A stretch of DNA of 64,000 bases. It comes from a bacterium. GTDB lineage: Bacteria > Patescibacteriota > Minisyncoccia > Phycocordibacterales > UBA2100. The stretch spans positions 82,600 through 146,599 of the forward strand of contig JAEUQT010000003.1 in NCBI GenBank assembly GCA_016789445.1. The letters run 5' to 3'. The translations under genes were made by a program, and so were the position numbers. Below, piece after piece: positions 1-64,000 of this stretch (the first letter of the stretch is position 1; the number at the start of each line of letters is the position of its first letter). The notes under the pieces are model-generated. The model was not told where the DNA came from. It searched no databases and worked only from the letters and a program-made list of their open reading frames with translations.

Positions 1-112
1 CGTCGTACTCGTTTTCCGGAAGCGCATTCAAAACCGCGCCTCCCGTTTTCAGCGAGAGATCGTATTCGCTTGATGCGCCACCTCTTAGAACGCCAACAAC
101 CGTGCGAGCCAT
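1..112 (-). CDS. ddl: D-alanine--D-alanine ligase, N-terminal fragment (gene continues past window start)
   Basis: Reverse-strand ATG at 112. The translation MARTVVGVLRGGASSEYDLSLKTGGAVLNALPENEYD fits the Ddl N-terminal pattern (VxVLxGGxSxExxxSLxxG). An in-frame stop just upstream fixes the start. Confidence 0.5.
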   Translation of the reverse strand, partial: MARTVVGVLRGGASSEYDLSLKTGGAVLNALPENEYD

Positions 113-251
113 GAAAAACGCGCCAGAATTTCCCATCTACATCGTTGCGGGTCCCTCCAGGTTCGTCATCGTACATTTTGTACGCCTCCTCACCTGTCTT
201 CCCGCGCCTCGTATCTAGAAAATTCTGATCACGTTTTAAAGTATACCCCAC

Positions 252-285
252 AAAAAAGAAGGACCGGTCGAATGTCGACCGGTCC
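252..285 (-). terminator. intrinsic terminator
   Basis: Hairpin GGACCGGTCGA-ATG-TCGACCGGTCC. It is preceded on + by an A-run, which is a T-run on the minus strand. It lies just downstream of the 293-487 ORF. Confidence 0.7.
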
Positions 286-292
286 GTGATGC

Positions 293-487
293 TTAGTGCC
301 GCCGCACGGCGTGAGCATCGAACGCTTCGATCTGTGACGGCGACATCGCCATCAGCATACCGAGCCTGAATTTCGCTTGTTCGTAGAGCGGGGTGTTCGC
401 TTTGACGAGCGCCTTCTCCTCTTCGGTGAGGCGATCGAATGCGGTGCGAACTGCGATGTCATGCGTGGTTGCCATTACGGCCTCCAT
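293..487 (-). CDS. hypothetical small protein (64 aa)
   Basis: ORF track; followed by its own terminator hairpin; purine-rich stretch upstream of the ATG. Confidence 0.55.
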   Translation of the reverse strand: MEAVMATTHDIAVRTAFDRLTEEEKALVKANTPLYEQAKFRLGMLMAMSPSQIEAFDAHAVRRH

Positions 488-564
488 TCACTGGATCCCT
501 GCCCTCAGTGGACATTAGGATAATTATACACCATTTCGGCGTATTTTGTCAATATCCTAGACGA

Positions 565-588
565 GGGAACTATATACCTATCTACCCT
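565..588. repeat. left terminal inverted repeat of the IS element
   Basis: GGGAACTATATACCTATCTACCCT. The reverse complement of 2584-2607 is GGGAACTATATAGATAGCTACCCT. Confidence 0.8.
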
Positions 589-598
589 AGACGATAAA

Positions 599-778
599 TT
601 ACTTACGTTCCTGCGTCCATTTATTGCCAAATTCGTCGTAGCCCTCTTTTGGCTTACTAAGCTTATCTATCTTCTCTTCCAGATCGTCTATCCGGTCAGA
701 AAGGCTGCCGAGCGCAGCGCGGTGCGCTAAGAAACCGATAAAAGCGACAATTGCAAAAATCCACAGTAGCCACTGCAT
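599..778 (-). CDS. small membrane/coiled-coil protein (59 aa), inside the IS
   Basis: Hand translation: MQWLLWIFAIVAFIGFLAHRAALGSLSDRIDDLEEKIDKLSKPKEGYDEFGNKWTQERK. Its ATG lies 1 nt after the stop of the preceding mini-ORF. It is below the 60-aa track cutoff. Confidence 0.45.
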   Translation of the reverse strand: MQWLLWIFAIVAFIGFLAHRAALGSLSDRIDDLEEKIDKLSKPKEGYDEFGNKWTQERK

Positions 779-779
779 A

Positions 780-914
780 TCATTTCTTCTTACCTTTTAA
801 TTGCTTCTTGCTCTTATAGCCTGACTTGGCGAGTGCGCCAAGCACCTCATCGAATGAGGCGGGAATGGGTTTATGGATTTTGGGCTTGCGGCCGCGTGTT
901 TCTTTCTTGCTCAT
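780..914 (-). CDS. small basic protein (44 aa), inside the IS
   Basis: Hand translation: MSKKETRGRKPKIHKPIPASFDEVLGALAKSGYKSKKQLKGKKK. Its ATG overlaps the transposase TGA (ATGA), which suggests translational coupling. Confidence 0.45.
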   Translation of the reverse strand: MSKKETRGRKPKIHKPIPASFDEVLGALAKSGYKSKKQLKGKKK

Positions 915-1795
915 GCCGTGAGTTTCCTCAAAGGCATTTTACCACTTTTGGCGATACGTCGTGTCGTATCCTCGAATATCGTCTGCATAGGGCTGGTGCG
1001 GTGGTTGAACCGGAACGCCACCTCATCGACGTATCGCTGGAGGTGCTTCTTGCTCATCGAATGATAGGTACCGTGATAGTTACGCTTGAAAAGCGCCCAG
1101 AATGACTCGATAGAGTTGGTGCTGACGGTGCCGCGTACCCAGTGCTTCTTCCCGTGCTTGATATATCCCCACTGATAGCCGAGCTTCGGCAGCTTCGAGT
1201 ACACGCGAGCCTCGTCGGACATAATCTTCGTCTTAGGATGGATGTGCTTGCGGATTGTCGGCAAAAGGGTTTCTGTCCCACGATCGGGAACGGCAACAAC
1301 GCGGATACGGCCACCGCGCTCTGTCATGCCCATAAGCACCTGCTTCTTGCGGAAGCCGTCTTTGCGCTTGTGCTTGCCTCCGAGGTACGTTTCGTCCACC
1401 TCGACAACGCCAAGGAGTTTAGCCTTGGACTGCTTAAAAGACGCGCGGATACGCATATCCATGAACCATGCCGTCTTCTGCGTAACGCCGACATGTGAGG
1501 CGAGTTCGATGCTGGAGATGCCCTTCTTGCGGGTTGTGAGGAGGTAGATGGCGATGAACCATGAACGCATCGGGATTTTGCTCTCTCCGAAGAGCGTACC
1601 GGTCTTGATGGTGAAGTCCTTACGACACTTGTGGCAGCGGTAGCGGATGCCATCGGAGAAGCGCATGATTTGGTTGTGCTTGCAGTGCGGGCAGTAGTCG
1701 CCCTTGGCAAAGCGCATACGTTCAAAGTAGGCGCGGCACGCCGCCTCGTCGGGGAAAGCTGCCATGAACTGGGCGAGGGTCTTAAAGTTATTCAT
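911..1795 (-). CDS. IS1595-family (ISXO2-like) transposase
   Basis: 294 aa. N-terminal zinc ribbon (CPHC...CHKC) followed by a DDE-type core (VEVDETYLGG ... MSDEARVY ... TNSIESFW), as in IS1595/ISXO2-like transposases. Confidence 0.9.
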   Translation of the reverse strand: MNNFKTLAQFMAAFPDEAACRAYFERMRFAKGDYCPHCKHNQIMRFSDGIRYRCHKCRKDFTIKTGTLFGESKIPMRSWFIAIYLLTTRKKGISSIELASHVGVTQKTAWFMDMRIRASFKQSKAKLLGVVEVDETYLGGKHKRKDGFRKKQVLMGMTERGGRIRVVAVPDRGTETLLPTIRKHIHPKTKIMSDEARVYSKLPKLGYQWGYIKHGKKHWVRGTVSTNSIESFWALFKRNYHGTYHSMSKKHLQRYVDEVAFRFNHRTSPMQTIFEDTTRRIAKSGKMPLRKLTA

Positions 1796-2276
1796 AGCCC
1801 CATCCTATACTCCCGCTTTAGGGTTGTCAAGTGCTGGAAATAAATATCGCTTCTGCCTGTGGATAAACCCCCTCTATACAAGCGAAAGAGCCTTGCTACG
1901 ATATTGGTAGACAGCTGCGGAGCGGCTTGGTCGCCTACCTCCGTTGTCATAGCTTGCACCGAAACAGACAACCTGTTTCTTACTCTCGGCACAGGATCCA
2001 AAAGACCATGCGCCGATAAGGCGTAACCACCGAAAGGTGCAAGCGCCTGCGCCGGGAGTAAGGGATAGGTTTTTTGAATATCGGAAAAGCGAATACCCCC
2101 GAAGTGGGGGCATTAGCGTAGTTGGTCTGGATTGCCTCTCCTAAAAACGGATAGGGCGGGACGACATGAATCCCGGTACAGAACCTATTATTGCGACTTT
2201 AGGCCTAAAGTCTTCGAAAACAAGTACTTGTACGGCTGACACGTTTTATAGTGCCTCCCCCTCGCGGGCTTCCGCG
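1796..2276 (+). ncRNA. hairpin-rich non-coding segment; candidate structured RNA with some RNase P RNA-like motifs (unverified)
   Basis: No credible ORF. Contains several hairpins: CACC-GAAA-GGTG; an imperfect (one-mismatch) AATACCCCC-GAAGT-GGGGGCATT; and the palindromes GACTTTAGGCCTAAAGTC and ACAAGTACTTGT. Motifs GAAACAGAC and ATGAAT..ACAGAACC occur in the order seen in class A RNase P RNA. The canonical GAGGAAAGUCC element is absent. Confidence 0.3.
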
Positions 2277-2299
2277 ATCACCTTCAAAAGGTGATACAT

Positions 2300-2384
2300 G
2301 CGTCCGTGGCGAAACTAGGTAAACGCAGTGGATTTGTAATCCACCATCCCCTCGGATTTGCGGGTTCAAGTCCCGTCGGACGCA
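2300..2384 (+). tRNA. class II tRNA (long variable arm); anticodon loop TTTGTAA = anticodon UGU as folded; Leu/Tyr-like body
   Basis: Manual cloverleaf. Acceptor GCGTCCG/CGGACGC. D arm GCG-AAACTAGGTAAA-CGC. Anticodon stem GTGGA/TCCAC. 15-nt variable arm (ATCC-CCTC-GGAT). T arm GCGGG-TTCAAGT-CCCGT. Discriminator A. No encoded CCA. Confidence 0.85.
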
Positions 2385-2583
2385 AATATCAACTCTCAAA
2401 GACCATAAACAACAGCCAGTTATCTGACTGTCGCGCACGACTGCTAGTAATTGAACGATCCCGCGGTTCCCCCTTTCAAATCGTTTCCGATTACCACCAT
2501 TGTAGACGAAGGTGGTACATGCGGTAAATAGAGTTATCCACGCGGATTCGGACTATACAACAATCTTCATGCGATTGGAATTA

Positions 2584-2607
2584 AGGGTAGCTATCTATAT
2601 AGTTCCC
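2584..2607. repeat. right terminal inverted repeat of the IS element
   Basis: AGGGTAGCTATCTATATAGTTCCC, the inverted copy of 565-588 (21/24 identical). Confidence 0.8.
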
Positions 2608-3867
2608 CTAGACGATGCTGGTCGCTTGTCGTCGCTTACGATGCCACGTAATCGCGAAACGATGCGCCTCAGAATTGGCGAGAAGGATGTCACGTTCAAA
2701 CGATTGTATGGCATTGAGATTGCCGATGAGACGTTCCGGACGATGGCGTTCGTTCTTTACGACACCCACCAGCGGAATGGTGATACCCGCTTTGGAGAGC
2801 ACTTTCTTGGCGGCATTCATCTGTGCCGTCGAGCCATCGACGACGATGACGCGCGGATACTGCCATTCAGGATGAAGTAATCGGCGCGACAAGACTTCAG
2901 TCAGAGCTCCCGGATCGTTGTTGGTGAATCCCTTCACTTTGAATTTGCGATAGGCGCTTTTGAGCGGTTCCCCTTCTTCGACGGCGACCATGACGCCGAC
3001 CGTTTCGGTGCCGGAGGTGTGGGCGACGTCGAATGCTTCGATACGTGCGCCGCGTTGCGGGATGTTGCCGCCGCTGGAGATGCGGGAATCATCCTTGATG
3101 AGCGCGATGTCGTTGATGTGGGTCAGCGCGCCGACCTGACGGCGTGCGCGTTCGGCATCTTCGAATCGTTCTTCTTTGGCAGCCACTTTCATTTCCTTCT
3201 CGAGCTCCTTCACGAGCGTTTTCTTCTTGCCGCTGAAAAGAAGGCAGATGTTGCGGATAGTGATTGCGTATTCCTGCGCATCGGTTTCTCCGGTGCAGAC
3301 GCCAGGGCACAGCCCTATTTGCCTGTTAAAACAGGGACGGCAATTGGCTTTGCCGGACTTGAGTTGTTCCGAGCATGGGGTGCACTTGTCATCGCGATAC
3401 GGGAAGATGCGACGCACGAGCTTCATCGCTTCGCGCAGCGCGAGGCCTTGCGGAAACGGGCCGAAAAGCTGCTTCACCTTCCCTCCCTGCCAGTTGGTGA
3501 AGTATTCACGACCACGCACGACGAGCAGGCGCGGGAATGCTTCTTCGGTCACCACGAGGTAGTTGAAGCTGCGGTTGTTCTTGTCGATGATGTTGTAGGG
3601 CGGCGTGTGCTTCTTGATGAGATTCGCTTCGAGGATCATCGCTTCGAGTACGGAATCCGCTTCTTCCCACGTGATGGTGTCGGCTTCCTGCACCATGGCC
3701 GCGATGGCGGTGGAACGCGATTCCTGAAGGCCGGCATTGAAATAGCTGCGCACGCGGTCGCGCAGCACCGTTGCCTTGCCGATATACAAAATCTTCCCGC
3801 CCTTCTGGAAGCGGTAGATGCCCGGTGTTTCCGGAAGGTCGAATTTTTGGAGGTCATCTTTCTGCAT
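2608..3867 (-). CDS. uvrC: excinuclease ABC subunit C (short form, 419 aa)
   Basis: N-terminal GIY-YIG (GIYRF...ILYIGKA), a UVR-like helical segment, and an RNase H-like endonuclease domain (EAFDVAHTSG ... EAHRFAITWHRKRR). No C-terminal helix-hairpin-helix pair. Confidence 0.9.
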   Translation of the reverse strand: MQKDDLQKFDLPETPGIYRFQKGGKILYIGKATVLRDRVRSYFNAGLQESRSTAIAAMVQEADTITWEEADSVLEAMILEANLIKKHTPPYNIIDKNNRSFNYLVVTEEAFPRLLVVRGREYFTNWQGGKVKQLFGPFPQGLALREAMKLVRRIFPYRDDKCTPCSEQLKSGKANCRPCFNRQIGLCPGVCTGETDAQEYAITIRNICLLFSGKKKTLVKELEKEMKVAAKEERFEDAERARRQVGALTHINDIALIKDDSRISSGGNIPQRGARIEAFDVAHTSGTETVGVMVAVEEGEPLKSAYRKFKVKGFTNNDPGALTEVLSRRLLHPEWQYPRVIVVDGSTAQMNAAKKVLSKAGITIPLVGVVKNERHRPERLIGNLNAIQSFERDILLANSEAHRFAITWHRKRRQATSIV

Positions 3868-4052
3868 GACGACTCAGTGTGCAACACTTGACGCCGCACA
3901 TCAAGCGTTACCTTATTTTTCAGAATCTTCATTTTCCGGCTCTAGCGCTCACCATCCACATCCCCCACTTGCCGCCAATCGCGTGCGGGCGTATATCTGC
4001 GGCAGAAGTCGTCCCGAAGTGGGAACGACCGTAAACGTCCAAGGAGATTGGA

Positions 4053-4406
4053 ATGGACCTACAGAAATGGCTGGTATGGGCGGTAACGCTCGTGGTGCTC
4101 GGCTTCGGTTACTCGATGTGGAGCGGCATGGGCTTTATGGCACTCCTCACGGATTGGTGGCTGGTCGCGCTCCTGAGCGCACTCGTCATCGCGTGGGCGC
4201 CGGACATGACGATCGAGTTCGAGACCGGATCGGCCGACTGGATCGCGTGGCTGCTCGTCATGTGCGTCCTCTTCGGCGCATACGGACTGCTCGCCGGCGG
4301 TGGTGTCCTTGCGCTCTTCACGATGTGGCACTGGGGCGTCGCGCTCGTAAGCGCGCTCGTCATGTACTTCGTCGCCCCGTGGGGCAAGCAGTACATACCG
4401 GCCTGA
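4053..4406 (+). CDS. hypothetical membrane protein (117 aa)
   Basis: AAGGAG Shine-Dalgarno sequence upstream; about 4 hydrophobic, Trp-rich segments. Confidence 0.6.
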   Translation: MDLQKWLVWAVTLVVLGFGYSMWSGMGFMALLTDWWLVALLSALVIAWAPDMTIEFETGSADWIAWLLVMCVLFGAYGLLAGGGVLALFTMWHWGVALVSALVMYFVAPWGKQYIPA

Positions 4407-4441
4407 AAAAGACGCGCCCGCAGCAGTGCTGCGGGCGTTTC

Positions 4442-4681
4442 TCATAGAGTCGCGAGCGGTACGTGCTTAAGATACTCGCACTGGACACTCGGCGGCAGAT
4501 ACGCGCATCCGCCGGCAACGAAGATACGGTATGCAGCGCGGCCTTCGGAGACCTGATTGTTCTCGAACGCCTTGATGAACACATCTTCGTCTGACACCGC
4601 GCTCAGTTCGCCTCGCAGGAACGCGAGGATTTCCGGGATCGGCGTCAAAAGCCGGGGGTCTTCAAGCGTGATTGCTGACAT
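4442..4681 (-). CDS. hypothetical protein (79 aa from MSAITLEDP)
   Basis: ORF track. GAAAGGGA precedes the internal ATG at 4681, so that start is preferred over 4708. Confidence 0.5.
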   Translation of the reverse strand: MSAITLEDPRLLTPIPEILAFLRGELSAVSDEDVFIKAFENNQVSEGRAAYRIFVAGGCAYLPPSVQCEYLKHVPLATL

Positions 4682-4813
4682 CTGCGGTCCCTTTCCCTGT
4701 AGGAGCAATCTAAAAATGCACTATACCCGCTTGCAGTCATTTTTCAAGGTACCGCTGGACAACGGCTGCGCGAAGCATATGCTGCCAGCGGGACTAACCA
4801 ACGGAGGAAAAAG

Positions 4814-5068
4814 ATGAATAATCTGCTCGAAGGAGCGAGGGATGTCGCCATCGGACTCGTCGTGTACGCAACAGGCGTCTTCCTGGTGATACTCATCGGA
4901 CAGTTCCTGACGCCCAAGGGCGTCCTGTCGATGGCACCGGTCTACACCTGGCTCGCGTACATCAGCCGACCGGACATCCTCGTTACCATGATCGGTGCTG
5001 GGATCGCGGTCAAATACGCATCACAGCTCTCGTGGGCACACTCATCTGAACCTAATAGGAGGAAATAA
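4814..5068 (+). CDS. hypothetical membrane protein (84 aa)
   Basis: GGAGGA Shine-Dalgarno sequence; two hydrophobic helices; hairpin GGCCCGC-ACGCTA-GCGGGCC plus T-run follows. Confidence 0.6.
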   Translation: MNNLLEGARDVAIGLVVYATGVFLVILIGQFLTPKGVLSMAPVYTWLAYISRPDILVTMIGAGIAVKYASQLSWAHSSEPNRRK

Positions 5069-5103
5069 GTCCTAGGCCCGCGGCCCGCACGCTAGCGGGC
5101 CTT

Positions 5104-7740
5104 TTATTTTTTCTTCTTCGTACGCTTCGCGAGCTCGCGCTTGAGGTACGTGCCAGTGTGGGAGCCTGTTTTTTCCGCGACTTGCTCCGGAGTGCCCTTC
5201 GCGACGATCCTGCCGCCATTGGAACCGCCTTCAGGACCGAAATCGACGAGATAGTCGGCGGATTTCAGGACATCGAGATTGTGTTCGATGACGACCACGG
5301 AATTACCCCGATCGACGAGACGCTGGAGGATCTCGATGAGCTTCGCGACGTCGTCGTAGTGCAATCCCACGGTAGGCTCGTCGAGGAGGTACATGGTCTT
5401 CGTCTGGTGCGGACGATACAGTTCCGACGCGATCTTCACGCGCTGCGCTTCTCCGCCGGAGAGCGTCGTCGCGCTCTGCCCGAGCTCGAGATACGAGAGG
5501 CCGACATCCATGAGGGTCTGCAGACGATCAGAGATTGCCGGGATGTCTTGGAAGAATTCGGTCGCTTCCTCCACCGTCATCTTCAAGACGTCGTGGATGC
5601 TCTTCTTCTTGAACTTCACATCGAGCGTCTCTTTCATGAATCGCTTGCCGTTGCAGACATCGCACGTGACGTAGACCGTCGGGAGGAAGTGCATTTCCAC
5701 CGCGACCATACCGTTCCCTTCGCACGCTTCGCAGCGGCCGCCTTTGCGGTTGAATGAGAATCGCGACGGACCCCATGCGCGTGCTTTTGCCTCCTCCGTC
5801 ATCGCGAAGAGATCGCGGATGTGCGTCCATGCGCCGGTGTAGGTAGCAGGGTTCGATCGCGGCGTGCGGCCGATCGGCGATTGATCTATCAAGATACTGC
5901 GGCCGAGGTACTCGGTGCCGGAAAACTCTGCAACGTTGTACTGCTTCGCGGTGCGGAAGCGCTTATCGAAACGGGCCTGCAGGTTGCGATGGAGGATCTC
6001 GTAGAGGAACGTGGATTTACCGGAGCCGGAGACGCCGGAGATGACGACGAGTTTGCCGAGCGGGATCTCGACATCCTGATTCTGGATGCTGAACTTCGTC
6101 GCGCCTTTTATCTTGATCTTTCCCTTATCCTGCGTGCGGCGCTCCTTCGGGACTTCGACGCGGACTTCGTCACGTAGGTATGCAAGCGTGCGCGAGCCGG
6201 ATTTGTTCGTCTTCGCGGTAAGGAGATCTTCCAGCCACCCATCGGCGACGATGTTGCCACCGTGCGTTCCGGCGCCGGGGCCGATATCCACGATGTAATC
6301 AGCGGCGAAAATGGTGTCTTCGTCGTGCTCGACGACAAGGACGGTGTTTCCTAAGTCGCGCAGACGCTTGAGTGTCTCGATAAGGCGATCGTTGTCTCTC
6401 TGATGGAGACCGATGGTCGGCTCATCCAAGACATAGAGCGCTCCCACGAGACCGGAGCCGAGCTGTGACGCAAGACGGATGCGCTGCGCTTCCCCGCCGG
6501 AGAGGGTGTTTGCCTTACGATCGAGGGTGAGGTACTCGATGCCGACGTTGAGCATGAATTGGACGCGGCTGGAGATCTCCTTGATGACCGCCTTCGAGAT
6601 CTCCATCTCTTTTTCACTCAACTGAAGCGCATCGAAAAACTTCTTTGCGTCCTCGATCGACATCGAGCTCACTTCGACGATGTTCTTACGGGATTCCTCC
6701 TTCCCCTTCGTGTACAGGTAGACGTGAAGCGCTTCGTTGCGCAGACGCGCGCCCTTGCAGGTCTCGCACGGCTCATCGCTCCAGATGTACTTGGTGCCGA
6801 TACCGTTACAGGTCGGGCACGCGCCGTACGGCGAGTTGAATGAAAAGAGACGCGGTTCGACTTCCGGAAATGAGAAGCCATCGTACGGGCACATGAACTT
6901 CGCGGAGACGATCTTGCCTTCGCCTCCCGGCTCATAGATCTTTACGAGCCCCTCGGCCTCGTGGAGCGCGCGCTCGATCGCTTCGGAGGCGCGTTCGCGG
7001 GTTCCCTTCGGATCGTCATTGAATTCGCTGACGAAGATCTCATCGACGATGATGTCGATGTCGTGCTTGAAGTTCTTTTTCAGTTCCACTCTCTGACGGA
7101 GAGAGTGCTCATTGCCGTCGATGATCGCTTTCTCAAAGCCCTTGTTGAGCATATCGTAAAGGAGCTGGTAGTACTCGCCCTTACGGCCGACGACCATCGG
7201 TGCGGCGATGCGGATTTTTGCCTTGGAAACTCCTGACGTAAGCGCTTCAGGATTCGCTTTCTTGAGTGCCTTCGAGGTCTTCTCGACGGATTTCAAGATG
7301 GAATCGAGGATTTCTTCATTCGTGAGCTTGCGGACCTCGCGATCACAGATCGGGCAGTGCGGATGACCCACGCGCGAGTAGAGGACGCGGAGGTAGTCGT
7401 AGATTTCGGTGATGGTCGCGACCGTGGATCGCGGGTTGTTGGAGCGGGACTTCTGGTCGATGGAAATCGCCGGTGAAAGGCCGCTGATCTCGTCGACATC
7501 CGGCTTCTGCATCTGGCGGAGGAATTGTCGCGCGTAGGCGGAGAGCGATTCGACGTACTTGCGCTGACCTTCCGCGAAGATGGTATCGAACGCGAGTGAT
7601 GACTTCCCCGAGCCCGAAAGGCCGGTGAATACGATCATTGTGCCGCGCGGCATCTCCACACTCACGTTCTTGAGATTGTGCGTGCGGGCGCCCTTCACGA
7701 TGATGCTGCCTTCCGTAGTGTGTTTCTTGTTCTTTTCCAT
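5104..7740 (-). CDS. uvrA: excinuclease ABC subunit A
   Basis: Two ABC ATPase modules (GLSGSGKSS, GVSGSGKST, two LSGGE signatures) and zinc-finger cysteines. The start is set at MEKNKKHTTEG; the upstream part of the 936-aa ORF looks non-coding. Confidence 0.92.
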   Translation of the reverse strand: MEKNKKHTTEGSIIVKGARTHNLKNVSVEMPRGTMIVFTGLSGSGKSSLAFDTIFAEGQRKYVESLSAYARQFLRQMQKPDVDEISGLSPAISIDQKSRSNNPRSTVATITEIYDYLRVLYSRVGHPHCPICDREVRKLTNEEILDSILKSVEKTSKALKKANPEALTSGVSKAKIRIAAPMVVGRKGEYYQLLYDMLNKGFEKAIIDGNEHSLRQRVELKKNFKHDIDIIVDEIFVSEFNDDPKGTRERASEAIERALHEAEGLVKIYEPGGEGKIVSAKFMCPYDGFSFPEVEPRLFSFNSPYGACPTCNGIGTKYIWSDEPCETCKGARLRNEALHVYLYTKGKEESRKNIVEVSSMSIEDAKKFFDALQLSEKEMEISKAVIKEISSRVQFMLNVGIEYLTLDRKANTLSGGEAQRIRLASQLGSGLVGALYVLDEPTIGLHQRDNDRLIETLKRLRDLGNTVLVVEHDEDTIFAADYIVDIGPGAGTHGGNIVADGWLEDLLTAKTNKSGSRTLAYLRDEVRVEVPKERRTQDKGKIKIKGATKFSIQNQDVEIPLGKLVVISGVSGSGKSTFLYEILHRNLQARFDKRFRTAKQYNVAEFSGTEYLGRSILIDQSPIGRTPRSNPATYTGAWTHIRDLFAMTEEAKARAWGPSRFSFNRKGGRCEACEGNGMVAVEMHFLPTVYVTCDVCNGKRFMKETLDVKFKKKSIHDVLKMTVEEATEFFQDIPAISDRLQTLMDVGLSYLELGQSATTLSGGEAQRVKIASELYRPHQTKTMYLLDEPTVGLHYDDVAKLIEILQRLVDRGNSVVVIEHNLDVLKSADYLVDFGPEGGSNGGRIVAKGTPEQVAEKTGSHTGTYLKRELAKRTKKKK

Positions 7741-7826
7741 ACCCGAAACGGCCCCCTGTCTGAGATAGGGGGTACGTGGGACCACTATAGCATACGAGGA
7801 CCCTTGGAAGAGTCCTCGCTGGTTTC

Positions 7827-8048
7827 CTAGGCGGCCTGTTCCTGAGTGCTCGCGATACATTCTGACGGGAGCCAGTGATTGATGATCGATCCCTCGAATC
7901 TGACGGCAAACCATTCTATGCCGTCAACATCCTCAGAATCGACCACCTCGACACGTGCTCCTACCTTGGCGACCTGCGGCATGCCGCGATGATGCTTCGC
8001 CAACGTACCACGCCTCGGGATCGTCGATCCGTCTGCGTTTTCGTCCAT
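7827..8048 (-). CDS. hypothetical small protein (73 aa)
   Basis: Strong AAGGAGG Shine-Dalgarno sequence 6 nt upstream of the ATG; ORF track. Confidence 0.6.
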   Translation of the reverse strand: MDENADGSTIPRRGTLAKHHRGMPQVAKVGARVEVVDSEDVDGIEWFAVRFEGSIINHWLPSECIASTQEQAA

Positions 8049-8110
8049 GAAAGATCCTCCTTTCGAACGATGCGCGTACTATAACCGCCTGAGCGGTGCT
8101 TCATTTTGAT

Positions 8111-9034
8111 CTACCTGAGGATAACTGCTTCTTCTTCGAGCTCGACATCGAATTTCTCTTTCACTTCCCTTTTGATGCGATCGGCGAGTTCACGGACTTC
8201 GCTCGCTTTTGCGTTGCCGGTGTTTACGAGGTAGTTGGGATGCTGCTCACTCGATTGTGCACCACCGATCTGTGCTCCCTTGAGACCTACCTTCTCGATA
8301 AGCCAGCCTGCAGGTACTCTTCCTCCGCGGCTTTGGACACCCTTCTCTTCTTCAAACATGGAGACGATCGCCTGTGGTGCGATGGGATTCATGAAATAGG
8401 AACCTGCAGCGCGGACATTCTGGATGTGGCGCTTTTCACGCTCATGGATGGTCGCCTCAATGGCTGCAACGCTTTCGTTCGGATCGACTTTCTCAAGCTT
8501 CAGGTGCACCTTTGTGATGATCCACTCAGGGTTCTTCTTGAAATAACTTTGTCGGTACGCGAATTCGCACTCTGCATTCGCGAATTCGTGCGTGTCTTCG
8601 GTTTTAGTATTGATTGCGTGCGCATAGACGAGGAAGTCCTTTATCTCAGGACCGAAGGCTCCTGCGTTGCCGCGCACCGCACCGCCAAGGCTGCCTGGAA
8701 TGCCGGAGAGCTTCTCCCAGCCGCCGAGACCTTGTTCAGATGCTGAGCTGATGAGTGAGAGCAAATTGCATCCTGCGTCCGCTTCAAGAATGTCACCGGA
8801 AAATCCGAAATGGTTGCTCACGATGTGGATGACAAGGCCGTCGAAGCCTTCATCAGGAATGAGGAGATTACTTCCGCCGCCGAGGATGAAGAACGGAACG
8901 TCATGTTCACGTGCCCAACCGAGCGCGTCACGGATTTCCTCTTCGGTTTTCACCTCGACGTAGTGTTTTGCTGGCCCGCCGATCTCGAAGGTCGTGAGAC
9001 TAAAAAGTGGCTTATTATTAAGGATTTCTAACAT
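8111..9034 (-). CDS. murB: UDP-N-acetylenolpyruvoylglucosamine reductase
   Basis: FAD-binding MurB pattern (TTFEIGGPA, ILGGGSNLL, SGIPGSLGGAVRGNAGA, AGWLIE). The start is set at MLEILNNKPLF. Confidence 0.85.
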   Translation of the reverse strand: MLEILNNKPLFSLTTFEIGGPAKHYVEVKTEEEIRDALGWAREHDVPFFILGGGSNLLIPDEGFDGLVIHIVSNHFGFSGDILEADAGCNLLSLISSASEQGLGGWEKLSGIPGSLGGAVRGNAGAFGPEIKDFLVYAHAINTKTEDTHEFANAECEFAYRQSYFKKNPEWIITKVHLKLEKVDPNESVAAIEATIHEREKRHIQNVRAAGSYFMNPIAPQAIVSMFEEEKGVQSRGGRVPAGWLIEKVGLKGAQIGGAQSSEQHPNYLVNTGNAKASEVRELADRIKREVKEKFDVELEEEAVILR

Positions 9035-9101
9035 ATTGACATTTACACGTTTTGATGCTATTATTATATCAGAAATCAGCCAAGGGACAAAGGAGTACGT
9101 G

Positions 9102-9299
9102 ATGGTAAAAAAAATCCCCATCGAAGTCTGGGTAGGAATGATGGTAACCTCTTCCATTGCAGCCATAATCGTCATGGTAACTGCCAGCTTTTATACGGAC
9201 TGGGTGACCACCATGAAAATCGCGGCATCTGTCTTGGTTATGCTGATCCTCCTAAAATACCTTGCATACACTTGGATACTGAATTCCAAGAAGCTCTAA
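9102..9299 (+). CDS. hypothetical small membrane protein (65 aa)
   Basis: AAGGAG Shine-Dalgarno sequence before the ATG at 9102; two hydrophobic helices. Confidence 0.5.
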   Translation: MVKKIPIEVWVGMMVTSSIAAIIVMVTASFYTDWVTTMKIAASVLVMLILLKYLAYTWILNSKKL

Positions 9300-9345
9300 A
9301 TAATTACTGAACATCCTCAACTGGTTGCCCTCTTGGCAGCCAGTT

Positions 9346-11367
9346 TTATTTTTTACGCGTCTCCAGTTTCGATATTTCGTCACGGAGGAGTGCGGCAGTC
9401 TCAAAATCCAAGCGATCGGCTGCTTCGTGCATTTCTATACGCTTCTGCTTGATGAGTTTTTTGATGTCTCCCCCGGCCGCTGCCATGTCGCTCTCGGCGA
9501 GCGTCGCAACGGTACGATCACGCATCTTCTGGATGTCCCCGATGATGTCGTGGATCTTCTTGGCGACCGTCTTCGGCGTGATGCCGTGTTTTTTATTGTA
9601 CGCGATCTGGATTTCGCGACGACGGTTCGTCTCCCCTATCGCGCGCTCCATGGAGCCGGTCTGCATATCAGCATAGAGAAGGACGCGGCCGAGGACGTTG
9701 CGGGCGGCACGACCGATGGTCTGGATGAGTGACGTTTCCGAACGGAGGAAGCCTTCCTTATCGGCATCGAGGATGCCGACGAGTTCGACTTCAGGAAGAT
9801 CGAGTCCCTCGCGAAGCAGGTTCACGCCGACGAGGACATCGAACGCGCCTTTCCGGAAATCGGTGAGCGTCTCGATGCGATCGATGGTCTTCACATCGGA
9901 GTGGATGTAGCGCGTCTTGATGTCCTTCTCCTTCAGGAATTCCGTGAGATCTTCGGCCATCTTCTTGGTAAGGACGGTGACCATGGAGCGGCCGCCGCGC
10001 TTGGTGACGACTTCCGCTTCTTTGATGAAATCGCGTACCTGACCTTCGTAGCCGTCTTTCGCCACGATCGGGCGCACTTCGATCTCCGGATCGATGAGAC
10101 CGGTCGGGCGGATGATCATCTCGACCGGCTTCCCGCCTTCCTTGATCTCGAATTCACCTGGTGTCGCGGAGGTATAGATGGTCTGCCCTGTTTCTTTGCG
10201 GAACTCATCGAATTTCAACGGACGGTTATCGACCGCGCTGGGGAGGCGGAAGCCGTGCTCGATGAGCGTGAGCTTACGTGCACGATCACCTGCATACATC
10301 GCTCCCAACTGCGGCACGGTGACGTGGCTTTCATCGATGATGGTGAGGTAATCCGGCGTACCGTCGGCTTTGTGCGGGAAATACGAAAGGAGGGAATACG
10401 ATGGCTCGCCCGGTGCGCGGCGATCGAAGTGGCGCGAATAGTTTTCGATTCCCGAACAGAAACCGAACTCCTTGATCATCGCGAGATCCTGACGCGTGCG
10501 ACGCTTCAAACGTTCCGCCTCGAGGATCTTCCCTTCCTGATCGAGCTCCTTGAGGCGCTCTTTCAATTCGTGCTCGATATCCTTCACCGCCGCATCCATA
10601 ACATCCTTCGGCGTGACGTACTGTTTCGCCGGAAAGAGGAAAAGCTCAGGCAGTTCTTCGGTAATCGCGCGGGTGATGTGGTCCATCACCTCGATTTTCG
10701 AGACCTTTCCGCCCGCAAGATCGATGCGGTAGATGATGCGTTCCCCTGCGGGCATGAATTCGACGTAGGAACCGAGTGCACGGAAGGTCCCTGGGGAGAG
10801 ATCGCCCGTGGTGCGTTCGAAATACATTGCGATGAGTTTGCGGGTGAGATGGGCGCGCGTCATCGCTTCGCCTTTCTCCAATTTCACGATGTACTTCGCG
10901 TATTCCTGCGGATTACCGAGACCGTAGATGCACGAGACGGACGCCACGATGATGACGTCTTTACGCGTCAGGAGCGCTTGCGTCGCCGCATGGCGCAGAC
11001 GCTCGATGTCTTCGTTGATCATCGCCTCCTTCTCGATATAGGTGTCGGTGACCGGTACGTACGCTTCCGGCTGGTAGTAGTCGTAGTAGGAGACGAAGTA
11101 GTGGACCGCCGCGTCCGGGAAGAATTCGCGGTACTCGGCGGCGAGCTGCGCGGCGAGCGTCTTGTTGTGGGCGATGACCAGTGTGGCTTTTCCGTGCTTC
11201 GCGATGACGTTCGCCATCGTGTAGGTCTTTCCGGAACCGGTGACACCGAGGAGCGTCTGATCACGCTTTCCCTCCTGAAGCCCTTTCATCATGGCTGAAA
11301 TAGCCTGCGGCTGGTCGCCGGAGGGTTCGTAGTCGCTCGTGAGGGTGAACGGAGATTGATTTTTCAC
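9346..11367 (-). CDS. uvrB: excinuclease ABC subunit B
   Basis: 673 aa. Helicase motifs ([12 protein letters not shown]), a beta-hairpin region and a C-terminal UVR domain ([12 protein letters not shown]). Confidence 0.95.
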
Positions 11368-11414
11368 AGGTACATGGTATTATTTTTCGAGCTATTCTGC
11401 AAACGGAGGGACAC

Positions 11415-11621
11415 GTGACGACATTCATGCAGGAGCTTCGTAAGAACCAGAAGAAATTCGGGAAACGACTCAGTGTCGGCGAACTGCAGATGCGCATCCA
11501 GTCAGAGGAGAAATTCCGCGAGGATGACCCTGCAGAAGCCGCGGCCCAGCAGCGACTCATCGAGTCACTCAAAGCCCAGCGCGACAAGCGCTTGAAACGA
11601 CTATTCAACGGCAGCCGCTAG
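11415..11621 (+). CDS. hypothetical small protein (68 aa, GTG start)
   Basis: GGAGGG Shine-Dalgarno sequence; charged helical sequence; a terminator overlaps its stop. Confidence 0.5.
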   Translation: MTTFMQELRKNQKKFGKRLSVGELQMRIQSEEKFREDDPAEAAAQQRLIESLKAQRDKRLKRLFNGSR

Positions 11622-11638
11622 GCTGCCGTTTCTTTTTT
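11610..11638 (+). terminator. intrinsic terminator
   Basis: GGCAGCC-GCTA-GGCTGCC followed by GTTTCTTTTTT. Confidence 0.7.
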
Positions 11639-12884
11639 AATCGAGCACCAAGACGGCGCTCTGGCGCTTCCCTCGCTTCAATATCGCGAGATTGTTCTGG
11701 AAATCCGATTCTTGGAGGACACGCGCGACATCGGTCACCTTTTCATCGCCGAGGGAGATGGCTCCGTCTTCGATGAATTGACGGGCCTCACGCTTCGAGG
11801 CCGCAAGATTGGCTGCGATCAGCGCATCAACGACCGGAAGACCGAGCTGGATGCCGGCATTCGGCGCTTCCTGCGCGAGGAGTTGTCTCGCATCGCGCGA
11901 GACTTCTGCGAGGGTTTTCTCTCCGAAGAGGACTGCCGAGACGTTTTCTGCATTCTCTGCTGCCTCGGCGCCATGCACGATCGTGGTGACGGCGCGTGCG
12001 AGCTCCTTCTGCGCGAGACGCGAGCCCGGCTCCCCTTTGTGGGCATTCATGATGCTCTCCACTTCGTGGAAATGCAGGAGCGTGAGCTTGAGGAGAAGCT
12101 CCTCGACCGCTTCGTCGTCGACATTGAGGAAGAACTGGTAGAAGGCATAGGGGGAGGTCTTTTTCGGATCGAGCCAGATCGCGCCCTGTTCGCTCTTGCC
12201 GAACTTCTTACCGGTGGATTTATTCACGATGAGCGGCCACGTAAGCGCATGGACTTCCTTCTCGCTCCTGCGGCGGATGAATTCGACGCCCGCGAGAAGA
12301 TTGGACCACTGATCGGAGCCGCCGACCTGCAGATCGACGCCGTAGGTGTCGTTGAGATGGAAATAATCGTAGCCCTGCAACAAGGAGTAGCTGAATTCCG
12401 TGAACGAGATCGGGGATTCGGCATCAAGACGGTTCTTCACGATATCCTTCTTGATCATCGCATTCACCGTGAAGTGTTTGCCGACATCGCGGAGGAATTC
12501 GAGGAGCTTCAGTTTCGAGAGCCACTCGGCGTTGTTCACTTCGATGAAATCCGAGGAGCCGAAGACCTGACGGATCTGCTTCGCGACCGCCTTCGTGTTG
12601 TGTTCGATCGTCGCTTCGTCGAGAAGATTGCGCTCGGCGCTCTTTCCTCCCGGATCGCCGATCATGCCGGTGCCACCGCCGGTAAGGATGACGATGCGGT
12701 GTCCTGCTTCGAGGAACCGACGAAGGACGATGAGCCCCATCAGGTTACCGACATGCAAGGAGTCCGCACTCGGATCGATGCCGAGGTAGAGCGTGCGCTT
12801 CTCACCGTCGGTGATCTCTTCGAGGGTTTCAGACGAATGCTGGTGGACATAGCCACGCTGGCGCAGGAGTTCTGAAAGCTTCAT
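11637..12884 (-). CDS. tyrS: tyrosine--tRNA ligase
   Basis: 415 aa. HIGH-type motif (LHVGNL), KFGKS (KMSKS-type), and a C-terminal S4-like domain. Confidence 0.95.
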   Translation of the reverse strand: MKLSELLRQRGYVHQHSSETLEEITDGEKRTLYLGIDPSADSLHVGNLMGLIVLRRFLEAGHRIVILTGGGTGMIGDPGGKSAERNLLDEATIEHNTKAVAKQIRQVFGSSDFIEVNNAEWLSKLKLLEFLRDVGKHFTVNAMIKKDIVKNRLDAESPISFTEFSYSLLQGYDYFHLNDTYGVDLQVGGSDQWSNLLAGVEFIRRRSEKEVHALTWPLIVNKSTGKKFGKSEQGAIWLDPKKTSPYAFYQFFLNVDDEAVEELLLKLTLLHFHEVESIMNAHKGEPGSRLAQKELARAVTTIVHGAEAAENAENVSAVLFGEKTLAEVSRDARQLLAQEAPNAGIQLGLPVVDALIAANLAASKREARQFIEDGAISLGDEKVTDVARVLQESDFQNNLAILKRGKRQSAVLVLD

Positions 12885-13024
12885 CCCATTAGAAATAGAA
12901 CACGGACTACAAAGTTCCGCACTCTACTTCATTACGGCATATAAAACCGACCTGTATGAGAAGTTCAGATTTCGCGCGTCCGCGATTTCTAACGGGATAC
13001 ATGCAGCAGAATATAGCACGGATT

Positions 13025-13053
13025 CAAAAAGCGGGTGTCCGGTAGGACACCCG
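13025..13053 (-). terminator. intrinsic terminator/attenuator-like hairpin upstream of tyrS
   Basis: GGGTGTCC-GGTA-GGACACCC. On the minus strand it is followed by GCTTTTTG. Confidence 0.65.
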
Positions 13054-13141
13054 AGGCTGCATTCGCGGATACGGGAGATGGGCAGGGCGCACCTCTGTTC
13101 CGTGTTCATTGCATCATGCGGCCAGCCGGTGTGGGTGGGAT

Positions 13142-13172
13142 GAAAAGAAAAGGCCTCGCTGACGCGAGGCCT
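13142..13172 (-). terminator. intrinsic terminator
   Basis: AGGCCTCGC-TGAC-GCGAGGCCT. On the minus strand it is followed by TTTCTTTTC. Confidence 0.65.
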
Positions 13173-13278
13173 GTAAGGTGCGAATGCGGCGAATGCCTCC
13201 ATAGTGGTGGCAGTTGACTTCAGAGACAGTCCCCCGATTCGTCCCGTGAATATACCACAGATTCATGATGTGTCCATG

Positions 13279-13303
13279 AAAAAGGGCCATCGGAGGATGG
13301 CCC
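13279..13303 (-). terminator. intrinsic terminator
   Basis: GGGCCATC-GGAG-GATGGCCC. On the minus strand it is followed by TTTTT. Confidence 0.65.
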
Positions 13304-13395
13304 AAGTCACGTGGCTGTGCACTTGCAAACGCAGCGCCGTTTCCGAACTTCGGAGAAGCGCAACTACATACACTGTAGCAAGCCCCGCTAATGCG

Positions 13396-13788
13396 TCAAA
13401 TGCGGCCGTCGCGGATATTTTCGCGATGCCTTACTTCGTGCTCATCGAGGCCCATGTAGTGCCCGACTTCATGCCAGATTGTTTCCGCGACCACCTGCGC
13501 TACTGAGAGCTCATCTTCTTGAGCAGCATGCTCGATGGGCAGCTGGTAGAGCGTGATGGTATCCGGCATGGTGATCCCGACGCCGTAGTGATCGCCGCGC
13601 GCGGTAAGCGGGATGCCTTGGTAGTAGCCGAGGAGCGTTTCGTCTTCTTCGAGACCTTCGCGCACTCTCACTTCCTCAGACGGTTCATCTTCGATGAGAA
13701 TGGCGACGTTCTTGATCTTCGCGCGCACCCATTCCGGCAGCTTCTCGTAGCCTTCTTCGATCAGCTTCTCGAATTCCTCCCGTGACAT
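13396..13788 (-). CDS. small zinc metallopeptidase-family protein (130 aa)
   Basis: HExxH motif (WHEVGHYMG) in a short acidic protein, resembling the minimal zincin family. Confidence 0.7.
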   Translation of the reverse strand: MSREEFEKLIEEGYEKLPEWVRAKIKNVAILIEDEPSEEVRVREGLEEDETLLGYYQGIPLTARGDHYGVGITMPDTITLYQLPIEHAAQEDELSVAQVVAETIWHEVGHYMGLDEHEVRHRENIRDGRI

Positions 13789-13803
13789 CAGCGCATCCTA
13801 GTA

Positions 13804-14340
13804 TCACACACCGGGATTCACAAGCTCGGCGAATCGTTTGCGGACTTTCTCGATCTTCGGCTCGATGACGAGCATGCAATACGGCGCTGATGTGTGGTTG
13901 GCGTAGTAGTTCCGGTGGTAATCCTCTGCGGGATAAAAGTCCGTTGCGGGAACGAGCTGCGTAACGACGCGCGTGCCGTCGTTGAGGGACTCATCCACTT
14001 CCTTGATGATGCGTTCGGCGGTCTTCTTCTCTTCCTCGTCGGCGTAGAAAATGATGGAGCGGTACTGTTCGCCGATGTCGTTCCCCTGCCGGTTCGGCGT
14101 CGTCGGATCGTGCGAGCCGAAAAAGACCGTGATGAGGTCTTCGTAGCTGACGAGCGAAGGATCGTACGTGATACGGATCACTTCCGCGTGACCGGTAGTT
14201 CCGGCACTCACTTCGGCGTACGTCGGATTCACGACGTGGCCACCGGCGTATCCCGGTTCGACTTTCGTCACGCCCTTCAGCATCAGGAATACCGCCTCCG
14301 TGCACCAGAAGCAACCGTTGCCGAAGACCACCTGCTTCAT
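13804..14340 (-). CDS. msrA: peptide-methionine (S)-S-oxide reductase
   Basis: GCFWC active-site motif and the overall MsrA pattern (GHAEV, YHRNY). Confidence 0.92.
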   Translation of the reverse strand: MKQVVFGNGCFWCTEAVFLMLKGVTKVEPGYAGGHVVNPTYAEVSAGTTGHAEVIRITYDPSLVSYEDLITVFFGSHDPTTPNRQGNDIGEQYRSIIFYADEEEKKTAERIIKEVDESLNDGTRVVTQLVPATDFYPAEDYHRNYYANHTSAPYCMLVIEPKIEKVRKRFAELVNPGV

Positions 14341-15254
14341 ACCGCTTGGGCAACCGCTTCAGGCAGTTTGGGTGAATTGAGCTGCGCGACCTTGTACATG
14401 GCAAAAAGCAGGATCGCGGCGGCGAGGTATTGGGTCCAGATGAGCGTCGTGCCGTAGAGGAAGTAGTCGATGATGATGGCGGTCATCGGGAACGCGAGCT
14501 CCACGATCGCCGAGATACGCGCAGGAGTCGTTTTCAGGCCGCGATAATAGATCCACAGCGCGAGCATGCCGGTGGAGAGCGCGATGCCGAAGAGTGTGAG
14601 AAGTTGGATCCCCGTGACCGCGGTGACGGAATCAAGCTGGCCGAAACCGATCACGAATCCGAATGCCAAGGGAACGGTGAGGAGGAACCGCATACCGGTT
14701 ACCAAGGTATTGCTGTGTCCGATGAGCACGTAGCGCGAGAAGGCGGTGGAGGAACCCCACGCGATCGCCGCAGCGAGCGCCAGAAGCGCGGCGCTGACGT
14801 GTGCACCATCTCCCGACATATTCACGACGCCGTTCGGGAAGGTCATGAAGTATCCGGCGACCAAGGCGAGTGCGGCCCACGGCAGATACTTGGTACTCAC
14901 CTTTTCCCCGAGCACGAACCACGCCGTGATGATGGTGAAGATCGGCTGCAGCTTCTGGAGGAGGAAGACGACGCTGAAGGAGATGTAATTGACCTTCATC
15001 AGTGCCGTCGTGAAAAAAAGCGTCCCGAGGACGCCTGAAAGAAGCGAGACGAGGCCGAGCGCGGTGAGTTCGTTCTTGCTGAGCACTTCCTCCTTCCATG
15101 CTTTCCAGAGGAACGGCGCGATGAGGATGGCGCCGATGAGGTGTTCATAGAACACGATCGTTGCCGGCGGGAGACCGTAGAGCGAGCGTCGCAGGATGCC
15201 ATCCAGGCCCCACAAGACAGCGGCGATGAAGATAAGCAGAGGCCCGTACTGCAT
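14337..15254 (-). CDS. EamA/DMT-family transporter
   Basis: 305 aa with about 10 TM helices in two EamA-like halves. Overlaps the msrA start by 4 nt. Confidence 0.8.
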   Translation of the reverse strand: MQYGPLLIFIAAVLWGLDGILRRSLYGLPPATIVFYEHLIGAILIAPFLWKAWKEEVLSKNELTALGLVSLLSGVLGTLFFTTALMKVNYISFSVVFLLQKLQPIFTIITAWFVLGEKVSTKYLPWAALALVAGYFMTFPNGVVNMSGDGAHVSAALLALAAAIAWGSSTAFSRYVLIGHSNTLVTGMRFLLTVPLAFGFVIGFGQLDSVTAVTGIQLLTLFGIALSTGMLALWIYYRGLKTTPARISAIVELAFPMTAIIIDYFLYGTTLIWTQYLAAAILLFAMYKVAQLNSPKLPEAVAQAV

Positions 15255-15280
15255 AGCGGCAGTATACCGCGAAACGACGC

Positions 15281-16741
15281 CTATTCCGACTTCGGGCGAA
15301 GGAGCGGGAAGATCTGGGATTCGTGGGCGGGGCGATTCTCGAGAAACGCGAATAATCTCTCCGAGACGCCGAAGCCGAAGGCCGGCGGCATGCCGTATTC
15401 CATCGCTTTCACGTAATCCTCGTCGAGGCGCTGCGCTTCGTCATCGCCTGCATCGCGGAGTTGTTGTTGTTCTTCAAAGCGTGCGCGCTGATCCTGCGGG
15501 TCGTTGAGTTCGCTGAAGCCCTTGCCGACTTCGGAGCCGGCGATAAGAACCTGGAATCGTTCGACGACATTCGGATTCGTCTTCGAGCGTTTCGCGAGCG
15601 GTTCGAGATAGACCGGAACACCGACGAGGAATGCCGGGCCTGAAATCTTCTTGCGGAGCTGCTTCCAGAGATTATCGATGGCGCGTGCTTTGTTGGGCGA
15701 ATCGCCGAGGTCCACTTTCGCGTCGCGTGCGGCCTGGATGGCCTCCTCTTCGGTGCAGCTGATCGGATTCACGCCGAATGCCTTCTCGATCTCCTCGCAG
15801 AAATCGACGAGCGGCCATTCTTCAGCAAAATCGACGGTGTGCTCCCCTATTTCGAACGTGTATTTCGCATAGACCGCATTCACGATGTGACGATAGAGAT
15901 CCTTCGTGAACTCCATCCCCTTTTTCATGTCGCTGTAGGCCTCGTACGTCTCGAGCTGGACGTAATCCTGCAGGTGTTCGCGTGACTGGCCTTCGTTGCG
16001 GAAGATGCGGCCGATCTCGAAGACCTTCGGGAACCCCGCGACGAGAAGACGCTTCTGCCACAATTCCAGCGAGATACGGAGGTACACATCCATATCCAGC
16101 GAGTTGTGCTTCGTGATGAACGGACGCGCATCGGCGCCGCCGGGGGAATTCTCAAGGACCGGCGTCTCGACTTCGACGAAACCTTTCAGCGTGAGGAATT
16201 CGCGGATCGATCGCCAGAATGCGGCGCGGCGCTCGAACATGGCGCGGACATCTTCGTTGAGGAGGATGTCGAGGTATCGCTGGCGCAATATCGCTTCCTC
16301 GTCTTTGAGGCCGAACCACTGATCGGGGATCGGCATGAGGCTCTTCGCGAGCATCTTCCATTCCTTTACCTTGAGCGATTGGTGACCGCGCTGCGTCTTG
16401 AACGCGATGCCGCTTACCTGTATGAAATCACCGATATCCGCGGCCGAGGCGAAAAGATCGAACAGCGCATCATCGAATTCCCCTTTCTGGAAGACGGCCT
16501 GCGCCTTGCCGGTACCGTCGAAGAGATCGACGAACATGATGCCGCCTTGGCCGCGCTTGGACATGACACGGCCCGCGAGGGTGACGGGTGTCGCGGATGC
16601 TTCGAGATCATCGAAACGTAGGAGAAAATCTGCAGCGTCGGTGTCTTTTTCGGTTTGTGCCGGATACGGCTCCATTCCTGCGAGCTGGAGGAGCTCCAAT
16701 TTCTTCAACCGATCCTGCTTGAGGTCGTCGCCGCTTGCCAT
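15281..16741 (-). CDS. lysS: lysine--tRNA ligase (class II)
   Basis: 486 aa. OB-fold N-domain and class II motifs (FRNEG, GGADARPF, GFGVSERL). Confidence 0.95.
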   Translation of the reverse strand: MASGDDLKQDRLKKLELLQLAGMEPYPAQTEKDTDAADFLLRFDDLEASATPVTLAGRVMSKRGQGGIMFVDLFDGTGKAQAVFQKGEFDDALFDLFASAADIGDFIQVSGIAFKTQRGHQSLKVKEWKMLAKSLMPIPDQWFGLKDEEAILRQRYLDILLNEDVRAMFERRAAFWRSIREFLTLKGFVEVETPVLENSPGGADARPFITKHNSLDMDVYLRISLELWQKRLLVAGFPKVFEIGRIFRNEGQSREHLQDYVQLETYEAYSDMKKGMEFTKDLYRHIVNAVYAKYTFEIGEHTVDFAEEWPLVDFCEEIEKAFGVNPISCTEEEAIQAARDAKVDLGDSPNKARAIDNLWKQLRKKISGPAFLVGVPVYLEPLAKRSKTNPNVVERFQVLIAGSEVGKGFSELNDPQDQRARFEEQQQLRDAGDDEAQRLDEDYVKAMEYGMPPAFGFGVSERLFAFLENRPAHESQIFPLLRPKSE

Positions 16742-16759
16742 GAGTGAGAATATAGCACG

Positions 16760-17185
16760 CTACTCGGCCGCTACGCAGTCGGCGTAGGTGATGCTCTCAC
16801 CCTCCTGCAGATACGCGTCGTTACCCTTGCCGCGGAATTCGATGGTCTCCGAACTGTTGGTGTAGCGGATGCCGCTGCCGGAGATGGCCTGATTGAGCGT
16901 GAGTTGTCGGCCGTCGGAGAGCGTGAGATCGACGAGGTCGCGTACGAAGACCGCGGTCATCGTCTTGCCGCCGCTGCAGGTGAAGGTCGCCAAGGCCTCT
17001 TCGCCGCCATGCGCGCTTACCTCGCTGCTCTCCGGTGGCGGGGATTCCTCATGGCCGCGTTGCTGCTGCGGTTTCGGCGGAAGCGCGTCGTTGTGCGCGG
17101 TCTCGATATTGAGCGACGTGTAGTACCACAGACTGCCCGAGAGGATGACGATGGCTGCAGCGATGAGTGCGTACATCTTATTCAT
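16760..17185 (-). CDS. MliC-like (lysozyme-inhibitor fold) secreted/anchored protein
   Basis: From MNKMYAL: an N-terminal TM segment, then FTCSGGKTMTAVF...LNQAISGSGIRY...FRGKGNDAYL, typical of MliC-family domains. Confidence 0.6.
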   Translation of the reverse strand: MNKMYALIAAAIVILSGSLWYYTSLNIETAHNDALPPKPQQQRGHEESPPPESSEVSAHGGEEALATFTCSGGKTMTAVFVRDLVDLTLSDGRQLTLNQAISGSGIRYTNSSETIEFRGKGNDAYLQEGESITYADCVAAE

Positions 17186-17192
17186 ACCGGAA

Positions 17193-18272
17193 TTATACCC
17201 CTTCCCGCTTGATGAGCATGCGTACCGCGACGGCCGTCGTGATAGGGACCGCAAGGACCAATCCGATGGATCCGACGAGGATACGGACGATTTCCGTCGC
17301 AAACATCTCGCGGTTGATGGTGAGACCGAGGTTGAGATCGCCCGTCTGGTAGAAAAGAAGGAGGAGCGGGAGGCCCGCGCCGAGATAGGCGATCGCAAGC
17401 GTGTTTACGAGTGCGCCGACATGCTCGCGGCCGATGCGGATGGCTCGCTGGTAGATCTCCTTGCGGGAAAGGTCCTTGCCGGCACGGCCGAGTTCTTCCA
17501 CGGCGACTGCCTGACCGATCGCTCCGTCGTAGAGGACGCCAAGGAGTCCGATAAGGATTCCTCCCAAGAGAAGACCGGCGAGATCGATGGCGCCGCGCGC
17601 ATTCAGGTTGAGATAGGTCACCTCTTCGCCGCTCCAGCCTTCGAGATGCGTGAGATAGATCGCTGCGTACGCAAGCAGGCCGGTGAGAATGATGGTGAAG
17701 ATCATGCCGACGACCGCCGCAGACGTCATCCTATTGAAGCCGTGGGTCACGTAGGAGCCGAGCGTGACGATGATCGCGGCGACGCCGATGGAGACGAGGA
17801 TCGGCGAATAGCCGTTGAGGATGCCCGGCAGAAGGAATGCGCCGATGAATACGAGGCTGCCGATGAGGGCAAGAAGACCGCGCGCGCCTTGTTTGCCGCC
17901 GAAAACCAGCGTGACGACGATAAAGAGGATGAGAAGCCCGAGCAGTGCGGGCGTGCGATCGCGCTCGAGGACCGAATAATAGTCGGTGCCGTCGTACGCG
18001 CTGGTCGTGTGGTTGAGGAAAAAGACATCTCCTTCTTCGAGCTCGAGATAATCATTCTCGATGATAACCTCTTTGCCCTCTTCGGGTGCTTCGAGGATGA
18101 CGGCACGGATAGTCTGATGCTTCGCCGTGAGATCCATGCCGGGGATCTGACGGATTTCCTCGGTAACGACCTGGATCACCTCCGCTTTCATCGTTACGAC
18201 GGTGTCAGCGACGAGTTCTTGGGCGCCAGCGAGACTCGGGATGAGAAGGATGGTGAAGAGAAGTGCTTTCAT
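17193..18272 (-). CDS. YibE/F-family membrane protein
   Basis: 359 aa. Signal peptide, a soluble N-domain, then a multi-TM YibE/F-like core. Confidence 0.75.
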   Translation of the reverse strand: MKALLFTILLIPSLAGAQELVADTVVTMKAEVIQVVTEEIRQIPGMDLTAKHQTIRAVILEAPEEGKEVIIENDYLELEEGDVFFLNHTTSAYDGTDYYSVLERDRTPALLGLLILFIVVTLVFGGKQGARGLLALIGSLVFIGAFLLPGILNGYSPILVSIGVAAIIVTLGSYVTHGFNRMTSAAVVGMIFTIILTGLLAYAAIYLTHLEGWSGEEVTYLNLNARGAIDLAGLLLGGILIGLLGVLYDGAIGQAVAVEELGRAGKDLSRKEIYQRAIRIGREHVGALVNTLAIAYLGAGLPLLLLFYQTGDLNLGLTINREMFATEIVRILVGSIGLVLAVPITTAVAVRMLIKREGV

Positions 18273-18287
18273 GGATTCAGTATAGCC

Positions 18288-18686
18288 CTAGGCGCAGGAG
18301 CGGCATATACCGAAGAATTCGAGCGCATGATCGTTGATGCGCGAGAATCGCGATGAGGCATGGAGCGCTTGATGCTCGAGTGGAGAATTCCTGCACCCTT
18401 CCAGCTCCTCGATGAGACCGCAGCTCGTGCAGACGATGTGGTGATGATGGCCGTGAGAGAGCTCGAAGCGCACCGCGGTGTCCTTGAAGCGCACTTCGTG
18501 GACGATACCCGCCTTCACGAGCGATTGGAGATTGCGGTAGATCGTGACCAGATCGGCATCGGCTTTCGCGTGCAATTCTTCCGCGGTCTGCGGACCTCTT
18601 GCCTTGCCGAGCGCATGCAGAAGCGCGAGGCGCTGGGGCGTCGCGCGCAGTCCTGCACCTCGCAATATGATGGCGTGATCCGACAT
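18288..18686 (-). CDS. Fur-family metalloregulator (Zur-like by context)
   Basis: Winged helix (ATPQRLALL...LVTIYRNL), a His cluster (HGHHHH) and CxxC motifs (CTSC, CRSC). Divergent from a ZIP transporter gene. Confidence 0.85.
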   Translation of the reverse strand: MSDHAIILRGAGLRATPQRLALLHALGKARGPQTAEELHAKADADLVTIYRNLQSLVKAGIVHEVRFKDTAVRFELSHGHHHHIVCTSCGLIEELEGCRNSPLEHQALHASSRFSRINDHALEFFGICRSCA

Positions 18687-18703
18687 ATCCCCAGTATACT
18701 ACA

Positions 18704-18718
18704 TGCAAATGATTTGCA
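18704..18718. promoter_or_regulatory. candidate Fur/Zur box (7-1-7 palindrome)
   Basis: TGCAAATGATTTGCA, centred in the 61-nt divergent intergenic region between the regulator and the ZIP gene. Confidence 0.6.
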
Positions 18719-18747
18719 AATAGCTAAAAGGCGTGTATGCTGCCCGC

Positions 18748-19575
18748 ATGAGCATCACTTTCATATCATTTGCCGCCGCGTTCGCGGTCATGCTGATCTC
18801 GTTATCGGGCGTGCTGTTTGCCGCGGGCCCCTTGCATCGTTTCGCACAGCGACGCCTCCCCTATCTCGCATCGTTCGCGGGCGGTGTCTTCCTTATCGTC
18901 GTCTATCACCTCTTGGAGGAATCGCTGCATGAGGGATCTGTCGCGGTTGCGGCGGGCGCCATACTCTTCGGTGCGGCATTGATGGAAGCACTGCATCACA
19001 TCCTGCCGGATTCGCACCATCACCACGGCGTCGATCATGGGCACGCGTATACCTCCATCGATGGACGACGCGTACTGCTCTCTGATGCCTTACACAATGT
19101 CGGTGACGGCGTACTCATCGTCGCATCGTTTGCGGCGGACTTCCGTGTCGGTATCGCCGCGACGATCGGCATCCTCATCCACGAATTCGTGCAGGAGATC
19201 TCCGAGTTCTTCGTCTTGAAAGAGGCAGGATATTCGACTCGGGATGCTTTGCTGCGGAATTTCCTCGCGTCTTCGACCATCCTCATCGGCGTTGTTATCG
19301 CGCTCTACTTGGCTTCTGCTGCGGAAATAGCGCTCCTTTTCGCCGGACTTGCCGCAGGTGGATTCCTTGCAGTCATCCTTCGCGACATCATCCCACACAC
19401 CATCTCCTCGATACGTACCCGCGGCGGTGGCATCGTGCATCTTTTTGCGGTCGTGGCAGGTATCGCACTTATGGTGGGCGTGCAGATCGCGCTCCCGCAT
19501 CAGGAACACGAGGAGTCGGGCCTTGAAGACGTGGGCGCTACGACTGCGGTTCGAACTCCAGACACACTGAGTTGA
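18748..19575 (+). CDS. ZIP-family divalent metal transporter
   Basis: Multi-TM protein with a His-rich loop (HHILPDSHHHHGVDHGH) and the ZIP signature region (HEFVQEISEF). Confidence 0.85.
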   Translation: MSITFISFAAAFAVMLISLSGVLFAAGPLHRFAQRRLPYLASFAGGVFLIVVYHLLEESLHEGSVAVAAGAILFGAALMEALHHILPDSHHHHGVDHGHAYTSIDGRRVLLSDALHNVGDGVLIVASFAADFRVGIAATIGILIHEFVQEISEFFVLKEAGYSTRDALLRNFLASSTILIGVVIALYLASAAEIALLFAGLAAGGFLAVILRDIIPHTISSIRTRGGGIVHLFAVVAGIALMVGVQIALPHQEHEESGLEDVGATTAVRTPDTLS

Positions 19576-19927
19576 TGCAATGACGCTTGCCCGTCTGCGT
19601 AGGACCGTCGTTGAAGACGTGGCCTAAGTGAGACTTGCACTTCGCGCAGACGACTTCGGTGCGGTGCATCCCATGCGAGGAATCCTCGACGAATTCGACG
19701 GCGCCCGGAAGCGCCTCATCGAAGGACGGCCAGCCGGTGCCGGAATCGAATTTCTTCGACGATTCGAAGAGCTGGTTGCCGCAGGCGGCGCATCTGAACA
19801 TCCCTTCGCGCTTCTCATTGAGGAGTTTCCCCGTGAACGGAGCTTCGGTCCCCTTTTCGCGCAGCACCGCGTATTGCTCAGGGGTGAGCTTCTGCTTGAA
19901 ATCCTCTTCGGTGGGCTGCGTATCCAT
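19538..19927 (-). CDS. msrB: peptide-methionine (R)-S-oxide reductase
   Basis: SelR pattern: CAACGNQLF, GWPSF, CAKCKSHLGHVFNDGP. Confidence 0.92.
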   Translation of the reverse strand: MDTQPTEEDFKQKLTPEQYAVLREKGTEAPFTGKLLNEKREGMFRCAACGNQLFESSKKFDSGTGWPSFDEALPGAVEFVEDSSHGMHRTEVVCAKCKSHLGHVFNDGPTQTGKRHCINSVCLEFEPQS

Positions 19928-20002
19928 GTAAGCAGTATACCCTTGCCTAGATGACGCTCCAGTGAGAGACTGCGGTCCTCTCGTTCTTTAGAGGAAGAAT
20001 GA

Positions 20003-20356
20003 ATGCGATTGATCCTTTGTGTGGTGGCGGTGCTTATGCTGAGCTCTGCCGCTGAAGCCCGCTGTATGGCACGGCTTTCAGAGCCGCAGGTGTATGTGGC
20101 TGATGAGTGCGACGAATGTGAACAGCTTCTCTTCTCACTTCGAGCGCTTCGGCTGAAGCCCGACGTATGCAATATAACCACCGATGCCGAATGCCGGTCG
20201 GTGTACGAGACATGGAAGGAAGGCGATGCTATGCCGCTCACCTTCGTGTGCAATACGCCGATATTCGGTAACAAACCGAAAGCGATCATGGATCAGATCG
20301 CGCAGGAGAAGAAAGAAATCCATCCCGATGACTACGACTACGGGGATTGGGATTGA
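20003..20356 (+). CDS. secreted glutaredoxin/thioredoxin-fold-like protein (CDEC motif)
   Basis: Signal peptide, then VYVADECDEC...MPLTFV...PIFG, a layout typical of Grx-like folds. Terminator hairpin follows. Confidence 0.55.
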   Translation: MRLILCVVAVLMLSSAAEARCMARLSEPQVYVADECDECEQLLFSLRALRLKPDVCNITTDAECRSVYETWKEGDAMPLTFVCNTPIFGNKPKAIMDQIAQEKKEIHPDDYDYGDWD

Positions 20357-20461
20357 CTGCAGCCGCTCCGCAAGGGGCGGCTTTTTCTTGTCAGAACGGG
20401 CTCATTGCGTTCCGGTATGGAAGTGGCAGACTTGCGGCAGTCAGGGAGAAAGGAGGCAGAT

Positions 20462-20806
20462 ATGCCCATACGCCTGATGGGGACGAGCATGGCGATCGCC
20501 CTGCTCGTGTTCACTGCTCCGGCATACGCGGACTTCACGTGCGCGAATCCGAAACGGAAGCTTGATGCGAAGATCTTCGGTGTCGACGTCAGTTGTCCCG
20601 AATGCATCGAGGCACGGGTGTTCTTCTATCGCGAAGGCATCCCGTTCCGGGATTTCGATGCCGGCGATCCCGATGTGTGGAAACGCCTACGGGACGGGCC
20701 CGGACGCGGACAGATGCCCGCGATCCAAGTATGTGGCGAATGGTTCTTCGGATTCACCGAGGATACCGCCGCGCAGATACTGAGACTCTTCCCGCACACC
20801 GTCTGA
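20462..20806 (+). CDS. secreted glutaredoxin/thioredoxin-fold-like protein (CPEC motif), paralog of the preceding gene
   Basis: AGGAGG Shine-Dalgarno sequence and signal peptide. IFGVDVSCPEC...MPAIQVCGEWFFGF matches a Grx-like layout. Terminator hairpin follows. Confidence 0.55.
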   Translation: MPIRLMGTSMAIALLVFTAPAYADFTCANPKRKLDAKIFGVDVSCPECIEARVFFYREGIPFRDFDAGDPDVWKRLRDGPGRGQMPAIQVCGEWFFGFTEDTAAQILRLFPHTV

Positions 20807-20957
20807 GAGCGGCCGCCCGAGAGGACGGCCGCTTGTTTTTATGTTGTGGATAAGTCGCATTCTTTACAAATGAAGATGCGGGTGTACTTTTAGGAAAGCG
20901 ACGTTCGGAATCTCTCCGGAGGTCGCTTGTACTTTTTTGATACGAAAGGAGTAAACA

Positions 20958-21197
20958 ATGTTGGAACTCCTGCTTATTGTTGCCATGTGTGGACCGACTG
21001 ATCGCATCAACGATCATGCCCGCCAGATTCGCTGCAGAGAACGCGAGGTCTCTCTTATCGGAGCCGATGAGAACATGACCCAGATGCAGTGCTTGATGGT
21101 CGCACCGATGGTCATCGCGCAATGGATCGACGAGCATCCCAAGTGGGTGCAGCGTCGTTGGCTCTGCCGTCCGGCGGGACAAGTCGCGAAGATCTAG
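20958..21197 (+). CDS. hypothetical Cys-containing small protein (79 aa)
   Basis: AAAGGAG Shine-Dalgarno sequence 7 nt upstream; ORF track; 4 Cys. Confidence 0.5.
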   Translation: MLELLLIVAMCGPTDRINDHARQIRCREREVSLIGADENMTQMQCLMVAPMVIAQWIDEHPKWVQRRWLCRPAGQVAKI

Positions 21198-21320
21198 GCT
21201 GGAGGCCTACCATGGAGGAAACAACGACTTACGACTAAAGGGCCGCGACGCAACGACGCCACGGCCCTTTGGATTGAATCCCGCCTTCTGGCGGTTTTCT
21301 TATTTCAGACTAGAGAACGA

Positions 21321-22547
21321 CTATAAGACAAACTGGCCGTCGTCGTAGATGACTTTCGTGGAGCCATCCTTCAGATGTGCCGTTACGGTGCGCTTCGTCG
21401 TCGAGATGATGTCGGTGTGGACGGATGAATCGTTGTAGCCGAGTTTTTCCGCCATCTTCTTGGTGAAGGTCTTGTGGTTGCCGGCGTAGGTATCCTTGTA
21501 GCTCATGCCGACCGCGAGGTGCGTGTTGCCCTGACGGCCGCCCATGTTCTCGTCGAAGAGCGTCTCCGCCATGAACTTGGTGATGCGCGAGTGGCGTCGA
21601 TCGGTGAGCGAGTATTCGCCCATCTTGTCGGCGTCTTTCGTCGCGATCATCTGCTTGAGAAGCTTCTCATTGGTCTCGGCGGTCGCTTTGACGACCTTGC
21701 CGTTCTTCCACCAGAGTTGTATCCCGGTGATCTTCGCGCCATAGCGATAGAGCGGCTGGTTGAAACGGATCCAACCGTTGGTGCCGCGCCAATCCGGCGA
21801 GGTGAAGATCTCGAAAGACGGGATGTTGCGGCCTGAGCCTGCGAGCCACTGACGCTTCTCGCCGAGCGTGATCCAGAGATCAGCGTCCTCGCCTTGTACG
21901 TGGAGCTTATCGATCTTCGGTGAGAGCTTGTTGAGACGGCTGCGGTACTTCTCGATGTCCTTGTAGACGTTCTTCCATTCCTTGATCGGATCTGCCTTGT
22001 CGAGGAAGCAGGCCTTGATGATTTCTCCCCAGTATTCTTCTTCGGTCAGTCCCGCTTCTTTTGCCATTGCGGGCGTGCCGTAGAGCGCGATGGTCCAGAA
22101 GAACTTGCCCTGCATCTCCTTCGCGTTTTCCCAATCGCGGAACGGCTTCCACGCGACGCCGCGACGCATGATCTTCTTCGGATCGATGCCTTCGAGTTCC
22201 TTCTTATCGTTCTCCGCGATGATGTGGACCGCATGGGTGATGGTATCCACGATGCCGCGGACGTACTTCTCCGGGAACCAGTCGAGCTGATGATCCTTCG
22301 CGAGCTTGTAGTAGTCGCGCGAGAAGGAATCCTCGCCCGGATGCGCATCGGGGATGTAGTTCACGATGCAGTGACCGCCGCTCTTCAGGACCGCGTTGCG
22401 GACGGCAAGGAGGAGCGGCTTCGCGCTCTCCGGTGCCGTGATCTGGACGACTTCGTTCTTCTTGATGCCTTTGCCGCCGCCGAGGGCGAAATTCACGAGG
22501 ACATCTGCGTACTTATCAAGGATTTTCTTGTCGGGTGTGTAGGCCAT
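21321..22547 (-). CDS. aminopeptidase, M29 (AmpS/PepS-like) family
   Basis: 408 aa with family-typical N-terminus (LDKYADVLVNFALGGGKGIKKNEVV) and C-terminal metal-binding region. Confidence 0.85.
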   Translation of the reverse strand: MAYTPDKKILDKYADVLVNFALGGGKGIKKNEVVQITAPESAKPLLLAVRNAVLKSGGHCIVNYIPDAHPGEDSFSRDYYKLAKDHQLDWFPEKYVRGIVDTITHAVHIIAENDKKELEGIDPKKIMRRGVAWKPFRDWENAKEMQGKFFWTIALYGTPAMAKEAGLTEEEYWGEIIKACFLDKADPIKEWKNVYKDIEKYRSRLNKLSPKIDKLHVQGEDADLWITLGEKRQWLAGSGRNIPSFEIFTSPDWRGTNGWIRFNQPLYRYGAKITGIQLWWKNGKVVKATAETNEKLLKQMIATKDADKMGEYSLTDRRHSRITKFMAETLFDENMGGRQGNTHLAVGMSYKDTYAGNHKTFTKKMAEKLGYNDSSVHTDIISTTKRTVTAHLKDGSTKVIYDDGQFVL

Positions 22548-22588
22548 TTCCAGAGCGTACTTCTGAATAGTGAATTTGTCGAGAAAGC

Positions 22589-23638
22589 CTACACGTTTCG
22601 TCGCTGTGCGATTTCGCTATAGATGGAAAGGAATGCGAAGAGAAGGCTGATGGAAAGGGGGCCGAGGAACAGGCCGATCGGACCGAAAAATGCGAGGCCG
22701 CCGAGGACTGAAAGCAGGACGAGGAGCGGGTGGAGATTCACTCCCCTGCCGATAAGCTGGGGACCCAAGAAGTTGTCGATCATGCCGACCGCTACGATAC
22801 CCCAGATGGTGAGGCCGAGCGCAGAACCCGTGTGTCCGGTGAAGTACATAAAGAGGACGGTCGGTATGAATACCAATCCGGTGCCAAGACCCGGGATCAA
22901 GGCGGCGATGGCCGTCACCGTGCCCCAGAGGATGCTGTTGGGAACGCCGAAGATGGTGAAGCCGATTGCCGTGAGCGAGCCTTGGATGAGCGCGATGGTG
23001 AGGTTCCCCTTGATGATGGAATTCACCGCGAGCTCGAGCTTGTCGGCGATGCTTTCATCGTAGGTGTCTTTGAGCGGTGAGAGATGGACGAGCGTATTTT
23101 TCAGTTTGCGGCCATCACGAAGAAGGTAGTAGAGCGCGATGAAGAAGAGGAATGCTTTGAGGAGGATGCTCGCGACGCCGGATGCCGCCGTACCGATGTG
23201 CTGGATGATCCATTGGAGTGCGCCCTCCGCGTACTGTGAGATATTCGCAGGGATATCCTGCGTGAATCCGCTTGCGGCAGGCACGTAGCGTGCGACGACT
23301 CTTTCGAGATCGTTGGCCGCGGTCTGGATTTCTGCACGAGTATCCCTATCGGAGATCTGCGTGTAGAGACTGCGTGCTTCGATGCCGACCTGCGTTCCGA
23401 TGATGGTGACGGGAACGAGAATGATGATGACGCTGATGAGGACCGTGATGAGCGAAGCGAGCGAGGGCCAGCGCGGGATGGTATGCAAAATGCGGCGATA
23501 GAGCGGATTCAGGATGACCGCGAAGACGAGGGCGAGGACCAAGGGCGCGAGGAACGGCTGGAAGATGAAATACGTGAGGACGAGCGCGCCGACAAGGAGC
23601 GCCAGAAGGAAGTACATGCCCAGATGCTGGGTGTGCAT
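22589..23638 (-). CDS. AI-2E family (PerM/UPF0118) transporter
   Basis: 349 aa. Multi-TM protein with the conserved C-terminal GLFLGP-type region. Confidence 0.85.
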   Translation of the reverse strand: MHTQHLGMYFLLALLVGALVLTYFIFQPFLAPLVLALVFAVILNPLYRRILHTIPRWPSLASLITVLISVIIILVPVTIIGTQVGIEARSLYTQISDRDTRAEIQTAANDLERVVARYVPAASGFTQDIPANISQYAEGALQWIIQHIGTAASGVASILLKAFLFFIALYYLLRDGRKLKNTLVHLSPLKDTYDESIADKLELAVNSIIKGNLTIALIQGSLTAIGFTIFGVPNSILWGTVTAIAALIPGLGTGLVFIPTVLFMYFTGHTGSALGLTIWGIVAVGMIDNFLGPQLIGRGVNLHPLLVLLSVLGGLAFFGPIGLFLGPLSISLLFAFLSIYSEIAQRRNV

Positions 23639-23690
23639 GCCGGAAGTATAGCAAAAAACCCCGCTCGACGCGGGGTTTTCATCATGGATG

Positions 23691-23742
23691 TTATTTCAAG
23701 ACGTCCCAGATCTTCGGGTCTTGGTCCCGATCTTGTTTCAGG
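23691..23742 (-). pseudogene. orphan duplicate of the last ~17 codons of the GH18 gene
   Basis: Encodes ..LKQDRDQDPKIWDVLK*. The live gene ends ..FKIDGGQDPKIWDVLK* 56 nt upstream. The fragment lies between the live stop and the terminator hairpin CCCCGC-TCGAC-GCGGGG. Confidence 0.6.
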
Positions 23743-23746
23743 AGCA

Positions 23747-24943
23747 TTACTTCAAGACATCCCAAATCTTCGGATCCTGGCCGCCATCGATCTTGAAGAC
23801 GGAGACGCCGCGGATGCCGAGCTTCTTGGCGAGCGCGACTTTGTCGGCGATCGCTTGGGAGTCCTGCCACGTCACCATGCGATAGGTCAGGTTGGTGTTG
23901 TTGGAAGTGGTGAGCGCGGCTGCTGCGGAGGCGACGGAGTTGTACGCCTGCGCGGACTGCGGACGCGGGACGTTCAGCGCGCTGTCCTTCGGGAAGTACG
24001 TGAAGCCTAATTCCCCTCCGGCATTGCGGCCCGGCGTGATGTTGTATTCGTTGGCGAGATCCCAGCCGTACTGCGGATTGAAGGTCCAGAGGAGGTCGTA
24101 CATGTGCTCGTTGTTCGCGTAGGTAGTGACGCTCCATTCGTAGCCGTAGGTCGGGATGCCGAGCATGATCTTATTCGCTGGAATGGTCTTCATCGCTTCC
24201 TTGATGGCTTTCTCTACCCACACGGTGTCGGAAACCGGACCGTAGGGCTCGGTGACTTCTGCCTCGCGTTTCTGGTCGATGGTCTGCTGGTCGTAGGTCA
24301 TGAAGCGGACGCGATCGCAGTATTTCTTGAGCGCCTCGAAGTCGTTGGCGTATTTGCCTGCGTCGGCCGGCGTGTCGGTGCCGTAGTAACGATCGCTGAG
24401 CGGCGTGCGGCTCTCGACGGTGCACTGCACCCACTTGTTGCCCATTGCCGCGTAGAGCTCTTTGAGGAATTGCGAGAAATACGGACGCGTCTTCTCGTAC
24501 TTACCCTCGTAGTCGATGTCGATGCCGTCGAAATTATTGACCTTCACCTCGTCGACGATCATGGCGATGTGCTTCTTGCGGAGCGTCGGATCGGAAAGGA
24601 CGGTATGCATCGCATCGGCGTTGGACCACATCACCGTCGGGATGTAGCGGATGTTCTTCTTCTTGGCCTCAGCCTGGAGCGTCGTCCATGGTTCCACTGA
24701 GATAGCGGCAGCATCCCAGAGCGTGCCGTCGTTCTGGACGGTATAGCCGAAGGGATTCACCTCTTTGAACGTATCAAGATGAGCGAGTGTCTCGCGGGTG
24801 GAGGTGGCTGCACGCCAGTATGGGAGCCAGCCGGAGATCTCGAATTTCGAGGACCACGTGGCGGCGGAGGCCGGTGTTGGAAGTACAACAAAGAGTGCCC
24901 CGATAAGGAGCATGGGAACCGAGGCGAGTGCGGTGTTCTTCAT
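23747..24943 (-). CDS. glycoside hydrolase family 18 protein (chitinase/peptidoglycan hydrolase-like), secreted
   Basis: Signal peptide from MKNTALASV. GH18 catalytic motif FDGIDIDYE. Confidence 0.85.
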   Translation of the reverse strand: MKNTALASVPMLLIGALFVVLPTPASAATWSSKFEISGWLPYWRAATSTRETLAHLDTFKEVNPFGYTVQNDGTLWDAAAISVEPWTTLQAEAKKKNIRYIPTVMWSNADAMHTVLSDPTLRKKHIAMIVDEVKVNNFDGIDIDYEGKYEKTRPYFSQFLKELYAAMGNKWVQCTVESRTPLSDRYYGTDTPADAGKYANDFEALKKYCDRVRFMTYDQQTIDQKREAEVTEPYGPVSDTVWVEKAIKEAMKTIPANKIMLGIPTYGYEWSVTTYANNEHMYDLLWTFNPQYGWDLANEYNITPGRNAGGELGFTYFPKDSALNVPRPQSAQAYNSVASAAAALTTSNNTNLTYRMVTWQDSQAIADKVALAKKLGIRGVSVFKIDGGQDPKIWDVLK

Positions 24944-25026
24944 AGTTGAAATCTTTACCCTACACTTCAAAAGACGCAGGAGATTCATTTACATTACCGG
25001 ATATTCCCAGATGAACAAGGAAGAAC

Positions 25027-25419
25027 GTGGAAAACGGCGATATAATCGCTCTAATGCTGTACAAATGGTGGCCGAATCTGCGGTATGCCGTTTTGGGGAT
25101 GGAGATCGCGTGGCGGAACGAGCCGCACTTCCGCTCGCACGTAATCGCAAGCGCCGCGCTCATCGTTCTTTCCTTCATCTTGAACATCTCAGCGTTGGAA
25201 TTCGCGGTCATCGTGCTCTCGTGCGGATTCGTGATCGCGATCGAGGTGTTGAATACCGCGCTGGAGGAACTCTGCGACAAGCATACGAAGGAACACGATC
25301 CGCATATCGCGCGTATCAAGGATCTGGCGGCGGCGGCGGTTTTGATTTCATCGATCTTCGCGGCAATCGCACAGGCGGTGATCTTCCTCCCGTACATCAT
25401 CCACTATGTTTCCCGTTGA
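25027..25419 (+). CDS. diacylglycerol/undecaprenol kinase (DgkA family)
   Basis: Small 3-TM protein with the EVLNTALEELCD motif typical of prokaryotic DAGK. Confidence 0.8.
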   Translation: MENGDIIALMLYKWWPNLRYAVLGMEIAWRNEPHFRSHVIASAALIVLSFILNISALEFAVIVLSCGFVIAIEVLNTALEELCDKHTKEHDPHIARIKDLAAAAVLISSIFAAIAQAVIFLPYIIHYVSR

Positions 25420-25957
25420 TCTCTCCGTTGCGGCTTCCCTTGCAGCGGCGCGGACTGACGGGCTGACCGCGTTCTTCGCGACGATAACGAATCTCGGCGA
25501 GGTGTGGTTCTGCATCTTTGCCGCATCGCTGATCTGCCTCTTCCTGTATGCGGCGCGGCAGCAGAAATTCGTGCCGGAGCTGTTGGTCATATCGCTTGGA
25601 AGCGCGGCGACGGTGTGGGCACTCAAGATCTTCTTCGCGCTTCCGCGCCCATCTGATCCTATCGCGCTCATGACGATCGATTCGTTCTCATTCCCGAGCG
25701 GACACGCAGCTGCAGCGGCTACGCTCTACGGATTTCTCTTGTGGATGATGCTTGGCACGGGAACGACGGATCGCGTGCGTACGCTCGCTGCCGGTATCTT
25801 CTTCATGATCATCGTACTCGTCGGTTTCTCTCGTATGTATCTGGGCGTGCATTATCTCAGCGATGTCATCGCCGGATATGTGATCGGATTCGTGTGGGTC
25901 ATGATCGGCGTCTCACTCGCCCGATCGAAGAAGTTTACGCGGTTTTTCGCGCGTTAA
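25406..25957 (+). CDS. PAP2-family phosphatase
   Basis: Tripartite PAP2 motifs: KIFFALPRP, SFPSGH, SRMYLGVHYLSD. Overlaps the dgkA-like gene by 14 nt. Confidence 0.8.
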   Translation: MFPVDLSVAASLAAARTDGLTAFFATITNLGEVWFCIFAASLICLFLYAARQQKFVPELLVISLGSAATVWALKIFFALPRPSDPIALMTIDSFSFPSGHAAAAATLYGFLLWMMLGTGTTDRVRTLAAGIFFMIIVLVGFSRMYLGVHYLSDVIAGYVIGFVWVMIGVSLARSKKFTRFFAR

Positions 25958-27158
25958 AGAGTACGAACCACGCCGAGAGGACGAGGATGCTTCCGGCGAT
26001 GAACGGTGCGGCGATACCGATGACTCCGGATGCGACGCCGGCGATAAGCGGGATGGAGCCCTGCGCGAATGCCTGCAAAGAGCCGCTGATGCCGAGTGCG
26101 GCGCCTTGCCGGTCGACCGAGACGCTCTTGGAGACGAGTGACTGGAGATTCGCCATCGTGAAGCCGACCGGAATCGCGATGAACGGCATGATGAAATAGA
26201 ACGCAAGGAGCGAAGGCAGGAACGGGTATGCCGCTAGGACCGCGGCGATGGCGATGAAGGTCACGCGCAGGATCGAACGCTCGTTGAAGCGGGGAGCTAT
26301 GAGTCGCAACAGGACGAGCTGTGTGAAGACCATCCATGCGCCGATGGCACCGAAGTATGTCCCTACTGCGGCTTCCGAGACACCGAACCGCTGCACGAGA
26401 AGGACGCCGGTGAAGGAGGTCATGAACGCGAAGCCGGACATATAGAGAAGGACCGTGAGGTAGACCGGTCGCGCATCGACGTCATTGAATGCCGCGCGGA
26501 GGTTGCGGATGCCTTTGAGGAGGGAGAATCTGTGGCGCACTTCCGCGCTCACCTGACGCGTCTCCGGCAGCATGTAGGCGACGAAAAGCAGATTGATGAT
26601 ACCGAGCGCTCCGGCGAGCCAGAACGGCGAGGCGGCATCCTGCGTGACGCCGGCGATCCAGCCGCCGAGAACGGGTCCCAAGATGAATCCCGTGCCGAAT
26701 GCCGCGCCCATGAGACCGAAATTCTTTGCGCGGTCCTGTGGTTCCGTCACGTCGGCGATGGTCGCCTGTGCGATCGAGAAATTCGCCGCCGCGAGACCGG
26801 CGATGGCACGCGCGAAGAGGATGAGGCCGACGCTGGCGATCGCGATACCGAACCCGAAGACGACTTGGGAGATCGCGAGGACGCCCACGCCGAGCATGAG
26901 CAATCTCTTACGACCATAGACGTCGGAGAGTTCGCCCAAGACCGGTGCCGCGATGAATTGCATGAGGCCGAAAAGCGACGTGACGAGGCCGGCGATGAGG
27001 AACTGCATGCCCTGCGAATAGCCATGCAGCATGAACGAGTGCGATGCCGGATCGGTAAAGAGGATTGGGATGATCGGAAAGACCATACTGGTCCCGATCA
27101 TGTCGAGCAGCAAGGTGAAGAAAAGGATCGGGAGTACGTATTTGCGTCGCATATACAA
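25935..27158 (-). CDS. MFS transporter (drug/H+ antiporter-like)
   Basis: 407 aa with 12 TM helices. MFS motif A-like sequence [13 protein letters not shown]. Confidence 0.85.
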
Positions 27159-27387
27159 AGCCGGCAGCGCCGGCGAGAGTGCAGTATAGCAAACCGCCCT
27201 ACGCGAAGCGGCCGAGGCTTTCGCCTCGGCCGCTTCTTCGGCTTATTCAGCCGCCTTTTCCTCCGCGTCTTCCGACGGCGTCGGCTTCACTTCCGGATCG
27301 TCACTCATACTCATTATGCAAATTACGCTCTGCTAATGACGACCGTATCAATTGTCTGCCTCTCAGCAGATGAAGTCAAATCGAGGA

Positions 27388-28224
27388 CTACGGCGTGTAC
27401 ACTTCTTCGATCATGATCACCTGGTTGTTTTTCACTGTCACGTTGTAGGGAAGCTTGTTCCAGTGCTGGGAATGGTCGTTGATGAGTGCGGCGAATTCAT
27501 TCGTGCGGATCGACTGTCGTTTGATGCCGCTTTCCCCCGCATTCCACGTGAGCATGTAGATCGTGAGGTTCGGTGCGAGCGGGATGGTTACCGGCTTCGC
27601 ATCAGCGTTGCCGATGTAGAAATCGTTCGGGAGACACTCGCTGCGCGTCTCCTCGGTGCAAATACCTGCGGCGATCGCTGCATCTTCCCCTGCAGCTCCC
27701 GTCATCCACTGCGCATCATCGAACTGGAGTGTGCTGGACGCGGTATCGAACGAACGGATGTAGCCGAAGTCGATGGCGAAAAGGGTCTGGAAGTTGCCGC
27801 GGGATCCTCCGCCTTCAGCAGTTCCCTCTTCGATCTCACCTACTTTGATGAGTGCACGCCCCCCGTCGCTGAAGACACCGATCTCCGTGCCAGCGCCTGC
27901 CCACCAGCAGATCGCTCCCGCGAATTCGCCCTGATCGCTGAGGAGTTGCCATTCGGACGCCGTGATGTCGAAGCAGCTGCCGTCCATGGTGCCGATGACG
28001 TAGGAGGTGCCGCCATTATTGAGGGTGACGTTCGTCTTCGGGATGCCGTCACTCTCCCCCATCGGGTCGAATTGCCACTGCCACTGTGCGCTGCTATCGG
28101 TGGTGGTCGCGAAGACGTTTTCGGCGTCCACGTTGGAATCACGGGATTGCGGGACGACGACGAAGCCCCACCAGAGGCTGATTCCTATGATAAGAAGGCC
28201 GACAAAGCCCAGAAATCGATACAT
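27388..28224 (-). CDS. hypothetical membrane-anchored exported protein (278 aa)
   Basis: N-terminal TM anchor. The N-domain shares the pattern IP[KR]T..TL...GTS...DG[ST]C...IC[WY][WY]AG.G with the 43168-43641 product. Confidence 0.6.
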   Translation of the reverse strand: MYRFLGFVGLLIIGISLWWGFVVVPQSRDSNVDAENVFATTTDSSAQWQWQFDPMGESDGIPKTNVTLNNGGTSYVIGTMDGSCFDITASEWQLLSDQGEFAGAICWWAGAGTEIGVFSDGGRALIKVGEIEEGTAEGGGSRGNFQTLFAIDFGYIRSFDTASSTLQFDDAQWMTGAAGEDAAIAAGICTEETRSECLPNDFYIGNADAKPVTIPLAPNLTIYMLTWNAGESGIKRQSIRTNEFAALINDHSQHWNKLPYNVTVKNNQVIMIEEVYTP

Positions 28225-28356
28225 AGGGGCATCCTAGGATAAAGCCGCTTCCGGCACAACCACACGTAGTTGCGTCTCCTGTCGCGCTGGTTATATACTT
28301 GCGCCACCTTCGTATTCCCTGCGAAGGTGACGTTGATCATAAGGGGCGTCTCCGAG

Positions 28357-28396
28357 GGGCACCGGTATATCTAATATCCGGTGCCCTTTTTCTTTT
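28357..28396 (+). terminator. intrinsic terminator of a short + strand transcript
   Basis: GGGCACCGG-(12 nt)-CCGGTGCCC followed by TTTTTCTTTT. Confidence 0.7.
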
Positions 28397-28487
28397 GGTA
28401 CACTGTAGGGAGTCTTGGTCTTTCGCCGCTCGCATCCACACTGCGACGGCACGGTTGAGATTGATCAGCGGGTTTATTTCCCACTGA

Positions 28488-28525
28488 CAAAAGCGGACAC
28501 TTCCACGTGTCCGCTTTTCTTTTTG
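28488..28525. terminator. bidirectional intrinsic terminator
   Basis: GCGGACAC-TTCCAC-GTGTCCGC, flanked by ACAAAA on the 5' side and TTTTCTTTTT on the 3' side. Confidence 0.7.
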
Positions 28526-28743
28526 TAGGCGGACTTGTGGTCACACATCATTTCCTGCTGGAAATGTGCGCGATCGCACGTAAATCGCTGCTGCGATTTC
28601 GTGCGATCCCGGCTCGGGCCAGCCCTGCGCCCTTGCGAAAGCGCACTGCGCTTTCTCACCCGCCTCGGCGCCGAGCGCCTCCGGCCTTGCGAAGCAACGC
28701 TTCGCTCGCTTCTCACGCTTTTTTTGTGCTCTTTGGAATCCTC

Positions 28744-29373
28744 TTATTTGCCCGCGAGCTTGATACCGGAGACCTGCTCGAGCTTCGTCATGAGGCCCGG
28801 CGTTGAGTTGAACACGATCGGAAAGGCGAAGAAGAAGAGCGCCGCAGGAATGGAGATGGTCGTGAGAAGAAGCCCGAAAAAGGTAATCATCGGCGTGAGA
28901 TAGATGCGGGCGCGCACGAGCGCGATCGTGTGTGCATCGTTGTGTCCGGTCTTCACCTCATTTGATGAGAGCGCGTACTCGAAGAGCGCGACCACGATGA
29001 TACCGAGAACGAGCACATTAAGACCGTAGAGCTGCGCAGCTATCGGGAATTCCATGTAGCGGCCGAGCATGTGGGCGGAAAACGGAATGAGCGCGAGGAA
29101 TCCGAGAAAGAGCGCGTTGATAAGGGCGAGCGGACGATTCACCGTCTTCACGAGTGTGCCAAAAAAGACGCTATGCGTGATCCAGAACATGATGATGACC
29201 GCGAACGAGATCGCGTAACCGATAAGCAGCGGTCCGAAATCGGAAAGGATGTGGATGAGTTCCGCTTCGGTGTTAGAGCTGATCTTGTCGGGAACGAGCA
29301 ATTCGATGACGAGAAGCGTGAGGATGATGGCAAATGTTCCGTCGGAGAGGGCTTCGATGCGGCTTTTCGTCAT
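28744..29373 (-). CDS. TMEM175/DUF1211-family putative potassium channel
   Basis: From MTKSRIEALSDGTFAIILTLLVIEL, the family signature RxEAxSDGxFAIxxTLLV. About 6 TM helices. Confidence 0.75.
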   Translation of the reverse strand: MTKSRIEALSDGTFAIILTLLVIELLVPDKISSNTEAELIHILSDFGPLLIGYAISFAVIIMFWITHSVFFGTLVKTVNRPLALINALFLGFLALIPFSAHMLGRYMEFPIAAQLYGLNVLVLGIIVVALFEYALSSNEVKTGHNDAHTIALVRARIYLTPMITFFGLLLTTISIPAALFFFAFPIVFNSTPGLMTKLEQVSGIKLAGK

Positions 29374-29527
29374 GCGGATATCGTACCGTGATGTTGCTCC
29401 AGGACCAGTCGGTATCCCCACATGCCTGTGCCGTCGCTGTCCGTGCCTGCTGGCACAGCGCTCACTCTCGGCCCGTCGGCCTGCGAGAGACGGCACATGC
29501 ATGCGGAGCTACCTCCTCCTTCGCGAT

Positions 29528-30052
29528 TTACCTAGGTAGATACTTCCGTAACTCAAGCCGCTGTTTTTTGTAGTTAGGAAGAGCTCTCTCGACGAGCGCC
29601 CAGAATTGCGGTCCGTGGTTGTGTTCCTTGAGATGACAGAGCTCGTGGACGACGACGTAATCGGCCAGTTCGCGAGGCAGAAAGAGAAGCGTGTACGAGA
29701 AATTGAGATTCCCCTTTCTTGAGCAGCTGCCCCACAAGCGCTTCGTGTTCTTTATCGAGACCCGCTGATACGGGTGATCGTAGAACTGGTTCCAATATTC
29801 GAGACGCTCATGGATGAAGGCGCGCGCTTCTTCTTTGTGTTTGAGATATGCCCTGCGGCCGCTCACGGGAAGAGATTTGAAATCACGCATCCGCGCAACG
29901 CTACGCTCGATCCATGATCGATGGCCGCTGAGAAAGCGGTTGATGGAACTCTGCGACATCCACAGCGGCGCTGTCAGGATGACAACGCCGCCTGGTTGGA
30001 CCTGGAGGCGCATGGTGCGGGCCCTGTTTGATCGCTTCAGCGTGATTTCCAC
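29528..30052 (-). CDS. YgjP/DUF45-family (SprT-like) metal-dependent hydrolase
   Basis: WGSCS...NLNF...DYVVVHELCHLKEHNHGPQFW pattern. Confidence 0.8.
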   Translation of the reverse strand: MEITLKRSNRARTMRLQVQPGGVVILTAPLWMSQSSINRFLSGHRSWIERSVARMRDFKSLPVSGRRAYLKHKEEARAFIHERLEYWNQFYDHPYQRVSIKNTKRLWGSCSRKGNLNFSYTLLFLPRELADYVVVHELCHLKEHNHGPQFWALVERALPNYKKQRLELRKYLPR

Positions 30053-30126
30053 CTCTCTATTGTAGCTGATTGCCCCTCAGGGGCTTTCTTGCTAGGTTTC
30101 CTGCAGTCTGTACACAGGAGGAAAAC

Positions 30127-31527
30127 ATGTCAGACGCACTCACGGCGCTCTGTCCGTTGGACGGGCGCTATCAGAAGACTGGCGCGAAGCTCGCGAAATA
30201 CTTCAGTGAGCAGGCGCTCATCTTGTATCGCCTACGGGTGATGCATCGCTGGCTCGTAACGCTCGTCGGACAGAGAGGCGTTCCAACGCCGGAACTTACC
30301 GCCGAACAGCACGAGAAACTGACAGACCTCGGCAACTCGTTCGAGGCCGCGGACTGCGTGATCGTGAAGAAGATCGAGACCGAAGGCTACGGCGCCTACA
30401 AGCGCACGAACCACGACGTGAAAGCATGCGAGTTCTACCTTCGAATCCTCTTGGAAGATGCAGGGCTCGGTATGCTCTGCGAATGGGTGCACTTCAGCTG
30501 TACGTCGGAAGACGTGAACAACGTCGCGTACATGCTTATGCTGCACCGCGGCGTCAGTATCCTTGTGGATAGCACAACGGCTATCAGCGAGGAAATCACG
30601 ATCATGAGTTCGGACCATGCAGGGCTGGCAATGCTCGCCCGGACGCATGGGCAACCGGCGACGCCGACTACTTTCGGCAAGGAGATGAGCGTCTTCGAAC
30701 GACGTATCGACCTCCTTATCACCCGCCTCATGGACGTGCGTATCAGCGTCAAATGGAACGGCGCCAGCGGCAATTACAATGCGGCGAACGCTGCACTTCC
30801 ACATATCGCGTGGCAGACGCTCGCGGAAGGCTTCTGCACGATGATCGTCGAGAAAAATGAGCGCATCGACTTCAATACTCACACGACGCAGATCGAACCG
30901 CATGACAGCTATGCGGAGTTGTTCGATCTCCTGACGCAACTCAACACGGTCCTCATCGGTTTCAACCAGGACATCTGGCGGTATGTAAGCGATGACTGGC
31001 TCGTGCAGAAAGCAGTCGAGGGCGAAGTGGGATCATCGGCGATGCCACACAAGGTGAACCCCATCGACTTCGAGAATGCCGAGGGTAACCTCGGTATCGC
31101 GAACGCGCTCTTGGGACACATGGCGCGCAAGCTTCCGATATCGCGCCTCCAGCGCGATCTCTCGGACTCGACGGTGGAGCGGAACTTCGGTATGGCGTTG
31201 GGCTACTGCCTCCTGGGATACGAAGCTATCCTGCGGGGGTTACGTAAACTATCTCCCAACGAGGCGAAGATTGGTGCGGCGCTTGCGGAACATCCGGAGG
31301 TGCTGACCGAGGCCTACCAGACGATCCTACGGAGCGTGAACTATCCGAATGCGTACGATGCCCTCAAAGGACTCGCCCGCGGAAAGAAGATCACACTCGA
31401 GGATCTGCATGCTTTCGTGCATTCACTGGATGTACCGCAATTCGTGAAGCAGCAAATGCTTGCGCTGACGCCCGAAACATATCTCGGGATCGCACCCGAA
31501 CTGGCGAGACAGAAGTTGTTCACCTAG
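30127..31527 (+). CDS. purB: adenylosuccinate lyase
   Basis: AGGAGG Shine-Dalgarno sequence. SPLDGRY-type N-terminus (CPLDGRYQ) and the fumarate-lyase signature GSSAMPHKVNP. Confidence 0.92.
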   Translation: MSDALTALCPLDGRYQKTGAKLAKYFSEQALILYRLRVMHRWLVTLVGQRGVPTPELTAEQHEKLTDLGNSFEAADCVIVKKIETEGYGAYKRTNHDVKACEFYLRILLEDAGLGMLCEWVHFSCTSEDVNNVAYMLMLHRGVSILVDSTTAISEEITIMSSDHAGLAMLARTHGQPATPTTFGKEMSVFERRIDLLITRLMDVRISVKWNGASGNYNAANAALPHIAWQTLAEGFCTMIVEKNERIDFNTHTTQIEPHDSYAELFDLLTQLNTVLIGFNQDIWRYVSDDWLVQKAVEGEVGSSAMPHKVNPIDFENAEGNLGIANALLGHMARKLPISRLQRDLSDSTVERNFGMALGYCLLGYEAILRGLRKLSPNEAKIGAALAEHPEVLTEAYQTILRSVNYPNAYDALKGLARGKKITLEDLHAFVHSLDVPQFVKQQMLALTPETYLGIAPELARQKLFT

Positions 31528-31546
31528 AAAATGACCCGCGGCCAGA

Positions 31547-31885
31547 CTATCGGCTGCGGGTTTTCTTTTTCGCTTTCTTCTTCGGTGTGGGGACGTGTTC
31601 GGCAGTGATGCGGATGAGATCGGAAAGCCACTCGCGGTCATCAAGAAGGTCTTCATCGATGCGCATCGAGGGTTTCGCGCCGGGATACGCGGCGTCTTCT
31701 TCATAGTAGGTGCCGACGAATTTCTTCCCTTCGACGGTGATCTTCACGAACAGCGTGTCATCACACACAAGGGCGATGACTTTGCCTTTTGCATAGAGTG
31801 CATATTCACCGAACATCTTACGCGCGGTTACATTCTCGCCGACTTGGTCGAGAATATAATCTACGGTGGATTGTTTGGTAGCCAT
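31547..31885 (-). CDS. TfoX/Sxy N-terminal domain protein
   Basis: 112 aa. The ARKMFGEYALYAKGKVIALVCDDTLFVK pattern is typical of the TfoX_N domain. Confidence 0.7.
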   Translation of the reverse strand: MATKQSTVDYILDQVGENVTARKMFGEYALYAKGKVIALVCDDTLFVKITVEGKKFVGTYYEEDAAYPGAKPSMRIDEDLLDDREWLSDLIRITAEHVPTPKKKAKKKTRSR

Positions 31886-31899
31886 ACCGGCCTGCTTCG

Positions 31900-32601
31900 C
31901 TACTTCACCGAGATGCTTTCGATGATCATCGGCTGGACCGGGCGGTCGTTGGCACCCGTCTGCGCTGCTTCGATCTTCGCGACGACGTCCATGCCGGCCG
32001 TCACTTTGCCGAAGACGGTGTGTTTGCCGTCGAGGAAGTTGTTGGCGGCCACGTTGATGAAGAACTGGCTGCCGTTGGTGTTCGGGCCCGCGTTCGCCAT
32101 CGAGATGGTGCCGATTTCGTTCTTGTTGTTGGCATGGATCTCATCCGCGAACTGGTAGCCTGGGCCGCCGGTTCCCCAGCGTGCCTGCATCGCCTCATCC
32201 TTTGAAAGCGGATCGCCGCCCTGGATCATGAACCCTTTGATGACGCGGTGGAACTTAGTGCCGTTATAAAAACCTTCCTGCGCGAGCTTGGTGAAGTTCG
32301 CGACCGTGTTCGGTGCGTCGGTACCGAGGAATTCGATGGTAATGTCGCCCTGATTCGTGTGAAGCGTTGCCTGCATAGCTTTCTGGATATTAGTACTAGT
32401 AGTAGATGTGCTGGTAACCGGCTGCGTTCCAGCCGCTGCGCCCGTCTGCGCGCCGCGTGCGGCTGCGAACTGATCCATAAAACTCGCAGTCATCGAATCG
32501 ACGTTCCCGCCCGTGGCCGTGGCATCCGAGCCCGAAAAGAGCCAGACGCCGCCTGCCGCGAGAGCGACGACGAAGACGCCCGCTACGATCGCATTCTGCA
32601 T
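31900..32601 (-). CDS. peptidyl-prolyl cis-trans isomerase (cyclophilin type), membrane-anchored/exported
   Basis: FHRVIKGFMIQGGDP and SMANAGPNTNGSQFFI motifs. N-terminal TM segment. Confidence 0.9.
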   Translation of the reverse strand: MQNAIVAGVFVVALAAGGVWLFSGSDATATGGNVDSMTASFMDQFAAARGAQTGAAAGTQPVTSTSTTSTNIQKAMQATLHTNQGDITIEFLGTDAPNTVANFTKLAQEGFYNGTKFHRVIKGFMIQGGDPLSKDEAMQARWGTGGPGYQFADEIHANNKNEIGTISMANAGPNTNGSQFFINVAANNFLDGKHTVFGKVTAGMDVVAKIEAAQTGANDRPVQPMIIESISVK

Positions 32602-32628
32602 TGCGGGAGTATATCAAACGTGAACGGA

Positions 32629-32793
32629 CTAGCCCAAAAGCGGACTCACGTGTACGCCCAGATAATAGGGCCACACGATAAGCGCCAAGACTCCCTTCCA
32701 GAACGAAAGCTGGAGGTAGCCGATGGTAAACAGCCAACCCGCGAACCAGACGCCGCCCGAGAACGTGTGATTCTCGATCTTTATCTTTTCCAT
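32629..32793 (-). CDS. possible small membrane protein (54 aa)
   Basis: Hand translation: MEKIKIENHTFSGGVWFAGWLFTIGYLQLSFWKGVLALIVWPYYLGVHVSPLLG. Below the track cutoff, with no clear Shine-Dalgarno sequence. Confidence 0.35.
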   Translation of the reverse strand: MEKIKIENHTFSGGVWFAGWLFTIGYLQLSFWKGVLALIVWPYYLGVHVSPLLG

Positions 32794-32828
32794 CTATCAA
32801 GTATACGCCTGCCTGCAGGCGAGCAAGA

Positions 32829-33671
32829 CTACGCGGTGCGTAACTCGCTATGCTGTGGAATGCAGTCTCTGCAGCAGATGACTTTAAGTGACGGCTTCTG
32901 GCTGTCGTCGCTGTAGAAATCCTCGCTCGCTGTGCCGCAGTAGGTGCACTTCCCGACGACTTCGCGCTTGGCGACGGAGACGACGTCGGTCGTCATGCGG
33001 TTGTCGAAAACGAAAAGCGTGCCCTTGAAGCGTGCCCCAGGATACTTCTGCATGTAGGTGTGGATACCGTCTTTCAATTGATGGATGTCCTCGAAGCCTT
33101 CTTTCTTGAGAAGACAGGTCGCCTTCTCGCAGCGGATGCCACCGGTGCAGACGGCGACGACTTTCTTTTTCTTGAGATGCTTGATCGCGTCGATCTTCTC
33201 CGGCAGGTCGCGGAAGTTGCGCAGGTTCGGGTGTTCGGTCTTCTCGAAATATCCTGCTTCGATCTCGTAGTCGTTGCGCAGATCCAAGACGACGAAATCT
33301 TCGCCGCTCTCGTAGAGCTGGTGCAGTTCGTCGGCGGACATCTGCGCGGCGGTTTCCTTGGCGACGTCGAATTTTCCGGCACCGAGGGTGACGATCTCGT
33401 TGCGGACGCGGATGTCGAGCGAACGGAATGCCTGGCCTGTACCAGCGCTTTCCTTGAACGGCATGTTTTTGAAAAGTTCGCTCTCGCCCATCGCCTTCTT
33501 GTAGGCGCTGATAGCATCGTTGGTGCCTTCGAGCGTGCCGTTGATACCTTCGGTGGCAATGAGGATGCGGCCCTTGAGGCCGAGCTGTTCGCAGAGAGAT
33601 CGCTGTGCATCGCGAACCACTTCCGGATTCGCGATGTCGACGAAGCTATAGAAAAGGATGACCGTATGCAT
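32829..33671 (-). CDS. trhO: rhodanese-domain protein of the UPF0176/TrhO (tRNA U34 hydroxylase) family
   Basis: N-terminal ILFYSF...GRILIATEGINGTLEG, a rhodanese loop CTGGIRCE, and a C-terminal CxxC pair. Confidence 0.8.
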   Translation of the reverse strand: MHTVILFYSFVDIANPEVVRDAQRSLCEQLGLKGRILIATEGINGTLEGTNDAISAYKKAMGESELFKNMPFKESAGTGQAFRSLDIRVRNEIVTLGAGKFDVAKETAAQMSADELHQLYESGEDFVVLDLRNDYEIEAGYFEKTEHPNLRNFRDLPEKIDAIKHLKKKKVVAVCTGGIRCEKATCLLKKEGFEDIHQLKDGIHTYMQKYPGARFKGTLFVFDNRMTTDVVSVAKREVVGKCTYCGTASEDFYSDDSQKPSLKVICCRDCIPQHSELRTA

Positions 33672-33702
33672 GGGATTTCAGACTAGCACTATTTGGCGGG
33701 AG

Positions 33703-33753
33703 TAAAAAGAAATACCCCTTGGCGCGCGTACGGGGTGTCGCTACGCCAAGGGG
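33703..33753 (-). terminator. intrinsic terminator of a short minus-strand transcript
   Basis: CCCCTTGGCG-(19 nt)-CGCCAAGGGG. On the minus strand it is followed by TATTTCTTTTT. Confidence 0.6.
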
Positions 33754-34045
33754 CCCGTGCTCCTCCACATACGTGGGCTAGACGCAAACTCGCGGAGGGA
33801 CGCCCACTCTAGCTCTGGCCGCTGTGGGATGCAAGGCTACCTACCGCACGAGGCTGACGATGGAATTCGCGAACGAAAGAATGAGATTCAGGATGGTGAT
33901 GAAGAAATTGATGGTGAGCGTAAGAAGCTGCATCAGGAAGTCGATGATCATCTGGATGAGGGCCATAGCGGAAGTGTAGCATTATTGCTATTGGATAGTA
34001 CATGTGGTATAATGATGCCAGTGTGAACAACTCAGTAGGTGTGAA

Positions 34046-34333
34046 ATGGCAGAAATCAAGACGGGCGCGGAGAATGTCGGCTCCCTCCTTCTTCAGTACG
34101 AGAAACGCCGCGGAGTCGTCATCGACTCCCTTCCCGAGCCCGTACGAGAAGCAGTCGTGAGACAGATCGCTCGCAACCTCATCATCCTCGCGGACATGCA
34201 ACTCATCGCGCTCGAGAGCCCCAGTCCTATGGAGACCCTCAAGAAGATCGATTCGATCATGGATCAGATGAAGCAAGAGATCGGCCCCCTGCAACGACCG
34301 TCGTCCCGACCGACCAACAAGAAGCATCACTGA
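34046..34333 (+). CDS. hypothetical protein (95 aa)
   Basis: Preceded by a near-consensus promoter (TTGCTA-17-TATAAT with TG) and followed by a terminator. Confidence 0.55.
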   Translation: MAEIKTGAENVGSLLLQYEKRRGVVIDSLPEPVREAVVRQIARNLIILADMQLIALESPSPMETLKKIDSIMDQMKQEIGPLQRPSSRPTNKKHH

Positions 34334-34336
34334 ATC

Positions 34337-34371
34337 GCGGCCGCGCCCGTTGGGACGCGGCCGCTTTTTTT
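34337..34371 (+). terminator. intrinsic terminator
   Basis: GCGGCCGCG-(10 nt)-CGCGGCCGC followed by TTTTTTT. Confidence 0.75.
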
Positions 34372-34432
34372 CGGATCCGCTTGTGTTCTTCTGCTGCTTC
34401 GGTTCAAATGAATGCAGACGAAGGAGGTATCC

Positions 34433-34624
34433 ATGGAAAAGATACAGGAATCGGCATTAGTCGGCGTGAAGATCTATCCTCACGCCACCTATATCGGCAT
34501 CTATCGTCGCGAGACCTATGATGACGGCACGATCAGCAGTCTCGAGATGAAAGACAGCAGGGAGCACCGCTGGATCCATCGAGGCAATCCTGAAAAGATA
34601 ATCTCTCGTCTCTCGCGTCGCTGA
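34433..34624 (+). CDS. hypothetical small protein (63 aa from MEKIQ)
   Basis: GAAGGAGG Shine-Dalgarno sequence before the ATG at 34433; own terminator. Confidence 0.5.
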   Translation: MEKIQESALVGVKIYPHATYIGIYRRETYDDGTISSLEMKDSREHRWIHRGNPEKIISRLSRR

Positions 34625-34630
34625 CGCGCT

Positions 34631-34663
34631 GCGGCCTCGCTTTCGCGAGGCCGCTTTTCTTTT
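34631..34663 (+). terminator. intrinsic terminator
   Basis: GCGGCCTCGC-TTTC-GCGAGGCCGC followed by TTTTCTTTT. Confidence 0.75.
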
Positions 34664-34725
34664 GACTTGCAGATACTGGAGACATAGGCCAATCTACAGC
34701 CAGACGTGAAATGGAGGAGGAACGC

Positions 34726-34923
34726 ATGTTCACGCGTATACGCAATCTCTGGAAGCGCCTCGAAGACTACCGGAATACGCCCCGCACGATCGGATCGGAG
34801 TACACGTCGCACATCCTCGGGGTGAGCGGCAACTTATGGACGGTTGAGTTGTGTCGGGACGGCGTCCCCTACCGTCGGATGCAGGTGCATTCGATCTCGA
34901 ACCTCCTGCGGCGATATGAATGA
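34726..34923 (+). CDS. hypothetical small protein (65 aa from MFTRI)
   Basis: GGAGGAGG Shine-Dalgarno sequence before the ATG at 34726; own terminator. Confidence 0.5.
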   Translation: MFTRIRNLWKRLEDYRNTPRTIGSEYTSHILGVSGNLWTVELCRDGVPYRRMQVHSISNLLRRYE

Positions 34924-34931
34924 AAGACCGA

Positions 34932-34961
34932 GCGGCGGCCCTCCGGGCCGCCGCCTTTTTT
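34932..34961 (+). terminator. intrinsic terminator
   Basis: GCGGCGGCCC-TCC-GGGCCGCCGC followed by CTTTTTT. Confidence 0.75.
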
Positions 34962-35418
34962 ATTGCTCTGAAATGCGTTTGAGTTCCGCGAGTGCCTTCT
35001 GCCACATCTCCGCGAACATCGCCGCGTATTCTTCCGCGATATCCATCGATACCTCGAACTCGGTACCCCCGTCTTTCTCGGTGAGCGTGTATGCCTCGAT
35101 TGCGGGAGTCCATTTTTTTACCTCTTCGCTCGTCGTATCTTCGACACCGTCTTTGATCATGCCGAAGTGTTCGAACGCGATGTGTTCCGGCTTGCGGCTT
35201 TCCTTCACATGCGAGAGCATGCCGCCTTCCTTGCCGGTCTCCGGATCAGGACCGGTGAATTTCACGACGGAACCGACCGCGTTCCAATCTCCCTCATATC
35301 GTGAGCCACCCTCGTTAAACGGCTTCGTCCATGCGGTATAGGTCGCCGGGGTACTCATTACCTCCCACACCTTTTCGCGCGGTGCGTTGATGTGAATGGA
35401 TTGTTGCAGTTTTTGCAT
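34960..35418 (-). CDS. SRPBCC-superfamily protein (AHSA1/START-like)
   Basis: 152 aa. The IHINAPREKVWEVMSTPATYTAWT pattern is typical of the Aha1/BPI-like SRPBCC domain. Confidence 0.75.
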   Translation of the reverse strand: MQKLQQSIHINAPREKVWEVMSTPATYTAWTKPFNEGGSRYEGDWNAVGSVVKFTGPDPETGKEGGMLSHVKESRKPEHIAFEHFGMIKDGVEDTTSEEVKKWTPAIEAYTLTEKDGGTEFEVSMDIAEEYAAMFAEMWQKALAELKRISEQ

Positions 35419-35514
35419 ACGCTAAAAAATGATGAGCGGTTATTTTTTAAGGATACGTACAATGTAGCAAAGCCGTATGAAGAACACCCTTCCGCACGGG
35501 CGGAAGGGTGTCGG

Positions 35515-35784
35515 TTACGCGTGTTCGACGAGCGTATCCACCAGGAGCTTCTGGAGCTCCTCGGGGGAAACTTCGCGTATCTCCATGTGCTGCGCCGGCC
35601 ATCTGAATCCTCTGATCCGCGGACGGATATGTTGGTTCCAGAAAATATCCTTAGCCGCAGATTCACTCTTGGCGCCGATAAGGCGTGCGAGTGAGATGGT
35701 ATGCAGTGCGGGCACCGTGAAGATATAGAACGAGCGGCGGCTGCGCATACGGCATACCGATCCGCTGCAGAGATAGATCGGCAT
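35515..35784 (-). CDS. hypothetical protein (start uncertain)
   Basis: ORF track. Followed by the strong hairpin CACCCTTCCGC-ACGG-GCGGAAGGGTG. No family recognised with confidence. Confidence 0.4.
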   Translation of the reverse strand: MPIYLCSGSVCRMRSRRSFYIFTVPALHTISLARLIGAKSESAAKDIFWNQHIRPRIRGFRWPAQHMEIREVSPEELQKLLVDTLVEHA

Positions 35785-35842
35785 GTAGCACCTCGCTTTC
35801 TGCCGCATTGATTAGACGGCCAAGCGGGACCGGTGTCAACGC

Positions 35843-36349
35843 TTACGATGTATACACGCCGCCGCTTCCCGATGCCGCTGCCTGATTGATATAGAGCTGC
35901 AAGTAGTACATCGCAAAGATGAGAAGCGGTAGTAATTCTTTTTCGCTGCCTTCGAATATCTCGATCGTGCCCGGCTTGAAGTAGCCGCCGAGGCGGACGT
36001 GCGCGATTTTCCTCTCTCCTTTTGAGAGCGTGAATCCGGAATACCATGTCTGTGGCTTCCATGCGTATTCAGCACCACCGTAGGAAAGCGTGGTGTTGCC
36101 CCACCAATCTTTCGGCTCGGCGCTGCCGACGCTCTGCCCTGAGGCGTCCGTCATGACGGCGCGGCGCAGATCCCACATGCTTTTCGGCGCGAAAAGGTAT
36201 TTCTTTCCGTACACCTCGCCTTCCGCCTTGTTGGACCATGCGCTTACCATCACGAGATTGCCCGCCTTCCCGTGCGACGCGTCACGAAGTTCGCGGCGTG
36301 GATTCCAGAACGATGGCTTCTCGATCGTGAACGCCGGTCGGGAGTTCAT
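35843..36349 (-). CDS. hypothetical protein, possibly tubby/LURP-one-like beta-barrel with C-terminal hydrophobic helix
   Basis: 168 aa. Beta-rich, Trp/Gly-rich sequence ending in LLPLLIFAMYYLQLYI. The fold assignment is only an impression. Confidence 0.5.
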   Translation of the reverse strand: MNSRPAFTIEKPSFWNPRRELRDASHGKAGNLVMVSAWSNKAEGEVYGKKYLFAPKSMWDLRRAVMTDASGQSVGSAEPKDWWGNTTLSYGGAEYAWKPQTWYSGFTLSKGERKIAHVRLGGYFKPGTIEIFEGSEKELLPLLIFAMYYLQLYINQAAASGSGGVYTS

Positions 36350-36383
36350 GCATTCATCCTAGCACCTCGCTTTGTTTTGACTA

Positions 36384-36875
36384 TCAGTCGTCGGCATCGA
36401 TGAATTGCACCGGATCTTCCCCGTTCTGTGCGGCTTCCTGTTTGAATTCCTTGCGCTTTTTCGGGTGGAAATGCGGGATACGCGGGATGGCGATGGAGGC
36501 GAGGCCTGCGATGATCGCGATCACGTGATAGCCGAAGCCGAGCGACATGCCAATGGCTCCCGCAAACCAGATGCTCGCGGCAGTGGTGAGGTTCTTCACG
36601 TTGGCACCGTCTTTGAGGATGAGACCTGCCCCGAGGAAGCCGATGCCCGAGACGATCTGCGCCGCGATGCGGGATTTCGATGCAGGATCCACCATCATCG
36701 AGAGGAAGGTGAAGAGCATCGCCCCGCAGATGACGAACGTGTGCGTGCTGATACCAGCATCTTTACCGCGTGATTCACGTTCAGCGCCAATGATGAATCC
36801 CATTGTGACCGCCACAGCGAGATTGAAGAGGAATTGGATCTCCGTCGGGCCGATAAGCGCTGAAAACATATCCAT
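36384..36875 (-). CDS. mgtC: MgtC/SapB-family membrane protein
   Basis: The GFIIGAERESRGKDAGISTHTFV motif and 4-5 TM helices. Confidence 0.85.
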   Translation of the reverse strand: MDMFSALIGPTEIQFLFNLAVAVTMGFIIGAERESRGKDAGISTHTFVICGAMLFTFLSMMVDPASKSRIAAQIVSGIGFLGAGLILKDGANVKNLTTAASIWFAGAIGMSLGFGYHVIAIIAGLASIAIPRIPHFHPKKRKEFKQEAAQNGEDPVQFIDADD

Positions 36876-36899
36876 CTTTTATAGCATATGACGCTCACG

Positions 36900-36931
36900 C
36901 AAAAGAAAAGCGGGCATGCTTCGCATGCCCG
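36900..36931 (-). terminator. intrinsic terminator
   Basis: GCGGGCATGC-TTC-GCATGCCCGC with a T-run on the minus strand. Confidence 0.75.
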
Positions 36932-36941
36932 CGTGAGTTTC

Positions 36942-37982
36942 CTACCTCCGACGCGTCTTTTTGCGCCTGAGTTCCTTCCGCATCGCGGCTACTGCCGAGA
37001 CGTTCCGCCCGATCTGCTCCGCGATGTCCTCATCGCTGAGGGATTTGTCCTCGAGGAGCTTCACGTGACCAGCCGGCCACTCAGTACCGTGGCTTCGTGC
37101 CGTCGGCACGTTGCCGCTGCTCTTGCGGATGTTGATACCGAGCGAGACACGTCCACCGGCAGAAATCCGATCGCGGATTCGCCGCGAGGCTTCTTCCAGT
37201 TCGAGATGCACCTGCATCAGCCGTCCACGTTCTTCAGGCGTCATCTCTGCACTCTCGATGAGAGCGAACGCCTGCTCGACGCTTTGGCGGATGCCTGCAA
37301 CACGCAGACGGTACTTCTGCACCGTCATCTCGCGCGGCTTCCCTGCCTGGCCGACATAGCGAGCCTGCCGTTCACGGATAAGCTGCGTTGTCTCACCGGC
37401 AGCAAGCCCTTGTCGCACGACTTCCTGTGCGACCGCGACCTGCTCTTCGCCGACGATGATGTTCGCGAGAACGACCGCCGTACTTGGCGCAAGAGAACCT
37501 TCCGCGACAAGATGCTGGACACTCGGAGCGAGATCGAGAAGCTTGAGCCGATTCCGAATATGCGAGACGTTTTTACTTAACCGCTTCGCGATATCCGACG
37601 GCTGCAACCCGTACTCCTGGAAGAGCCAGAGGTACGCATTCGCTTCTTCGAGAGGATCGAGTTCTTCACGCTGCACGTTTTCCGCAAGCGCGAGAACGAC
37701 GATATCGCACGGACTTGAGACGTCGACGATCACGCACGGGATCACGGTGAAGCCGCCGGCTCTCGCAGCCCGAAGGCGTCGAGAACCTGCAACGAGGGTG
37801 TAGTACCCGTCACCACGCTCCGACACGATCACGGCCTGCATGAGGCCGTCGCGCATCGATCCTGCCAGCTCGAGAAGCGCCTCTTCCGAGTACTTCTTGC
37901 GCGGCAGGTACGGATCTTCGATGATCCGATCGAGCGCGATGTCACGTAAGTTCCTGCCGACGAACGGCACGATTTCCGCCAT
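36942..37982 (-). CDS. ParB/Spo0J-like N-terminal domain protein with atypical C-terminal region
   Basis: AGGAGG Shine-Dalgarno sequence. ParB box (LVAGSRRLRAARAGG) and an HTH (SDIAKRLSKNVSHIRNRLKLLDL). The C-terminal ~150 aa is unlike canonical ParB and ends in a SANT/Myb-like helix segment and a basic tail. Confidence 0.8.
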   Translation of the reverse strand: MAEIVPFVGRNLRDIALDRIIEDPYLPRKKYSEEALLELAGSMRDGLMQAVIVSERGDGYYTLVAGSRRLRAARAGGFTVIPCVIVDVSSPCDIVVLALAENVQREELDPLEEANAYLWLFQEYGLQPSDIAKRLSKNVSHIRNRLKLLDLAPSVQHLVAEGSLAPSTAVVLANIIVGEEQVAVAQEVVRQGLAAGETTQLIRERQARYVGQAGKPREMTVQKYRLRVAGIRQSVEQAFALIESAEMTPEERGRLMQVHLELEEASRRIRDRISAGGRVSLGINIRKSSGNVPTARSHGTEWPAGHVKLLEDKSLSDEDIAEQIGRNVSAVAAMRKELRRKKTRRR

Positions 37983-38055
37983 TAGTTCCTCCTTTCTGTG
38001 CTGAAGGTGACCAAAGACCTTCTGTTTGCATACAACCATTACACTATAGGCGTGT

Positions 38056-38089
38056 CAAACAAAAGACCGCACCTCGAAAGGTGCGGTCT
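38056..38089 (-). terminator. intrinsic terminator
   Basis: AGACCGCACC-TCGAAA-GGTGCGGTCT with TTTTGTTTG on the minus strand. Confidence 0.75.
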
Positions 38090-38945
38090 AATTCTCCTGA
38101 TCCGAGCTCCTCAGGAAGGGTCGAAGGTGCTTGATGCGACGCTTGGTCTGCCAGACTTTGATGACGGTATCGTAGGGTATGCCCGCTTTCTCGACGGCAT
38201 TCTCCCAGGTCCCGAAATAACGATACCCGGCCTCCAGCAAGGGACTATCCTCTATCTCCATGTCTCCATGACTCAGAGAATAGCCCGCACGCGCACGCGC
38301 ACGAATGGAAACGATAACGAGCTTCTTAGACCAATACCGCACGATCCATCCTTTCTTGACGCGATCATACGTAAATCCAGTAGCTTCGATCACCGCCTTC
38401 CAACTGCCTTTGAAATGCCGCATCCCCGCCAGATAGAGCGCCTCGTCATCTTTGCGTACCGCGCCGATGTTGAGATCACGACCTGACGCTGCGCGCTCAC
38501 GCATACGCTCGACGACAAGGGCTTTCGACCAGTACGGCTTCGGTTTTGGAAGTCTTTTTCGTACCTCCGCATACGAAAAGCCGCTCGCCTCGATTGCCTT
38601 TTCCAAACTGCCTTCGAACTGACGAAGCGCCATCGATAACAGCGCAGGCTCCTCTCGACGCAGGTCTTTCGAACTGATCGACTTGCCGCTTGCGTGTCGA
38701 TCTTGGATGCGTCGGATGACTTCAGCTCGACGATCGATTGGCCTTTTGACTTTTCTTCGTCGAGGAAGATCAGTGGCACGCGTAATACGCACAGCTTTCT
38801 TCCATCCTTCCGGAAAGAATCGCTGTACGGTCTTCAGCAGTGCAGGATCGCTATTGAGCACATCCAGATACCGCATGGAGAGCCCTGTCTCGATTCGTCG
38901 CCGAATGCGATTCATCGCGACCCGACGCGTGATTCGTCGTGTCAT
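38088..38945 (-). CDS. protein made of four homing-endonuclease-associated-type repeats, no nuclease domain seen
   Basis: 285 aa. Four ~60-aa repeats of the form WSK..V...I..R...G..L.......D..L......F.GSW..A.E..G..Y, for example FKGSWKAVIEATGFTY and FGTWENAVEKAGIPY. Confidence 0.6.
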   Translation of the reverse strand: MTRRITRRVAMNRIRRRIETGLSMRYLDVLNSDPALLKTVQRFFPEGWKKAVRITRATDLPRRRKVKRPIDRRAEVIRRIQDRHASGKSISSKDLRREEPALLSMALRQFEGSLEKAIEASGFSYAEVRKRLPKPKPYWSKALVVERMRERAASGRDLNIGAVRKDDEALYLAGMRHFKGSWKAVIEATGFTYDRVKKGWIVRYWSKKLVIVSIRARARAGYSLSHGDMEIEDSPLLEAGYRYFGTWENAVEKAGIPYDTVIKVWQTKRRIKHLRPFLRSSDQEN

Positions 38946-39017
38946 TTCCTACCTCCTTTCTTTTGGCTTTCGCCTCTGATCGGACAATACAACGATTCGA
39001 GATGGACGTCAAAACAT

Positions 39018-39047
39018 GAAAAAAGCGGGCATCCGGAGGATGCCCGC
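39018..39047 (-). terminator. intrinsic terminator
   Basis: GCGGGCATCC-GGA-GGATGCCCGC with TTTTTT on the minus strand. Confidence 0.75.
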
Positions 39048-39053
39048 AGGTAT

Positions 39054-39428
39054 TCATTCTTCTTCAACGCCGCAGATCGCGATGTACTCCTTGAGGATGG
39101 CGCGCATCTCGGTGGCCGGATAGCCGCCGACCTTGGTCGATCCATCGTCGCTTTTGCAGACGCGCGCTGCCCTGTCGTTCTTCGCGATGATGCCTTCGAC
39201 CAGCGTCAGTCGTTTGCGGGCGATCGGCAGCATCTTCGTGCATTCGACGAAGTAGTTGAAGTCGAAGCTCGTCGCATCCGCGCCGAGCACCGTCTTCACT
39301 TCCGCGGCAAACCAGTGCCGCTCTTGGTCCTGCGCATCATGTACGCGCGCGATCGCATCCGTACAATCGTCGGCCCATGCGGTCGTGATCATGAGCGAGA
39401 CCGCCGCCGCTACTGCCATGCGAATCAT
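39054..39428 (-). CDS. hypothetical secreted protein (124 aa, 4 Cys)
   Basis: Signal peptide (MIRMAVAAAVSLMITTAWA); ORF track. Confidence 0.55.
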   Translation of the reverse strand: MIRMAVAAAVSLMITTAWADDCTDAIARVHDAQDQERHWFAAEVKTVLGADATSFDFNYFVECTKMLPIARKRLTLVEGIIAKNDRAARVCKSDDGSTKVGGYPATEMRAILKEYIAICGVEEE

Positions 39429-39489
39429 GTCCGTACCTCCGTGTGGTTGAACCGAGGTGATTCAACCACGCCTGCATAGGCGGAGCAAG

Positions 39490-39888
39490 CTATCCGCGCT
39501 TGGCGATGAGTTCGTCGACCGCCGCGACGATCTCCGAGGGGATGTACTGCGCTTTCTGCAGATACGCATCCATACCCAACTCGGCGAGACGTTCTTTCGC
39601 ACCTTCGCGGCCTTCGTTGGTGAGCGCGACTTTGATCGCTCGCTTGGCCAGGCCCTCTTTGGTGACGGCTTCGACGAATTCGTAGCCACTGCGACTATCC
39701 GGCATGGTGACGTCGAAAAGAATCACATCTGGTTCGTACTGGCCGCTGCGCAGCAAGTCGAGCGCGTTGTCAGCTTTGTAGTAGGTGGCCACTTCATACC
39801 CGCGCTTCTCGAATGCGAGTTTGTACATCTCGAGGAGGAACGCTTCATCGTCGAGCATCAGGACTTTGGGCTTCATTTCTCCATTCAT
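39490..39888 (-). CDS. stand-alone response-regulator receiver domain protein
   Basis: CheY-like pattern: VLMLDDE, ILFDVTMPD, ALTNEG...K. No output domain and no adjacent kinase. Confidence 0.85.
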   Translation of the reverse strand: MNGEMKPKVLMLDDEAFLLEMYKLAFEKRGYEVATYYKADNALDLLRSGQYEPDVILFDVTMPDSRSGYEFVEAVTKEGLAKRAIKVALTNEGREGAKERLAELGMDAYLQKAQYIPSEIVAAVDELIAKRG

Positions 39889-39935
39889 GTACCAAATTAT
39901 ATATTGTCAGATGCTTTTTTCGATACAGTCCGGAA

Positions 39936-39964
39936 TTGACATATGCTATAAATCGAAGTATAAA
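39936..39964 (+). promoter_or_regulatory. candidate sigma-70 promoter for the small-membrane-protein operon
   Basis: TTGACA-17 nt-TATAAA, about 27 nt upstream of the ATG at 39991. Confidence 0.5.
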
Positions 39965-39990
39965 ATATACAGGTTGCACGGAGTGAACAA

Positions 39991-40233
39991 ATGACACAGC
40001 AATCGGTGGATCCCGAACGGAAAGCGACTCCTATCGCATCGGGATCAATGGCCATCGCTTTAGCTTCAATTCGCAATGCAGAAGCATATTTGCGCTGGCA
40101 AGGAGCACAGTGGGTTATTGCACTCAATCTCTCGGCATTCGTCGCTCTTCTCTATCGCCTTTTAGCTAAGCCCGATATTGCAGAGATAATCGTACTTGCT
40201 ATAGGCTGTATAGGCGTCGCATCACTCGATTAG
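39991..40233 (+). CDS. membrane protein, N-terminal part of a frame interrupted by TAG
   Basis: 80 aa with 2 TM helices. The stop TAG at 40231-40233 is in the same frame as the following ORF. Confidence 0.45.
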   Translation: MTQQSVDPERKATPIASGSMAIALASIRNAEAYLRWQGAQWVIALNLSAFVALLYRLLAKPDIAEIIVLAIGCIGVASLD

Positions 40234-40245
40234 GAGTGGTATAGC

Positions 40246-40491
40246 GTGGTGCGAAGAAACGGCCGTCTCTTCGATTTCTGGAATCGGAAATTTGAAGAGC
40301 ACGAACGACTGAACGGAATCGATGGAGGAATTACGGTGTTTACAGCACCGGAATACCATAATCTTTCAGGTTCGCGTGAACGTCTGCAAAGACGACTTGA
40401 ACGGATCTCGGTAATATTCGTTGTTGGGTGGTCTGCTGGTGCTATAGTGTTTATAACTCTTGCATTCGTCGCCTTGAAAGGAGGTTCATGA
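40246..40491 (+). CDS. membrane protein, C-terminal part of the same frame (GTG start if independent)
   Basis: 81 aa. A charged segment, then one TM helix. In frame with 39991-40233 (offset 255 nt), with only the TAG between them. Confidence 0.45.
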   Translation: MVRRNGRLFDFWNRKFEEHERLNGIDGGITVFTAPEYHNLSGSRERLQRRLERISVIFVVGWSAGAIVFITLAFVALKGGS

Positions 40492-40607
40492 TGAAATCGC
40501 ATGAGATCTTTGCGGTTACGGTCGGAACAATTGGCGTTCTTCTGATGTTTGTGACCCCTGCGCTAATCAGCGCATGGAATCAGTGGAAGGAACGCAAGGA
40601 TCGTTAA
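40488..40607 (+). CDS. small membrane protein (39 aa)
   Basis: AAAGGAGG Shine-Dalgarno sequence. The ATG overlaps the previous TGA. Hand translation: MMKSHEIFAVTVGTIGVLLMFVTPALISAWNQWKERKDR. Confidence 0.45.
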   Translation: MMKSHEIFAVTVGTIGVLLMFVTPALISAWNQWKERKDR

Positions 40608-40619
40608 CCCACTTCTTCA

Positions 40620-40650
40620 GCCAGCTTCAATCGAAGCTGGCTTTTTTCTT
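40620..40650 (+). terminator. intrinsic terminator
   Basis: AGCCAGCTTC-AATC-GAAGCTGGCT followed by a T-run (coordinates +/-1). Confidence 0.75.
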
Positions 40651-41344
40651 ATCCAAGAAGTCCCCAGCCAGTTGATTCGCCTCGATCTTTCGCGCAGAGG
40701 AGCTTGAGGGTCCTCCCTTCCTTTACAAATCGGAGGCCGCTTTGGATTTTGCACTTCGCGCAGCGGCCTTTGGCCTTCTCCCATGCCGCCGCTTTGGCGG
40801 CGGCCCCGAGGTAGCGTTCTTCTTCAAGCGCCGCGTCTTTGTCGCGGCGCGCTCGGTCGGCGGGCAGTAGAGAGAATTTGAAAATCTTGCGGCCGTTTTC
40901 GGTCACACCCGCCGCATCCACGAGATCAAAGATGCCTTTGTCGAACCACACGCCTGGATCGAGCTTCTCATACACCTGTATCTGGAGCGGCTCTTTGCGT
41001 ACGCCGTCCTTGAAGGCGTTCGCCGCTTTATAGAATTTCCCGTTCTCGGTCAGCTTGTCGCCGCCATACATGAGGAGCTGGTCGTTCGATTTCCCTTGCG
41101 TTTCTTTCGTCGTCGAATCGTGTCCCTCGAAGGAATAGATCTGCTTTTTCGGATTCCATTCGTCGCGGAACTCGCCATCGTCTTTCTGCAGGACGAGGAA
41201 GACGCTCAGGAGTTCTCCCTGATGGCGGAAGTTCATGCTCTTCTGCAGCATGATGCCCTCGCGCTCCATCAGCTCGTTGGCCGAGAGGATAGACGTCGCG
41301 CGTTGTGGCATGTGCACATCGCCTAAGAAATTGGACATCGGCAC
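40649..41344 (-). CDS. hypothetical protein: SRA/YDG-like (PUA-like) domain plus degenerate HNH-like C-terminus
   Basis: 231 aa with a GTG start. YSFEGHD...NDQLL..GG...PLQIQVYEKL..GVWFDKGIFDLVD...GRKIFKFSLLP resembles SRA-type modified-base readers. The C-terminus AAWEKAKGRCAKCK...TLKLLCAKD resembles the start and end of an HNH finger but lacks the His residues. Confidence 0.55.
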   Translation of the reverse strand: MPMSNFLGDVHMPQRATSILSANELMEREGIMLQKSMNFRHQGELLSVFLVLQKDDGEFRDEWNPKKQIYSFEGHDSTTKETQGKSNDQLLMYGGDKLTENGKFYKAANAFKDGVRKEPLQIQVYEKLDPGVWFDKGIFDLVDAAGVTENGRKIFKFSLLPADRARRDKDAALEEERYLGAAAKAAAWEKAKGRCAKCKIQSGLRFVKEGRTLKLLCAKDRGESTGWGLLG

Positions 41345-41419
41345 AGCGTATCACTCATGTAAGCATGTTGCTAAAACAATCTTTCATTGTATAATGATTA
41401 CAGATGAAAGGAGGTTCCT

Positions 41420-42058
41420 ATGCGTCATCTTACGAAACACGCGCGTGAGCGCATCCTGCTTCGTACGGAATTGAAGCCTGAGAATGTATTGCAGCTAATC
41501 AATGACAGTGCCGCAATCAGTTTGGGCAAAGGTGAAATCTTCGAATACCTGCTCTTTTTCTCCCCTTTCGACCTCTGCTGCAAGATCGCGGTTGTGAGTC
41601 ATGATTGGGGAAATATCGTGTCTGTTTGGGACGAAGATTTCGATCTACCTGAAGGGATACTTGTGCCGACCGAACGCGACCGTTACAAGGCCAAGAAACT
41701 CTATCAAGCATTCACGTTCCGCCGTATCGGTGAAAGACAGCAAACGGCGGAAGGTCTGCCTTATTATTCGGCAACGATCGATGTCGTAGTCGAGGCCAAG
41801 ACTGTCTATTCGCACGCTGCCGGTGAAATCACGCGTTCTCAAGGCACATTCAAGAAAGAATGCATCAAAGCAATCTGGAAAGAATTGTCGACGCTTGCTA
41901 GCATCACTGAAGAGAATCGCGACAAGCTCCACGGATTCGTGCAATACCAGATCTCACTTAAGGCATTGAACGGCATTCAGGACTTCAAGCGCTACGCTAT
42001 CTCTCATAAAAAGGTCCTCCGAAAAGGAAGACCGATCACTCGACAGGCTGCCGAATAG
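41420..42058 (+). CDS. hypothetical protein with DUF4258-like N-terminus
   Basis: Promoter TTGCTA-16-TATAAT and an AAAGGAGG Shine-Dalgarno sequence. The N-terminus MRHLTKHARERILLRTELKPENV...KIAVVSHDWGNIVSVWD resembles the DUF4258 (HAxxR..R) toxin-like fold. The remaining ~130 aa is unassigned. Confidence 0.6.
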   Translation: MRHLTKHARERILLRTELKPENVLQLINDSAAISLGKGEIFEYLLFFSPFDLCCKIAVVSHDWGNIVSVWDEDFDLPEGILVPTERDRYKAKKLYQAFTFRRIGERQQTAEGLPYYSATIDVVVEAKTVYSHAAGEITRSQGTFKKECIKAIWKELSTLASITEENRDKLHGFVQYQISLKALNGIQDFKRYAISHKKVLRKGRPITRQAAE

Positions 42059-42072
42059 GCAGCCTGTTTTCT

Positions 42073-42552
42073 TTAAAACTCTGCGTCGGCTTCGGCCAAA
42101 AGTGCATCCAGATCCAAGGGGAGCGAGGTCATCTCCACCATACCGTCGTTGGATACCTTCCACTCACCTTTCGGGCGGTCGGCATATATCTCCACGCCGT
42201 TATTGTCCGGATCACGCAGATAGATGGCTTCGGAGACGCCGTGGTCGGCTGCGCCTTCGATCGGATAGCCCGCATTGGCGATGCGCTTCAGCGTGTTCGC
42301 GAGGGATTTCCGGTCGGGATACAGGAACGCGACGTGATACATGCCCGCGTATCCCGGCGGCGCCGGCTTCACGCCTTCTCCGTTCCACGTGTTCAGTCCG
42401 ATGTGATGGTGGTAGCCGCCGGCGGAGAGGAAGACGGCGCTCGTGCCATACTTCGCCGTAACCGCGAACCCCAAGAGGTCGCGATAGAACGCTACCGAGC
42501 GTTCGAGGTCGGCGACCGTGAGATGGATGTGTCCGACGATGGGGTGGGTGCT
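42073..42552 (-). CDS. VOC-family (glyoxalase/dioxygenase-like) protein
   Basis: GHIHLTVADLERSVAFYRDLLGF and HHHIGLNTW patterns. The start is set at MSTHPIV to avoid overlapping the upstream toxin gene. Confidence 0.8.
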   Translation of the reverse strand, partial: STHPIVGHIHLTVADLERSVAFYRDLLGFAVTAKYGTSAVFLSAGGYHHHIGLNTWNGEGVKPAPPGYAGMYHVAFLYPDRKSLANTLKRIANAGYPIEGAADHGVSEAIYLRDPDNNGVEIYADRPKGEWKVSNDGMVEMTSLPLDLDALLAEADAEF

Positions 42553-42565
42553 CATATTCTTAAGA

Positions 42566-42853
42566 TTATCCGAAAAGTTCTGAATGGCTGCCAATGTCTA
42601 TGAGCACCAATATCAAGACTTCGTTTCTCACTTCGTACACCAACAAGAGATCACCTTTGATATGACATTCGCGATATCGCTTTACATCCCCAGTCAGCTG
42701 ATGGTCTCGATACGATGCCGGCAGCGACTTGCGCGCAGCGAGAGACAGAATCACATCTTCGAGCTTTTTCATCAGGGCAGGTTTCAATGTCCCGGATTTC
42801 TTCAGTTTCCGGAACGATCGTTCGAACTGTTGCGTTCTGACGACGCCGTACAT
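42566..42853 (-). CDS. type II toxin, RelE/YafQ family mRNA interferase
   Basis: 95 aa. F.RSFRKLKK...YRDHQLTGD...YRECHIKGDLLLVYE...LVLIDIGSHSELF is the YafQ-type signature. Confidence 0.85.
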   Translation of the reverse strand: MYGVVRTQQFERSFRKLKKSGTLKPALMKKLEDVILSLAARKSLPASYRDHQLTGDVKRYRECHIKGDLLLVYEVRNEVLILVLIDIGSHSELFG

Positions 42854-42860
42854 GCGAGCA

Positions 42861-43109
42861 TTATAGCCCCTTCAACGCATCGCGCGCGCTATACACTTTC
42901 CCCTTCTTCAGAGCATCAGCAACTTCCTTGTCCCATTTCGCTGCTATCGAAGCCATGTTTTTCGTAGGAGTGAATGGCAATCCTTTTTCAAGAGCGACCT
43001 GATGGAGAAATATTTTCACACCCGATGACAAATCGAGACCGACATCACGCAATACCTTGCTTGCCGCTTTCTTGGTTTTCTCTTCGATCCGAATGTTAAG
43101 CGTAGTCAT
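42861..43109 (-). CDS. type II antitoxin, RelB/DinJ family
   Basis: From MTTLNIRIEEKTKKAASKVLRDVGLDLSSGVKIFLHQV, a ribbon-helix-helix DinJ pattern. Lies 7 nt upstream of the toxin. Confidence 0.8.
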   Translation of the reverse strand: MTTLNIRIEEKTKKAASKVLRDVGLDLSSGVKIFLHQVALEKGLPFTPTKNMASIAAKWDKEVADALKKGKVYSARDALKGL

Positions 43110-43167
43110 ATGTAGAAAGTATATACATTGTATACACATTGTCAATACACTCACATATTACATACGA

Positions 43168-43641
43168 CTAGAATACCACTATCGTTTCAAAATTGGTGAC
43201 GGGCGGCGTGTAATCGGGAGAGGTTTCTTCGAAGGTGCGCTTTTGGACGAGATACTTCCCATCCTGCGCGACGATCTTAAAATAGTGCCCGAGACCTGCG
43301 TAGTAGCAGATGATCTGATCGGATTTCGGATACACGTCGTCGTCCGGTGATGGATACGTATTGCAGGTGCCATCGACGGTGTCGATCTCCTTCGTGCGCG
43401 AAGTGCCGTCGAAATACATGGCGCGCAGCGTGATCTTCGTGCGCGGGATCTCCCCGCTCTCGTCGGTCGAGTAGCTCCAACTGAATGTCGGCTCCCCGTG
43501 CGGCACTTCCTCTCCCTGAATCACCGGCTCAACCGCCACATCCACCACAGGCCAGAACGCGTTATATCCCGCAATCACGACAACTGCAGCAACCACGAAT
43601 GCGAGGAGGTATCTGAGTGCTGTGGGCATATGGAGGCTCAT
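43168..43641 (-). CDS. hypothetical membrane-anchored exported protein (157 aa), paralog of the N-domain of 27388-28224
   Basis: TM anchor plus the shared IPRTKITL...GTS...DGTC...ICYYAGLG pattern. Confidence 0.6.
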   Translation of the reverse strand: MSLHMPTALRYLLAFVVAAVVVIAGYNAFWPVVDVAVEPVIQGEEVPHGEPTFSWSYSTDESGEIPRTKITLRAMYFDGTSRTKEIDTVDGTCNTYPSPDDDVYPKSDQIICYYAGLGHYFKIVAQDGKYLVQKRTFEETSPDYTPPVTNFETIVVF

Positions 43642-43893
43642 TTAATCACCTTTCTCACCAAGCTGCTCATCGATGCTGGTCGCGGCCTCCTTAACGTCTT
43701 CCAATTCCGAACGTATATCCTCCATCTGGCTGCTTAGCTCACCCTCCTCCTGTTCGATCTTAGCTTCAATCAATTCGAGCTTTTCCATCACATCCGCATG
43801 TTGCGATTCTTGCGCGTCAATCAGCTTTTCCATGAGCTCGGAGAGCGCGTCAACATCCTGACGGAGCTTCTTGATCTCGGGATTATCGAACAT
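43642..43893 (-). CDS. acidic coiled-coil protein (83 aa)
   Basis: Heptad-rich, E/D/L-rich sequence. Its stop abuts the start of the next gene, suggesting coupling. Confidence 0.55.
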   Translation of the reverse strand: MFDNPEIKKLRQDVDALSELMEKLIDAQESQHADVMEKLELIEAKIEQEEGELSSQMEDIRSELEDVKEAATSIDEQLGEKGD

Positions 43894-43926
43894 GGCTATA
43901 GTATGTACCTTTTATAATTTAAAGTC

Positions 43927-44196
43927 TTATTTTTGCTCCCCTCCATCTTCGCCGAATAAATGATCCCCAAAAATTGGTCTCGTACGTGGATTCTTAAAAA
44001 CGGACGTTGGATCTTTATCCTCTTCTACAGTTAGGAGAAAGAGGCCTCCGGTATCGAGAAGAAAACCATTCATGTGCTCCTCGATTACTCTCTTACCTAC
44101 AGCATCAGATGCCGTCTTTTTGTCGGGAGCTTCGAGAAAATAGTGCCATAGCACCGTTCCTTCAGTCGGGTGAATGATTTCGGCATAGAATTTCAT
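43927..44196 (-). CDS. hypothetical protein downstream of hsdR (start uncertain; the ORF opens at 44262 with TTG)
   Basis: ORF track; low GC like the R-M genes; no family recognised. Confidence 0.4.
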   Translation of the reverse strand: MKFYAEIIHPTEGTVLWHYFLEAPDKKTASDAVGKRVIEEHMNGFLLDTGGLFLLTVEEDKDPTSVFKNPRTRPIFGDHLFGEDGGEQK

Positions 44197-44291
44197 AAGT
44201 TCATGCTGGCACAAATGCTTGGAAAGTATTGTATGCTCAGATTGCGGCAATAAACCTGCCAATTTTTCCGCTCAGTTGCAAATATAGAACC

Positions 44292-47200
44292 TTAACGTCG
44301 AAGTATTGAACCTTCAGAAATGCCAATGAATCTCTCGAAGAAGCTCGTCAATTTATTCAAGACACTATCACGTTTCCGCGAGCGCTCTCCACTTGGGGAG
44401 AAGCGAGAAACTGGTGGCAGCACCTTTGTGAGTGCTGTCCCCGTTATGGCGACTGCGCCGTCGCGAAAGGCATTTTGAACGAAATTATAGGTGGCATCAG
44501 GATCCAGATTTTCATCCTTGATGATTTGGTCCAATTCTTCCACTTTCTTTTCCTCCACATACTTCTGCCAATCCTCGTCCACGACCGAATTCGCATCGAG
44601 CGATGAAATGAATTTGTTGATGAGGTCTTTCTTGTTGCGCAATTCAACGCTCGAATCGATTGCCTTGTTGATGTCAATCAAGAGCTCTTTGTTCTTAGTA
44701 TGGTCTTCGTGGTACTTCTTGATGAGGGCAAGGATGTAATCGATATTGATCTCGATCTGCTTAATGAGCTCCATCTCAAACACCAGATCGTCGTTGATGT
44801 TCTCTTTCTCCTTGTCGATGCTGGTACGGAACTCGTTGTACAGATCAATGTACATGCTGTGGTAGTCCTGCAGATCTCGCGCAGAAAGTATTTCGTTTCC
44901 CGTGAACTGGTCGAAGGTCACCAAGATATTGCGCAACCGCAATACAGCGCCGTACAGCTTTATGAAGTCCTTTTGGCTCTGTTCACCCATAATGCGCTCG
45001 CCCACAGGAAACTTTTCCAGAAGTTCGTCTACCAAGCTCTTGTAGCCCCGCACCTCCTTGTTACGTTCCGTGTAGCCGTTGTAGTAGTCCTCGTATGCTT
45101 TGAGAAGCACGATGCCGCTCGCTTCCTTGTCTCCGAAAAGAGCGATTGCTTCGTTGGTAGCTTTCTCTAAATTGCGGAAGCAGACGATATTGCCGAAGGT
45201 CTTCACGCTGTTAAGGATGCGATTCGTACGGGAATATGCCTGCAGTAGCCCGTGGAGTCGGAGATTCTTGTCCACCCACAGCGTGTTGAGTGTGGTGGCA
45301 TCAAAACCGGTCAGAAACATATTGACCACAATGAGAATATCAATCTCGCGACTCTTTACGCGCTCACTCACGTCTTTATAGTAGTTTTGGAACTTATCTG
45401 ACGAAGTATCGTACGATGTGCCGAACATCGCATTGTAGTCGGCGATAGCACTCTCTAAGAACTCACGCGAACTAGCATCAAGTCCGCTAGTGTCTTCCGA
45501 GTTTTCATCAACCATCCCGTCGGCATCCTCGTCGTTGACGCCAAAACTGAAGATTGTGGCGACCTTCAATTTTTTGTCACTGGGAACGTCCGCGAGCTGT
45601 TTTTTGAACTCGGCATAATACTTCTTTGCGACATCAATGGAAGACACCGCGAATATTGAATTGAAACCGGCAAGGCGTCTGTCTTTCAGCTTGTAAAAGC
45701 TATTGCGCTTTGTCTTTTGGTCGAAGTGTTCGCGTATATAACGCACGATATTCTCGAGTCGTTCAGGCGAAGCGAGAGCTGCCTCACGATCTATACCGCT
45801 CACTTGCTTGTCCTCGATGTCTTCCGCTTCGCGGATTGTGGAGACGTAATCAACCTTGAAGGGCAACACGTTCTTGTCCGCAATCGCGTCCACAATCGTA
45901 TACGTATGGAGCTTGGTGCCGAATGCCTGCTCGGTGGTCTTTAGGTCTGGACGACCACCAGACGAGGCGTTTGCGGCAAATATTGGCGTACCCGTGAAGC
46001 CAAATAGGTGGTAGTTATTAAATGCCTTGGTGATAGCGGCATGCATGTCGCCGAACTGCGAACGATGACACTCATCAAAAATAAGCGCTACATGCCCATC
46101 AAATATGGTGTGTCCGCTGTTGCGCGCTATGAAGCGGTCGAGCTTTTGGATGGTGGTAACGATGATGCGAGCCTTAGAGTCTTCAAGCTGCTTTTTCAAT
46201 ATTGATGTCGAGGTGTTGCTGTTCGCCGCTCCTTTCTCAAACTTGTCATACTCACGCATTGTCTGATAGTCGAGATCCTTGCGGTCTACGATGAAAAGGA
46301 CCTTGTCGATGTACGACAATTTGCTGGCAAGTTGTGCTGCCTTGAAGCTGGTGAGCGTTTTACCCGATCCAGTGGTATGCCAGATGTATCCACCTGCCTC
46401 TACCGTGCCTAGCTTTTTATAGTTGGTACTTACCTCGATGCGGTTCAAAATGCGCTCTGTAGCCACTATTTGATACGGGCGCATAACCAGCAGTTGGTGG
46501 TCGGTCGTGAACACGCAATAGCGTGTGAGGACATTGAGGAGCGTATGCTTGGCAAAAAACGTCTTAGCAAAGTCCATGAGGTCAGCAATCGGCTTGTTGG
46601 TCGCATCTGCCCACCAACTGGTAAACTCAAAGCTGCTGCTCGAACGCTTACCACGCTTTGCTGCGCCTTCGTTTGCTTCCTTGATATGCTGCCAGCGAGT
46701 CGTATTGCTGTAATACTTCGTATGCGTGCCATTCGAGATAACAAAAAGCTGGATGTATTCATAAAGCCCCGAAGCCGCCCAGAAGCTCTCGCGCTGATAG
46801 CGATTAATTTGGTTGAATGCTTCTTGAATAGCCACCCCACGACGTTTGAGTTCAATGTGGACTAACGGCAAGCCGTTCACGAGGATGGTCACGTCATAGC
46901 GATTCGCGCGCGCACCATCCTCGGTCGCGTACTGATTTATGACCTGTAACGTGTTGTCATGCACGTTGTCTTTACGGAGTAGGTAGATGTTCTTTGTGGA
47001 GCCATCATCCCGTGTGAGATTTTTTATGTAGTCCTCTTGAATGGTTGCTGTCTTTTCTTCAATGCTCTGGTTAGGGTTGGCTATTTCACCCTTAAAGAAC
47101 CGTTCCCACTCCTTGTCGGTAAAGATGTAATCGTTGAGCTTCTCAAGCTGGGTGCGGAGGTTTGCAATGAGGTCGTCTTCGCTTGTGATGGGGAGGCAAC

Positions 47201-47354
47201 CATAGGCCTGGGATTCGAGCTGCTCGATAAACGCACGTTCAAGCTCCGCTTCGCTCTGATAGTGTTCCGCGCGGTTCTTGTCCGGCGTGTATTCAGCTAC
47301 GACGGTGCTCTGCGCGTTCTCGGCAACTAAATTGTATTTGTTATTAACTGACAT
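44292..47354 (-). CDS. hsdR: type I restriction enzyme, R subunit
   Basis: 1020 aa. An N-terminal nuclease region and an SF2 helicase core (TGSGKTLT, DECHRSQ, and later motifs). Confidence 0.95.
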   Translation of the reverse strand: MSVNNKYNLVAENAQSTVVAEYTPDKNRAEHYQSEAELERAFIEQLESQAYGCLPITSEDDLIANLRTQLEKLNDYIFTDKEWERFFKGEIANPNQSIEEKTATIQEDYIKNLTRDDGSTKNIYLLRKDNVHDNTLQVINQYATEDGARANRYDVTILVNGLPLVHIELKRRGVAIQEAFNQINRYQRESFWAASGLYEYIQLFVISNGTHTKYYSNTTRWQHIKEANEGAAKRGKRSSSSFEFTSWWADATNKPIADLMDFAKTFFAKHTLLNVLTRYCVFTTDHQLLVMRPYQIVATERILNRIEVSTNYKKLGTVEAGGYIWHTTGSGKTLTSFKAAQLASKLSYIDKVLFIVDRKDLDYQTMREYDKFEKGAANSNTSTSILKKQLEDSKARIIVTTIQKLDRFIARNSGHTIFDGHVALIFDECHRSQFGDMHAAITKAFNNYHLFGFTGTPIFAANASSGGRPDLKTTEQAFGTKLHTYTIVDAIADKNVLPFKVDYVSTIREAEDIEDKQVSGIDREAALASPERLENIVRYIREHFDQKTKRNSFYKLKDRRLAGFNSIFAVSSIDVAKKYYAEFKKQLADVPSDKKLKVATIFSFGVNDEDADGMVDENSEDTSGLDASSREFLESAIADYNAMFGTSYDTSSDKFQNYYKDVSERVKSREIDILIVVNMFLTGFDATTLNTLWVDKNLRLHGLLQAYSRTNRILNSVKTFGNIVCFRNLEKATNEAIALFGDKEASGIVLLKAYEDYYNGYTERNKEVRGYKSLVDELLEKFPVGERIMGEQSQKDFIKLYGAVLRLRNILVTFDQFTGNEILSARDLQDYHSMYIDLYNEFRTSIDKEKENINDDLVFEMELIKQIEINIDYILALIKKYHEDHTKNKELLIDINKAIDSSVELRNKKDLINKFISSLDANSVVDEDWQKYVEEKKVEELDQIIKDENLDPDATYNFVQNAFRDGAVAITGTALTKVLPPVSRFSPSGERSRKRDSVLNKLTSFFERFIGISEGSILRR

Positions 47355-48552
47355 ATTCGGGGAAGGTTAAGAGCTTGCCTCGATAGTATTCGTACTGTTT
47401 GCGCCGTGCCGAGATTTCCGCCGGGAGACCTTCGGATTTGTCATTCACAAGCGCATCAAACTTGTCCAGAATTGACACAATATGTTCTTGCTCTTCCTCT
47501 GACGGAACTGGTACGGGTATCTTGTTGAGGTTTGTTTTGTTGAGCTTTGGTTGTGCTCCTCCGCTGACATAAGATCGTAAATCGATAGAATTCAAATAGA
47601 TCTCAATCAGACGTCGCATTGCATAACTCTCAAACTTAAGAACATGAGCGTGGTTATTGACCCAGGTCTTTCCTGAAATCGAAAAAGCGATTGGCGTCGT
47701 TCTTGCAAGAAGATTGGCTCCATCTTCTGAAACAAGTAAGTAGTCACCCTCAAATATGTAGTCGCTAACATAGTCAACAATGCCGGACGCCCCATAGTAA
47801 GGAACGTTTCCAGCCGTCCGTGCTGATCGCGTGACTGGTTTACGCTTTGAGTCTAAGTTGATGGAAATTCTATCGAGCGTCGTCCATCTTACTCTCTCAC
47901 TCTCGTTAAACGTCAAGAGCTCAGAACGATAATGCTCGTATTGCTTCCCTCTCGCTTCTAACTCTGCTTCTAACTCTGCTTCTAACTCTGTAAAAGCATC
48001 GAGGATGCTTGCAATCTCCTGCTGGATTTCAAGTGGCGGAACGGGAATTTTGATTGATGCCAATGTTGCCATTCGTACTCCTTTAAGCGTACTGCCGACC
48101 GATTGACTTTGATACTGGTCCTTTGCGATGTCTGAACCAAGGATATACATCAAATACCTTGGCAATATTGTTTCTTGCTTGGGTTTTATGATGAAGACAC
48201 TTTCACTGCAATTCCAGTTGTTTGTCGGAATATCTGCCAATGCAACTTTTCCAATAGTTCCAATACCAGAAAACAGCACGTCGTTCAATTCCAAGTCAGA
48301 GCGGTTCTGAATTATTCTTACAGCTTCATCATTAATCTTATCTGTCTTGTCACTGAACTGAACCTTACCAGAAGTAATCTCCTTGACCGTTACATAAAAA
48401 TTGGTTGCGTCGGGCGTATTCAATCTGAAATTCTGGCGCGGATTCAATCCTGTCTTAATTGATTTTGTGATAACTCCCAACTCCCTAAACTCCACACCTT
48501 TCGAGCATTTTTCAGCAATCAACTTTTCAATTTGACTCTGGTGTTTGGTCAT
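47344..48552 (-). CDS. hsdS: type I restriction enzyme, S (specificity) subunit
   Basis: 402 aa. Two target-recognition domains separated by a central coiled-coil region containing (ELEA)x3. Overlaps hsdR by 11 nt. Confidence 0.92.
   Translation of the reverse strand: MTKHQSQIEKLIAEKCSKGVEFRELGVITKSIKTGLNPRQNFRLNTPDATNFYVTVKEITSGKVQFSDKTDKINDEAVRIIQNRSDLELNDVLFSGIGTIGKVALADIPTNNWNCSESVFIIKPKQETILPRYLMYILGSDIAKDQYQSQSVGSTLKGVRMATLASIKIPVPPLEIQQEIASILDAFTELEAELEAELEARGKQYEHYRSELLTFNESERVRWTTLDRISINLDSKRKPVTRSARTAGNVPYYGASGIVDYVSDYIFEGDYLLVSEDGANLLARTTPIAFSISGKTWVNNHAHVLKFESYAMRRLIEIYLNSIDLRSYVSGGAQPKLNKTNLNKIPVPVPSEEEQEHIVSILDKFDALVNDKSEGLPAEISARRKQYEYYRGKLLTFPEYVS
47954..47989. repeat. 3 x 12-bp perfect tandem repeat inside hsdS
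   Basis: GCTTCTAACTCT x3 on the + strand, encoding ELEAELEAELEA in the central conserved region. Confidence 0.9.
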
Positions 48553-48554
48553 GG

Positions 48555-50156
48555 TTATTTTTTACCTTCAATATCAGCAACGATAGCGTCGATAGCGTTA
48601 CGGAGTTCGTTTTGGCGAGCGACAATGTTCGCAATACTCTCGTTCAGCTCCTTGATATCAACTACCTCACGAGTGTCTTTTCCGTCCACATAGCTTGAGA
48701 CCGAGATATTGTAGTCGTTCTCCGCAATATCATTGTTGTTCACCAGCGCGGCAAAGTGCTCAACGTCTTCTCGGTCAATAAAGGCATCGAGGATCTTTTT
48801 GCGATTTGTTTCGCTGAGTTTGTTCTTATTGCCACTGCGAACGAACTCGGTCGATGCGTCAATGAAAAACGTCTTATTGTCTTTCTTACTCTTTTTCAGA
48901 ACAATTACGCAGGTCGCAATAGTTGTGCCGAAGAAGAGATCCGGCGGCAGCTGGATTACAGAGTCGATGTAGTTGTTGTCTATGAGATACTTGCGGATCT
49001 TCTGCTCTGCACCACCGCGATAGAGCACGCCAGGGAACTCGACGATGGCTGCCGTGCCGTTCGTCGCAAGCCACGAGAGCATGTGCATTGTGAATGCGAG
49101 ATCCGCTTTGCTCTTAGGCGCGAGTACACCTGCCGGAGAGAAACGGGGGTCGTTGATGAGAATGGGATTAGCGTCACCCTCCCATCGGATTGAGTAGGGA
49201 GGGTTCGATACGATGGCCTCAAATGGCTCATCGTCCCAGTGCTTAGGGTCTGTGAGAGTATCACCATGCGCGATATTGAACTTCTCGTAGTTGATATCGT
49301 GCAAGAACATGTTGATGCGGCATAGATTGAACGTGGTGAGATTGATTTCCTGTCCGAAAAACCCCTGACGTACTTTGTCTTTACTCAGTACCTTGGCGAA
49401 TTTGAGCAACAGCGAACCGGAGCCGCACGCAGGGTCATACACTTTATTGACTTCCTTTTTGCCTACCGTAGTTATCTCTGCCAGTAGCTCGCTTACTTCC
49501 TGTGGCGTAAAGAACTCGCCGCCGGACTTACCGGCGTTGGAGGCGTACATGGTCATGAGGAACTCGTATGCATCGCCGAAAGCATCTATTGAGTTGTCGG
49601 CATAGTCGCCAAAGCGCAAACCCCCTATTGCCTCAAGGAGCTTTGCGAGCTTCTGATTGCGTCTTTCTACGGTGTTGCCCAGCTTGCCGGAGTTAACGTC
49701 GAGGTCGTCGAAAAGTCCCTTGAGGTCATCCTCGCTATCTGCGCCCTTCGCGGAGCTCTCTATGTTGTTGAAGACGCGCTCAAGTGTTTCGTTGAGGTTC
49801 GCGTCATTCCGAGCGTTTTTTGTGACGTTTACGAACAGCTCGCTTGGCAGTATGTAAAAACCTTTCTCTTTTACCGTATCGGCGCGACCAAATTCAGCTT
49901 GTTTATCTGAAAGTGATGCGTAATCAAAATCCTTTTTTCCAGCACGCTGCTCCTCTTCATTGATGTAGCTCTCGAGGTTCTCGCTAATGAAGCGATAGAA
50001 GAGCATTCCAAGCACGTACTGCTTAAAATCCCACCCGTCCACACTGCCACGAAGATCGTTGGCAATCTGCCAAATGGCACGATGCAATTCTGACCGCTCT
50101 TGGTCTTTCGTGACTGCTGAACCTTGTTTGTTCACCATATAGTCGATCTTGATCAT
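48555..50156 (-). CDS. hsdM: type I restriction enzyme, M (N6-adenine methyltransferase) subunit
   Basis: HsdM N-domain (IWQIANDLRG...YVLGMLFYRFIS), the AdoMet motif VYDPACGSGSLL and the catalytic motif NPPY. The start is set at MIKIDYM (50156), 1 nt after the stop of the upstream mini-ORF; 50138 is also possible. Confidence 0.92.
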   Translation of the reverse strand: MIKIDYMVNKQGSAVTKDQERSELHRAIWQIANDLRGSVDGWDFKQYVLGMLFYRFISENLESYINEEEQRAGKKDFDYASLSDKQAEFGRADTVKEKGFYILPSELFVNVTKNARNDANLNETLERVFNNIESSAKGADSEDDLKGLFDDLDVNSGKLGNTVERRNQKLAKLLEAIGGLRFGDYADNSIDAFGDAYEFLMTMYASNAGKSGGEFFTPQEVSELLAEITTVGKKEVNKVYDPACGSGSLLLKFAKVLSKDKVRQGFFGQEINLTTFNLCRINMFLHDINYEKFNIAHGDTLTDPKHWDDEPFEAIVSNPPYSIRWEGDANPILINDPRFSPAGVLAPKSKADLAFTMHMLSWLATNGTAAIVEFPGVLYRGGAEQKIRKYLIDNNYIDSVIQLPPDLFFGTTIATCVIVLKKSKKDNKTFFIDASTEFVRSGNKNKLSETNRKKILDAFIDREDVEHFAALVNNNDIAENDYNISVSSYVDGKDTREVVDIKELNESIANIVARQNELRNAIDAIVADIEGKK

Positions 50157-50157
50157 T

Positions 50158-50343
50158 CTAACGCACAAGACTGATTCCCCACCCCAGAATGCTGAGAAAA
50201 AGAACCCAGCTGAGAAATTGCACAAAATGCCCATATGCCCCATGTACAACAGCACTCGCCAAGCGCCACAACGGATATAGCAAAAAGAAAGCTGCCCTCA
50301 GAACTGCATTGAGCAAATATTCCCACCATCGCTGTCTGTACAT
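50158..50343 (-). CDS. small 2-TM membrane protein (61 aa), first gene of the R-M operon
   Basis: ORF track (MYRQRWWEYLL...). Its ATG follows the shared 35-nt leader at the same spacing as in the NYN gene. Its TAG is 1 nt from the hsdM ATG. Confidence 0.5.
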   Translation of the reverse strand: MYRQRWWEYLLNAVLRAAFFLLYPLWRLASAVVHGAYGHFVQFLSWVLFLSILGWGISLVR

Positions 50344-50348
50344 TGGGG

Positions 50349-50383
50349 AATCCTACGCCCAAAATGAAGAAACGCCACTGCTT
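50349..50383 (-). promoter_or_regulatory. 35-nt leader repeat, copy A (upstream of the R-M operon)
   Basis: Minus-strand sequence AAGCAGTGGCGTTTCTTCATTTTGGGCGTAGGATT, 31/35 identical to copy B. Confidence 0.6.
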
Positions 50384-50412
50384 GTGGGCTTGTGCACACC
50401 CCTTGAATTCAC

Positions 50413-50441
50413 TTGATTTTAACGAGGCGCTCGGTTATAAT
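50413..50441 (+). promoter_or_regulatory. near-consensus sigma-70 promoter on the + strand
   Basis: TTGATT-17 nt-TATAAT. Confidence 0.5.
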
Positions 50442-50466
50442 ACATGCAAGATCACCACGGAAAACG

Positions 50467-50497
50467 CCCTTCAAGGCTCGTCCTTGCGGGGTTTTTT
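50467..50497. terminator. hairpin with flanking A- and T-runs (bidirectional terminator)
   Basis: CCC-TT-CAAGG-CTCGT-CCTTG-C-GGG followed by GTTTTTTC. On the minus strand it follows the NYN gene stop. Confidence 0.55.
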
Positions 50498-50500
50498 CTT

Positions 50501-50986
50501 TCAGCCCCGCTTGGTATATTCGAGTTTCTTACGCAAATCTGACACAAAGGCCAGATAACCCGAATCGAACTTCTTAAGCAAAGCAGAATATTTTGCTTGG
50601 TTCGGGATAAGTAATTTCTCAAACTTCTGCTGCTTGACCAGGTAGTCGACAAGACAATAAAAATCCCCGTCGCCAGTGACGATGACCGCTTTAGAATACT
50701 CATCACGATCGATCATTGCCTGTAGCACAAGCTCTGCGTCACAATTACCCTTTGTAGTCCCGTCCTTATAACGTAATGTGGGTTTGAAAATGAGAATATA
50801 GCCCTTCTCTTGTAGCGATTTATACAAGTCGGCATGTTTCTCGACAAAACCGATGAAAAGATATGCCTTTTCGACCTTATATTTGTCCTTCAAATACCGT
50901 CGGAACCTCAACCAATCAATCTTCCACCCAAGACCCTGGACGGCAAGATTGAGGTTCTGACTGTCGATAAAGGCGTAATTCGCCAT
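50501..50986 (-). CDS. NYN (LabA/PIN-like) domain protein
   Basis: From MANYAFIDSQNL. The later GNCDAELVLQAM and VIVTGDGDF motifs are typical of the NYN/LabA-like nuclease fold. Confidence 0.85.
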   Translation of the reverse strand: MANYAFIDSQNLNLAVQGLGWKIDWLRFRRYLKDKYKVEKAYLFIGFVEKHADLYKSLQEKGYILIFKPTLRYKDGTTKGNCDAELVLQAMIDRDEYSKAVIVTGDGDFYCLVDYLVKQQKFEKLLIPNQAKYSALLKKFDSGYLAFVSDLRKKLEYTKRG

Positions 50987-50993
50987 ACGAATT

Positions 50994-51028
50994 AATCCTA
51001 CGCTCAAAATGAAGAAAATCCACTGTTT
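50994..51028 (-). promoter_or_regulatory. 35-nt leader repeat, copy B (upstream of the NYN gene)
   Basis: Minus-strand sequence AAACAGTGGATTTTCTTCATTTTGAGCGTAGGATT. Confidence 0.6.
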
Positions 51029-51051
51029 TCAGGCTAAAGCCCGAGCCAAGA

Positions 51052-51081
51052 CTTGGCTAAAATGGCGCCATTTTAGCCAAG
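51052..51081. repeat. 30-nt perfect palindrome
   Basis: CTTGGCTAAAATGGCGCCATTTTAGCCAAG. Preceded by the partial copy GCCAAGACTTGGC. Confidence 0.9.
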
Positions 51082-51087
51082 GGCGCC

Positions 51088-51666
51088 CTAAACTAGCTCG
51101 TAGACTGTCCCCGCACGGATTCCTGACCTTTTGAGCTTTCCTTCGCGCACGAGCTGGCTTAGGTAGTTAGTCGCAGTCGCATCGCTCACCCGGAGCAGCT
51201 TTTCGACGTCGTCGTTTTTGATGGAGCGCTTGGCTTTGGCGAGGACAATGATTTTCTCCAATTTGGCTCGCTTTCGGAACTGCACTTTCTCGAGGGCGGC
51301 GTAGAGGCGATCTTTGATGTTTACCCCGTAGGATGCCGCGGGAGCGGCTATCGTATCGGGGGTGATTGCTGTCGGATTGGTTGGCGGTGAGACAGGGTCG
51401 GGCCCCTGTCGCAAGGCCGGACCAGCTTGGCTGGGAGGCGGGGTCGCGGAAAATCGTTCCGACGATTTATCTGTGACCGGGTTAGACGGCGGCCGTGAGG
51501 GTTGCGGCACTTCTGGTGCGGGAGTTTCCACCGGTGGGATTTCGGGAGATGGCTGGACAGCTTCGGGAACGGGAGGCGGCGGCGAAGCCGCCGCCGGGCT
51601 CTCGACAACAGGCGCGGTCGAAGTCGGAGTCTCTACGCTTACGCCTGCATCCGCGACGTCGCTCAT
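51088..51666 (-). CDS. Pro-rich protein with C-terminal winged-helix-like domain
   Basis: 192 aa. A P/S/A-rich disordered N-half, then DDVEKLLRVSDATATNYLSQLVREGKLKR (HTH-like). Confidence 0.55.
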   Translation of the reverse strand: MSDVADAGVSVETPTSTAPVVESPAAASPPPPVPEAVQPSPEIPPVETPAPEVPQPSRPPSNPVTDKSSERFSATPPPSQAGPALRQGPDPVSPPTNPTAITPDTIAAPAASYGVNIKDRLYAALEKVQFRKRAKLEKIIVLAKAKRSIKNDDVEKLLRVSDATATNYLSQLVREGKLKRSGIRAGTVYELV

Positions 51667-51730
51667 ATATGGATTATACGCCTCATATAAAAAACCGCCG
51701 CAGATATTCTCTGCGACGGGGAAAGAGCGG

Positions 51731-52003
51731 TTAGGCTAGTTTCGCGCGATGGATGGCTTCGGCGAGCTTCGGATCAGCCTCGTTGCAGATGCTGTCGAAG
51801 TAATTGTTCTGCACCATGTTCTGATGCTGGTGCAAAACGACCTGCTGTGCGAAATGGACGCTGTTTGCGTGTTCGCAGCTACGGCAAAGCCATGGCCCGA
51901 GCGCGACGCCGTTGCGAACGGACTTCGCGACCTGGCTTTCCTCGACCGGTTTACTACATTCGTCGCATCGAGGATCAGGAACGGGAACAAAGTAATCAGC
52001 CAT
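51731..52003 (-). CDS. hypothetical zinc-ribbon-like small protein (90 aa)
   Basis: CDEC...CRSC cysteine pairs; ORF track. Confidence 0.5.
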   Translation of the reverse strand: MADYFVPVPDPRCDECSKPVEESQVAKSVRNGVALGPWLCRSCEHANSVHFAQQVVLHQHQNMVQNNYFDSICNEADPKLAEAIHRAKLA

Positions 52004-52126
52004 AACAACCTCCTGTTTTCCTGGAGCATCCTATCTTCAAATAGAATAAAAGCCACCCCCGCATTGCTCCCGTGTGGTAGCTGTGGTTTAGTGCCCCCAG
52101 CCTGAACCTTAGGAAAGGATGAGGAC

Positions 52127-52654
52127 ATGGGCTGGTTTCCATTATTCCTACGTCGTAGCGCGCTCGGGAGCATCTGCGGACATCCGACGAAGCTCAAAGG
52201 AACGCTCTCGGCATTCGGCGAGACCATCAAGATGAAGATCAATCTGAGGGAGGACGGCTCGACGCCGTACTGCCTCGATTGCCTCGCGAAGATGTCCATC
52301 CGGTGCGGATGGTGCGGCAAGCCGATATTCATCGCCGACGTCGTCACGCTCTACTCGCCGACAACCACCGAGGAGTTCAATGCCCGATGGAAGGAGGATC
52401 TTCCCTTCACGCTCGTCGAGGATGCCGCGACCGGATTACGGCTGCCGGAGACGGCCGTCGTGTATCAACCGACACAGGGTCGCACGCGACCAACGATCGT
52501 CGGGTGCGGGCGCACCAGCTGTGCCGAGAGCGGCGCCGATTACGCCGGCACTTGGCTTCCGGGGAAATTCGGCAAGGGATACGCGCAACGTATCCGGACG
52601 CCGTATGAGCAATTGCTCAACGCCGAAGCCGGGACGATCACGAACGTACGATAA
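52127..52654 (+). CDS. hypothetical Cys-rich protein (175 aa)
   Basis: CLDC...CGWCG zinc-ribbon-like pairs; purine-rich Shine-Dalgarno sequence; own terminator. Confidence 0.55.
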   Translation: MGWFPLFLRRSALGSICGHPTKLKGTLSAFGETIKMKINLREDGSTPYCLDCLAKMSIRCGWCGKPIFIADVVTLYSPTTTEEFNARWKEDLPFTLVEDAATGLRLPETAVVYQPTQGRTRPTIVGCGRTSCAESGADYAGTWLPGKFGKGYAQRIRTPYEQLLNAEAGTITNVR

Positions 52655-52659
52655 GGCAT

Positions 52660-52692
52660 GCGGCCGCGCTCCAGCGCGGCCGCTTCTTTTTT
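52660..52692 (+). terminator. intrinsic terminator
   Basis: GCGGCCGCGC-TCCA-GCGCGGCCGC followed by TTCTTTTTT. Confidence 0.75.
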
Positions 52693-53101
52693 ACAAACTT
52701 TCAGCGAGCGTCTTGAAGTTATTTAAAATCGCCTGCCAGCCACCGATCTGGAATTCGTGCGGATTCTCGCTCTCCGGATCAAAGGAAACGCGGACATGGG
52801 TGCTATTGCCGAGCTCTTCAAACACGACCAGCGCTTTGCGGCCGTCGCTCATGGTGTACGCGATGCGCTCCGGCGCAACAACTTCGTCATACACACCGGT
52901 GAAATCAAAGCCCTCGGAGCCATCCTTGGCTTCCATGCGGGTGAGGAACTTCCCTCCTTCTTTAAGATCATTCTCGGCGCGCGGCGCGTGCCAGGTATCG
53001 TCAGCATGCGCCCACTTCGTGATGAACTTCGGATTCGTGTAGGCCTCCCACACCTTCTCGCGCTCGTTATTCACGATCGCTTCTACCGTAAGCTGCGCCA
53101 T
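52691..53101 (-). CDS. SRPBCC-superfamily protein (AHSA1-like), second copy
   Basis: 136 aa. REKVWEAYTNPKFITKW pattern. Paralogous in type to 34960-35418. Confidence 0.75.
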   Translation of the reverse strand: MAQLTVEAIVNNEREKVWEAYTNPKFITKWAHADDTWHAPRAENDLKEGGKFLTRMEAKDGSEGFDFTGVYDEVVAPERIAYTMSDGRKALVVFEELGNSTHVRVSFDPESENPHEFQIGGWQAILNNFKTLAESL

Positions 53102-53110
53102 AGTGCGATC

Positions 53111-53785
53111 TTACTGCTTCACGAGCGACTGGCGGATCGAGTCGAATTCGCCGAGAAGCGCTGGCATATTGAACTCACGCACCGTGCCTTCTGGGTAATT
53201 GCCGATCGCCGTCGAATGGATGTGGTAGCGCACCGCGGTGCACGGCTTGCTGCCCGTGAGGGCGAAGACGTACTCGTCGTAGCGATTGCCTGCACCGGCA
53301 TCGCTCGAAGTCGCGACGGAGTACGAAACGGCACCATCAGTGACCGGTACCGCCTTCACGTTGGCCGCAAGGAAGATGTCTCCCGTGCATGCATTCGCGC
53401 GCGGAAGCTGTTCGACGGAAATAAAGCTATCGGCGGAGAGATTCGTACCCGTGGCAACCTGCGCCGGAATGGTGAACTTCACGCCGAGGATCGGCTTGGT
53501 CGGCGAGACCGAGGTGTTGGCGAATTTGTCATCGACGGTGTAGCCCTGCGGATACTTGATCGAGATACCCATGGTCGTAGAAGCGAATTCACCGCGCTCG
53601 TCGGTGACGACGGGAGCCTGTTCTACCGGCGCGGGAGCCGGTTCTTCCGCGGGAGCACTGTTGGAAATCGCCTTCCAGGCGAGGAAACCGCCCACTACTA
53701 ATACAAGAAGGATGGCACCGGCGGCGATCGGCGACATGTTGCGGCCGCGGCGCGGGTTGCGTTCCTGTCCGAATTCATCTGGCAT
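53111..53785 (-). CDS. hypothetical membrane-anchored exported protein (224 aa)
   Basis: TM anchor (AAGAILLVLVVGGFLAW), then a beta-rich domain. The start could be MSPIAAG. Confidence 0.55.
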   Translation of the reverse strand: MPDEFGQERNPRRGRNMSPIAAGAILLVLVVGGFLAWKAISNSAPAEEPAPAPVEQAPVVTDERGEFASTTMGISIKYPQGYTVDDKFANTSVSPTKPILGVKFTIPAQVATGTNLSADSFISVEQLPRANACTGDIFLAANVKAVPVTDGAVSYSVATSSDAGAGNRYDEYVFALTGSKPCTAVRYHIHSTAIGNYPEGTVREFNMPALLGEFDSIRQSLVKQ

Positions 53786-53880
53786 GGCTTCAGTATCTCA
53801 CTCCCACTCCGGGCCGCAACCCTTTTGAGTCTTGACGCTTCATCTCGGCGTTGTACGCTAGCCGGAGAAAGGAGACGAAC

Positions 53881-54237
53881 ATGAATCGTTCTGAGTGCCG
53901 TAAGGCGATTATCGCGCATCTGCCGGTAGGAAGCTGGATGCGCGCGACCGAACTGCGTGCGTATATCGCGCACGAACTCGATACCGACGACGTGCCGCTC
54001 TCGATCTTTTCCCTGATGAACGACCGTGCCCGGCTCGCCGCGCTCGATGTCCCGTCGATCTGGAAGATCTGGCGGGAATTGCGGCGGATGCAGAAGGAAG
54101 GGCTCGTAGTATCGCGCCGGACCACCCGTTACCGGCTGAATCTGCCGGTGGGATACGTGCGGGAATGGAAGCTCCAGCGCGTCTGCCAGAAGCGGATGGT
54201 GCTCGAGACGCCGCCGCGCTACTCGGTCGTCCAATGA
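53881..54237 (+). CDS. hypothetical small winged-helix-like protein (118 aa)
   Basis: GAAAGGAG Shine-Dalgarno sequence; ELRRMQKEGLVVSRRTTRYRL wing-like segment; own terminator. Confidence 0.5.
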   Translation: MNRSECRKAIIAHLPVGSWMRATELRAYIAHELDTDDVPLSIFSLMNDRARLAALDVPSIWKIWRELRRMQKEGLVVSRRTTRYRLNLPVGYVREWKLQRVCQKRMVLETPPRYSVVQ

Positions 54238-54242
54238 ATACT

Positions 54243-54275
54243 GCCCGCCGTCGAAGACGGCGGGCATTTCTTTTT
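54243..54275 (+). terminator. intrinsic terminator
   Basis: GCCCGCCGTC-GAA-GACGGCGGGC followed by ATTTCTTTTT. Confidence 0.75.
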
Positions 54276-54335
54276 CATTTGACAATCACCCGTCGCACCC
54301 TACTCTTGGCAGAGGACTTTGAGAAAGGACATCCG

Positions 54336-54695
54336 ATGTCAGAAGCCGAAGTTCTTGAGAGCGAGTTGGAGAGATTCATCCTGCCGCATCTTCACCGGTT
54401 CCGCTCGACCACTATCGCAGAATTGCGGCAATGGATGGCGGAATGCAGGAAAAGCTGTAACACGTGGCCGCTGTCGGCCTCCATCGTCGAGAAGCTTTTC
54501 GGCGAAGACGCCGCCCTCGCGTGGGTCGGCATCCCGAGCGAAGATCATCTGCAGAAAGCACTCGACACGCTGCGCGATCGCGGCGAAGTCGAGAAGATCA
54601 GCGGTTCGTGGCGGCTCACCCGGATCGGCGCGCTCATGCGCCGGCTCGAACAGGTCGAACACGAGATGGATGAATGCAAGCCGCCGACTCGATAG
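54336..54695 (+). CDS. hypothetical small winged-helix-like protein (119 aa), likely paralog of the preceding gene
   Basis: GAAAGGA Shine-Dalgarno sequence; LDTLRDRGEVEKISGSWRLTRIG wing-like segment; own terminator. Confidence 0.5.
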   Translation: MSEAEVLESELERFILPHLHRFRSTTIAELRQWMAECRKSCNTWPLSASIVEKLFGEDAALAWVGIPSEDHLQKALDTLRDRGEVEKISGSWRLTRIGALMRRLEQVEHEMDECKPPTR

Positions 54696-54700
54696 CCACC

Positions 54701-54730
54701 GCCCGCCGTCTTCGACGGCGGGCTTTTTTT
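54701..54730 (+). terminator. intrinsic terminator
   Basis: GCCCGCCGTC-TTC-GACGGCGGGC followed by TTTTTTT. This is the exact reverse complement of the 54243 hairpin. Confidence 0.75.
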
Positions 54731-55058
54731 AGAGATACTGCTTCGCGTATTCGATCATCGCCTTCTCGATGATGCGCAACCCTGCGCCTTTTTCGGTGGC
54801 TTCATACACCCCTTCGTCTGACTTCGCGATAAGCCCGCGTTTCTTGAGCGTGTCTAATTTGAGGGTCAGCGTGCGCGAGGAGATGCCGTTGAGCCACTTT
54901 TCAAGCTCGGAAAAGCGCTTCGGACCCTCCGTGAGAGAGCGCATGATGAGCATCGTCCAGGTATCCGAGAGGATCTCGGCGACTTTCGTCGTGGGACAAT
55001 CGCTGCGCGAGGTGCTGCAATCGTCGGCGCGCTTTTTCATCGGGGCTTTCGTCGTCAT
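54729..55058 (-). CDS. HxlR-family transcriptional regulator
   Basis: From MTTKAP. CPTTKVAEILSDTWTMLIMRSLTEGPKRFSELEKWLNGISSRTLTLKLDTLKKRGLI is the HxlR wHTH signature. Confidence 0.85.
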   Translation of the reverse strand: MTTKAPMKKRADDCSTSRSDCPTTKVAEILSDTWTMLIMRSLTEGPKRFSELEKWLNGISSRTLTLKLDTLKKRGLIAKSDEGVYEATEKGAGLRIIEKAMIEYAKQYL

Positions 55059-55085
55059 GGAGAGAATATAGCACGTCGAAGGTGC

Positions 55086-55139
55086 TTTACAAAGTACAGT
55101 AAATGACGCCGAACGCGATATACACTTTACATTGTAAAG
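55086..55139. promoter_or_regulatory. candidate HxlR operators (TTTAC/GTAAA half-sites)
   Basis: TTTAC-N8-GTAAA (55086-55103) and the perfect palindrome CTTTACATTGTAAAG (55125-55139), both in the divergent intergenic region. Confidence 0.45.
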
Positions 55140-55180
55140 CATACGCGCATACTTACCTTCTATCACTAACCCTACGCACC

Positions 55181-55798
55181 ATGGATTATGCAACGCTCGC
55201 CTCTGAGGCAACTATCACGAAGACGGCTGAGAACATCACGCCGCGAAATTTCATCCCTCATGTCGTCGCCGATCGCGCGGCAGCACTTACCCTCATCAAG
55301 GAACTGATCCCTCAGGGTGCATCGGTGCAGACCGGCACCTCGCGCACGCTCGAGGAGATCGGCTTCATCGATTATTTGAAAGACGGTGAACATGGATGGG
55401 ACAATCTCAAGGGTACAGTCGCCAACGAGAAGGACCCTGCTACGCAGACAAGGCTTCGCAAGGAAGCGACGATGAGCGATTTCTACCTCGGCAGCGCACA
55501 CGCACTCACGGAAGACGGCGAGATCTACATCGCCTCGAATACCGGCAGCCAGCTGCCGAATGTGGTCTTCAACTCCCCGAACGTCATTCTGGTGATTGGC
55601 GCACAAAAGATTGTCCCCGACAGGGCGCATGCCTTTGACCGCATCGAGAAACACGTCGTCCCGCTTGAAGACGAGCGCATGATGCAGGCGATGAACGCCC
55701 ATACCCAGTGGTCCAAGACCTTCGTCTTCAGCAAGGAGCCGGCCTTCAACCAGCGCCAGATCCACGTCGTGATCGTGAAGGAAAAGCTAGGGTTCTAG
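55181..55798 (+). CDS. LUD-domain (LutC/YkgG-like) protein
   Basis: From MDYATL. The GSAHALTEDGEIYIASNTGSQL and VILVIGAQKIVP patterns are typical of the LUD domain. Confidence 0.75.
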   Translation: MDYATLASEATITKTAENITPRNFIPHVVADRAAALTLIKELIPQGASVQTGTSRTLEEIGFIDYLKDGEHGWDNLKGTVANEKDPATQTRLRKEATMSDFYLGSAHALTEDGEIYIASNTGSQLPNVVFNSPNVILVIGAQKIVPDRAHAFDRIEKHVVPLEDERMMQAMNAHTQWSKTFVFSKEPAFNQRQIHVVIVKEKLGF

Positions 55799-56524
55799 CT
55801 CCATCATTTCCGGCATCGGTCCGCGCGGCGGGCCACCTCCTTCTTTGCGCACCCCGAACGCTTCAATGACGCCGTCATCTTCCCTGCCAGCAATGAATAC
55901 GATGTCTCCCACCCTGAGGCCCGTGGTCGTCGCGCGGCGATCATCCATTGGCAGAATGATTTCGAGGGTCGTCGTCGCGTTGCGGGTATCTTCGACGGTA
56001 ATCACGTTTCCCTCGATAGCCAGGATAGTGCAGCGACAGATCCCGCTTCCGCGCGGATGCGGCCGATGCGCATCATCATAGAATCCGCGCATCGGCGGCG
56101 GCAGGTGTTCGCGACGCTCCTGGAGCGCCTCATTGAATTGGGCACGGTCGAGCACGAATCCGAAGGCGAGTGATGCTACCAGAAGCACCGCAAGCAGGTG
56201 GAGTATCGGCACACGATAGCCGAAGCGGAAGTATCGCAAGAGCCACTGCAATACGGCGATGAACGCGATATCCAGGATCAAGAGCAACCACGGGAAGAAG
56301 GTAAGGAACGCACGTACGCCCTGCGGCCCGAATGAGAGTAGCGCCGTCTCGTTGCCGATGCGGATCGAGAAGAATATGAAATTGAAGATGAATACCGTGA
56401 CCGCGACGATCGCGACCGACACCACGGCGAGAGCGGCGACTTTGAGCGAGAAATATACACGCGGCGTCATCCCCACGTTGCCCGCATGGATCTCTTTGAG
56501 AAGCCTGTCTTTTAGATCGCTCAT
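55787..56524 (-). CDS. membrane protein downstream of ECF sigma (putative anti-sigma/partner)
   Basis: 245 aa with 4 TM helices plus a C-terminal soluble domain. Its start overlaps the sigma gene stop by 4 nt. Confidence 0.6.
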   Translation of the reverse strand: MSDLKDRLLKEIHAGNVGMTPRVYFSLKVAALAVVSVAIVAVTVFIFNFIFFSIRIGNETALLSFGPQGVRAFLTFFPWLLLILDIAFIAVLQWLLRYFRFGYRVPILHLLAVLLVASLAFGFVLDRAQFNEALQERREHLPPPMRGFYDDAHRPHPRGSGICRCTILAIEGNVITVEDTRNATTTLEIILPMDDRRATTTGLRVGDIVFIAGREDDGVIEAFGVRKEGGGPPRGPMPEMMELEP

Positions 56525-57114
56525 ATGATGTCTCGTAGCGGTTCTCGTAATGCCTCCCGCAATGCCTCCTTCGCGCGGCGCATGCGGATTCCCACCGTTC
56601 CCATCGGGATCTGCAGCACATCCGCCATGTCCTTGTAGGACAGCTCTTCGTAGTAATGCAGCACCAATACCTCGCGGTACTTCGGGCTCAACTTCTCCAG
56701 TCCGGTATCAATCATAGCGCGTATTTCCTTCAATTCGCGTTCCGTCTCCGCCGATTCGTCGACCACGTGATGTGCAAGAAATGTATCGAAATCGATATCA
56801 ACTGGGCCATGCTGATTCTTTCGCAGATGATTAGCAAATGCATTGTGTGCGATGCGATATATCCACGGAGAGAATCGTAGTGACGCATCGAAGCCCTGGA
56901 TACTGCGGTAGACACTGATGAAGACATCTTGGACGACGTCGGTGATGTCGTCGGCGCGTGCGATGAATTTGGTGCCATAACGGTGCAATTTCTTCTCGTA
57001 GCGGTCGACCAACTCGCCGAACGCGTCGATATCCCCGCGCTGCACGCGGATCGCTATCTCTTCGTCGGTGAGGGGTGTCTGGTCCACCACGCTATAGTAC
57101 ACGCGAACCTTCAT
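56521..57114 (-). CDS. RNA polymerase sigma-70 family, ECF-type sigma factor
   Basis: Region 2 (DVVQDVFISVYRSIQGFD...FSPWIYRIAHNAFANHLRK) and region 4 (EVLVLHYYEELSYKDMADVLQIPMGTVGIRMRRAKEAL). Confidence 0.9.
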   Translation of the reverse strand: MKVRVYYSVVDQTPLTDEEIAIRVQRGDIDAFGELVDRYEKKLHRYGTKFIARADDITDVVQDVFISVYRSIQGFDASLRFSPWIYRIAHNAFANHLRKNQHGPVDIDFDTFLAHHVVDESAETERELKEIRAMIDTGLEKLSPKYREVLVLHYYEELSYKDMADVLQIPMGTVGIRMRRAKEALREALREPLRDII

Positions 57115-57179
57115 TTTTCTTTCACCTATCTTTCAAAGGGAAAAGCCCCCGATCGGGGGCTTTTCGCATGAGAGAACCC

Positions 57180-57824
57180 TTACTGTTGTGCCGGTGGCTC
57201 CGGAAGATCATCCATGATCTGTGTCGCCGTCACCGAATTGCCCGAGACCGTTCCCTGGACGCCGATGCGATCCCCGACCGCGATGTCTGAGATGCTGCCC
57301 GCAACCATTTTCTGGACCGTCGCGCTACCGGCGTTCACCGTGTAGCTCTGGCCGTCCTTGCCCGTCACCGTGATGGTATTCCCATCGACCGCCGTGACCT
57401 GGCCCATGACGCCATGTCCGCGCCCGCCTGGGCCGCCGAAGCCATGTCCGCCTTTCGGCATGCCACTCATGACTTTCGTCGCGGTGAGTGTCGTGCCATC
57501 AAGCGTGCCTTCTGCCATCACATGACCGCCGACCGTGACGCTCGAGATGTCCGACGAAGCGCCATCTTTTATGAACGTCGCACCGCTGGCATCAATGGTG
57601 TAGGTGCCGCCTTTGCGCATATCGTTCACCGTGATCGTGGTGCCACTCACCGCCGTGACCTCGCCGCCGACGTGCGGCGTCGATTCATCGAACATGTGGC
57701 GTTCCTGATTCGTGTTGGTAGAAGTGTCGGCGGAAACCATGCCGACGTATCCCGCGATACCGCCACCGAGGAGCATGAGACCGCCAAGGATGGGGAGCGT
57801 GATGAATTTCTGAGAGTTCGTCAT
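57180..57824 (-). CDS. exported protein with two DUF5666-like beta repeats
   Basis: TM/signal anchor. Two repeats of G.VTAV.G.TITV....G..YT..A..AT.......S.I.VGD.. separated by a Gly-rich linker. Confidence 0.6.
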   Translation of the reverse strand: MTNSQKFITLPILGGLMLLGGGIAGYVGMVSADTSTNTNQERHMFDESTPHVGGEVTAVSGTTITVNDMRKGGTYTIDASGATFIKDGASSDISSVTVGGHVMAEGTLDGTTLTATKVMSGMPKGGHGFGGPGGRGHGVMGQVTAVDGNTITVTGKDGQSYTVNAGSATVQKMVAGSISDIAVGDRIGVQGTVSGNSVTATQIMDDLPEPPAQQ

Positions 57825-57894
57825 AATCGAATGTACTAGTTTTCTAATGTGGAGGCGTCCCCCGCACGTATCTAGTACACCCCTTCTCGCCGGT

Positions 57895-59247
57895 TTATTT
57901 CACCTGAGCCACCGCCGGCAAGACGATGACGAACGTCGTCCCCGCGCCAAGGATCGATTCGACGCGGATGGTGCCGTTGTGGGCTTTCAGTGCCTCCTTG
58001 GTGAGGAAAAGGCCGAGACCCGTCCCCTCCTTCTTGGAAGCCGCAGCGGCAGCAGTGCGCTCGTATCCCTTGAAAATGCGTTCCTGATCCTCCTTCGCAA
58101 TGCCGTTGCCTTGATCACTGATGCTGATCTCGTGCATGCCGTCTTTGAGCATGTACGCCACCAAGACGCGGGTGTTCTCTTTCGTGTATTTCACCGCGTT
58201 GACGATGATATTGAAGAGGATCTGGCGCAGGTACTCCTGATTCGCATGCACCGTGATGCCTTCGTGGAGCTGTGCATCCATTTCCAGCCGCACGTTGCGC
58301 GCGGCGGCCGTGAGCGCGAGATCGTCGAAAACCTCCTTCACTGCCTTGCGCAGCGGCACTTCATCGCGGCGCAGTTCATTCGCCTTCCCTTCGAGCGCAT
58401 TCACCGAGAGGAAGTTGGAGATGCGGTAGATGAGATCGACGGTGTTCGCGTAGGATTTGAGCACCATCCCTTTCTCTTCTTCCGGTATCGGATTCTTCGA
58501 GGTGAGGACGCTGCCGAGCGCCCAACGGATGCCGGTGAGCGGCGAGCGGATCTCATGCGAGGCGATGGCGAGGAATTCCCCCTTCTTGCGGACGTATTTC
58601 AATTCCTGCTCACGCGTATACCACGCGAAGCCGATGAGGAGCGCGATGAGGAACGAGACGATGAACGGGATGCTCGCGTAGAAGAGCGCATTGCGCAGAT
58701 ATTCGTCGGCCGGCACATCGACGCCCAAGAGCCCGACCACCTGCCCGTACTGATCATAGATAGGCGCCGAGCCCGAGACCCACGTGCCCCAGCGATCGGT
58801 GGTCTGTTCCGAGTAACTCTTCCCCGTCTGGAAGACGCGATGCATCATCTCCGACGCTTCGTCGTAGGTCTGTCCGGGCGGCGAGTAATCCTCCGAATCG
58901 GAACGTTCGGAATCCATATAGAAGAAGAGCATGCCGTCCGGCCGCTGCCCGACGATATAGATGAACCGCACATCAGGGTTCGCGAGGCGCACCAGCTGGA
59001 GCGTGGCCTTCATCGCGCGATAGCGCGTGTCGTAGAGATCCGCTTCGGTTCCGCTCAATTGCTTCAGGTTCTCGTAATCCACCATGAGCGCGATGGTGTT
59101 GGTGCGATCAAGGATGTGCTTCTGGAGGTTCTGATCGACGCGTTCATACACGTAGAAGCCGCCGGCCGCGCCGATGATAAGCAGCACCGCCATGATAGAG
59201 AGGTAGGGCAGGAACGGCATCGTGCGGACGTTCGAGGGCGTCATCAT
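57895..59247 (-). CDS. sensor histidine kinase with extracytoplasmic (Cache/PDC-like) domain
   Basis: 2 TM helices flank a periplasmic domain. HisKA H-box (IASHEIRSPLTGI) and HATPase N/G boxes (NAVKYT, DQGNGI, GTGLGL). Confidence 0.88.
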   Translation of the reverse strand: MMTPSNVRTMPFLPYLSIMAVLLIIGAAGGFYVYERVDQNLQKHILDRTNTIALMVDYENLKQLSGTEADLYDTRYRAMKATLQLVRLANPDVRFIYIVGQRPDGMLFFYMDSERSDSEDYSPPGQTYDEASEMMHRVFQTGKSYSEQTTDRWGTWVSGSAPIYDQYGQVVGLLGVDVPADEYLRNALFYASIPFIVSFLIALLIGFAWYTREQELKYVRKKGEFLAIASHEIRSPLTGIRWALGSVLTSKNPIPEEEKGMVLKSYANTVDLIYRISNFLSVNALEGKANELRRDEVPLRKAVKEVFDDLALTAAARNVRLEMDAQLHEGITVHANQEYLRQILFNIIVNAVKYTKENTRVLVAYMLKDGMHEISISDQGNGIAKEDQERIFKGYERTAAAAASKKEGTGLGLFLTKEALKAHNGTIRVESILGAGTTFVIVLPAVAQVK

Positions 59248-59375
59248 TACGGGAAGTATAGCGCCGCTTCATGCACGCCAGCCGGGTTATCAAGGCATGC
59301 CTTCGCACATCTCGTTGACTTTTCCTCGTGAGACGTTTTAATACGCAGCGACTGCAACAACCGAAAGGAACGACT

Positions 59376-59609
59376 GTGACAGTCAGAACGATTCCGCTTC
59401 CCTTACCTCCCCTGAAGAAAGGTCTTCGCTATCGGCTTTCAAAGCCGGTACAGTCGAGCTTCAAGTGGTACAAGGAAGTGATCTACGACGGACGGGTCGA
59501 CGGTCGCGATGCCATGTGGGTACGCGGCACACCTGATAGCGGCGGGCCGGAGAACCGGATTCTCCTGTTCGGCCCGCAGATCAAGGACATCGAATTCCAT
59601 CCCGTTTGA
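59376..59609 (+). CDS. hypothetical small protein (77 aa, GTG start)
   Basis: Promoter-like TTGACT-17-TTAATA at 59316-59344 overlaps the 59328 start given in the ORF track, so the GTG at 59376 after GAAAGGAA is preferred. Terminator follows. Confidence 0.45.
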   Translation: MTVRTIPLPLPPLKKGLRYRLSKPVQSSFKWYKEVIYDGRVDGRDAMWVRGTPDSGGPENRILLFGPQIKDIEFHPV

Positions 59610-59721
59610 ACGCGGCCGCCCCGGAAACAACTGTTTCCGCGGGCGGTTTTTTCTCATACTTTGACACTTTTCTATTACAATGGCATTTTAATGCCAGCTT
59701 GATCTTGCAAAGGAGGTAGGC

Positions 59722-60342
59722 ATGCATCGGCTGTTCCTGCTGGCGCTTATCGTCAGCACACTTTCAGTAACCCCTGCGCAGAGTGTGAATCTTCACCGCA
59801 AGCATGGTCCGGGTTGGGATTGTTCCTACATCACGACGGGAACACCCTACAAGGAAGCATGCCTCGCGTGCGAAGCACAGGGCAAGCAATTCGACCAACG
59901 AGGAGATGGCGGCATCTGCGTCGGCGGAGGTACTCCGAATTTCCCATCGCCCCGCGATGCGGATTACGGAAAGCGGGAGAGTCCCCGCCAACCGCAGTAC
60001 TCGAGTCCGCAACGGCAAACCACGAAAAAAAGACTCTGGGGTGCGATAGCGGGATCAGTCGATCGCCAAACAAACGGCGGCGTCAGATACTCGATTGCTT
60101 CCTCGTTAAACTACAACTCGGAATCTGAAGCTTCTGCAGCAGCACTACAAGGCTGCCGGAGCAAAGGCGGCAAGAACTGCGAAGTCTCTACGTTCAACAA
60201 CGGTTGCGCGTACATCGCCGGCGGCACTTCCAATACGGGTGCCGGGTATGGTGGTTCCAGCACTCGTGCAGCAGCAATATCCAAGTGCCAAAGCCAAGGA
60301 CTTTCGTGCAGCGATGTAGTCGGTGGCTGTGTAAACCAGTGA
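59722..60342 (+). CDS. secreted protein with C-terminal DUF4189-like domain
   Basis: Signal peptide and a Cys-rich N-part. WGAIAGS...ASAAALQGCRSKGGKNCEV...NGCAYIA...AAAISKCQSQGLSC pattern. Confidence 0.6.
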   Translation: MHRLFLLALIVSTLSVTPAQSVNLHRKHGPGWDCSYITTGTPYKEACLACEAQGKQFDQRGDGGICVGGGTPNFPSPRDADYGKRESPRQPQYSSPQRQTTKKRLWGAIAGSVDRQTNGGVRYSIASSLNYNSESEASAAALQGCRSKGGKNCEVSTFNNGCAYIAGGTSNTGAGYGGSSTRAAAISKCQSQGLSCSDVVGGCVNQ

Positions 60343-60348
60343 CAGAGG

Positions 60349-60381
60349 CCCCGCGGAACTATTCCGCGGGGTTTTTATTTT
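60349..60381 (+). terminator. intrinsic terminator
   Basis: CCCCGCGGAA-CTA-TTCCGCGGGG followed by TTTTTATTTT. Confidence 0.75.
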
Positions 60382-60522
60382 GAAAACCCCTTGGGCATCG
60401 GAGCGGTGTATTTGACGCGCCATGCGAAGGCGGAGCGCTACGGCAGGACCACATTCTGGACACCGATCGACTACGTCGTTGATTTCGATTCCGAAGAAGA
60501 GGTCGAGATTATCGAGGAATGA

Positions 60523-60558
60523 GCGGCCGGAAGCGAAAGCTTCCGGCCGCTTCTTTTT
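60523..60558 (+). terminator. intrinsic terminator
   Basis: GCGGCCGGAAGC-GAAA-GCTTCCGGCCGC followed by TTCTTTTT. Confidence 0.75.
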
Positions 60559-60631
60559 CGCGGGTTTGACATATGGTGTGGAAATGTTTTAATCCATCCG
60601 GACTGAGAACCTTAACTGGAAAGGCACAACG

Positions 60632-61597
60632 ATGGAAAATCAGAAGTCATCTCGATGGCTGACGACGTTCCTCATCCTCATGGCGAAGTCCAAATACATC
60701 GCCGTCGCCGCGAAGACGGTCAAGATGATGAAGGTCGCGAAGCCGTTGGTGACGGTGATAACGGTACTCCTCTCCGTACTCGCGTACGGCTGGGCGTATG
60801 GCTCGTGGTATTTCGCCGCGGGTCTCGTCATCATGATCCTGATCCACGAGTTCGGGCATGTCATCGCGATCCGACAGCAGGGTCTGCCGCCGGCACCGAT
60901 GGTCTTCATCCCCTTCTTGGGCGCGGCGATCTTCGTCCCGCCCCTGAAGACGCGACACACCGAAGCGGTCGTCGGCATCGGCGGCCCCCTCTTGGGGACC
61001 GCGGGAGCCGTCGCCGCGTTCGCGCTCTGGGCGATTCTCCCGGGCGAAAACCCGATGCTGCTTTTGACGAGCTACGTCGGCATGGTGCTGAATCTGTTCA
61101 ATATGATCCCCCTCAGTCCGTTGGATGGAGGAAGGATCACGCAGATCTGCGGACCATGGTTCAAAGCGGTGGGCTTTATCGCTCTCTTCGCGTTCACCCT
61201 GATGGCGGCGCAGCCTGCGCTGCTTCTCATCTGGATCCTGGTCTTGGATGGATTCGATCGCATGCCCGGGCATACACGCCCGATCATCGCTTCGATCCTT
61301 CTCGTGACCATGAGCGGACTGATGCTCGCCGGATTCGGCCACCAGCCGTGGTGGCTGGACTGCATCGATATCGTGCTTGCTCTTTCGTTCACCGCCGGAT
61401 TCTACTTCCGTGCGCGAAACCCCGGGCTGTTCACGCCTCAGACCTATGAGGATGAACGCACGATAACGTCGCAGGACAGAACGCGATGGGCTGCGGCATG
61501 GATCGCCTTGGTGATCTTCCTCAGCGGCATGATGGCGGTTCAGATACCGTTCATGCCGAAGGAGATCAAGCAATCGATCGAAGCCAGTGAGCAGTGA
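60632..61597 (+). CDS. site-2 protease-family (M50) membrane metalloprotease
   Basis: HEFGHVIA (HExxH) in a TM helix, and NLFNMIPLSPLDGGRI (the NxxPxxxLDG motif). Confidence 0.85.
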   Translation: MENQKSSRWLTTFLILMAKSKYIAVAAKTVKMMKVAKPLVTVITVLLSVLAYGWAYGSWYFAAGLVIMILIHEFGHVIAIRQQGLPPAPMVFIPFLGAAIFVPPLKTRHTEAVVGIGGPLLGTAGAVAAFALWAILPGENPMLLLTSYVGMVLNLFNMIPLSPLDGGRITQICGPWFKAVGFIALFAFTLMAAQPALLLIWILVLDGFDRMPGHTRPIIASILLVTMSGLMLAGFGHQPWWLDCIDIVLALSFTAGFYFRARNPGLFTPQTYEDERTITSQDRTRWAAAWIALVIFLSGMMAVQIPFMPKEIKQSIEASEQ

Positions 61598-61637
61598 CTC
61601 CATGAAGCCCCGGATTCAACCCCGGGGCTTCTTCTTT

Positions 61638-62321
61638 TTATCCAAACACTGCGGGCGGCGGCGCTTCGAACATCAGGCGCACCCCGGATGGCAACGTGAG
61701 TGCAATCGAATGCGCATGCAGCATGACGCGATCGAATCCATGCGTCGGCATTCCGGCGCCGTAGATACTGTCTCCCACGATCGGGTGGCCGATGTGCGCG
61801 AAGTGCACACGCAGCTGATGCGTGCGTCCGGTACGCGGCATGGCTTCGATGAGCGTCATGCCGTCACGCACTTCAAGTGATTTCCAATCCGTAATCGCCG
61901 CTCGCTTCGAATCAGGCGGGCACTCCTTCGCAAACCACTTTTTAGGATTCCCTCCTTTATCTATCTCTGCACTGATGCGTCCCTCGCCCTCGAGTTTTCC
62001 GTGCACCAGCGCGAGATACTTCTTCTCGACCCTGCGCGCCCTGAATTCAGCCCGCAGGTATTCCCACGCCTCCTCTGTCTTCGCAACGATCATAACCCCC
62101 GAAGTAGTCCGATCCAATCGATGTACAATTCCCGGCCGCGGGATCGATTCGCCCTGCGGCGAGAGCCACGGCTCGCCCACGTCTTTGAGCTGCGGCCATC
62201 GTTCAAGCAACCAATCGACGAGCGTCGGCTCGTCGGTGCGCCCATCGGAATGAACGATCAGGCCCGCCGGTTTATCCAGCGCGATCAGCAATTCATTCTC
62301 CTCGATGATGCGCGGTTCCAT
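61638..62321 (-). CDS. RluA-family pseudouridine synthase
   Basis: HRLDRTTSGVMIVAK catalytic motif and the later GRTHQLRVH motif. No S4 domain. Confidence 0.9.
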   Translation of the reverse strand: MEPRIIEENELLIALDKPAGLIVHSDGRTDEPTLVDWLLERWPQLKDVGEPWLSPQGESIPRPGIVHRLDRTTSGVMIVAKTEEAWEYLRAEFRARRVEKKYLALVHGKLEGEGRISAEIDKGGNPKKWFAKECPPDSKRAAITDWKSLEVRDGMTLIEAMPRTGRTHQLRVHFAHIGHPIVGDSIYGAGMPTHGFDRVMLHAHSIALTLPSGVRLMFEAPPPAVFG

Positions 62322-62420
62322 GACCTGAGCATATACAAAGATGCCGTCGAACGCGATGCGAGGCGTTCTTGACGCTCAACCAGGAGAGGCGCATCATTGT
62401 GCCCAGAAAGGCAGGTGCCC

Positions 62421-62696
62421 ATGGATACGATCATGCTGTTCGCGATACTTGCGCCGGACGAGACCCCGGACGAAGCGGTTCCTCTGTGCGTGTATTCAGA
62501 AGTGCTCTGGAATTGGATACCGAAGGAGAGGACGCTGACCTGGATTCCGGAAATCCGTGAGTTCGTACGGGTCGCATCGCTTCGCTATCCGCGAGGAGAC
62601 TACGGCCCCGAAGCCCCGTTGGCGGAAATCGAATTCTTCGTGACCGCCGCTCAGATACGGGAACTCGCGACGATCGAGAACTGGGAAATAGGCTGA
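62421..62696 (+). CDS. hypothetical protein (91 aa from MDTIML)
   Basis: ORF track; own terminator. Confidence 0.45.
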   Translation: MDTIMLFAILAPDETPDEAVPLCVYSEVLWNWIPKERTLTWIPEIREFVRVASLRYPRGDYGPEAPLAEIEFFVTAAQIRELATIENWEIG

Positions 62697-62698
62697 AT

Positions 62699-62730
62699 GC
62701 CCGCCGGTGCAAACCGGCGGGCGATTTTTC
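62699..62730 (+). terminator. intrinsic terminator
   Basis: GCCCGCCGGT-GCAA-ACCGGCGGGC followed by GATTTTTC. Confidence 0.7.
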
Positions 62731-62732
62731 GT

Positions 62733-62762
62733 AAAAAACAAGGCCGCAGCAAGCTGCGGCCT
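62733..62762 (-). terminator. intrinsic terminator
   Basis: AGGCCGCAG-CAAG-CTGCGGCCT with TGTTTTTT on the minus strand. Confidence 0.7.
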
Positions 62763-62786
62763 TTCGAGCATAGAAACGTGTTGACG

Positions 62787-62948
62787 CTAGTCTTCGTCCC
62801 TCCGCCGACGCTGTTGGCTGGCGTGATGTACGGCATAGCCGTCATCATCGTCATCTGAACGGACCTTGATGCACGGTAGCATCACCGGCTCATCCATTCC
62901 CTGTTGCATCTGCGGTGCCGAAAGATCAGACTTCCCTTCATGCTGCAT
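62787..62948 (-). CDS. small charged protein (53 aa), below the ORF-track cutoff
   Basis: GGGAGGAATTC-ATG Shine-Dalgarno context. Hand translation: MQHEGKSDLSAPQMQQGMDEPVMLPCIKVRSDDDDDGYAVHHASQQRRRRDED. A terminator lies 25 nt downstream. Confidence 0.5.
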   Translation of the reverse strand: MQHEGKSDLSAPQMQQGMDEPVMLPCIKVRSDDDDDGYAVHHASQQRRRRDED

Positions 62949-63052
62949 GAATTCCTCCCTGAATGCAGCCTCACGTCAAACGCCACGAGCATACTCTGCC
63001 CGTCCGAGCCCGTCAATCAAGCTATCCCCGGTGCATGAATCCTGCATGAGCA

Positions 63053-63080
63053 CAAAAAAGGCGGGCCCTACGGGCCCGCC
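63053..63080 (-). terminator. intrinsic terminator
   Basis: GGCGGGCCC-TAC-GGGCCCGCC with TTTTTT on the minus strand. Overlaps the stop of the upstream gene. Confidence 0.75.
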
Positions 63081-63364
63081 ATGGTTATCATCCTCCACAC
63101 CTGGATCACGCTCTCCGTAACGCCGATGTTGTACGCCAACACCAGACTGATGACGGTCGCGAAGAATCCCGCGGCCAGACCCTGCATCGGATCATTGGTC
63201 ACGAAGGCGATGAGGAAACCGAGTGCGTAGAGGTTGAACGCCACCAGCGCCAGCTGACCATTGATGGTCTCCAGACATCCGGCTTCGATCTTCGGCATGT
63301 CGACGTAGACAAGGATCGCCGCAGCGAACATCGCCGAGACGATCACGCGTGAGTAACTTGCCAT
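63068..63364 (-). CDS. hypothetical membrane protein (98 aa from MASYSR)
   Basis: GGAGGG Shine-Dalgarno sequence immediately upstream of the ATG at 63364; 3 hydrophobic helices. Confidence 0.55.
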   Translation of the reverse strand: MASYSRVIVSAMFAAAILVYVDMPKIEAGCLETINGQLALVAFNLYALGFLIAFVTNDPMQGLAAGFFATVISLVLAYNIGVTESVIQVWRMITMAGP

Positions 63365-63421
63365 TACACCCTCCAAAAGAACGAGACGGCCATTCTGCCT
63401 GCCCCGAAGGCCTGCGTCAAA

Positions 63422-64000
63422 CTACTTCCCGTCCTTGATCGCATTGAGTATCTTTTTCACTTCCTCCATCTTCGCGTCATCGATGACCGAAATCGCGATC
63501 ACGTTTGTGTTCTTTTTCTTGAGCTTCTTCAGCTGATCCTTGAGATCCGCTTCGGAGACCATGTCCATCTTCGAGAGGAAGAGCTGCTCCGGCTTATCCA
63601 GAAGCTCGGGATTGAACGCTTCGAGTTCTTTGCGGACGATGTCGTAGTCGCGCACCACATCATCGCTCTCCGCGGATACGAGATGGAAGATGCTCTTGGT
63701 GCGCTCGATGTGGCGGAGGAACTTGTCTCCCAACCCTTTTCCTTCCGAAGCGCCTTCGATAAGCCCCGGCACGTCGGCAAGAATCAAACCGTAGTAGGCA
63801 CCGAGGTGCGGCTCGAGCGTGGTGAACGCGTAATTGCCGATCTTCGAGTGCGCGCCGGTGAGTGCATTGAGGAGCGATGATTTCCCCGCATTCGGCAAGC
63901 CGATGAGTCCCACATCCGCGATCATCTTCAATTCCAAGCGGAATTCGAAGCTCTCGCCGGGCTTTCCTTCCTCCATGTTCATCGGCGTGGTGTTCGTCGA
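63422..64000 (-). CDS. obg: GTPase Obg/CgtA, C-terminal part (gene continues past window end)
   Basis: G1 motif GLPNAGKSSLL, then TTLEP and DVPGLIEGA motifs. The reading frame stays open to the window edge. Confidence 0.9.
   Translation of the reverse strand, partial: STNTTPMNMEEGKPGESFEFRLELKMIADVGLIGLPNAGKSSLLNALTGAHSKIGNYAFTTLEPHLGAYYGLILADVPGLIEGASEGKGLGDKFLRHIERTKSIFHLVSAESDDVVRDYDIVRKELEAFNPELLDKPEQLFLSKMDMVSEADLKDQLKKLKKKNTNVIAISVIDDAKMEEVKKILNAIKDGK

Follow-up and report, generated by a model that had tools for sequence, protein, structure and literature searches.

A conserved SRA-HNH derivative with a degenerate nuclease in CPR bacteria, a candidate reader of modified cytosine

SRA-HNH proteins are, to our knowledge, known solely as modification-dependent nucleases. 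The gene analyzed here raises the question of what such a protein could be doing once its nuclease has been lost. It lies in a stretch of 64,000 nucleotides (the window: positions 82,600 to 146,599 of contig JAEUQT010000003.1, assembly GCA_016789445.1) from a bacterium of the Patescibacteriota. An initial annotation of this stretch had described an SRA/YDG-type reader of modified bases fused to a vestigial HNH finger, encoded in a defence-rich neighbourhood and divergently from a toxin-like gene, and had offered two explanations for it: a reader that signals to a separate effector, or simple gene decay. The literature searched did not describe any conserved SRA-HNH clade in which the nuclease is dead.

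The gene, its family and its two domains

The open reading frame reported at 40649..41344 was present on the reverse strand as described, encoding 231 amino acids from a GTG start at 41344. The true start is almost certainly the ATG at 41338 (Table 1), because the homologues begin with MSNFLG and gene callers applied to identical contigs from other samples give a protein of 229 amino acids. The hairpin and T-run that follow the gene are likely a terminator, and as this element stands between the gene and a convergent ORF, the gene looks monocistronic in the window.

Table 1. Coordinates of the gene, its predicted domains and peptide motifs, and the adjacent hairpin
Feature	Coordinates	Strand	Description
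Whole gene	40649..41338	(-)	229 aa from ATG 41338; stop codon 40649-40651
N-terminal peptide motif, S4-N5-F6-L7-G8	41321..41335	(-)	Tail predicted disordered; specific to disarmed clade
Predicted SRA (PUA-like) base-flipping domain, residues 17-162	40859..41296	(-)	Candidate thumb Q34; pocket F59, D61, F72, then invariant G74-H75-D76; DQ motif D88-Q89
Linker, two helices, residues 163-186	40787..40858	(-)	AlphaFold2 helices 171-177 and 181-191, pLDDT 89-96; invariant K184 ahead of HNH-derived module
HNH remnant, putative zinc knuckle, residues 187-222	40679..40786	(-)	Column alignment with intact HNH relatives
C-terminal tail, residues 223-231, ending in clade-specific G-L-L-G	40652..40678	(-)	Alignment; pLDDT <50 at 226-231
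GC-rich hairpin then T-run, directly 3' of gene	40619..40642	(.)	10-bp stem, 6 GC pairs; between the gene and convergent 59-aa ORF

A search of 5.8 billion proteins (E <= 0.01) recovered at least 189 clusters of homologues. The best 120 of the 189 were nearly all 200-253 amino acids long, carried no Pfam domain and were annotated as hypothetical; the few named members among the listed clusters were from Minisyncoccia, Kaiserbacteria and Paceibacterota, that is, from the CPR/Patescibacteria. Residue conservation was assessed in an alignment of 32 homologues sharing 51-89% identity. Searching 1.84 billion representative proteins with a profile (E <= 1e-3) extended the family to 556 clusters. The more distant of these aligned over their full length, and those scanned against Pfam carried an intact HNH or HNH_5 domain (for example P0141, a HIT-SRA-HNH protein, P0159, P0151 and P0238). 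Family members with an intact HNH motif are referred to below as armed, and those that have lost it as disarmed.

Single-sequence searches with the window protein found no match in Pfam (E <= 1), NCBIfam, PADLOC or the PDB sequences, and an insignificant one in PHROGs (E 0.2), so the family is at present unannotated; it has no curated model. Nor did a full-length family profile match any PDB sequence. The homology of the N-terminal region to SRA domains is supported by a profile of the SRA region that included the distant and armed relatives, which matched the SRA domain of SUVH5 over the whole domain (E 0.0019), though the curated SAD_SRA threshold was not reached: armed relatives scored 20-25 bits against the Pfam SRA model (PF02182/PF18491), which has a cut-off of 30.7 bits, and the window protein had no match at all at E <= 1. 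Among the searches of PDB sequences, SUVH5 was reached solely by this SRA-only profile. An AlphaFold2 model built from the alignment had a pLDDT of 84.3 and a pTM of 0.81, falling below 50 only at residues 1-14, 78-84 and 226-231, and the top 50 Foldseek matches to this model were all SRA domains or SRA-containing proteins. Judged by model and profile together, the N-terminal domain is an SRA domain with the distorted beta-barrel, PUA-like fold, as the initial annotation had proposed from motif order. The motif blocks cited there (FLVL, GHDS, DQ, YEK, W.DK and F157) proved to be the most conserved columns of the family.

In TagI, the place of the flipped base is taken by the thumb residue Gln35, the pocket is walled by Tyr55 and Tyr67, and Asp58 reads the cytosine edge (PMC6212794). 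In the alignment to SUVH5, the Y/F-x-D motif of the family corresponded to 'GGYND' and Y/F-E-G-H to 'YTGQ', while the Gln of LQKGMNF corresponded to the Gln that opens the SUVH5 match. The candidate pocket residues were well conserved among the 32 members: the aromatic walls F/Y59 and F/Y72 in 30 and 32, respectively, D61, the carboxylate predicted to read the Watson-Crick edge of cytosine, in 31, and G74-H75-D76 in all 32. The thumb, Q34, was less strict, with Gln in 23 members and H, T, S, E or K in the other nine. By alignment, then, the disarmed clade appears to retain a flipped-base pocket of the type found in TagI, UHRF1 and SUVH5. The invariant H75-D76 stand where canonical SRA domains have G-G, and the same H-D pair was present in the armed relatives; this substitution may tune which 5-substituent is accepted. 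Given the relaxed thumb and the H-D pair, the ligand could differ from 5mC or 5hmC.

The same relaxed thumb in nine of 32 members would also suit a pocket for modified RNA or for free modified nucleotides, in place of a base flipped from duplex DNA. There are precedents for both among related domains: a PUA-Cal-HAD system senses and binds m6-dAMP, according to a preprint (bioRxiv 10.64898/2026.01.15.699771), and the YTH and EVE relatives of PUA-like domains bind RNA (PMC7641849). We consider such a ligand quite improbable for this family, and a base flipped from duplex DNA is the preferred reading of the pocket.

The C-terminal domain was compared with the armed relatives column by column. Residues 187-222 matched the Pfam-HNH domains that are still intact in the more distant members, for which the consensus was W.RD.G.C..CGS..NLH[FY]DH.IP[FY]SKGGSS....N[IV][RQ]LLCA[KR][HC]N..KSD; the same columns in the window protein read AWEKAKGRCAKCKIQSGLRFVK-----------EGRTLKLLCAKDRGESTGWGLLG. 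The general-base catalytic His, which closes beta-1 in the active enzymes, has become K208, the structural Asn T212 and the metal-binding Asn/His R221, and the 11-residue 'IPFSKGG' loop is deleted. Positions 208, 212 and 221 were variable across the disarmed clade, and the [DE]H dyad was found in none of the 120 closest clusters. Mutagenesis of TagI has shown that all three HNH residues are essential (PMC6212794).

What is kept is the frame of the domain: W188, G193, R194, C195-x2-C198, a beta-hairpin (L204, F206 ... L215) and C217-x2-D220, with pLDDT of 90-96 throughout. The three cysteines (C195, C198 and C217) were invariant in the 32-member alignment. The fourth candidate zinc ligand, at position 220, was H in 24, D in seven and C in one of these members, and in the 120 closest clusters it was His in 79, Asp in 33 (the subclade of the window protein) and Glu in four. 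The C-terminus is thus, by homology, a disarmed HNH domain of which a putative zinc-knuckle scaffold alone (Cys3 plus His/Asp) is left, and with the HNH active site lost, modification-dependent cleavage is predicted to be absent. The initial description of a vestigial HNH finger, with the right start and end but without the catalytic core, was accurate, and is now based on a column alignment as well as on motif resemblance. The SRA-HNH type IV architecture with an inactivated nuclease is likewise borne out, since the full-length profile matched proteins with an intact Pfam HNH domain while the residues required of an SRA-HNH type IV endonuclease are replaced; the alignment with full-length homologs defined the missing parts as the His, the Asn, the last metal ligand and the loop.

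Loss of the HNH site would not preclude a nuclease or other DNA-processing enzyme that relies on different residues, such as H75-D76 or Y125-E126-K127. Enzymes are known among PUA-like domains, ASCH being one example, and the SRA domain of this family has unusually many invariant polar residues (H75, D76, D88, Q89, E126, K127, D135 and K136). However, the YEGHD, DQ, VYEK and W..DKG motifs were equally conserved in armed relatives, which have an HNH active site of their own, and they therefore fit ligand binding and not a replacement catalytic centre. In addition, the variability of positions 208, 212 and 221 leaves no metal-binding constellation in the remnant. A cryptic catalytic role is accordingly given a small probability, and the polar residues are read here as part of a ligand-binding domain.

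Selection on the disarmed protein and its origin

A protein that has lost its active site might be decaying, and the hypothesis that this gene is a functionless pseudogene of a type IV enzyme could draw on the loss of all HNH catalytic residues, on the deletion of the loop, and on isolated HNH-degenerate variants elsewhere in the family tree, which may themselves be decay products. Conservation and substitution rates refute it. The homologs, in at least 189 clusters, share the same length and architecture. The 32-member alignment contained 37 invariant columns, distributed along the full length and including the zinc cysteines; among them were F49-L52, G74-H75-D76-S77, D88-Q89, Y125-E126-K127, W133, D135-K136 and F157. 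Comparisons with closely related contigs gave dN/dS of 0.07-0.12 for the whole protein and of 0.006-0.09 for the C-terminal HNH remnant. The confident AlphaFold2 prediction for the remnant and the appearance of new conserved motifs at both termini are also contrary to decay. Simple gene decay, one of the two explanations first offered, is rejected on the basis of the constant length, the low dN/dS, remnant included, and the invariant cysteines, and retains almost no probability. These comparisons indicate that the whole protein, including the remnant, is under strong purifying selection, and we regard it as very probable that this is a selectively maintained, nuclease-dead derivative of an SRA-HNH protein.

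The distribution of the two forms was examined by scanning one genome per GTDB species. Disarmed loci (L007-L029) made up 23 of the best 80, and 21 of these were from genomes titled CPR or Patescibacteria, the other two being titled just 'bacterium'. The armed-form loci (L030-L086), 52 of which had an intact motif, came from Verrucomicrobiota, Bacteroidota, Ignavibacteriota, Nitrospirota, others and a few CPR. An intermediate CPR subclade (L023-L028) had kept the loop and the Asn but no longer had the D-H dyad. Of the armed relatives, P0127 was the closest: it matched the disarmed profile with an E of 2.6e-66 and grouped with the disarmed clade in a rough neighbor-joining tree of the SRA domain; the same tree had scattered, independent HNH-degenerate singletons elsewhere. 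Sequence comparison supports an origin of the window protein among SRA-HNH type IV enzymes like TagI and ScoA3IV.

The armed relatives stood alone in their genomes, in keeping with type IV enzymes made of a single gene, and often had toxin-antitoxin pairs next to them; in PADLOC they gave weak generic HNH matches only. C5-methyltransferase-like genes were found within 8 kb of two disarmed loci and of none of 57 armed loci, numbers that are too small to use, and the window contained no C5-cytosine methyltransferase. tblastn of the window protein against phage and plasmid collections found no match, and the one significant match among the BFVD viral structures was an SRA protein of a haloarchaeal virus, so there is no sign of a phage-borne decoy version.

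Along with the loss of the active site, the disarmed clade has two short terminal peptides. N5 of the SNFLG peptide was invariant in the 32-member alignment, and S4, F6, L7 and G8 were at least 90% conserved. SNFLG was present in 109 of the 120 closest clusters. The C-terminal peptide, G-[LFI]-[LI] followed by at most two residues (usually G), was present in 100 of these clusters, and 92 had both; none of the 52 armed loci had either one or the combination. Both peptides lie in tails predicted to be disordered (pLDDT <50 at residues 1-14 and 226-231). The combination of active-site loss with two new conserved peptides was seen in the CPR clade only, and this joining of lost catalysis to the gain of short linear motifs under selection looks like the pattern of neofunctionalisation. 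No other ORF within the window had an SNFLG or GLLG tail. A role for these peptides as beta-clamp-binding motifs was considered and dropped as unsupported, as they have no match to the beta-clamp-binding consensus, which is the Gln-led QLxLF.

The genomic neighbourhood

No neighbour gene family common to the disarmed loci was found. In several genomes the gene has tuf (EF-Tu) on one side and the S10 ribosomal operon on the other, and in the intermediate subclade its neighbours are a cyclophilin-like gene, an M23-like peptidase gene and a YgjP-like gene, all named by eye from their translations. RluD-like genes were also seen among the housekeeping neighbours of homologs.

The window was syntenic on both sides of the gene with L007, L008 and L087, and synteny of the flank extended to L087-L091. 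The syntenic genes are an AHSA1-like gene (52.7-53.1 kb), an NYN gene (50.5-51.0 kb), the gene itself and, at 39.5-39.9 kb, a response regulator that stands alone. In the window, the interval from the NYN gene to the gene under study holds additional genes: the divergent gene at 41420 (the 41420 gene), a glyoxalase, a YafQ/RelB pair, three unknowns and a complete type I restriction-modification system (hsdR, hsdS and hsdM). In L008, the AHSA1-like gene and a gene of 100 amino acids are directly ahead of the disarmed gene. The GC content was 0.49 in the 41420 gene, 0.46 in YafQ/RelB and 0.43-0.49 in the hsd genes, with the glyoxalase (0.588) as the exception among the extra genes, against 0.564 in the gene under study and a mean of 0.554 for the window. 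The YafQ/RelB pair comes and goes within one strain population. The same upstream slot holds GmrSD, an EcoRI-type methylase with a NucS-like gene, and a Zeta toxin in L088, and none of these in L087.

The near-average GC content, the syntenic flanks and the location between tuf and S10 in several genomes show this to be a resident gene, inherited as such in CPR genomes of the Paceibacteria type, with a hypervariable insertion site at its border. The 'defence-rich neighbourhood' of the initial annotation therefore does not characterise the gene itself: what was described is an inserted, low-GC island adjoining a resident gene whose relatives have housekeeping neighbours.

The initial annotation had given the 41420 gene a toxin-like DUF4258 N-terminus, but hmmscan (E <= 1) found no DUF4258 in the protein, its sole match being GemA (E 0.13), and it had no match in PADLOC or NCBIfam. 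The protein retrieved itself alone from 5.8 billion proteins, its tblastn search of a phage collection gave no match, and its single-sequence AlphaFold2 model (pLDDT 34) was unusable. tblastn found no homologue of it in the 86 related loci first scanned; a similar gene (42-45% identity) was found in the near-identical contigs L089 and L090 only, where it is 1.4 kb away, behind another gene. Its adjacency to the disarmed gene is thus not kept, no other neighbour cluster spans the clade, and the proposed partnership is not supported for this near-orphan, given also its GC content.

The stand-alone response regulator was also considered as a partner and rejected: its downstream position is conserved only among relatives of >=77% identity, and the two genes are kept apart in the window by a terminator and a convergent ORF, so its presence is attributed to synteny.

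These observations bear on the explanation that the protein is a defence sensor, which would recognise modified DNA of phages and switch on a separate effector, either the product of the 41420 gene or an unlinked protein reached through SNFLG and GLLG. Its ancestor was a defence enzyme, the upstream flank in the closest strains is a hypervariable spot that has repeatedly held defence genes (the window and L088), a 41420-like gene recurs near the locus in L089 and L090, and the peptides conserved at the two termini might serve for docking. Against this, no neighbour family is common across the clade, many homologs lie amid housekeeping genes (EF-Tu, the S10 operon, cyclophilin and RluD-like genes), the gene itself has no match in PADLOC, and the 41420 gene is a near-orphan of foreign composition, with no recognisable toxin domain, that was absent from the loci first scanned. 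On balance a defence sensor is unlikely. The disarmed gene was patchily distributed among CPR genomes, as the 23 of 80 loci given above illustrate; a dispensable, defence-like role would be compatible with such a distribution.

Predicted function and comparison with known systems

The best overall explanation, which we hold to be probable with moderate confidence, is that the gene is an exapted, nuclease-dead descendant of an SRA-HNH type IV enzyme, predicted to read modified cytosine without cutting. The functional part of this reading, a non-cleaving reader of DNA containing modified cytosine, is predicted from the pocket and the lost active site and is favoured by a narrower margin of belief. 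SRA-HNH enzymes bind DNA with 5mC or 5hmC by base flipping and cleave nearby (PMC6765204; PMC6212794), and TagI dimerises through its HNH domains, which jointly form one DNA-binding site (PMC6212794). By analogy, the disarmed protein would bind duplex DNA with a base of the 5mC/5hmC type and flip this base into the F59/D61/F72 pocket, and no cleavage would follow. Since the HNH domain of SRA-HNH enzymes provides both the dimer and the joint DNA-binding surface, the putative zinc knuckle may have been retained for dimerisation and DNA contact, as in TagI, which would make the protein a bivalent reader. SNFLG and GLLG would then be putative docking motifs by which the bound reader contacts another macromolecule or itself. 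As its output, the protein might occlude modified DNA of foreign origin, read the methylation of its own cell, or recruit an unlinked factor.

A broader hypothesis, which is put forward tentatively and is on present evidence somewhat doubtful, is that a lineage of ultra-small CPR bacteria has turned a type IV enzyme into a dimeric, non-cutting 'epigenetic reader' of modified cytosine in its own, its host's or invading DNA, one that recruits machinery through SNFLG and GLLG. This would be a bacterial parallel to the thought origin of the UHRF1 and SUVH readers from bacterial SRA-nuclease fusions.

Throughout this large clade, which selection has maintained, the sensor has survived and the nuclease has been lost, and new conserved peptides appeared alongside. 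Screens based on domain architecture would miss the family, as there is no Pfam match, or would wrongly label its relatives as restriction enzymes. Should the protein indeed bind modified cytosine and leave the DNA uncut, it would be a rare case of a reader-only SRA protein in prokaryotes and, at 229 amino acids, an experimentally tractable model for the exaptation of restriction sensors into readers; it might also serve as a compact affinity reagent for modified cytosine.

The closest known systems are the SRA-HNH type IV endonucleases TagI (PDB 6GHS) and ScoA3IV/Sco5333. In contrast to these, the window protein has K208, T212 and R221 in place of the His, the Asn and the metal-ligand His/Asn, and lacks the 11 loop residues and the trailing alpha-helix, so that cleavage is not expected. 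Its pocket motif is Y/F-E-G-H-D where theirs is Y-T-G-x-G-G, and its clade adds the conserved SNFLG and GLLG termini and is, among named members, restricted to CPR/Patescibacteria. ScoMcrA (PDB 5ZMM/5ZMN), an SBD-SRA-HNH endonuclease dependent on phosphorothioate or 5hmC, has a sulfur-binding domain and an active HNH, both of which are absent from the window protein, which is less than half its size. The MspJI, AspBHI and LpnPI enzymes, as well as PvuRts1I and AbaSI, are catalytically active fusions of SRA with PD-(D/E)XK nucleases, which belong to another nuclease class and have another domain order. The reader-only SRA proteins of eukaryotes (SUVH5, KRYPTONITE and UHRF1) are fused to SET, RING, PHD or Tudor effectors, whereas the sole appendages of the window protein are the dead HNH knuckle and the two short terminal peptides, and its predicted reader state would have arisen by independent loss of the nuclease in bacteria and not by shared descent.

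Genomic surroundings of the disarmed gene

On its 3' side, the target gene is followed by a stand-alone receiver-domain (CheY-like) gene, which was found downstream of the target homolog in all relatives of at least 77% identity. The receiver-domain genes were 92-95% identical in loci L087-L091 and 62-68% identical in L007 and L008. A likely terminator and a small convergent ORF lie between the target and the receiver-domain gene in the window. This ORF, for which no homolog was found among the related loci, encodes 59 amino acids with a single hydrophobic helix (…IFAVTVGTIGVLLMFVTPALISAW…), and it shares this terminator, a hairpin at 40619-40642, with the target.

The target is also adjoined by an inserted island whose GC content is mostly lower: 0.43-0.49 in its orphan, toxin-antitoxin and hsd genes, versus 0.554 for the window, with a value of 0.588 for its glyoxalase gene. 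The island was not present at the syntenic loci L007 and L008, and the presence of the YafQ/RelB toxin-antitoxin pair varied among the otherwise identical contigs L092-L095. In L088, a close relative whose target homolog is 88% identical, the variable slot upstream of the target was occupied by defense cargo, which shows that defense genes have landed in this slot repeatedly.

Elsewhere in the window, a ParB-like protein is encoded beside a protein with the homing-endonuclease-associated HNH_repeat. Both lacked a homolog in every related locus, and the pair could be a further mobile or accessory insertion.

Features in the window and at loci carrying target homologs (L-numbers); positions are those of the window unless a locus is named
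Feature	Position	Strand	Description
ParB-like protein and its neighbor	36942-38945	-	365 aa (ParB_N + HTH_ParB) beside 285 aa
Receiver-domain gene	39490-39888	-	conserved downstream neighbor of target
59-aa ORF	40428-40607	+	single hydrophobic helix
Island	41420-50255		orphan 212-aa gene, glyoxalase, YafQ/RelB, three unknown genes, complete type I R-M
hsdR	44292-47354		type I R-M of island
hsdS	47344-48552		type I R-M of island
hsdM	48555-50255		type I R-M of island
Variable upstream slot cargo	L088:516-5124		GmrSD-type type IV enzyme, EcoRI-family methylase + NucS-like nuclease, S24 peptidase repressor, Zeta toxin
C5-cytosine methyltransferase-motif gene	L013:9876-11285	-
C5-cytosine methyltransferase-motif gene	L025:999-2342	-

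Nearby C5-cytosine methyltransferase-like genes

At two loci, genes with DNA C5-cytosine methyltransferase motifs (PCQ.FS and ENV) lay no more than 8 kb from the disarmed gene; none of the 57 loci with an armed (SRA-HNH) gene had such a neighbor within that distance. Such neighbors would fit with disarmed readers coexisting with self 5mC, two loci being far too few for a test.

Variation within the family

Unusual domain fusions were seen among representative proteins of the family. P0141 is a HIT hydrolase-SRA-HNH protein, in P0169 a PemK/MazF toxin domain precedes the family region and HNH, and P0231, possibly truncated at a contig end, joins a Dam-like D12 N6-adenine methyltransferase to the SRA domain.

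Independent HNH-degenerate variants that do not belong to the CPR clade were dispersed over the family's armed branches (P0139, P0144, P0150, P0160, P0163, P0168, P0176, P0178, P0180, and P0196). These scattered variants, which lack the SNFLG and GLLG motifs specific to the disarmed clade, may have arisen by decay or may represent additional exaptations.

An extra tail of at least 15 amino acids beyond the HNH helix was present in 43 of the 57 armed SRA-HNH relatives (loci L031-L085). In the sequences inspected this tail was hydrophobic (for example, ...KSDKIMSVLPWLFAGAAAAPHIHKLSG), and it could anchor a type IV restriction enzyme to the membrane or form an amphipathic extension of it.

Follow-up and report, generated by a model that had tools for sequence, protein, structure and literature searches.

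Organization of the locus

Analysis of the minus strand of the window (the whole 64-kb stretch of DNA analysed here) showed a NYN/LabA-like gene of 161 aa (50501–50986; Pfam NYN, 1.3e-11; PADLOC NYN, a weak match at 1.5e-5) followed by a type I R-M operon. The N-terminus of the NYN protein, MANYAFIDSQ, aligned with those of its homologues. The operon comprised hsdM (48555–50156; Pfam N6_Mtase and HsdM_N), hsdS (47344–48552; Methylase_S, in two matched stretches), and hsdR (44292–47354; HSDR_N, ResIII/SWI2_SNF2, and EcoR124_C). With all diagnostic Pfam domains present in one operon, it was assigned to the EcoR124/type IC-like systems. The Pfam matches thus agreed with the gene identities proposed in an earlier note on this DNA. 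The start codon of hsdM is either ATG 50156 or ATG 50138, the latter being favoured by the N-termini of homologues, and neither is preceded by a Shine-Dalgarno (SD) sequence. A 61-codon hydrophobic orphan mini-ORF (50158–50343) precedes hsdM, its stop codon TAG (50160–50158) lying just 5' of the hsdM start. It contained no Pfam or PADLOC domain and no HTH, was not called by the database gene finder, and was not present in related R-M loci. A search among 1.84 billion representative proteins returned no homologue, and the reading of the mini-ORF as a conserved gene was rejected.

An imperfect hairpin on the minus strand (50460–50498), preceded by an A-tract and followed by TTTT, separates the NYN gene from the DNA upstream of the R-M operon. 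Its folding energy of −15.1 kcal/mol (z = −1.05) is not significant alone; terminator-like sites were also listed by program on the plus strand at 50472–50490, and the hairpin is probably a weak or bidirectional terminator. Upstream of the NYN gene, also on the minus strand, lies a gene for a 192-aa protein that is rich in proline at its N-terminus and has a winged-helix domain at its C-terminus (51088–51666; weak Pfam FaeA/PCI matches). It has a leaderless promoter of its own (TATAAT at 51678–51673, 6 nt, then ATG) and is followed by a 30-nt perfect palindrome (51052–51081), a hairpin with z = −2.62 in the window that is kept in the close relative L016 (z = −3.56) with a changed stem sequence. 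Further upstream on this strand is a 90-aa gene (51731–52003) with a weak zinc-ribbon match, after which a terminator-like site was found at 51719–51695.

A repeated block upstream of both units

A 35-nt block was present in two minus-strand copies, copy A (AAACAGTGGATTTTCTTCATTTTGAGCGTAGGATT, 50994–51028) before the NYN gene and copy B (AAGCAGTGGCGTTTCTTCATTTTGGGCGTAGGATT, 50349–50383) before the mini-ORF, with a core identity of 31/35. This confirmed the shared 35-mer of the earlier note, including its distance from the start codons (7 nt for copy A and 5 nt for copy B); both copies lie in the range that the note gave, 50349–51029, of which the true end is 51028, one position lower. Together with the hairpin after the NYN gene, the repeat also bore out the view that a regulatory cassette was duplicated before two separately terminated units. 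In the whole 64-kb window, a 32-nt degenerate pattern matched solely at 50349–50380 and 50994–51025, with no match in 100 dinucleotide-preserving shuffles and none expected by chance. Ungapped extension lengthened the repeat to 42 nt at 83% identity (50349–50390 vs. 50994–51035).

The block has a constant frame: a GTGGAT or GTGGCG hexamer, a T-rich spacer of 17 nt, and the hexamer TAGGAT, ending 6–8 nt 5' of the ATG. In copy A, delimited by pattern match, extension, and alignment to 50994–51035, the spacer TTTCTTCATTTTGAGCG (17 nt) links the −35-like GTGGAT (51023–51018) to the −10 hexamer TAGGAT (51000–50995), with 8 nt remaining to the NYN start codon at 50986. In copy B, delimited by pattern match and extension to 50349–50390, the −35-like GTGGCG (50378–50373), the 17-nt spacer TTTCTTCATTTTGGGCG, and TAGGAT (50355–50350) are followed by 6 nt and the ATG at 50343, placing the start of the mini-ORF at the predicted +1. 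A third, diverged minus-strand copy (52027–52058) was recognized upstream of the 90-aa gene by a family HMM and alignment (E = 8.5e-5, with an HMM built including that same copy). Here GTGGCT (52056–52051), a 17-nt spacer, and TAGGAT (52033–52028) are followed by a 24-nt UTR with a GGAGG of its own and the ATG at 52003. The window therefore contains at least three copies of the block inside 1.7 kb.

Copies in related genomes

Exact-pattern scans with TTCTTCATTTTGNGCGTAGGA covered 185,579 species genomes, IMG/VR, and the JGI metagenomes. The species genomes yielded three matches, all in Alphaproteobacteria and without flank similarity, which were taken as chance; the viral contigs of IMG/VR yielded none, and the JGI metagenomes a single related organism, represented by two contigs (L014 and L015). 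These scans ruled out a widespread repeat, one of the two findings that the earlier note had said would speak against a regulatory link; the other, homologous hsdMSR loci lacking both the block and a NYN neighbour, was indeed observed and is described below. In L015 the sequence of the block is GAGTGGATTTTCTTCATTTTGGGCGTAGGAT, and 6 nt separate it from the ATG of a gene for an Mrr-type (type IV) restriction enzyme (Mrr_N and Mrr_cat in Pfam; PADLOC 4e-91), after which comes a DndB-like gene.

Further copies were found in orthologous loci fetched via a conserved 224-aa flanking protein. The close relative L016 carries two, the first of which (L016a; CAATGGATTTCCTTCATTTTGAGGTAGGAT, 6 nt, ATG) precedes a MazG-like–HAD gene pair and has ATGGAT and a 16-nt spacer resulting from a 1-nt deletion, while the second (L016b) retains the same −35, −10, and spacing with a diverged spacer and precedes a type IIG-like methyltransferase. 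A more diverged copy in L023 lies before a MazG-like gene, its TAGGAT still 6 nt from the ATG. The known family thus has seven members in four organisms, and the genes behind it are non-homologous: NYN, mini-ORF/hsdMSR, Mrr, MazG-like, type IIG-like, and the 90-aa gene. No NYN gene was found near the block-bearing Mrr and MazG-like genes of the relatives.

Across the aligned copies TAGGAT was invariant (8/8), and its distance to the ATG was 6 nt in copy B, L015, L016a, and L023 and 8 nt in copy A. The two hexamers were exactly 17 bp apart in copies A and B, L015, L016b, and the copy of the 90-aa gene, and 16 bp apart in L016a. The −35-like element is weak, as GTGGAT, GTGGCG, and ATGGAT match TTGACA at TG only (2/6), and the −35/−10 pairs of the block were not listed by a sigma-70 consensus promoter scan.

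The search for further copies recommended in the earlier note was thus successful in the window (the third copy), L014/L015, L016, and L023, with none beyond one variable region: the family HMM found no copies outside that region in the 64-kb window and about 64 kb of related loci. Since none was found elsewhere in the scanned DNA, all known copies lie in one hypervariable region.

Promoter-like geometry and leaderless signature

The position of TAGGAT relative to the start codon coincides with a general feature of this genome. Of 75 window ORFs, 11 had the motif TANNNT at a distance of exactly 6 nt from the start, where chance would give 0.46 per offset (an enrichment of approximately 24-fold); at neighbouring offsets it was seen in only 0–3 of these ORFs. 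In four related loci it was found at offset 6 in 20 of the 95 starts called by the database gene finder, items that are not independent because orthologous genes are counted. Many of the long window ORFs had TATACT, TATAAT, TACAAT, or TAGGAT exactly 6 nt 5' of their start; others, led by an SD sequence, used GGAGG. The arrangement TAGGAT, 6 nt, ATG was seen in two further window genes, with a perfect TTGACA at a distance of 17 nt in one of the two. In Deinococcus radiodurans, TANNNT 6–7 bp before the ORF was experimentally validated as the −10 box of leaderless genes (PMC12340547), and TANNNT before the ORF served as the standard computational signature in a survey of bacterial leaderless genes (PMC3160421).

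Copies A and B lack GGAGG, and their TAGGAT holds an AGGA located 7–9 nt before the ATG, which is an SD-compatible spacing; judged by the sequence alone, a role of this AGGA in ribosome binding is possible. Since TAGGAT occupies the leaderless −10 position of the genome, its purines most likely represent a −10 hexamer rather than a ribosome-binding site (RBS). An RBS function of TAGGAT is excluded for the third copy, which brings a separate GGAGG and in which 24 nt lie between TAGGAT and the ATG. The earlier note had read TAGGA as the RBS of a transcribed leader, an interpretation that we do not share given the TANNNT at −6, the use of GGAGG as SD sequence, and the lack of a fold or an Rfam match of note in the block.

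We therefore consider it probable that the block is a copied sigma-70-type core promoter, which would start transcription at the ATG of acquired defence genes. The predicted transcription start is the A of the ATG or a position no more than 2 nt away, which would make the mRNAs of the NYN gene and the hsdMSR unit leaderless; the factor used would presumably be of the sigma-70 type. In the R-M unit, ribosomes would load on the 5'-terminal AUG and translate the mini-ORF; hsdM, having no SD sequence of its own, would then be reached by termination-reinitiation, given the predicted coupling of the two frames. Some properties of the block fit a promoter less well, namely the 2/6 match of the −35 element, the 8-nt gap in copy A, and the presence of AGGA at a legal SD distance.

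The variable island and the origin of its genes

Comparison of the window with L016 showed a succession of conserved anchors (a 175/194-aa gene, the winged-helix 192-aa gene, and a block of 153-aa, RelB, and glyoxalase genes) with variable slots between them. The first slot holds the 90-aa gene in the window vs. MazG-like, HAD, and 254-aa genes in L016, and by synteny the third copy of the block sits where the promoter of the L016 MazG-like gene is found. The second slot holds the NYN gene, the mini-ORF–hsdMSR unit, and two small genes for products of 89 and 83 aa in the window, and a type IIG-like methyltransferase with an S subunit in L016. The NYN gene and hsdMSR have a GC content of 0.436 and 0.43–0.49, respectively, compared to approximately 0.60 in the flanking host genes, and are low-GC horizontal imports.

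The NYN family is very large and highly conserved, with at least 7,978 matches, of which the best 120 shared 67–86% identity; many named homologues among these 120 came from CPR lineages. Homologues with 72–86% aa identity were located in unrelated contexts (with sortase and pilin genes, with HD and MazG genes, with an integrase, and in a DndB/Vsr/Dcm cluster), and the block was absent upstream of the NYN homologues with readable DNA (three homologues, seven loci, 75–82% aa identity). On the evidence of these neighbourhoods and upstream regions, a leader that travels with the NYN gene was ruled out. The closest hsdM homologues (84–91% identity) have a coupled 67–68-aa HTH gene (HTH_3 or HTH_17) upstream, and at the nucleotide level they match the window only from about 50115 onwards, a point within hsdM, by which a leader travelling with the R-M genes was ruled out as well. 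In the three neighbourhoods of hsdMSR homologues neither the block nor a NYN neighbour was present, and a large serine recombinase adjoined in two of the three.

Because homologues of both the NYN gene and hsdMSR occur without the block, neither cargo brought it. The block would have been copied locally, with further copies arising in the same hypervariable region of relatives, and in the window it would now drive low-GC, horizontally acquired genes that came without it. To judge from the upstream DNA of the hsdM relatives, the local promoter seems to have displaced the HTH controller native to the R-M operon, and together with the orphan ORF it would have taken the place of the whole controller module. 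That NYN and hsdMSR are neighbours seems to reflect shared residence in a variable island rich in defence genes. The proposal that a NYN nuclease is wired to a type I R-M system by a common leader is not supported: the two cargos occur apart elsewhere, and the block also serves Mrr and MazG-like genes.

Spacer conservation and alternative explanations

The similarity between copies extends throughout the spacer. When anchored on the −10 hexamer, copies A and B shared 30/35 positions, A and L015 31/35, and B and L015 29/35, whereas 14 other window promoters aligned in the same way had on average 11.7 of 35 positions in common, with a maximum of 20. The flanks of the block copies were dissimilar and conservation ended at the functional edges of the promoter. 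At the same time, the adjacent flanking orthologue of the window and L015 had only 60% aa identity, and two conserved flanking segments had 67–74% DNA identity. Near-identity of the spacer exceeds what a plain promoter requires. It could reflect recent copying or transfer of a segment the size of a promoter, or purifying selection that acts on the spacer too and would suggest an overlapping operator.

A spacer that is near-identical despite 60% identity of the flanking protein leaves room for a shared operator. The spacer might also bind a lineage-specific regulator, with the genes behind the block forming a co-regulated defence regulon, an extension compatible with the promoter reading that we regard as a serious but less than even possibility. 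The degree of conservation, far beyond promoter need (29–31/35 vs. a mean of 11.7 and a maximum of 20) in genomes as distant as the window and L015, speaks in its favour, as does the identification of several of the driven genes as defence genes by PADLOC. A candidate regulator of the block is the 192-aa winged-helix protein, suggested by its domain and position: its gene is the next one upstream of copy A, and the orthologue in L016 (56% aa identity) has the same position relative to the L016b promoter. The 12.8-kb L015 contig, however, contains no orthologue of it. The block also shows neither a dyad nor clear direct repeats, L016b and the copy of the 90-aa gene do not share the conserved spacer, and recent copying or horizontal transfer could likewise account for the identity. 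Co-regulation, as put forward in the earlier note, is accordingly possible through a DNA-binding factor and lacks support in the form of an sRNA or the NYN RNase acting on a leader RNA, since with transcription starting at the ATG there would be no leader RNA to act on.

A more far-reaching version would see the block as a portable "expression socket" of a CPR defence island, in which a leaderless promoter plus operator captures defence genes (type I, type IIG-like, type IV, and NYN) at +1, possibly by short-homology recombination during natural transformation, under one lineage-specific regulator and without an integrase. As a whole this scheme is speculative and rather unlikely.

Still less probable, in our estimate, is that the block represents a transcribed 5' UTR in which TAGGA is the RBS and which, as a target of sRNA or NYN RNase control, couples the NYN gene to the type I R-M system. 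The AGGA 7–9 nt before the ATG has a permitted SD spacing, and NYN proteins are predicted nucleases. Against this, a scan of the intergenic spaces on the minus strand gave no sigma-70-like promoter 5' of A or B from which such a leader could be transcribed. No conserved RNA structure was detected in the block (RNAalifold −0.91 kcal/mol, no covarying pairs), and an Rfam search returned two chance-level matches only (E = 0.33), neither inside the blocks, so that a structured RNA or riboswitch was ruled out. The SD sequence of the genome is GGAGG and TANNNT at −6 its leaderless signature; the third copy has its separate GGAGG in the 24-nt UTR, the block stands before Mrr and MazG-like genes with no NYN nearby, and homologues of NYN and of hsdMSR are found apart from one another and with no block.

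An equally doubtful alternative is that the block is an att-like or anchor recombination site for the insertion or exchange of cassettes, by an integron-like process or by tandem accretion, its promoter look being secondary. The direct repeats do flank a single unit of 645 bp with the NYN gene, and in three genomes variable slots have the block at their upstream edge. Contig L003, from a 97% identical strain, stops 5 nt short of copy B; the exact HsdM was not found on the contigs of its sample, only the two source samples carrying it, which is suggestive, not conclusive. Several related contigs also break just after the AHSA1 gene, but contig breaks have many possible causes. No integrase or recombinase was found among the genes called in window positions 40501–60986 (approximately 10 kb on each side), two HMMs detected no third copy after hsdR, contrary to what accretion predicts, and the block contains no attC-like palindrome or significant fold. 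As for the large serine recombinases near related R-M operons, enzymes of this type are not known to generate long direct repeats.

Compared by eye with consensus motifs, the block gave little sign of other sigma-factor classes: the AAC...CGT spacing of 22 nt is too long for an ECF promoter, GG-N10-GC of a sigma-54 promoter is absent, and TCATTTTG misses the A of the Bacteroidetes-type TAnnTTTG. Antisense coding was rejected: the plus strand reads ATGAAGAAA..., but the ORF differs in length from copy to copy, with 65, 41, and 12 codons.

Comparison with known systems

A close parallel to the block as a reused promoter is offered by putative mobile promoters, defined as highly similar non-coding DNA before non-homologous CDSs within a genome and across relatives (Matus-Garcia, Nijveen and van Passel 2012, PMC3488235). 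In these, conservation stops a few nt before the start codon and small families are typical, those of two or three copies possibly deriving from random duplication through recombination (PMC3488235). The block shares the homologous upstream DNA before non-homologous CDSs (PMC3488235). It differs in its length of 35–42 nt, compared to an operational threshold of 50–100 nt (PMC3488235), in corresponding to an exact −35 to −10 core promoter that would feed leaderless mRNAs, and in that its known copies are clustered in one defence-rich CPR island rather than dispersed. The longest ungapped match of 42 nt at 83% identity stays short of the minimum length in the criterion for putative mobile promoters (at least 50 nt at a minimum of 80% identity). 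Being below the 50-nt threshold, the block was filed as working like a mobile promoter and not as a member of the class (PMC3488235).

Leaderless promoters of Deinococcus-Thermus and Actinobacteria have a −10 box adjacent to the ORF (PMC12340547, PMC3160421, PMC3898074). The locus resembles them in the TANNNT 6–7 nt before the start, the 17 bp to any −35, and the coexistence of genes with GGAG-type SD sequences. In contrast to those systems, the pattern described here is deduced for a Patescibacteria-like genome. A full-text literature search found no paper on leaderless gene expression in Patescibacteria.

As in R-M operons controlled by C proteins, a small ORF lies tightly upstream of the first R-M gene, with predicted coupling between the two; unlike in the C-protein module, this ORF is a hydrophobic orphan without HTH, and the DNA upstream of it is without a palindromic C-box. 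Integron cassette arrays, too, are variable and have short, similar repeats in direct orientation ahead of one unrelated gene after another. The locus differs from them in having no integrase and no attC-type imperfect palindrome, and in that the block is located at the 5' end of each gene with promoter geometry; unlike promoterless integron cassettes, each unit would have its own promoter. The block is neither a C-protein module, an integron cassette, nor a known RNA element. The finding is a variant of known promoter propagation combined with a leaderless, −10-adjacent architecture, and its new point is that one specific promoter sequence, spacer included, is reused before several acquired genes.

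Implications for gene expression in Patescibacteria

The signals that control gene expression in CPR/Patescibacteria have hardly been studied, most of these organisms being uncultured, and the locus provides sequence-level evidence for heavy use of leaderless mRNAs in a Kaiserbacteria-like lineage of Patescibacteria, to which the host was assigned by the names of distant homologues of the flanking protein. For annotation, it serves as a warning that purine-rich hexamers just 5' of an ATG, such as TAGGAT, can be −10 boxes and not RBSs. It is moreover a concrete example of how foreign defence genes become expressible via a reused 35-nt host promoter, since with transcription starting at the ATG such genes would no longer need a compatible ribosome-binding site. 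Should the conserved spacer double as an operator, a regulon of co-regulated defence genes would be defined by this locus.

Repeated upstream elements and conservation of the NYN family

The 161-aa NYN/LabA-like protein has relatives in the thousands, the best 120 of which are 67–86% identical to it, a level of conservation that is unusual for a mobile gene. Many of the named relatives belong to CPR lineages, a few are labelled otherwise (Ignavibacteriae, Undibacterium), and the neighbourhoods of the family's genes are highly variable. On the metagenomic contig L004 (355–445 and 1310–1398), two tandem NYN paralogues have in common an upstream motif of approximately 30 nt, CCTGCCTGCCGGCAGCTAGGCAAAAYGAMGAT, and adjoin genes for DndB-like, Vsr, and Dcm proteins. 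Here, too, NYN genes surrounded by defence functions are preceded by an element present more than once, which makes this contig the second such case.

Contig breaks, right-hand edge and R-M relatives of the variable region

In the 97%-identical strain L003, the contig ended at window position 50395, 5 nt before promoter copy B (the block preceding the hsdMSR unit), and the exact HsdM was absent from that strain's sample. Five contigs from related strains (L017, L018, L020, L021, and L022) all terminated just 3′ of the AHSA1 gene. The breaks suggest strain-level variation beginning at these points, although the contig ends near copy B and AHSA1 could also be assembly artefacts. On its right-hand side the variable region has a conserved boundary. 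There, directly 3′ of hsdR, lay a toxin-antitoxin pair of the RelB/ParE (YafQ-like) type together with small orphan genes (window 43642–43893 and neighbouring ORFs; L001, 17878–18421).

In the nearest relatives of hsdMSR, a small HTH gene of the HTH_17 or XRE type ended 2–4 nt 5′ of hsdM (L024, 3793–3996; L026, 3728–3934), and a large serine recombinase was adjacent in two of the three neighbourhoods examined (L024, 1–963; L026, 2340–3623). This gene order suggests that the type I R-M family to which hsdMSR belongs is carried on serine-recombinase elements together with a controller-like gene; both the HTH gene and the recombinase have probably been lost from the copy in the window.

Candidate transcription signals and probable leaderless genes

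A good sigma-70-like match (TTGATT, 17 nt, TATAAT; 10/12) at 50413–50441 on the plus strand is directed antisense towards the NYN 3′ end and is followed after approximately 30 nt by a terminator-like hairpin with a T-run (50472–50490, plus strand). Together these could specify a very short antisense transcript, or their co-occurrence could be due to chance. A further hairpin, directly 3′ of the winged-helix gene, forms a perfect 30-nt palindrome (51052–51081) and is kept in the orthologous locus L016 (~14499–14530) with changed stem bases and a conserved AAATGGCGCCA core. No U-tract accompanies it, and it may serve either to terminate transcription in a non-canonical way or as a palindromic site bound by a protein.

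A full-text literature search found no paper describing leaderless expression in CPR. Across the whole window and the orthologous loci L016, L020, and L023, approximately 15–20% of genes carried TANNNT, often TATACT, exactly 6 nt 5′ of the start codon (e.g., 14337–15254, 22589–23638, 31900–32601, and the winged-helix gene, 51088–51666), and strong GGAGG Shine-Dalgarno sequences preceded other genes of the same genome. Judging from these start-site signatures, this Patescibacteria-like genome appears to rely heavily on leaderless mRNAs.
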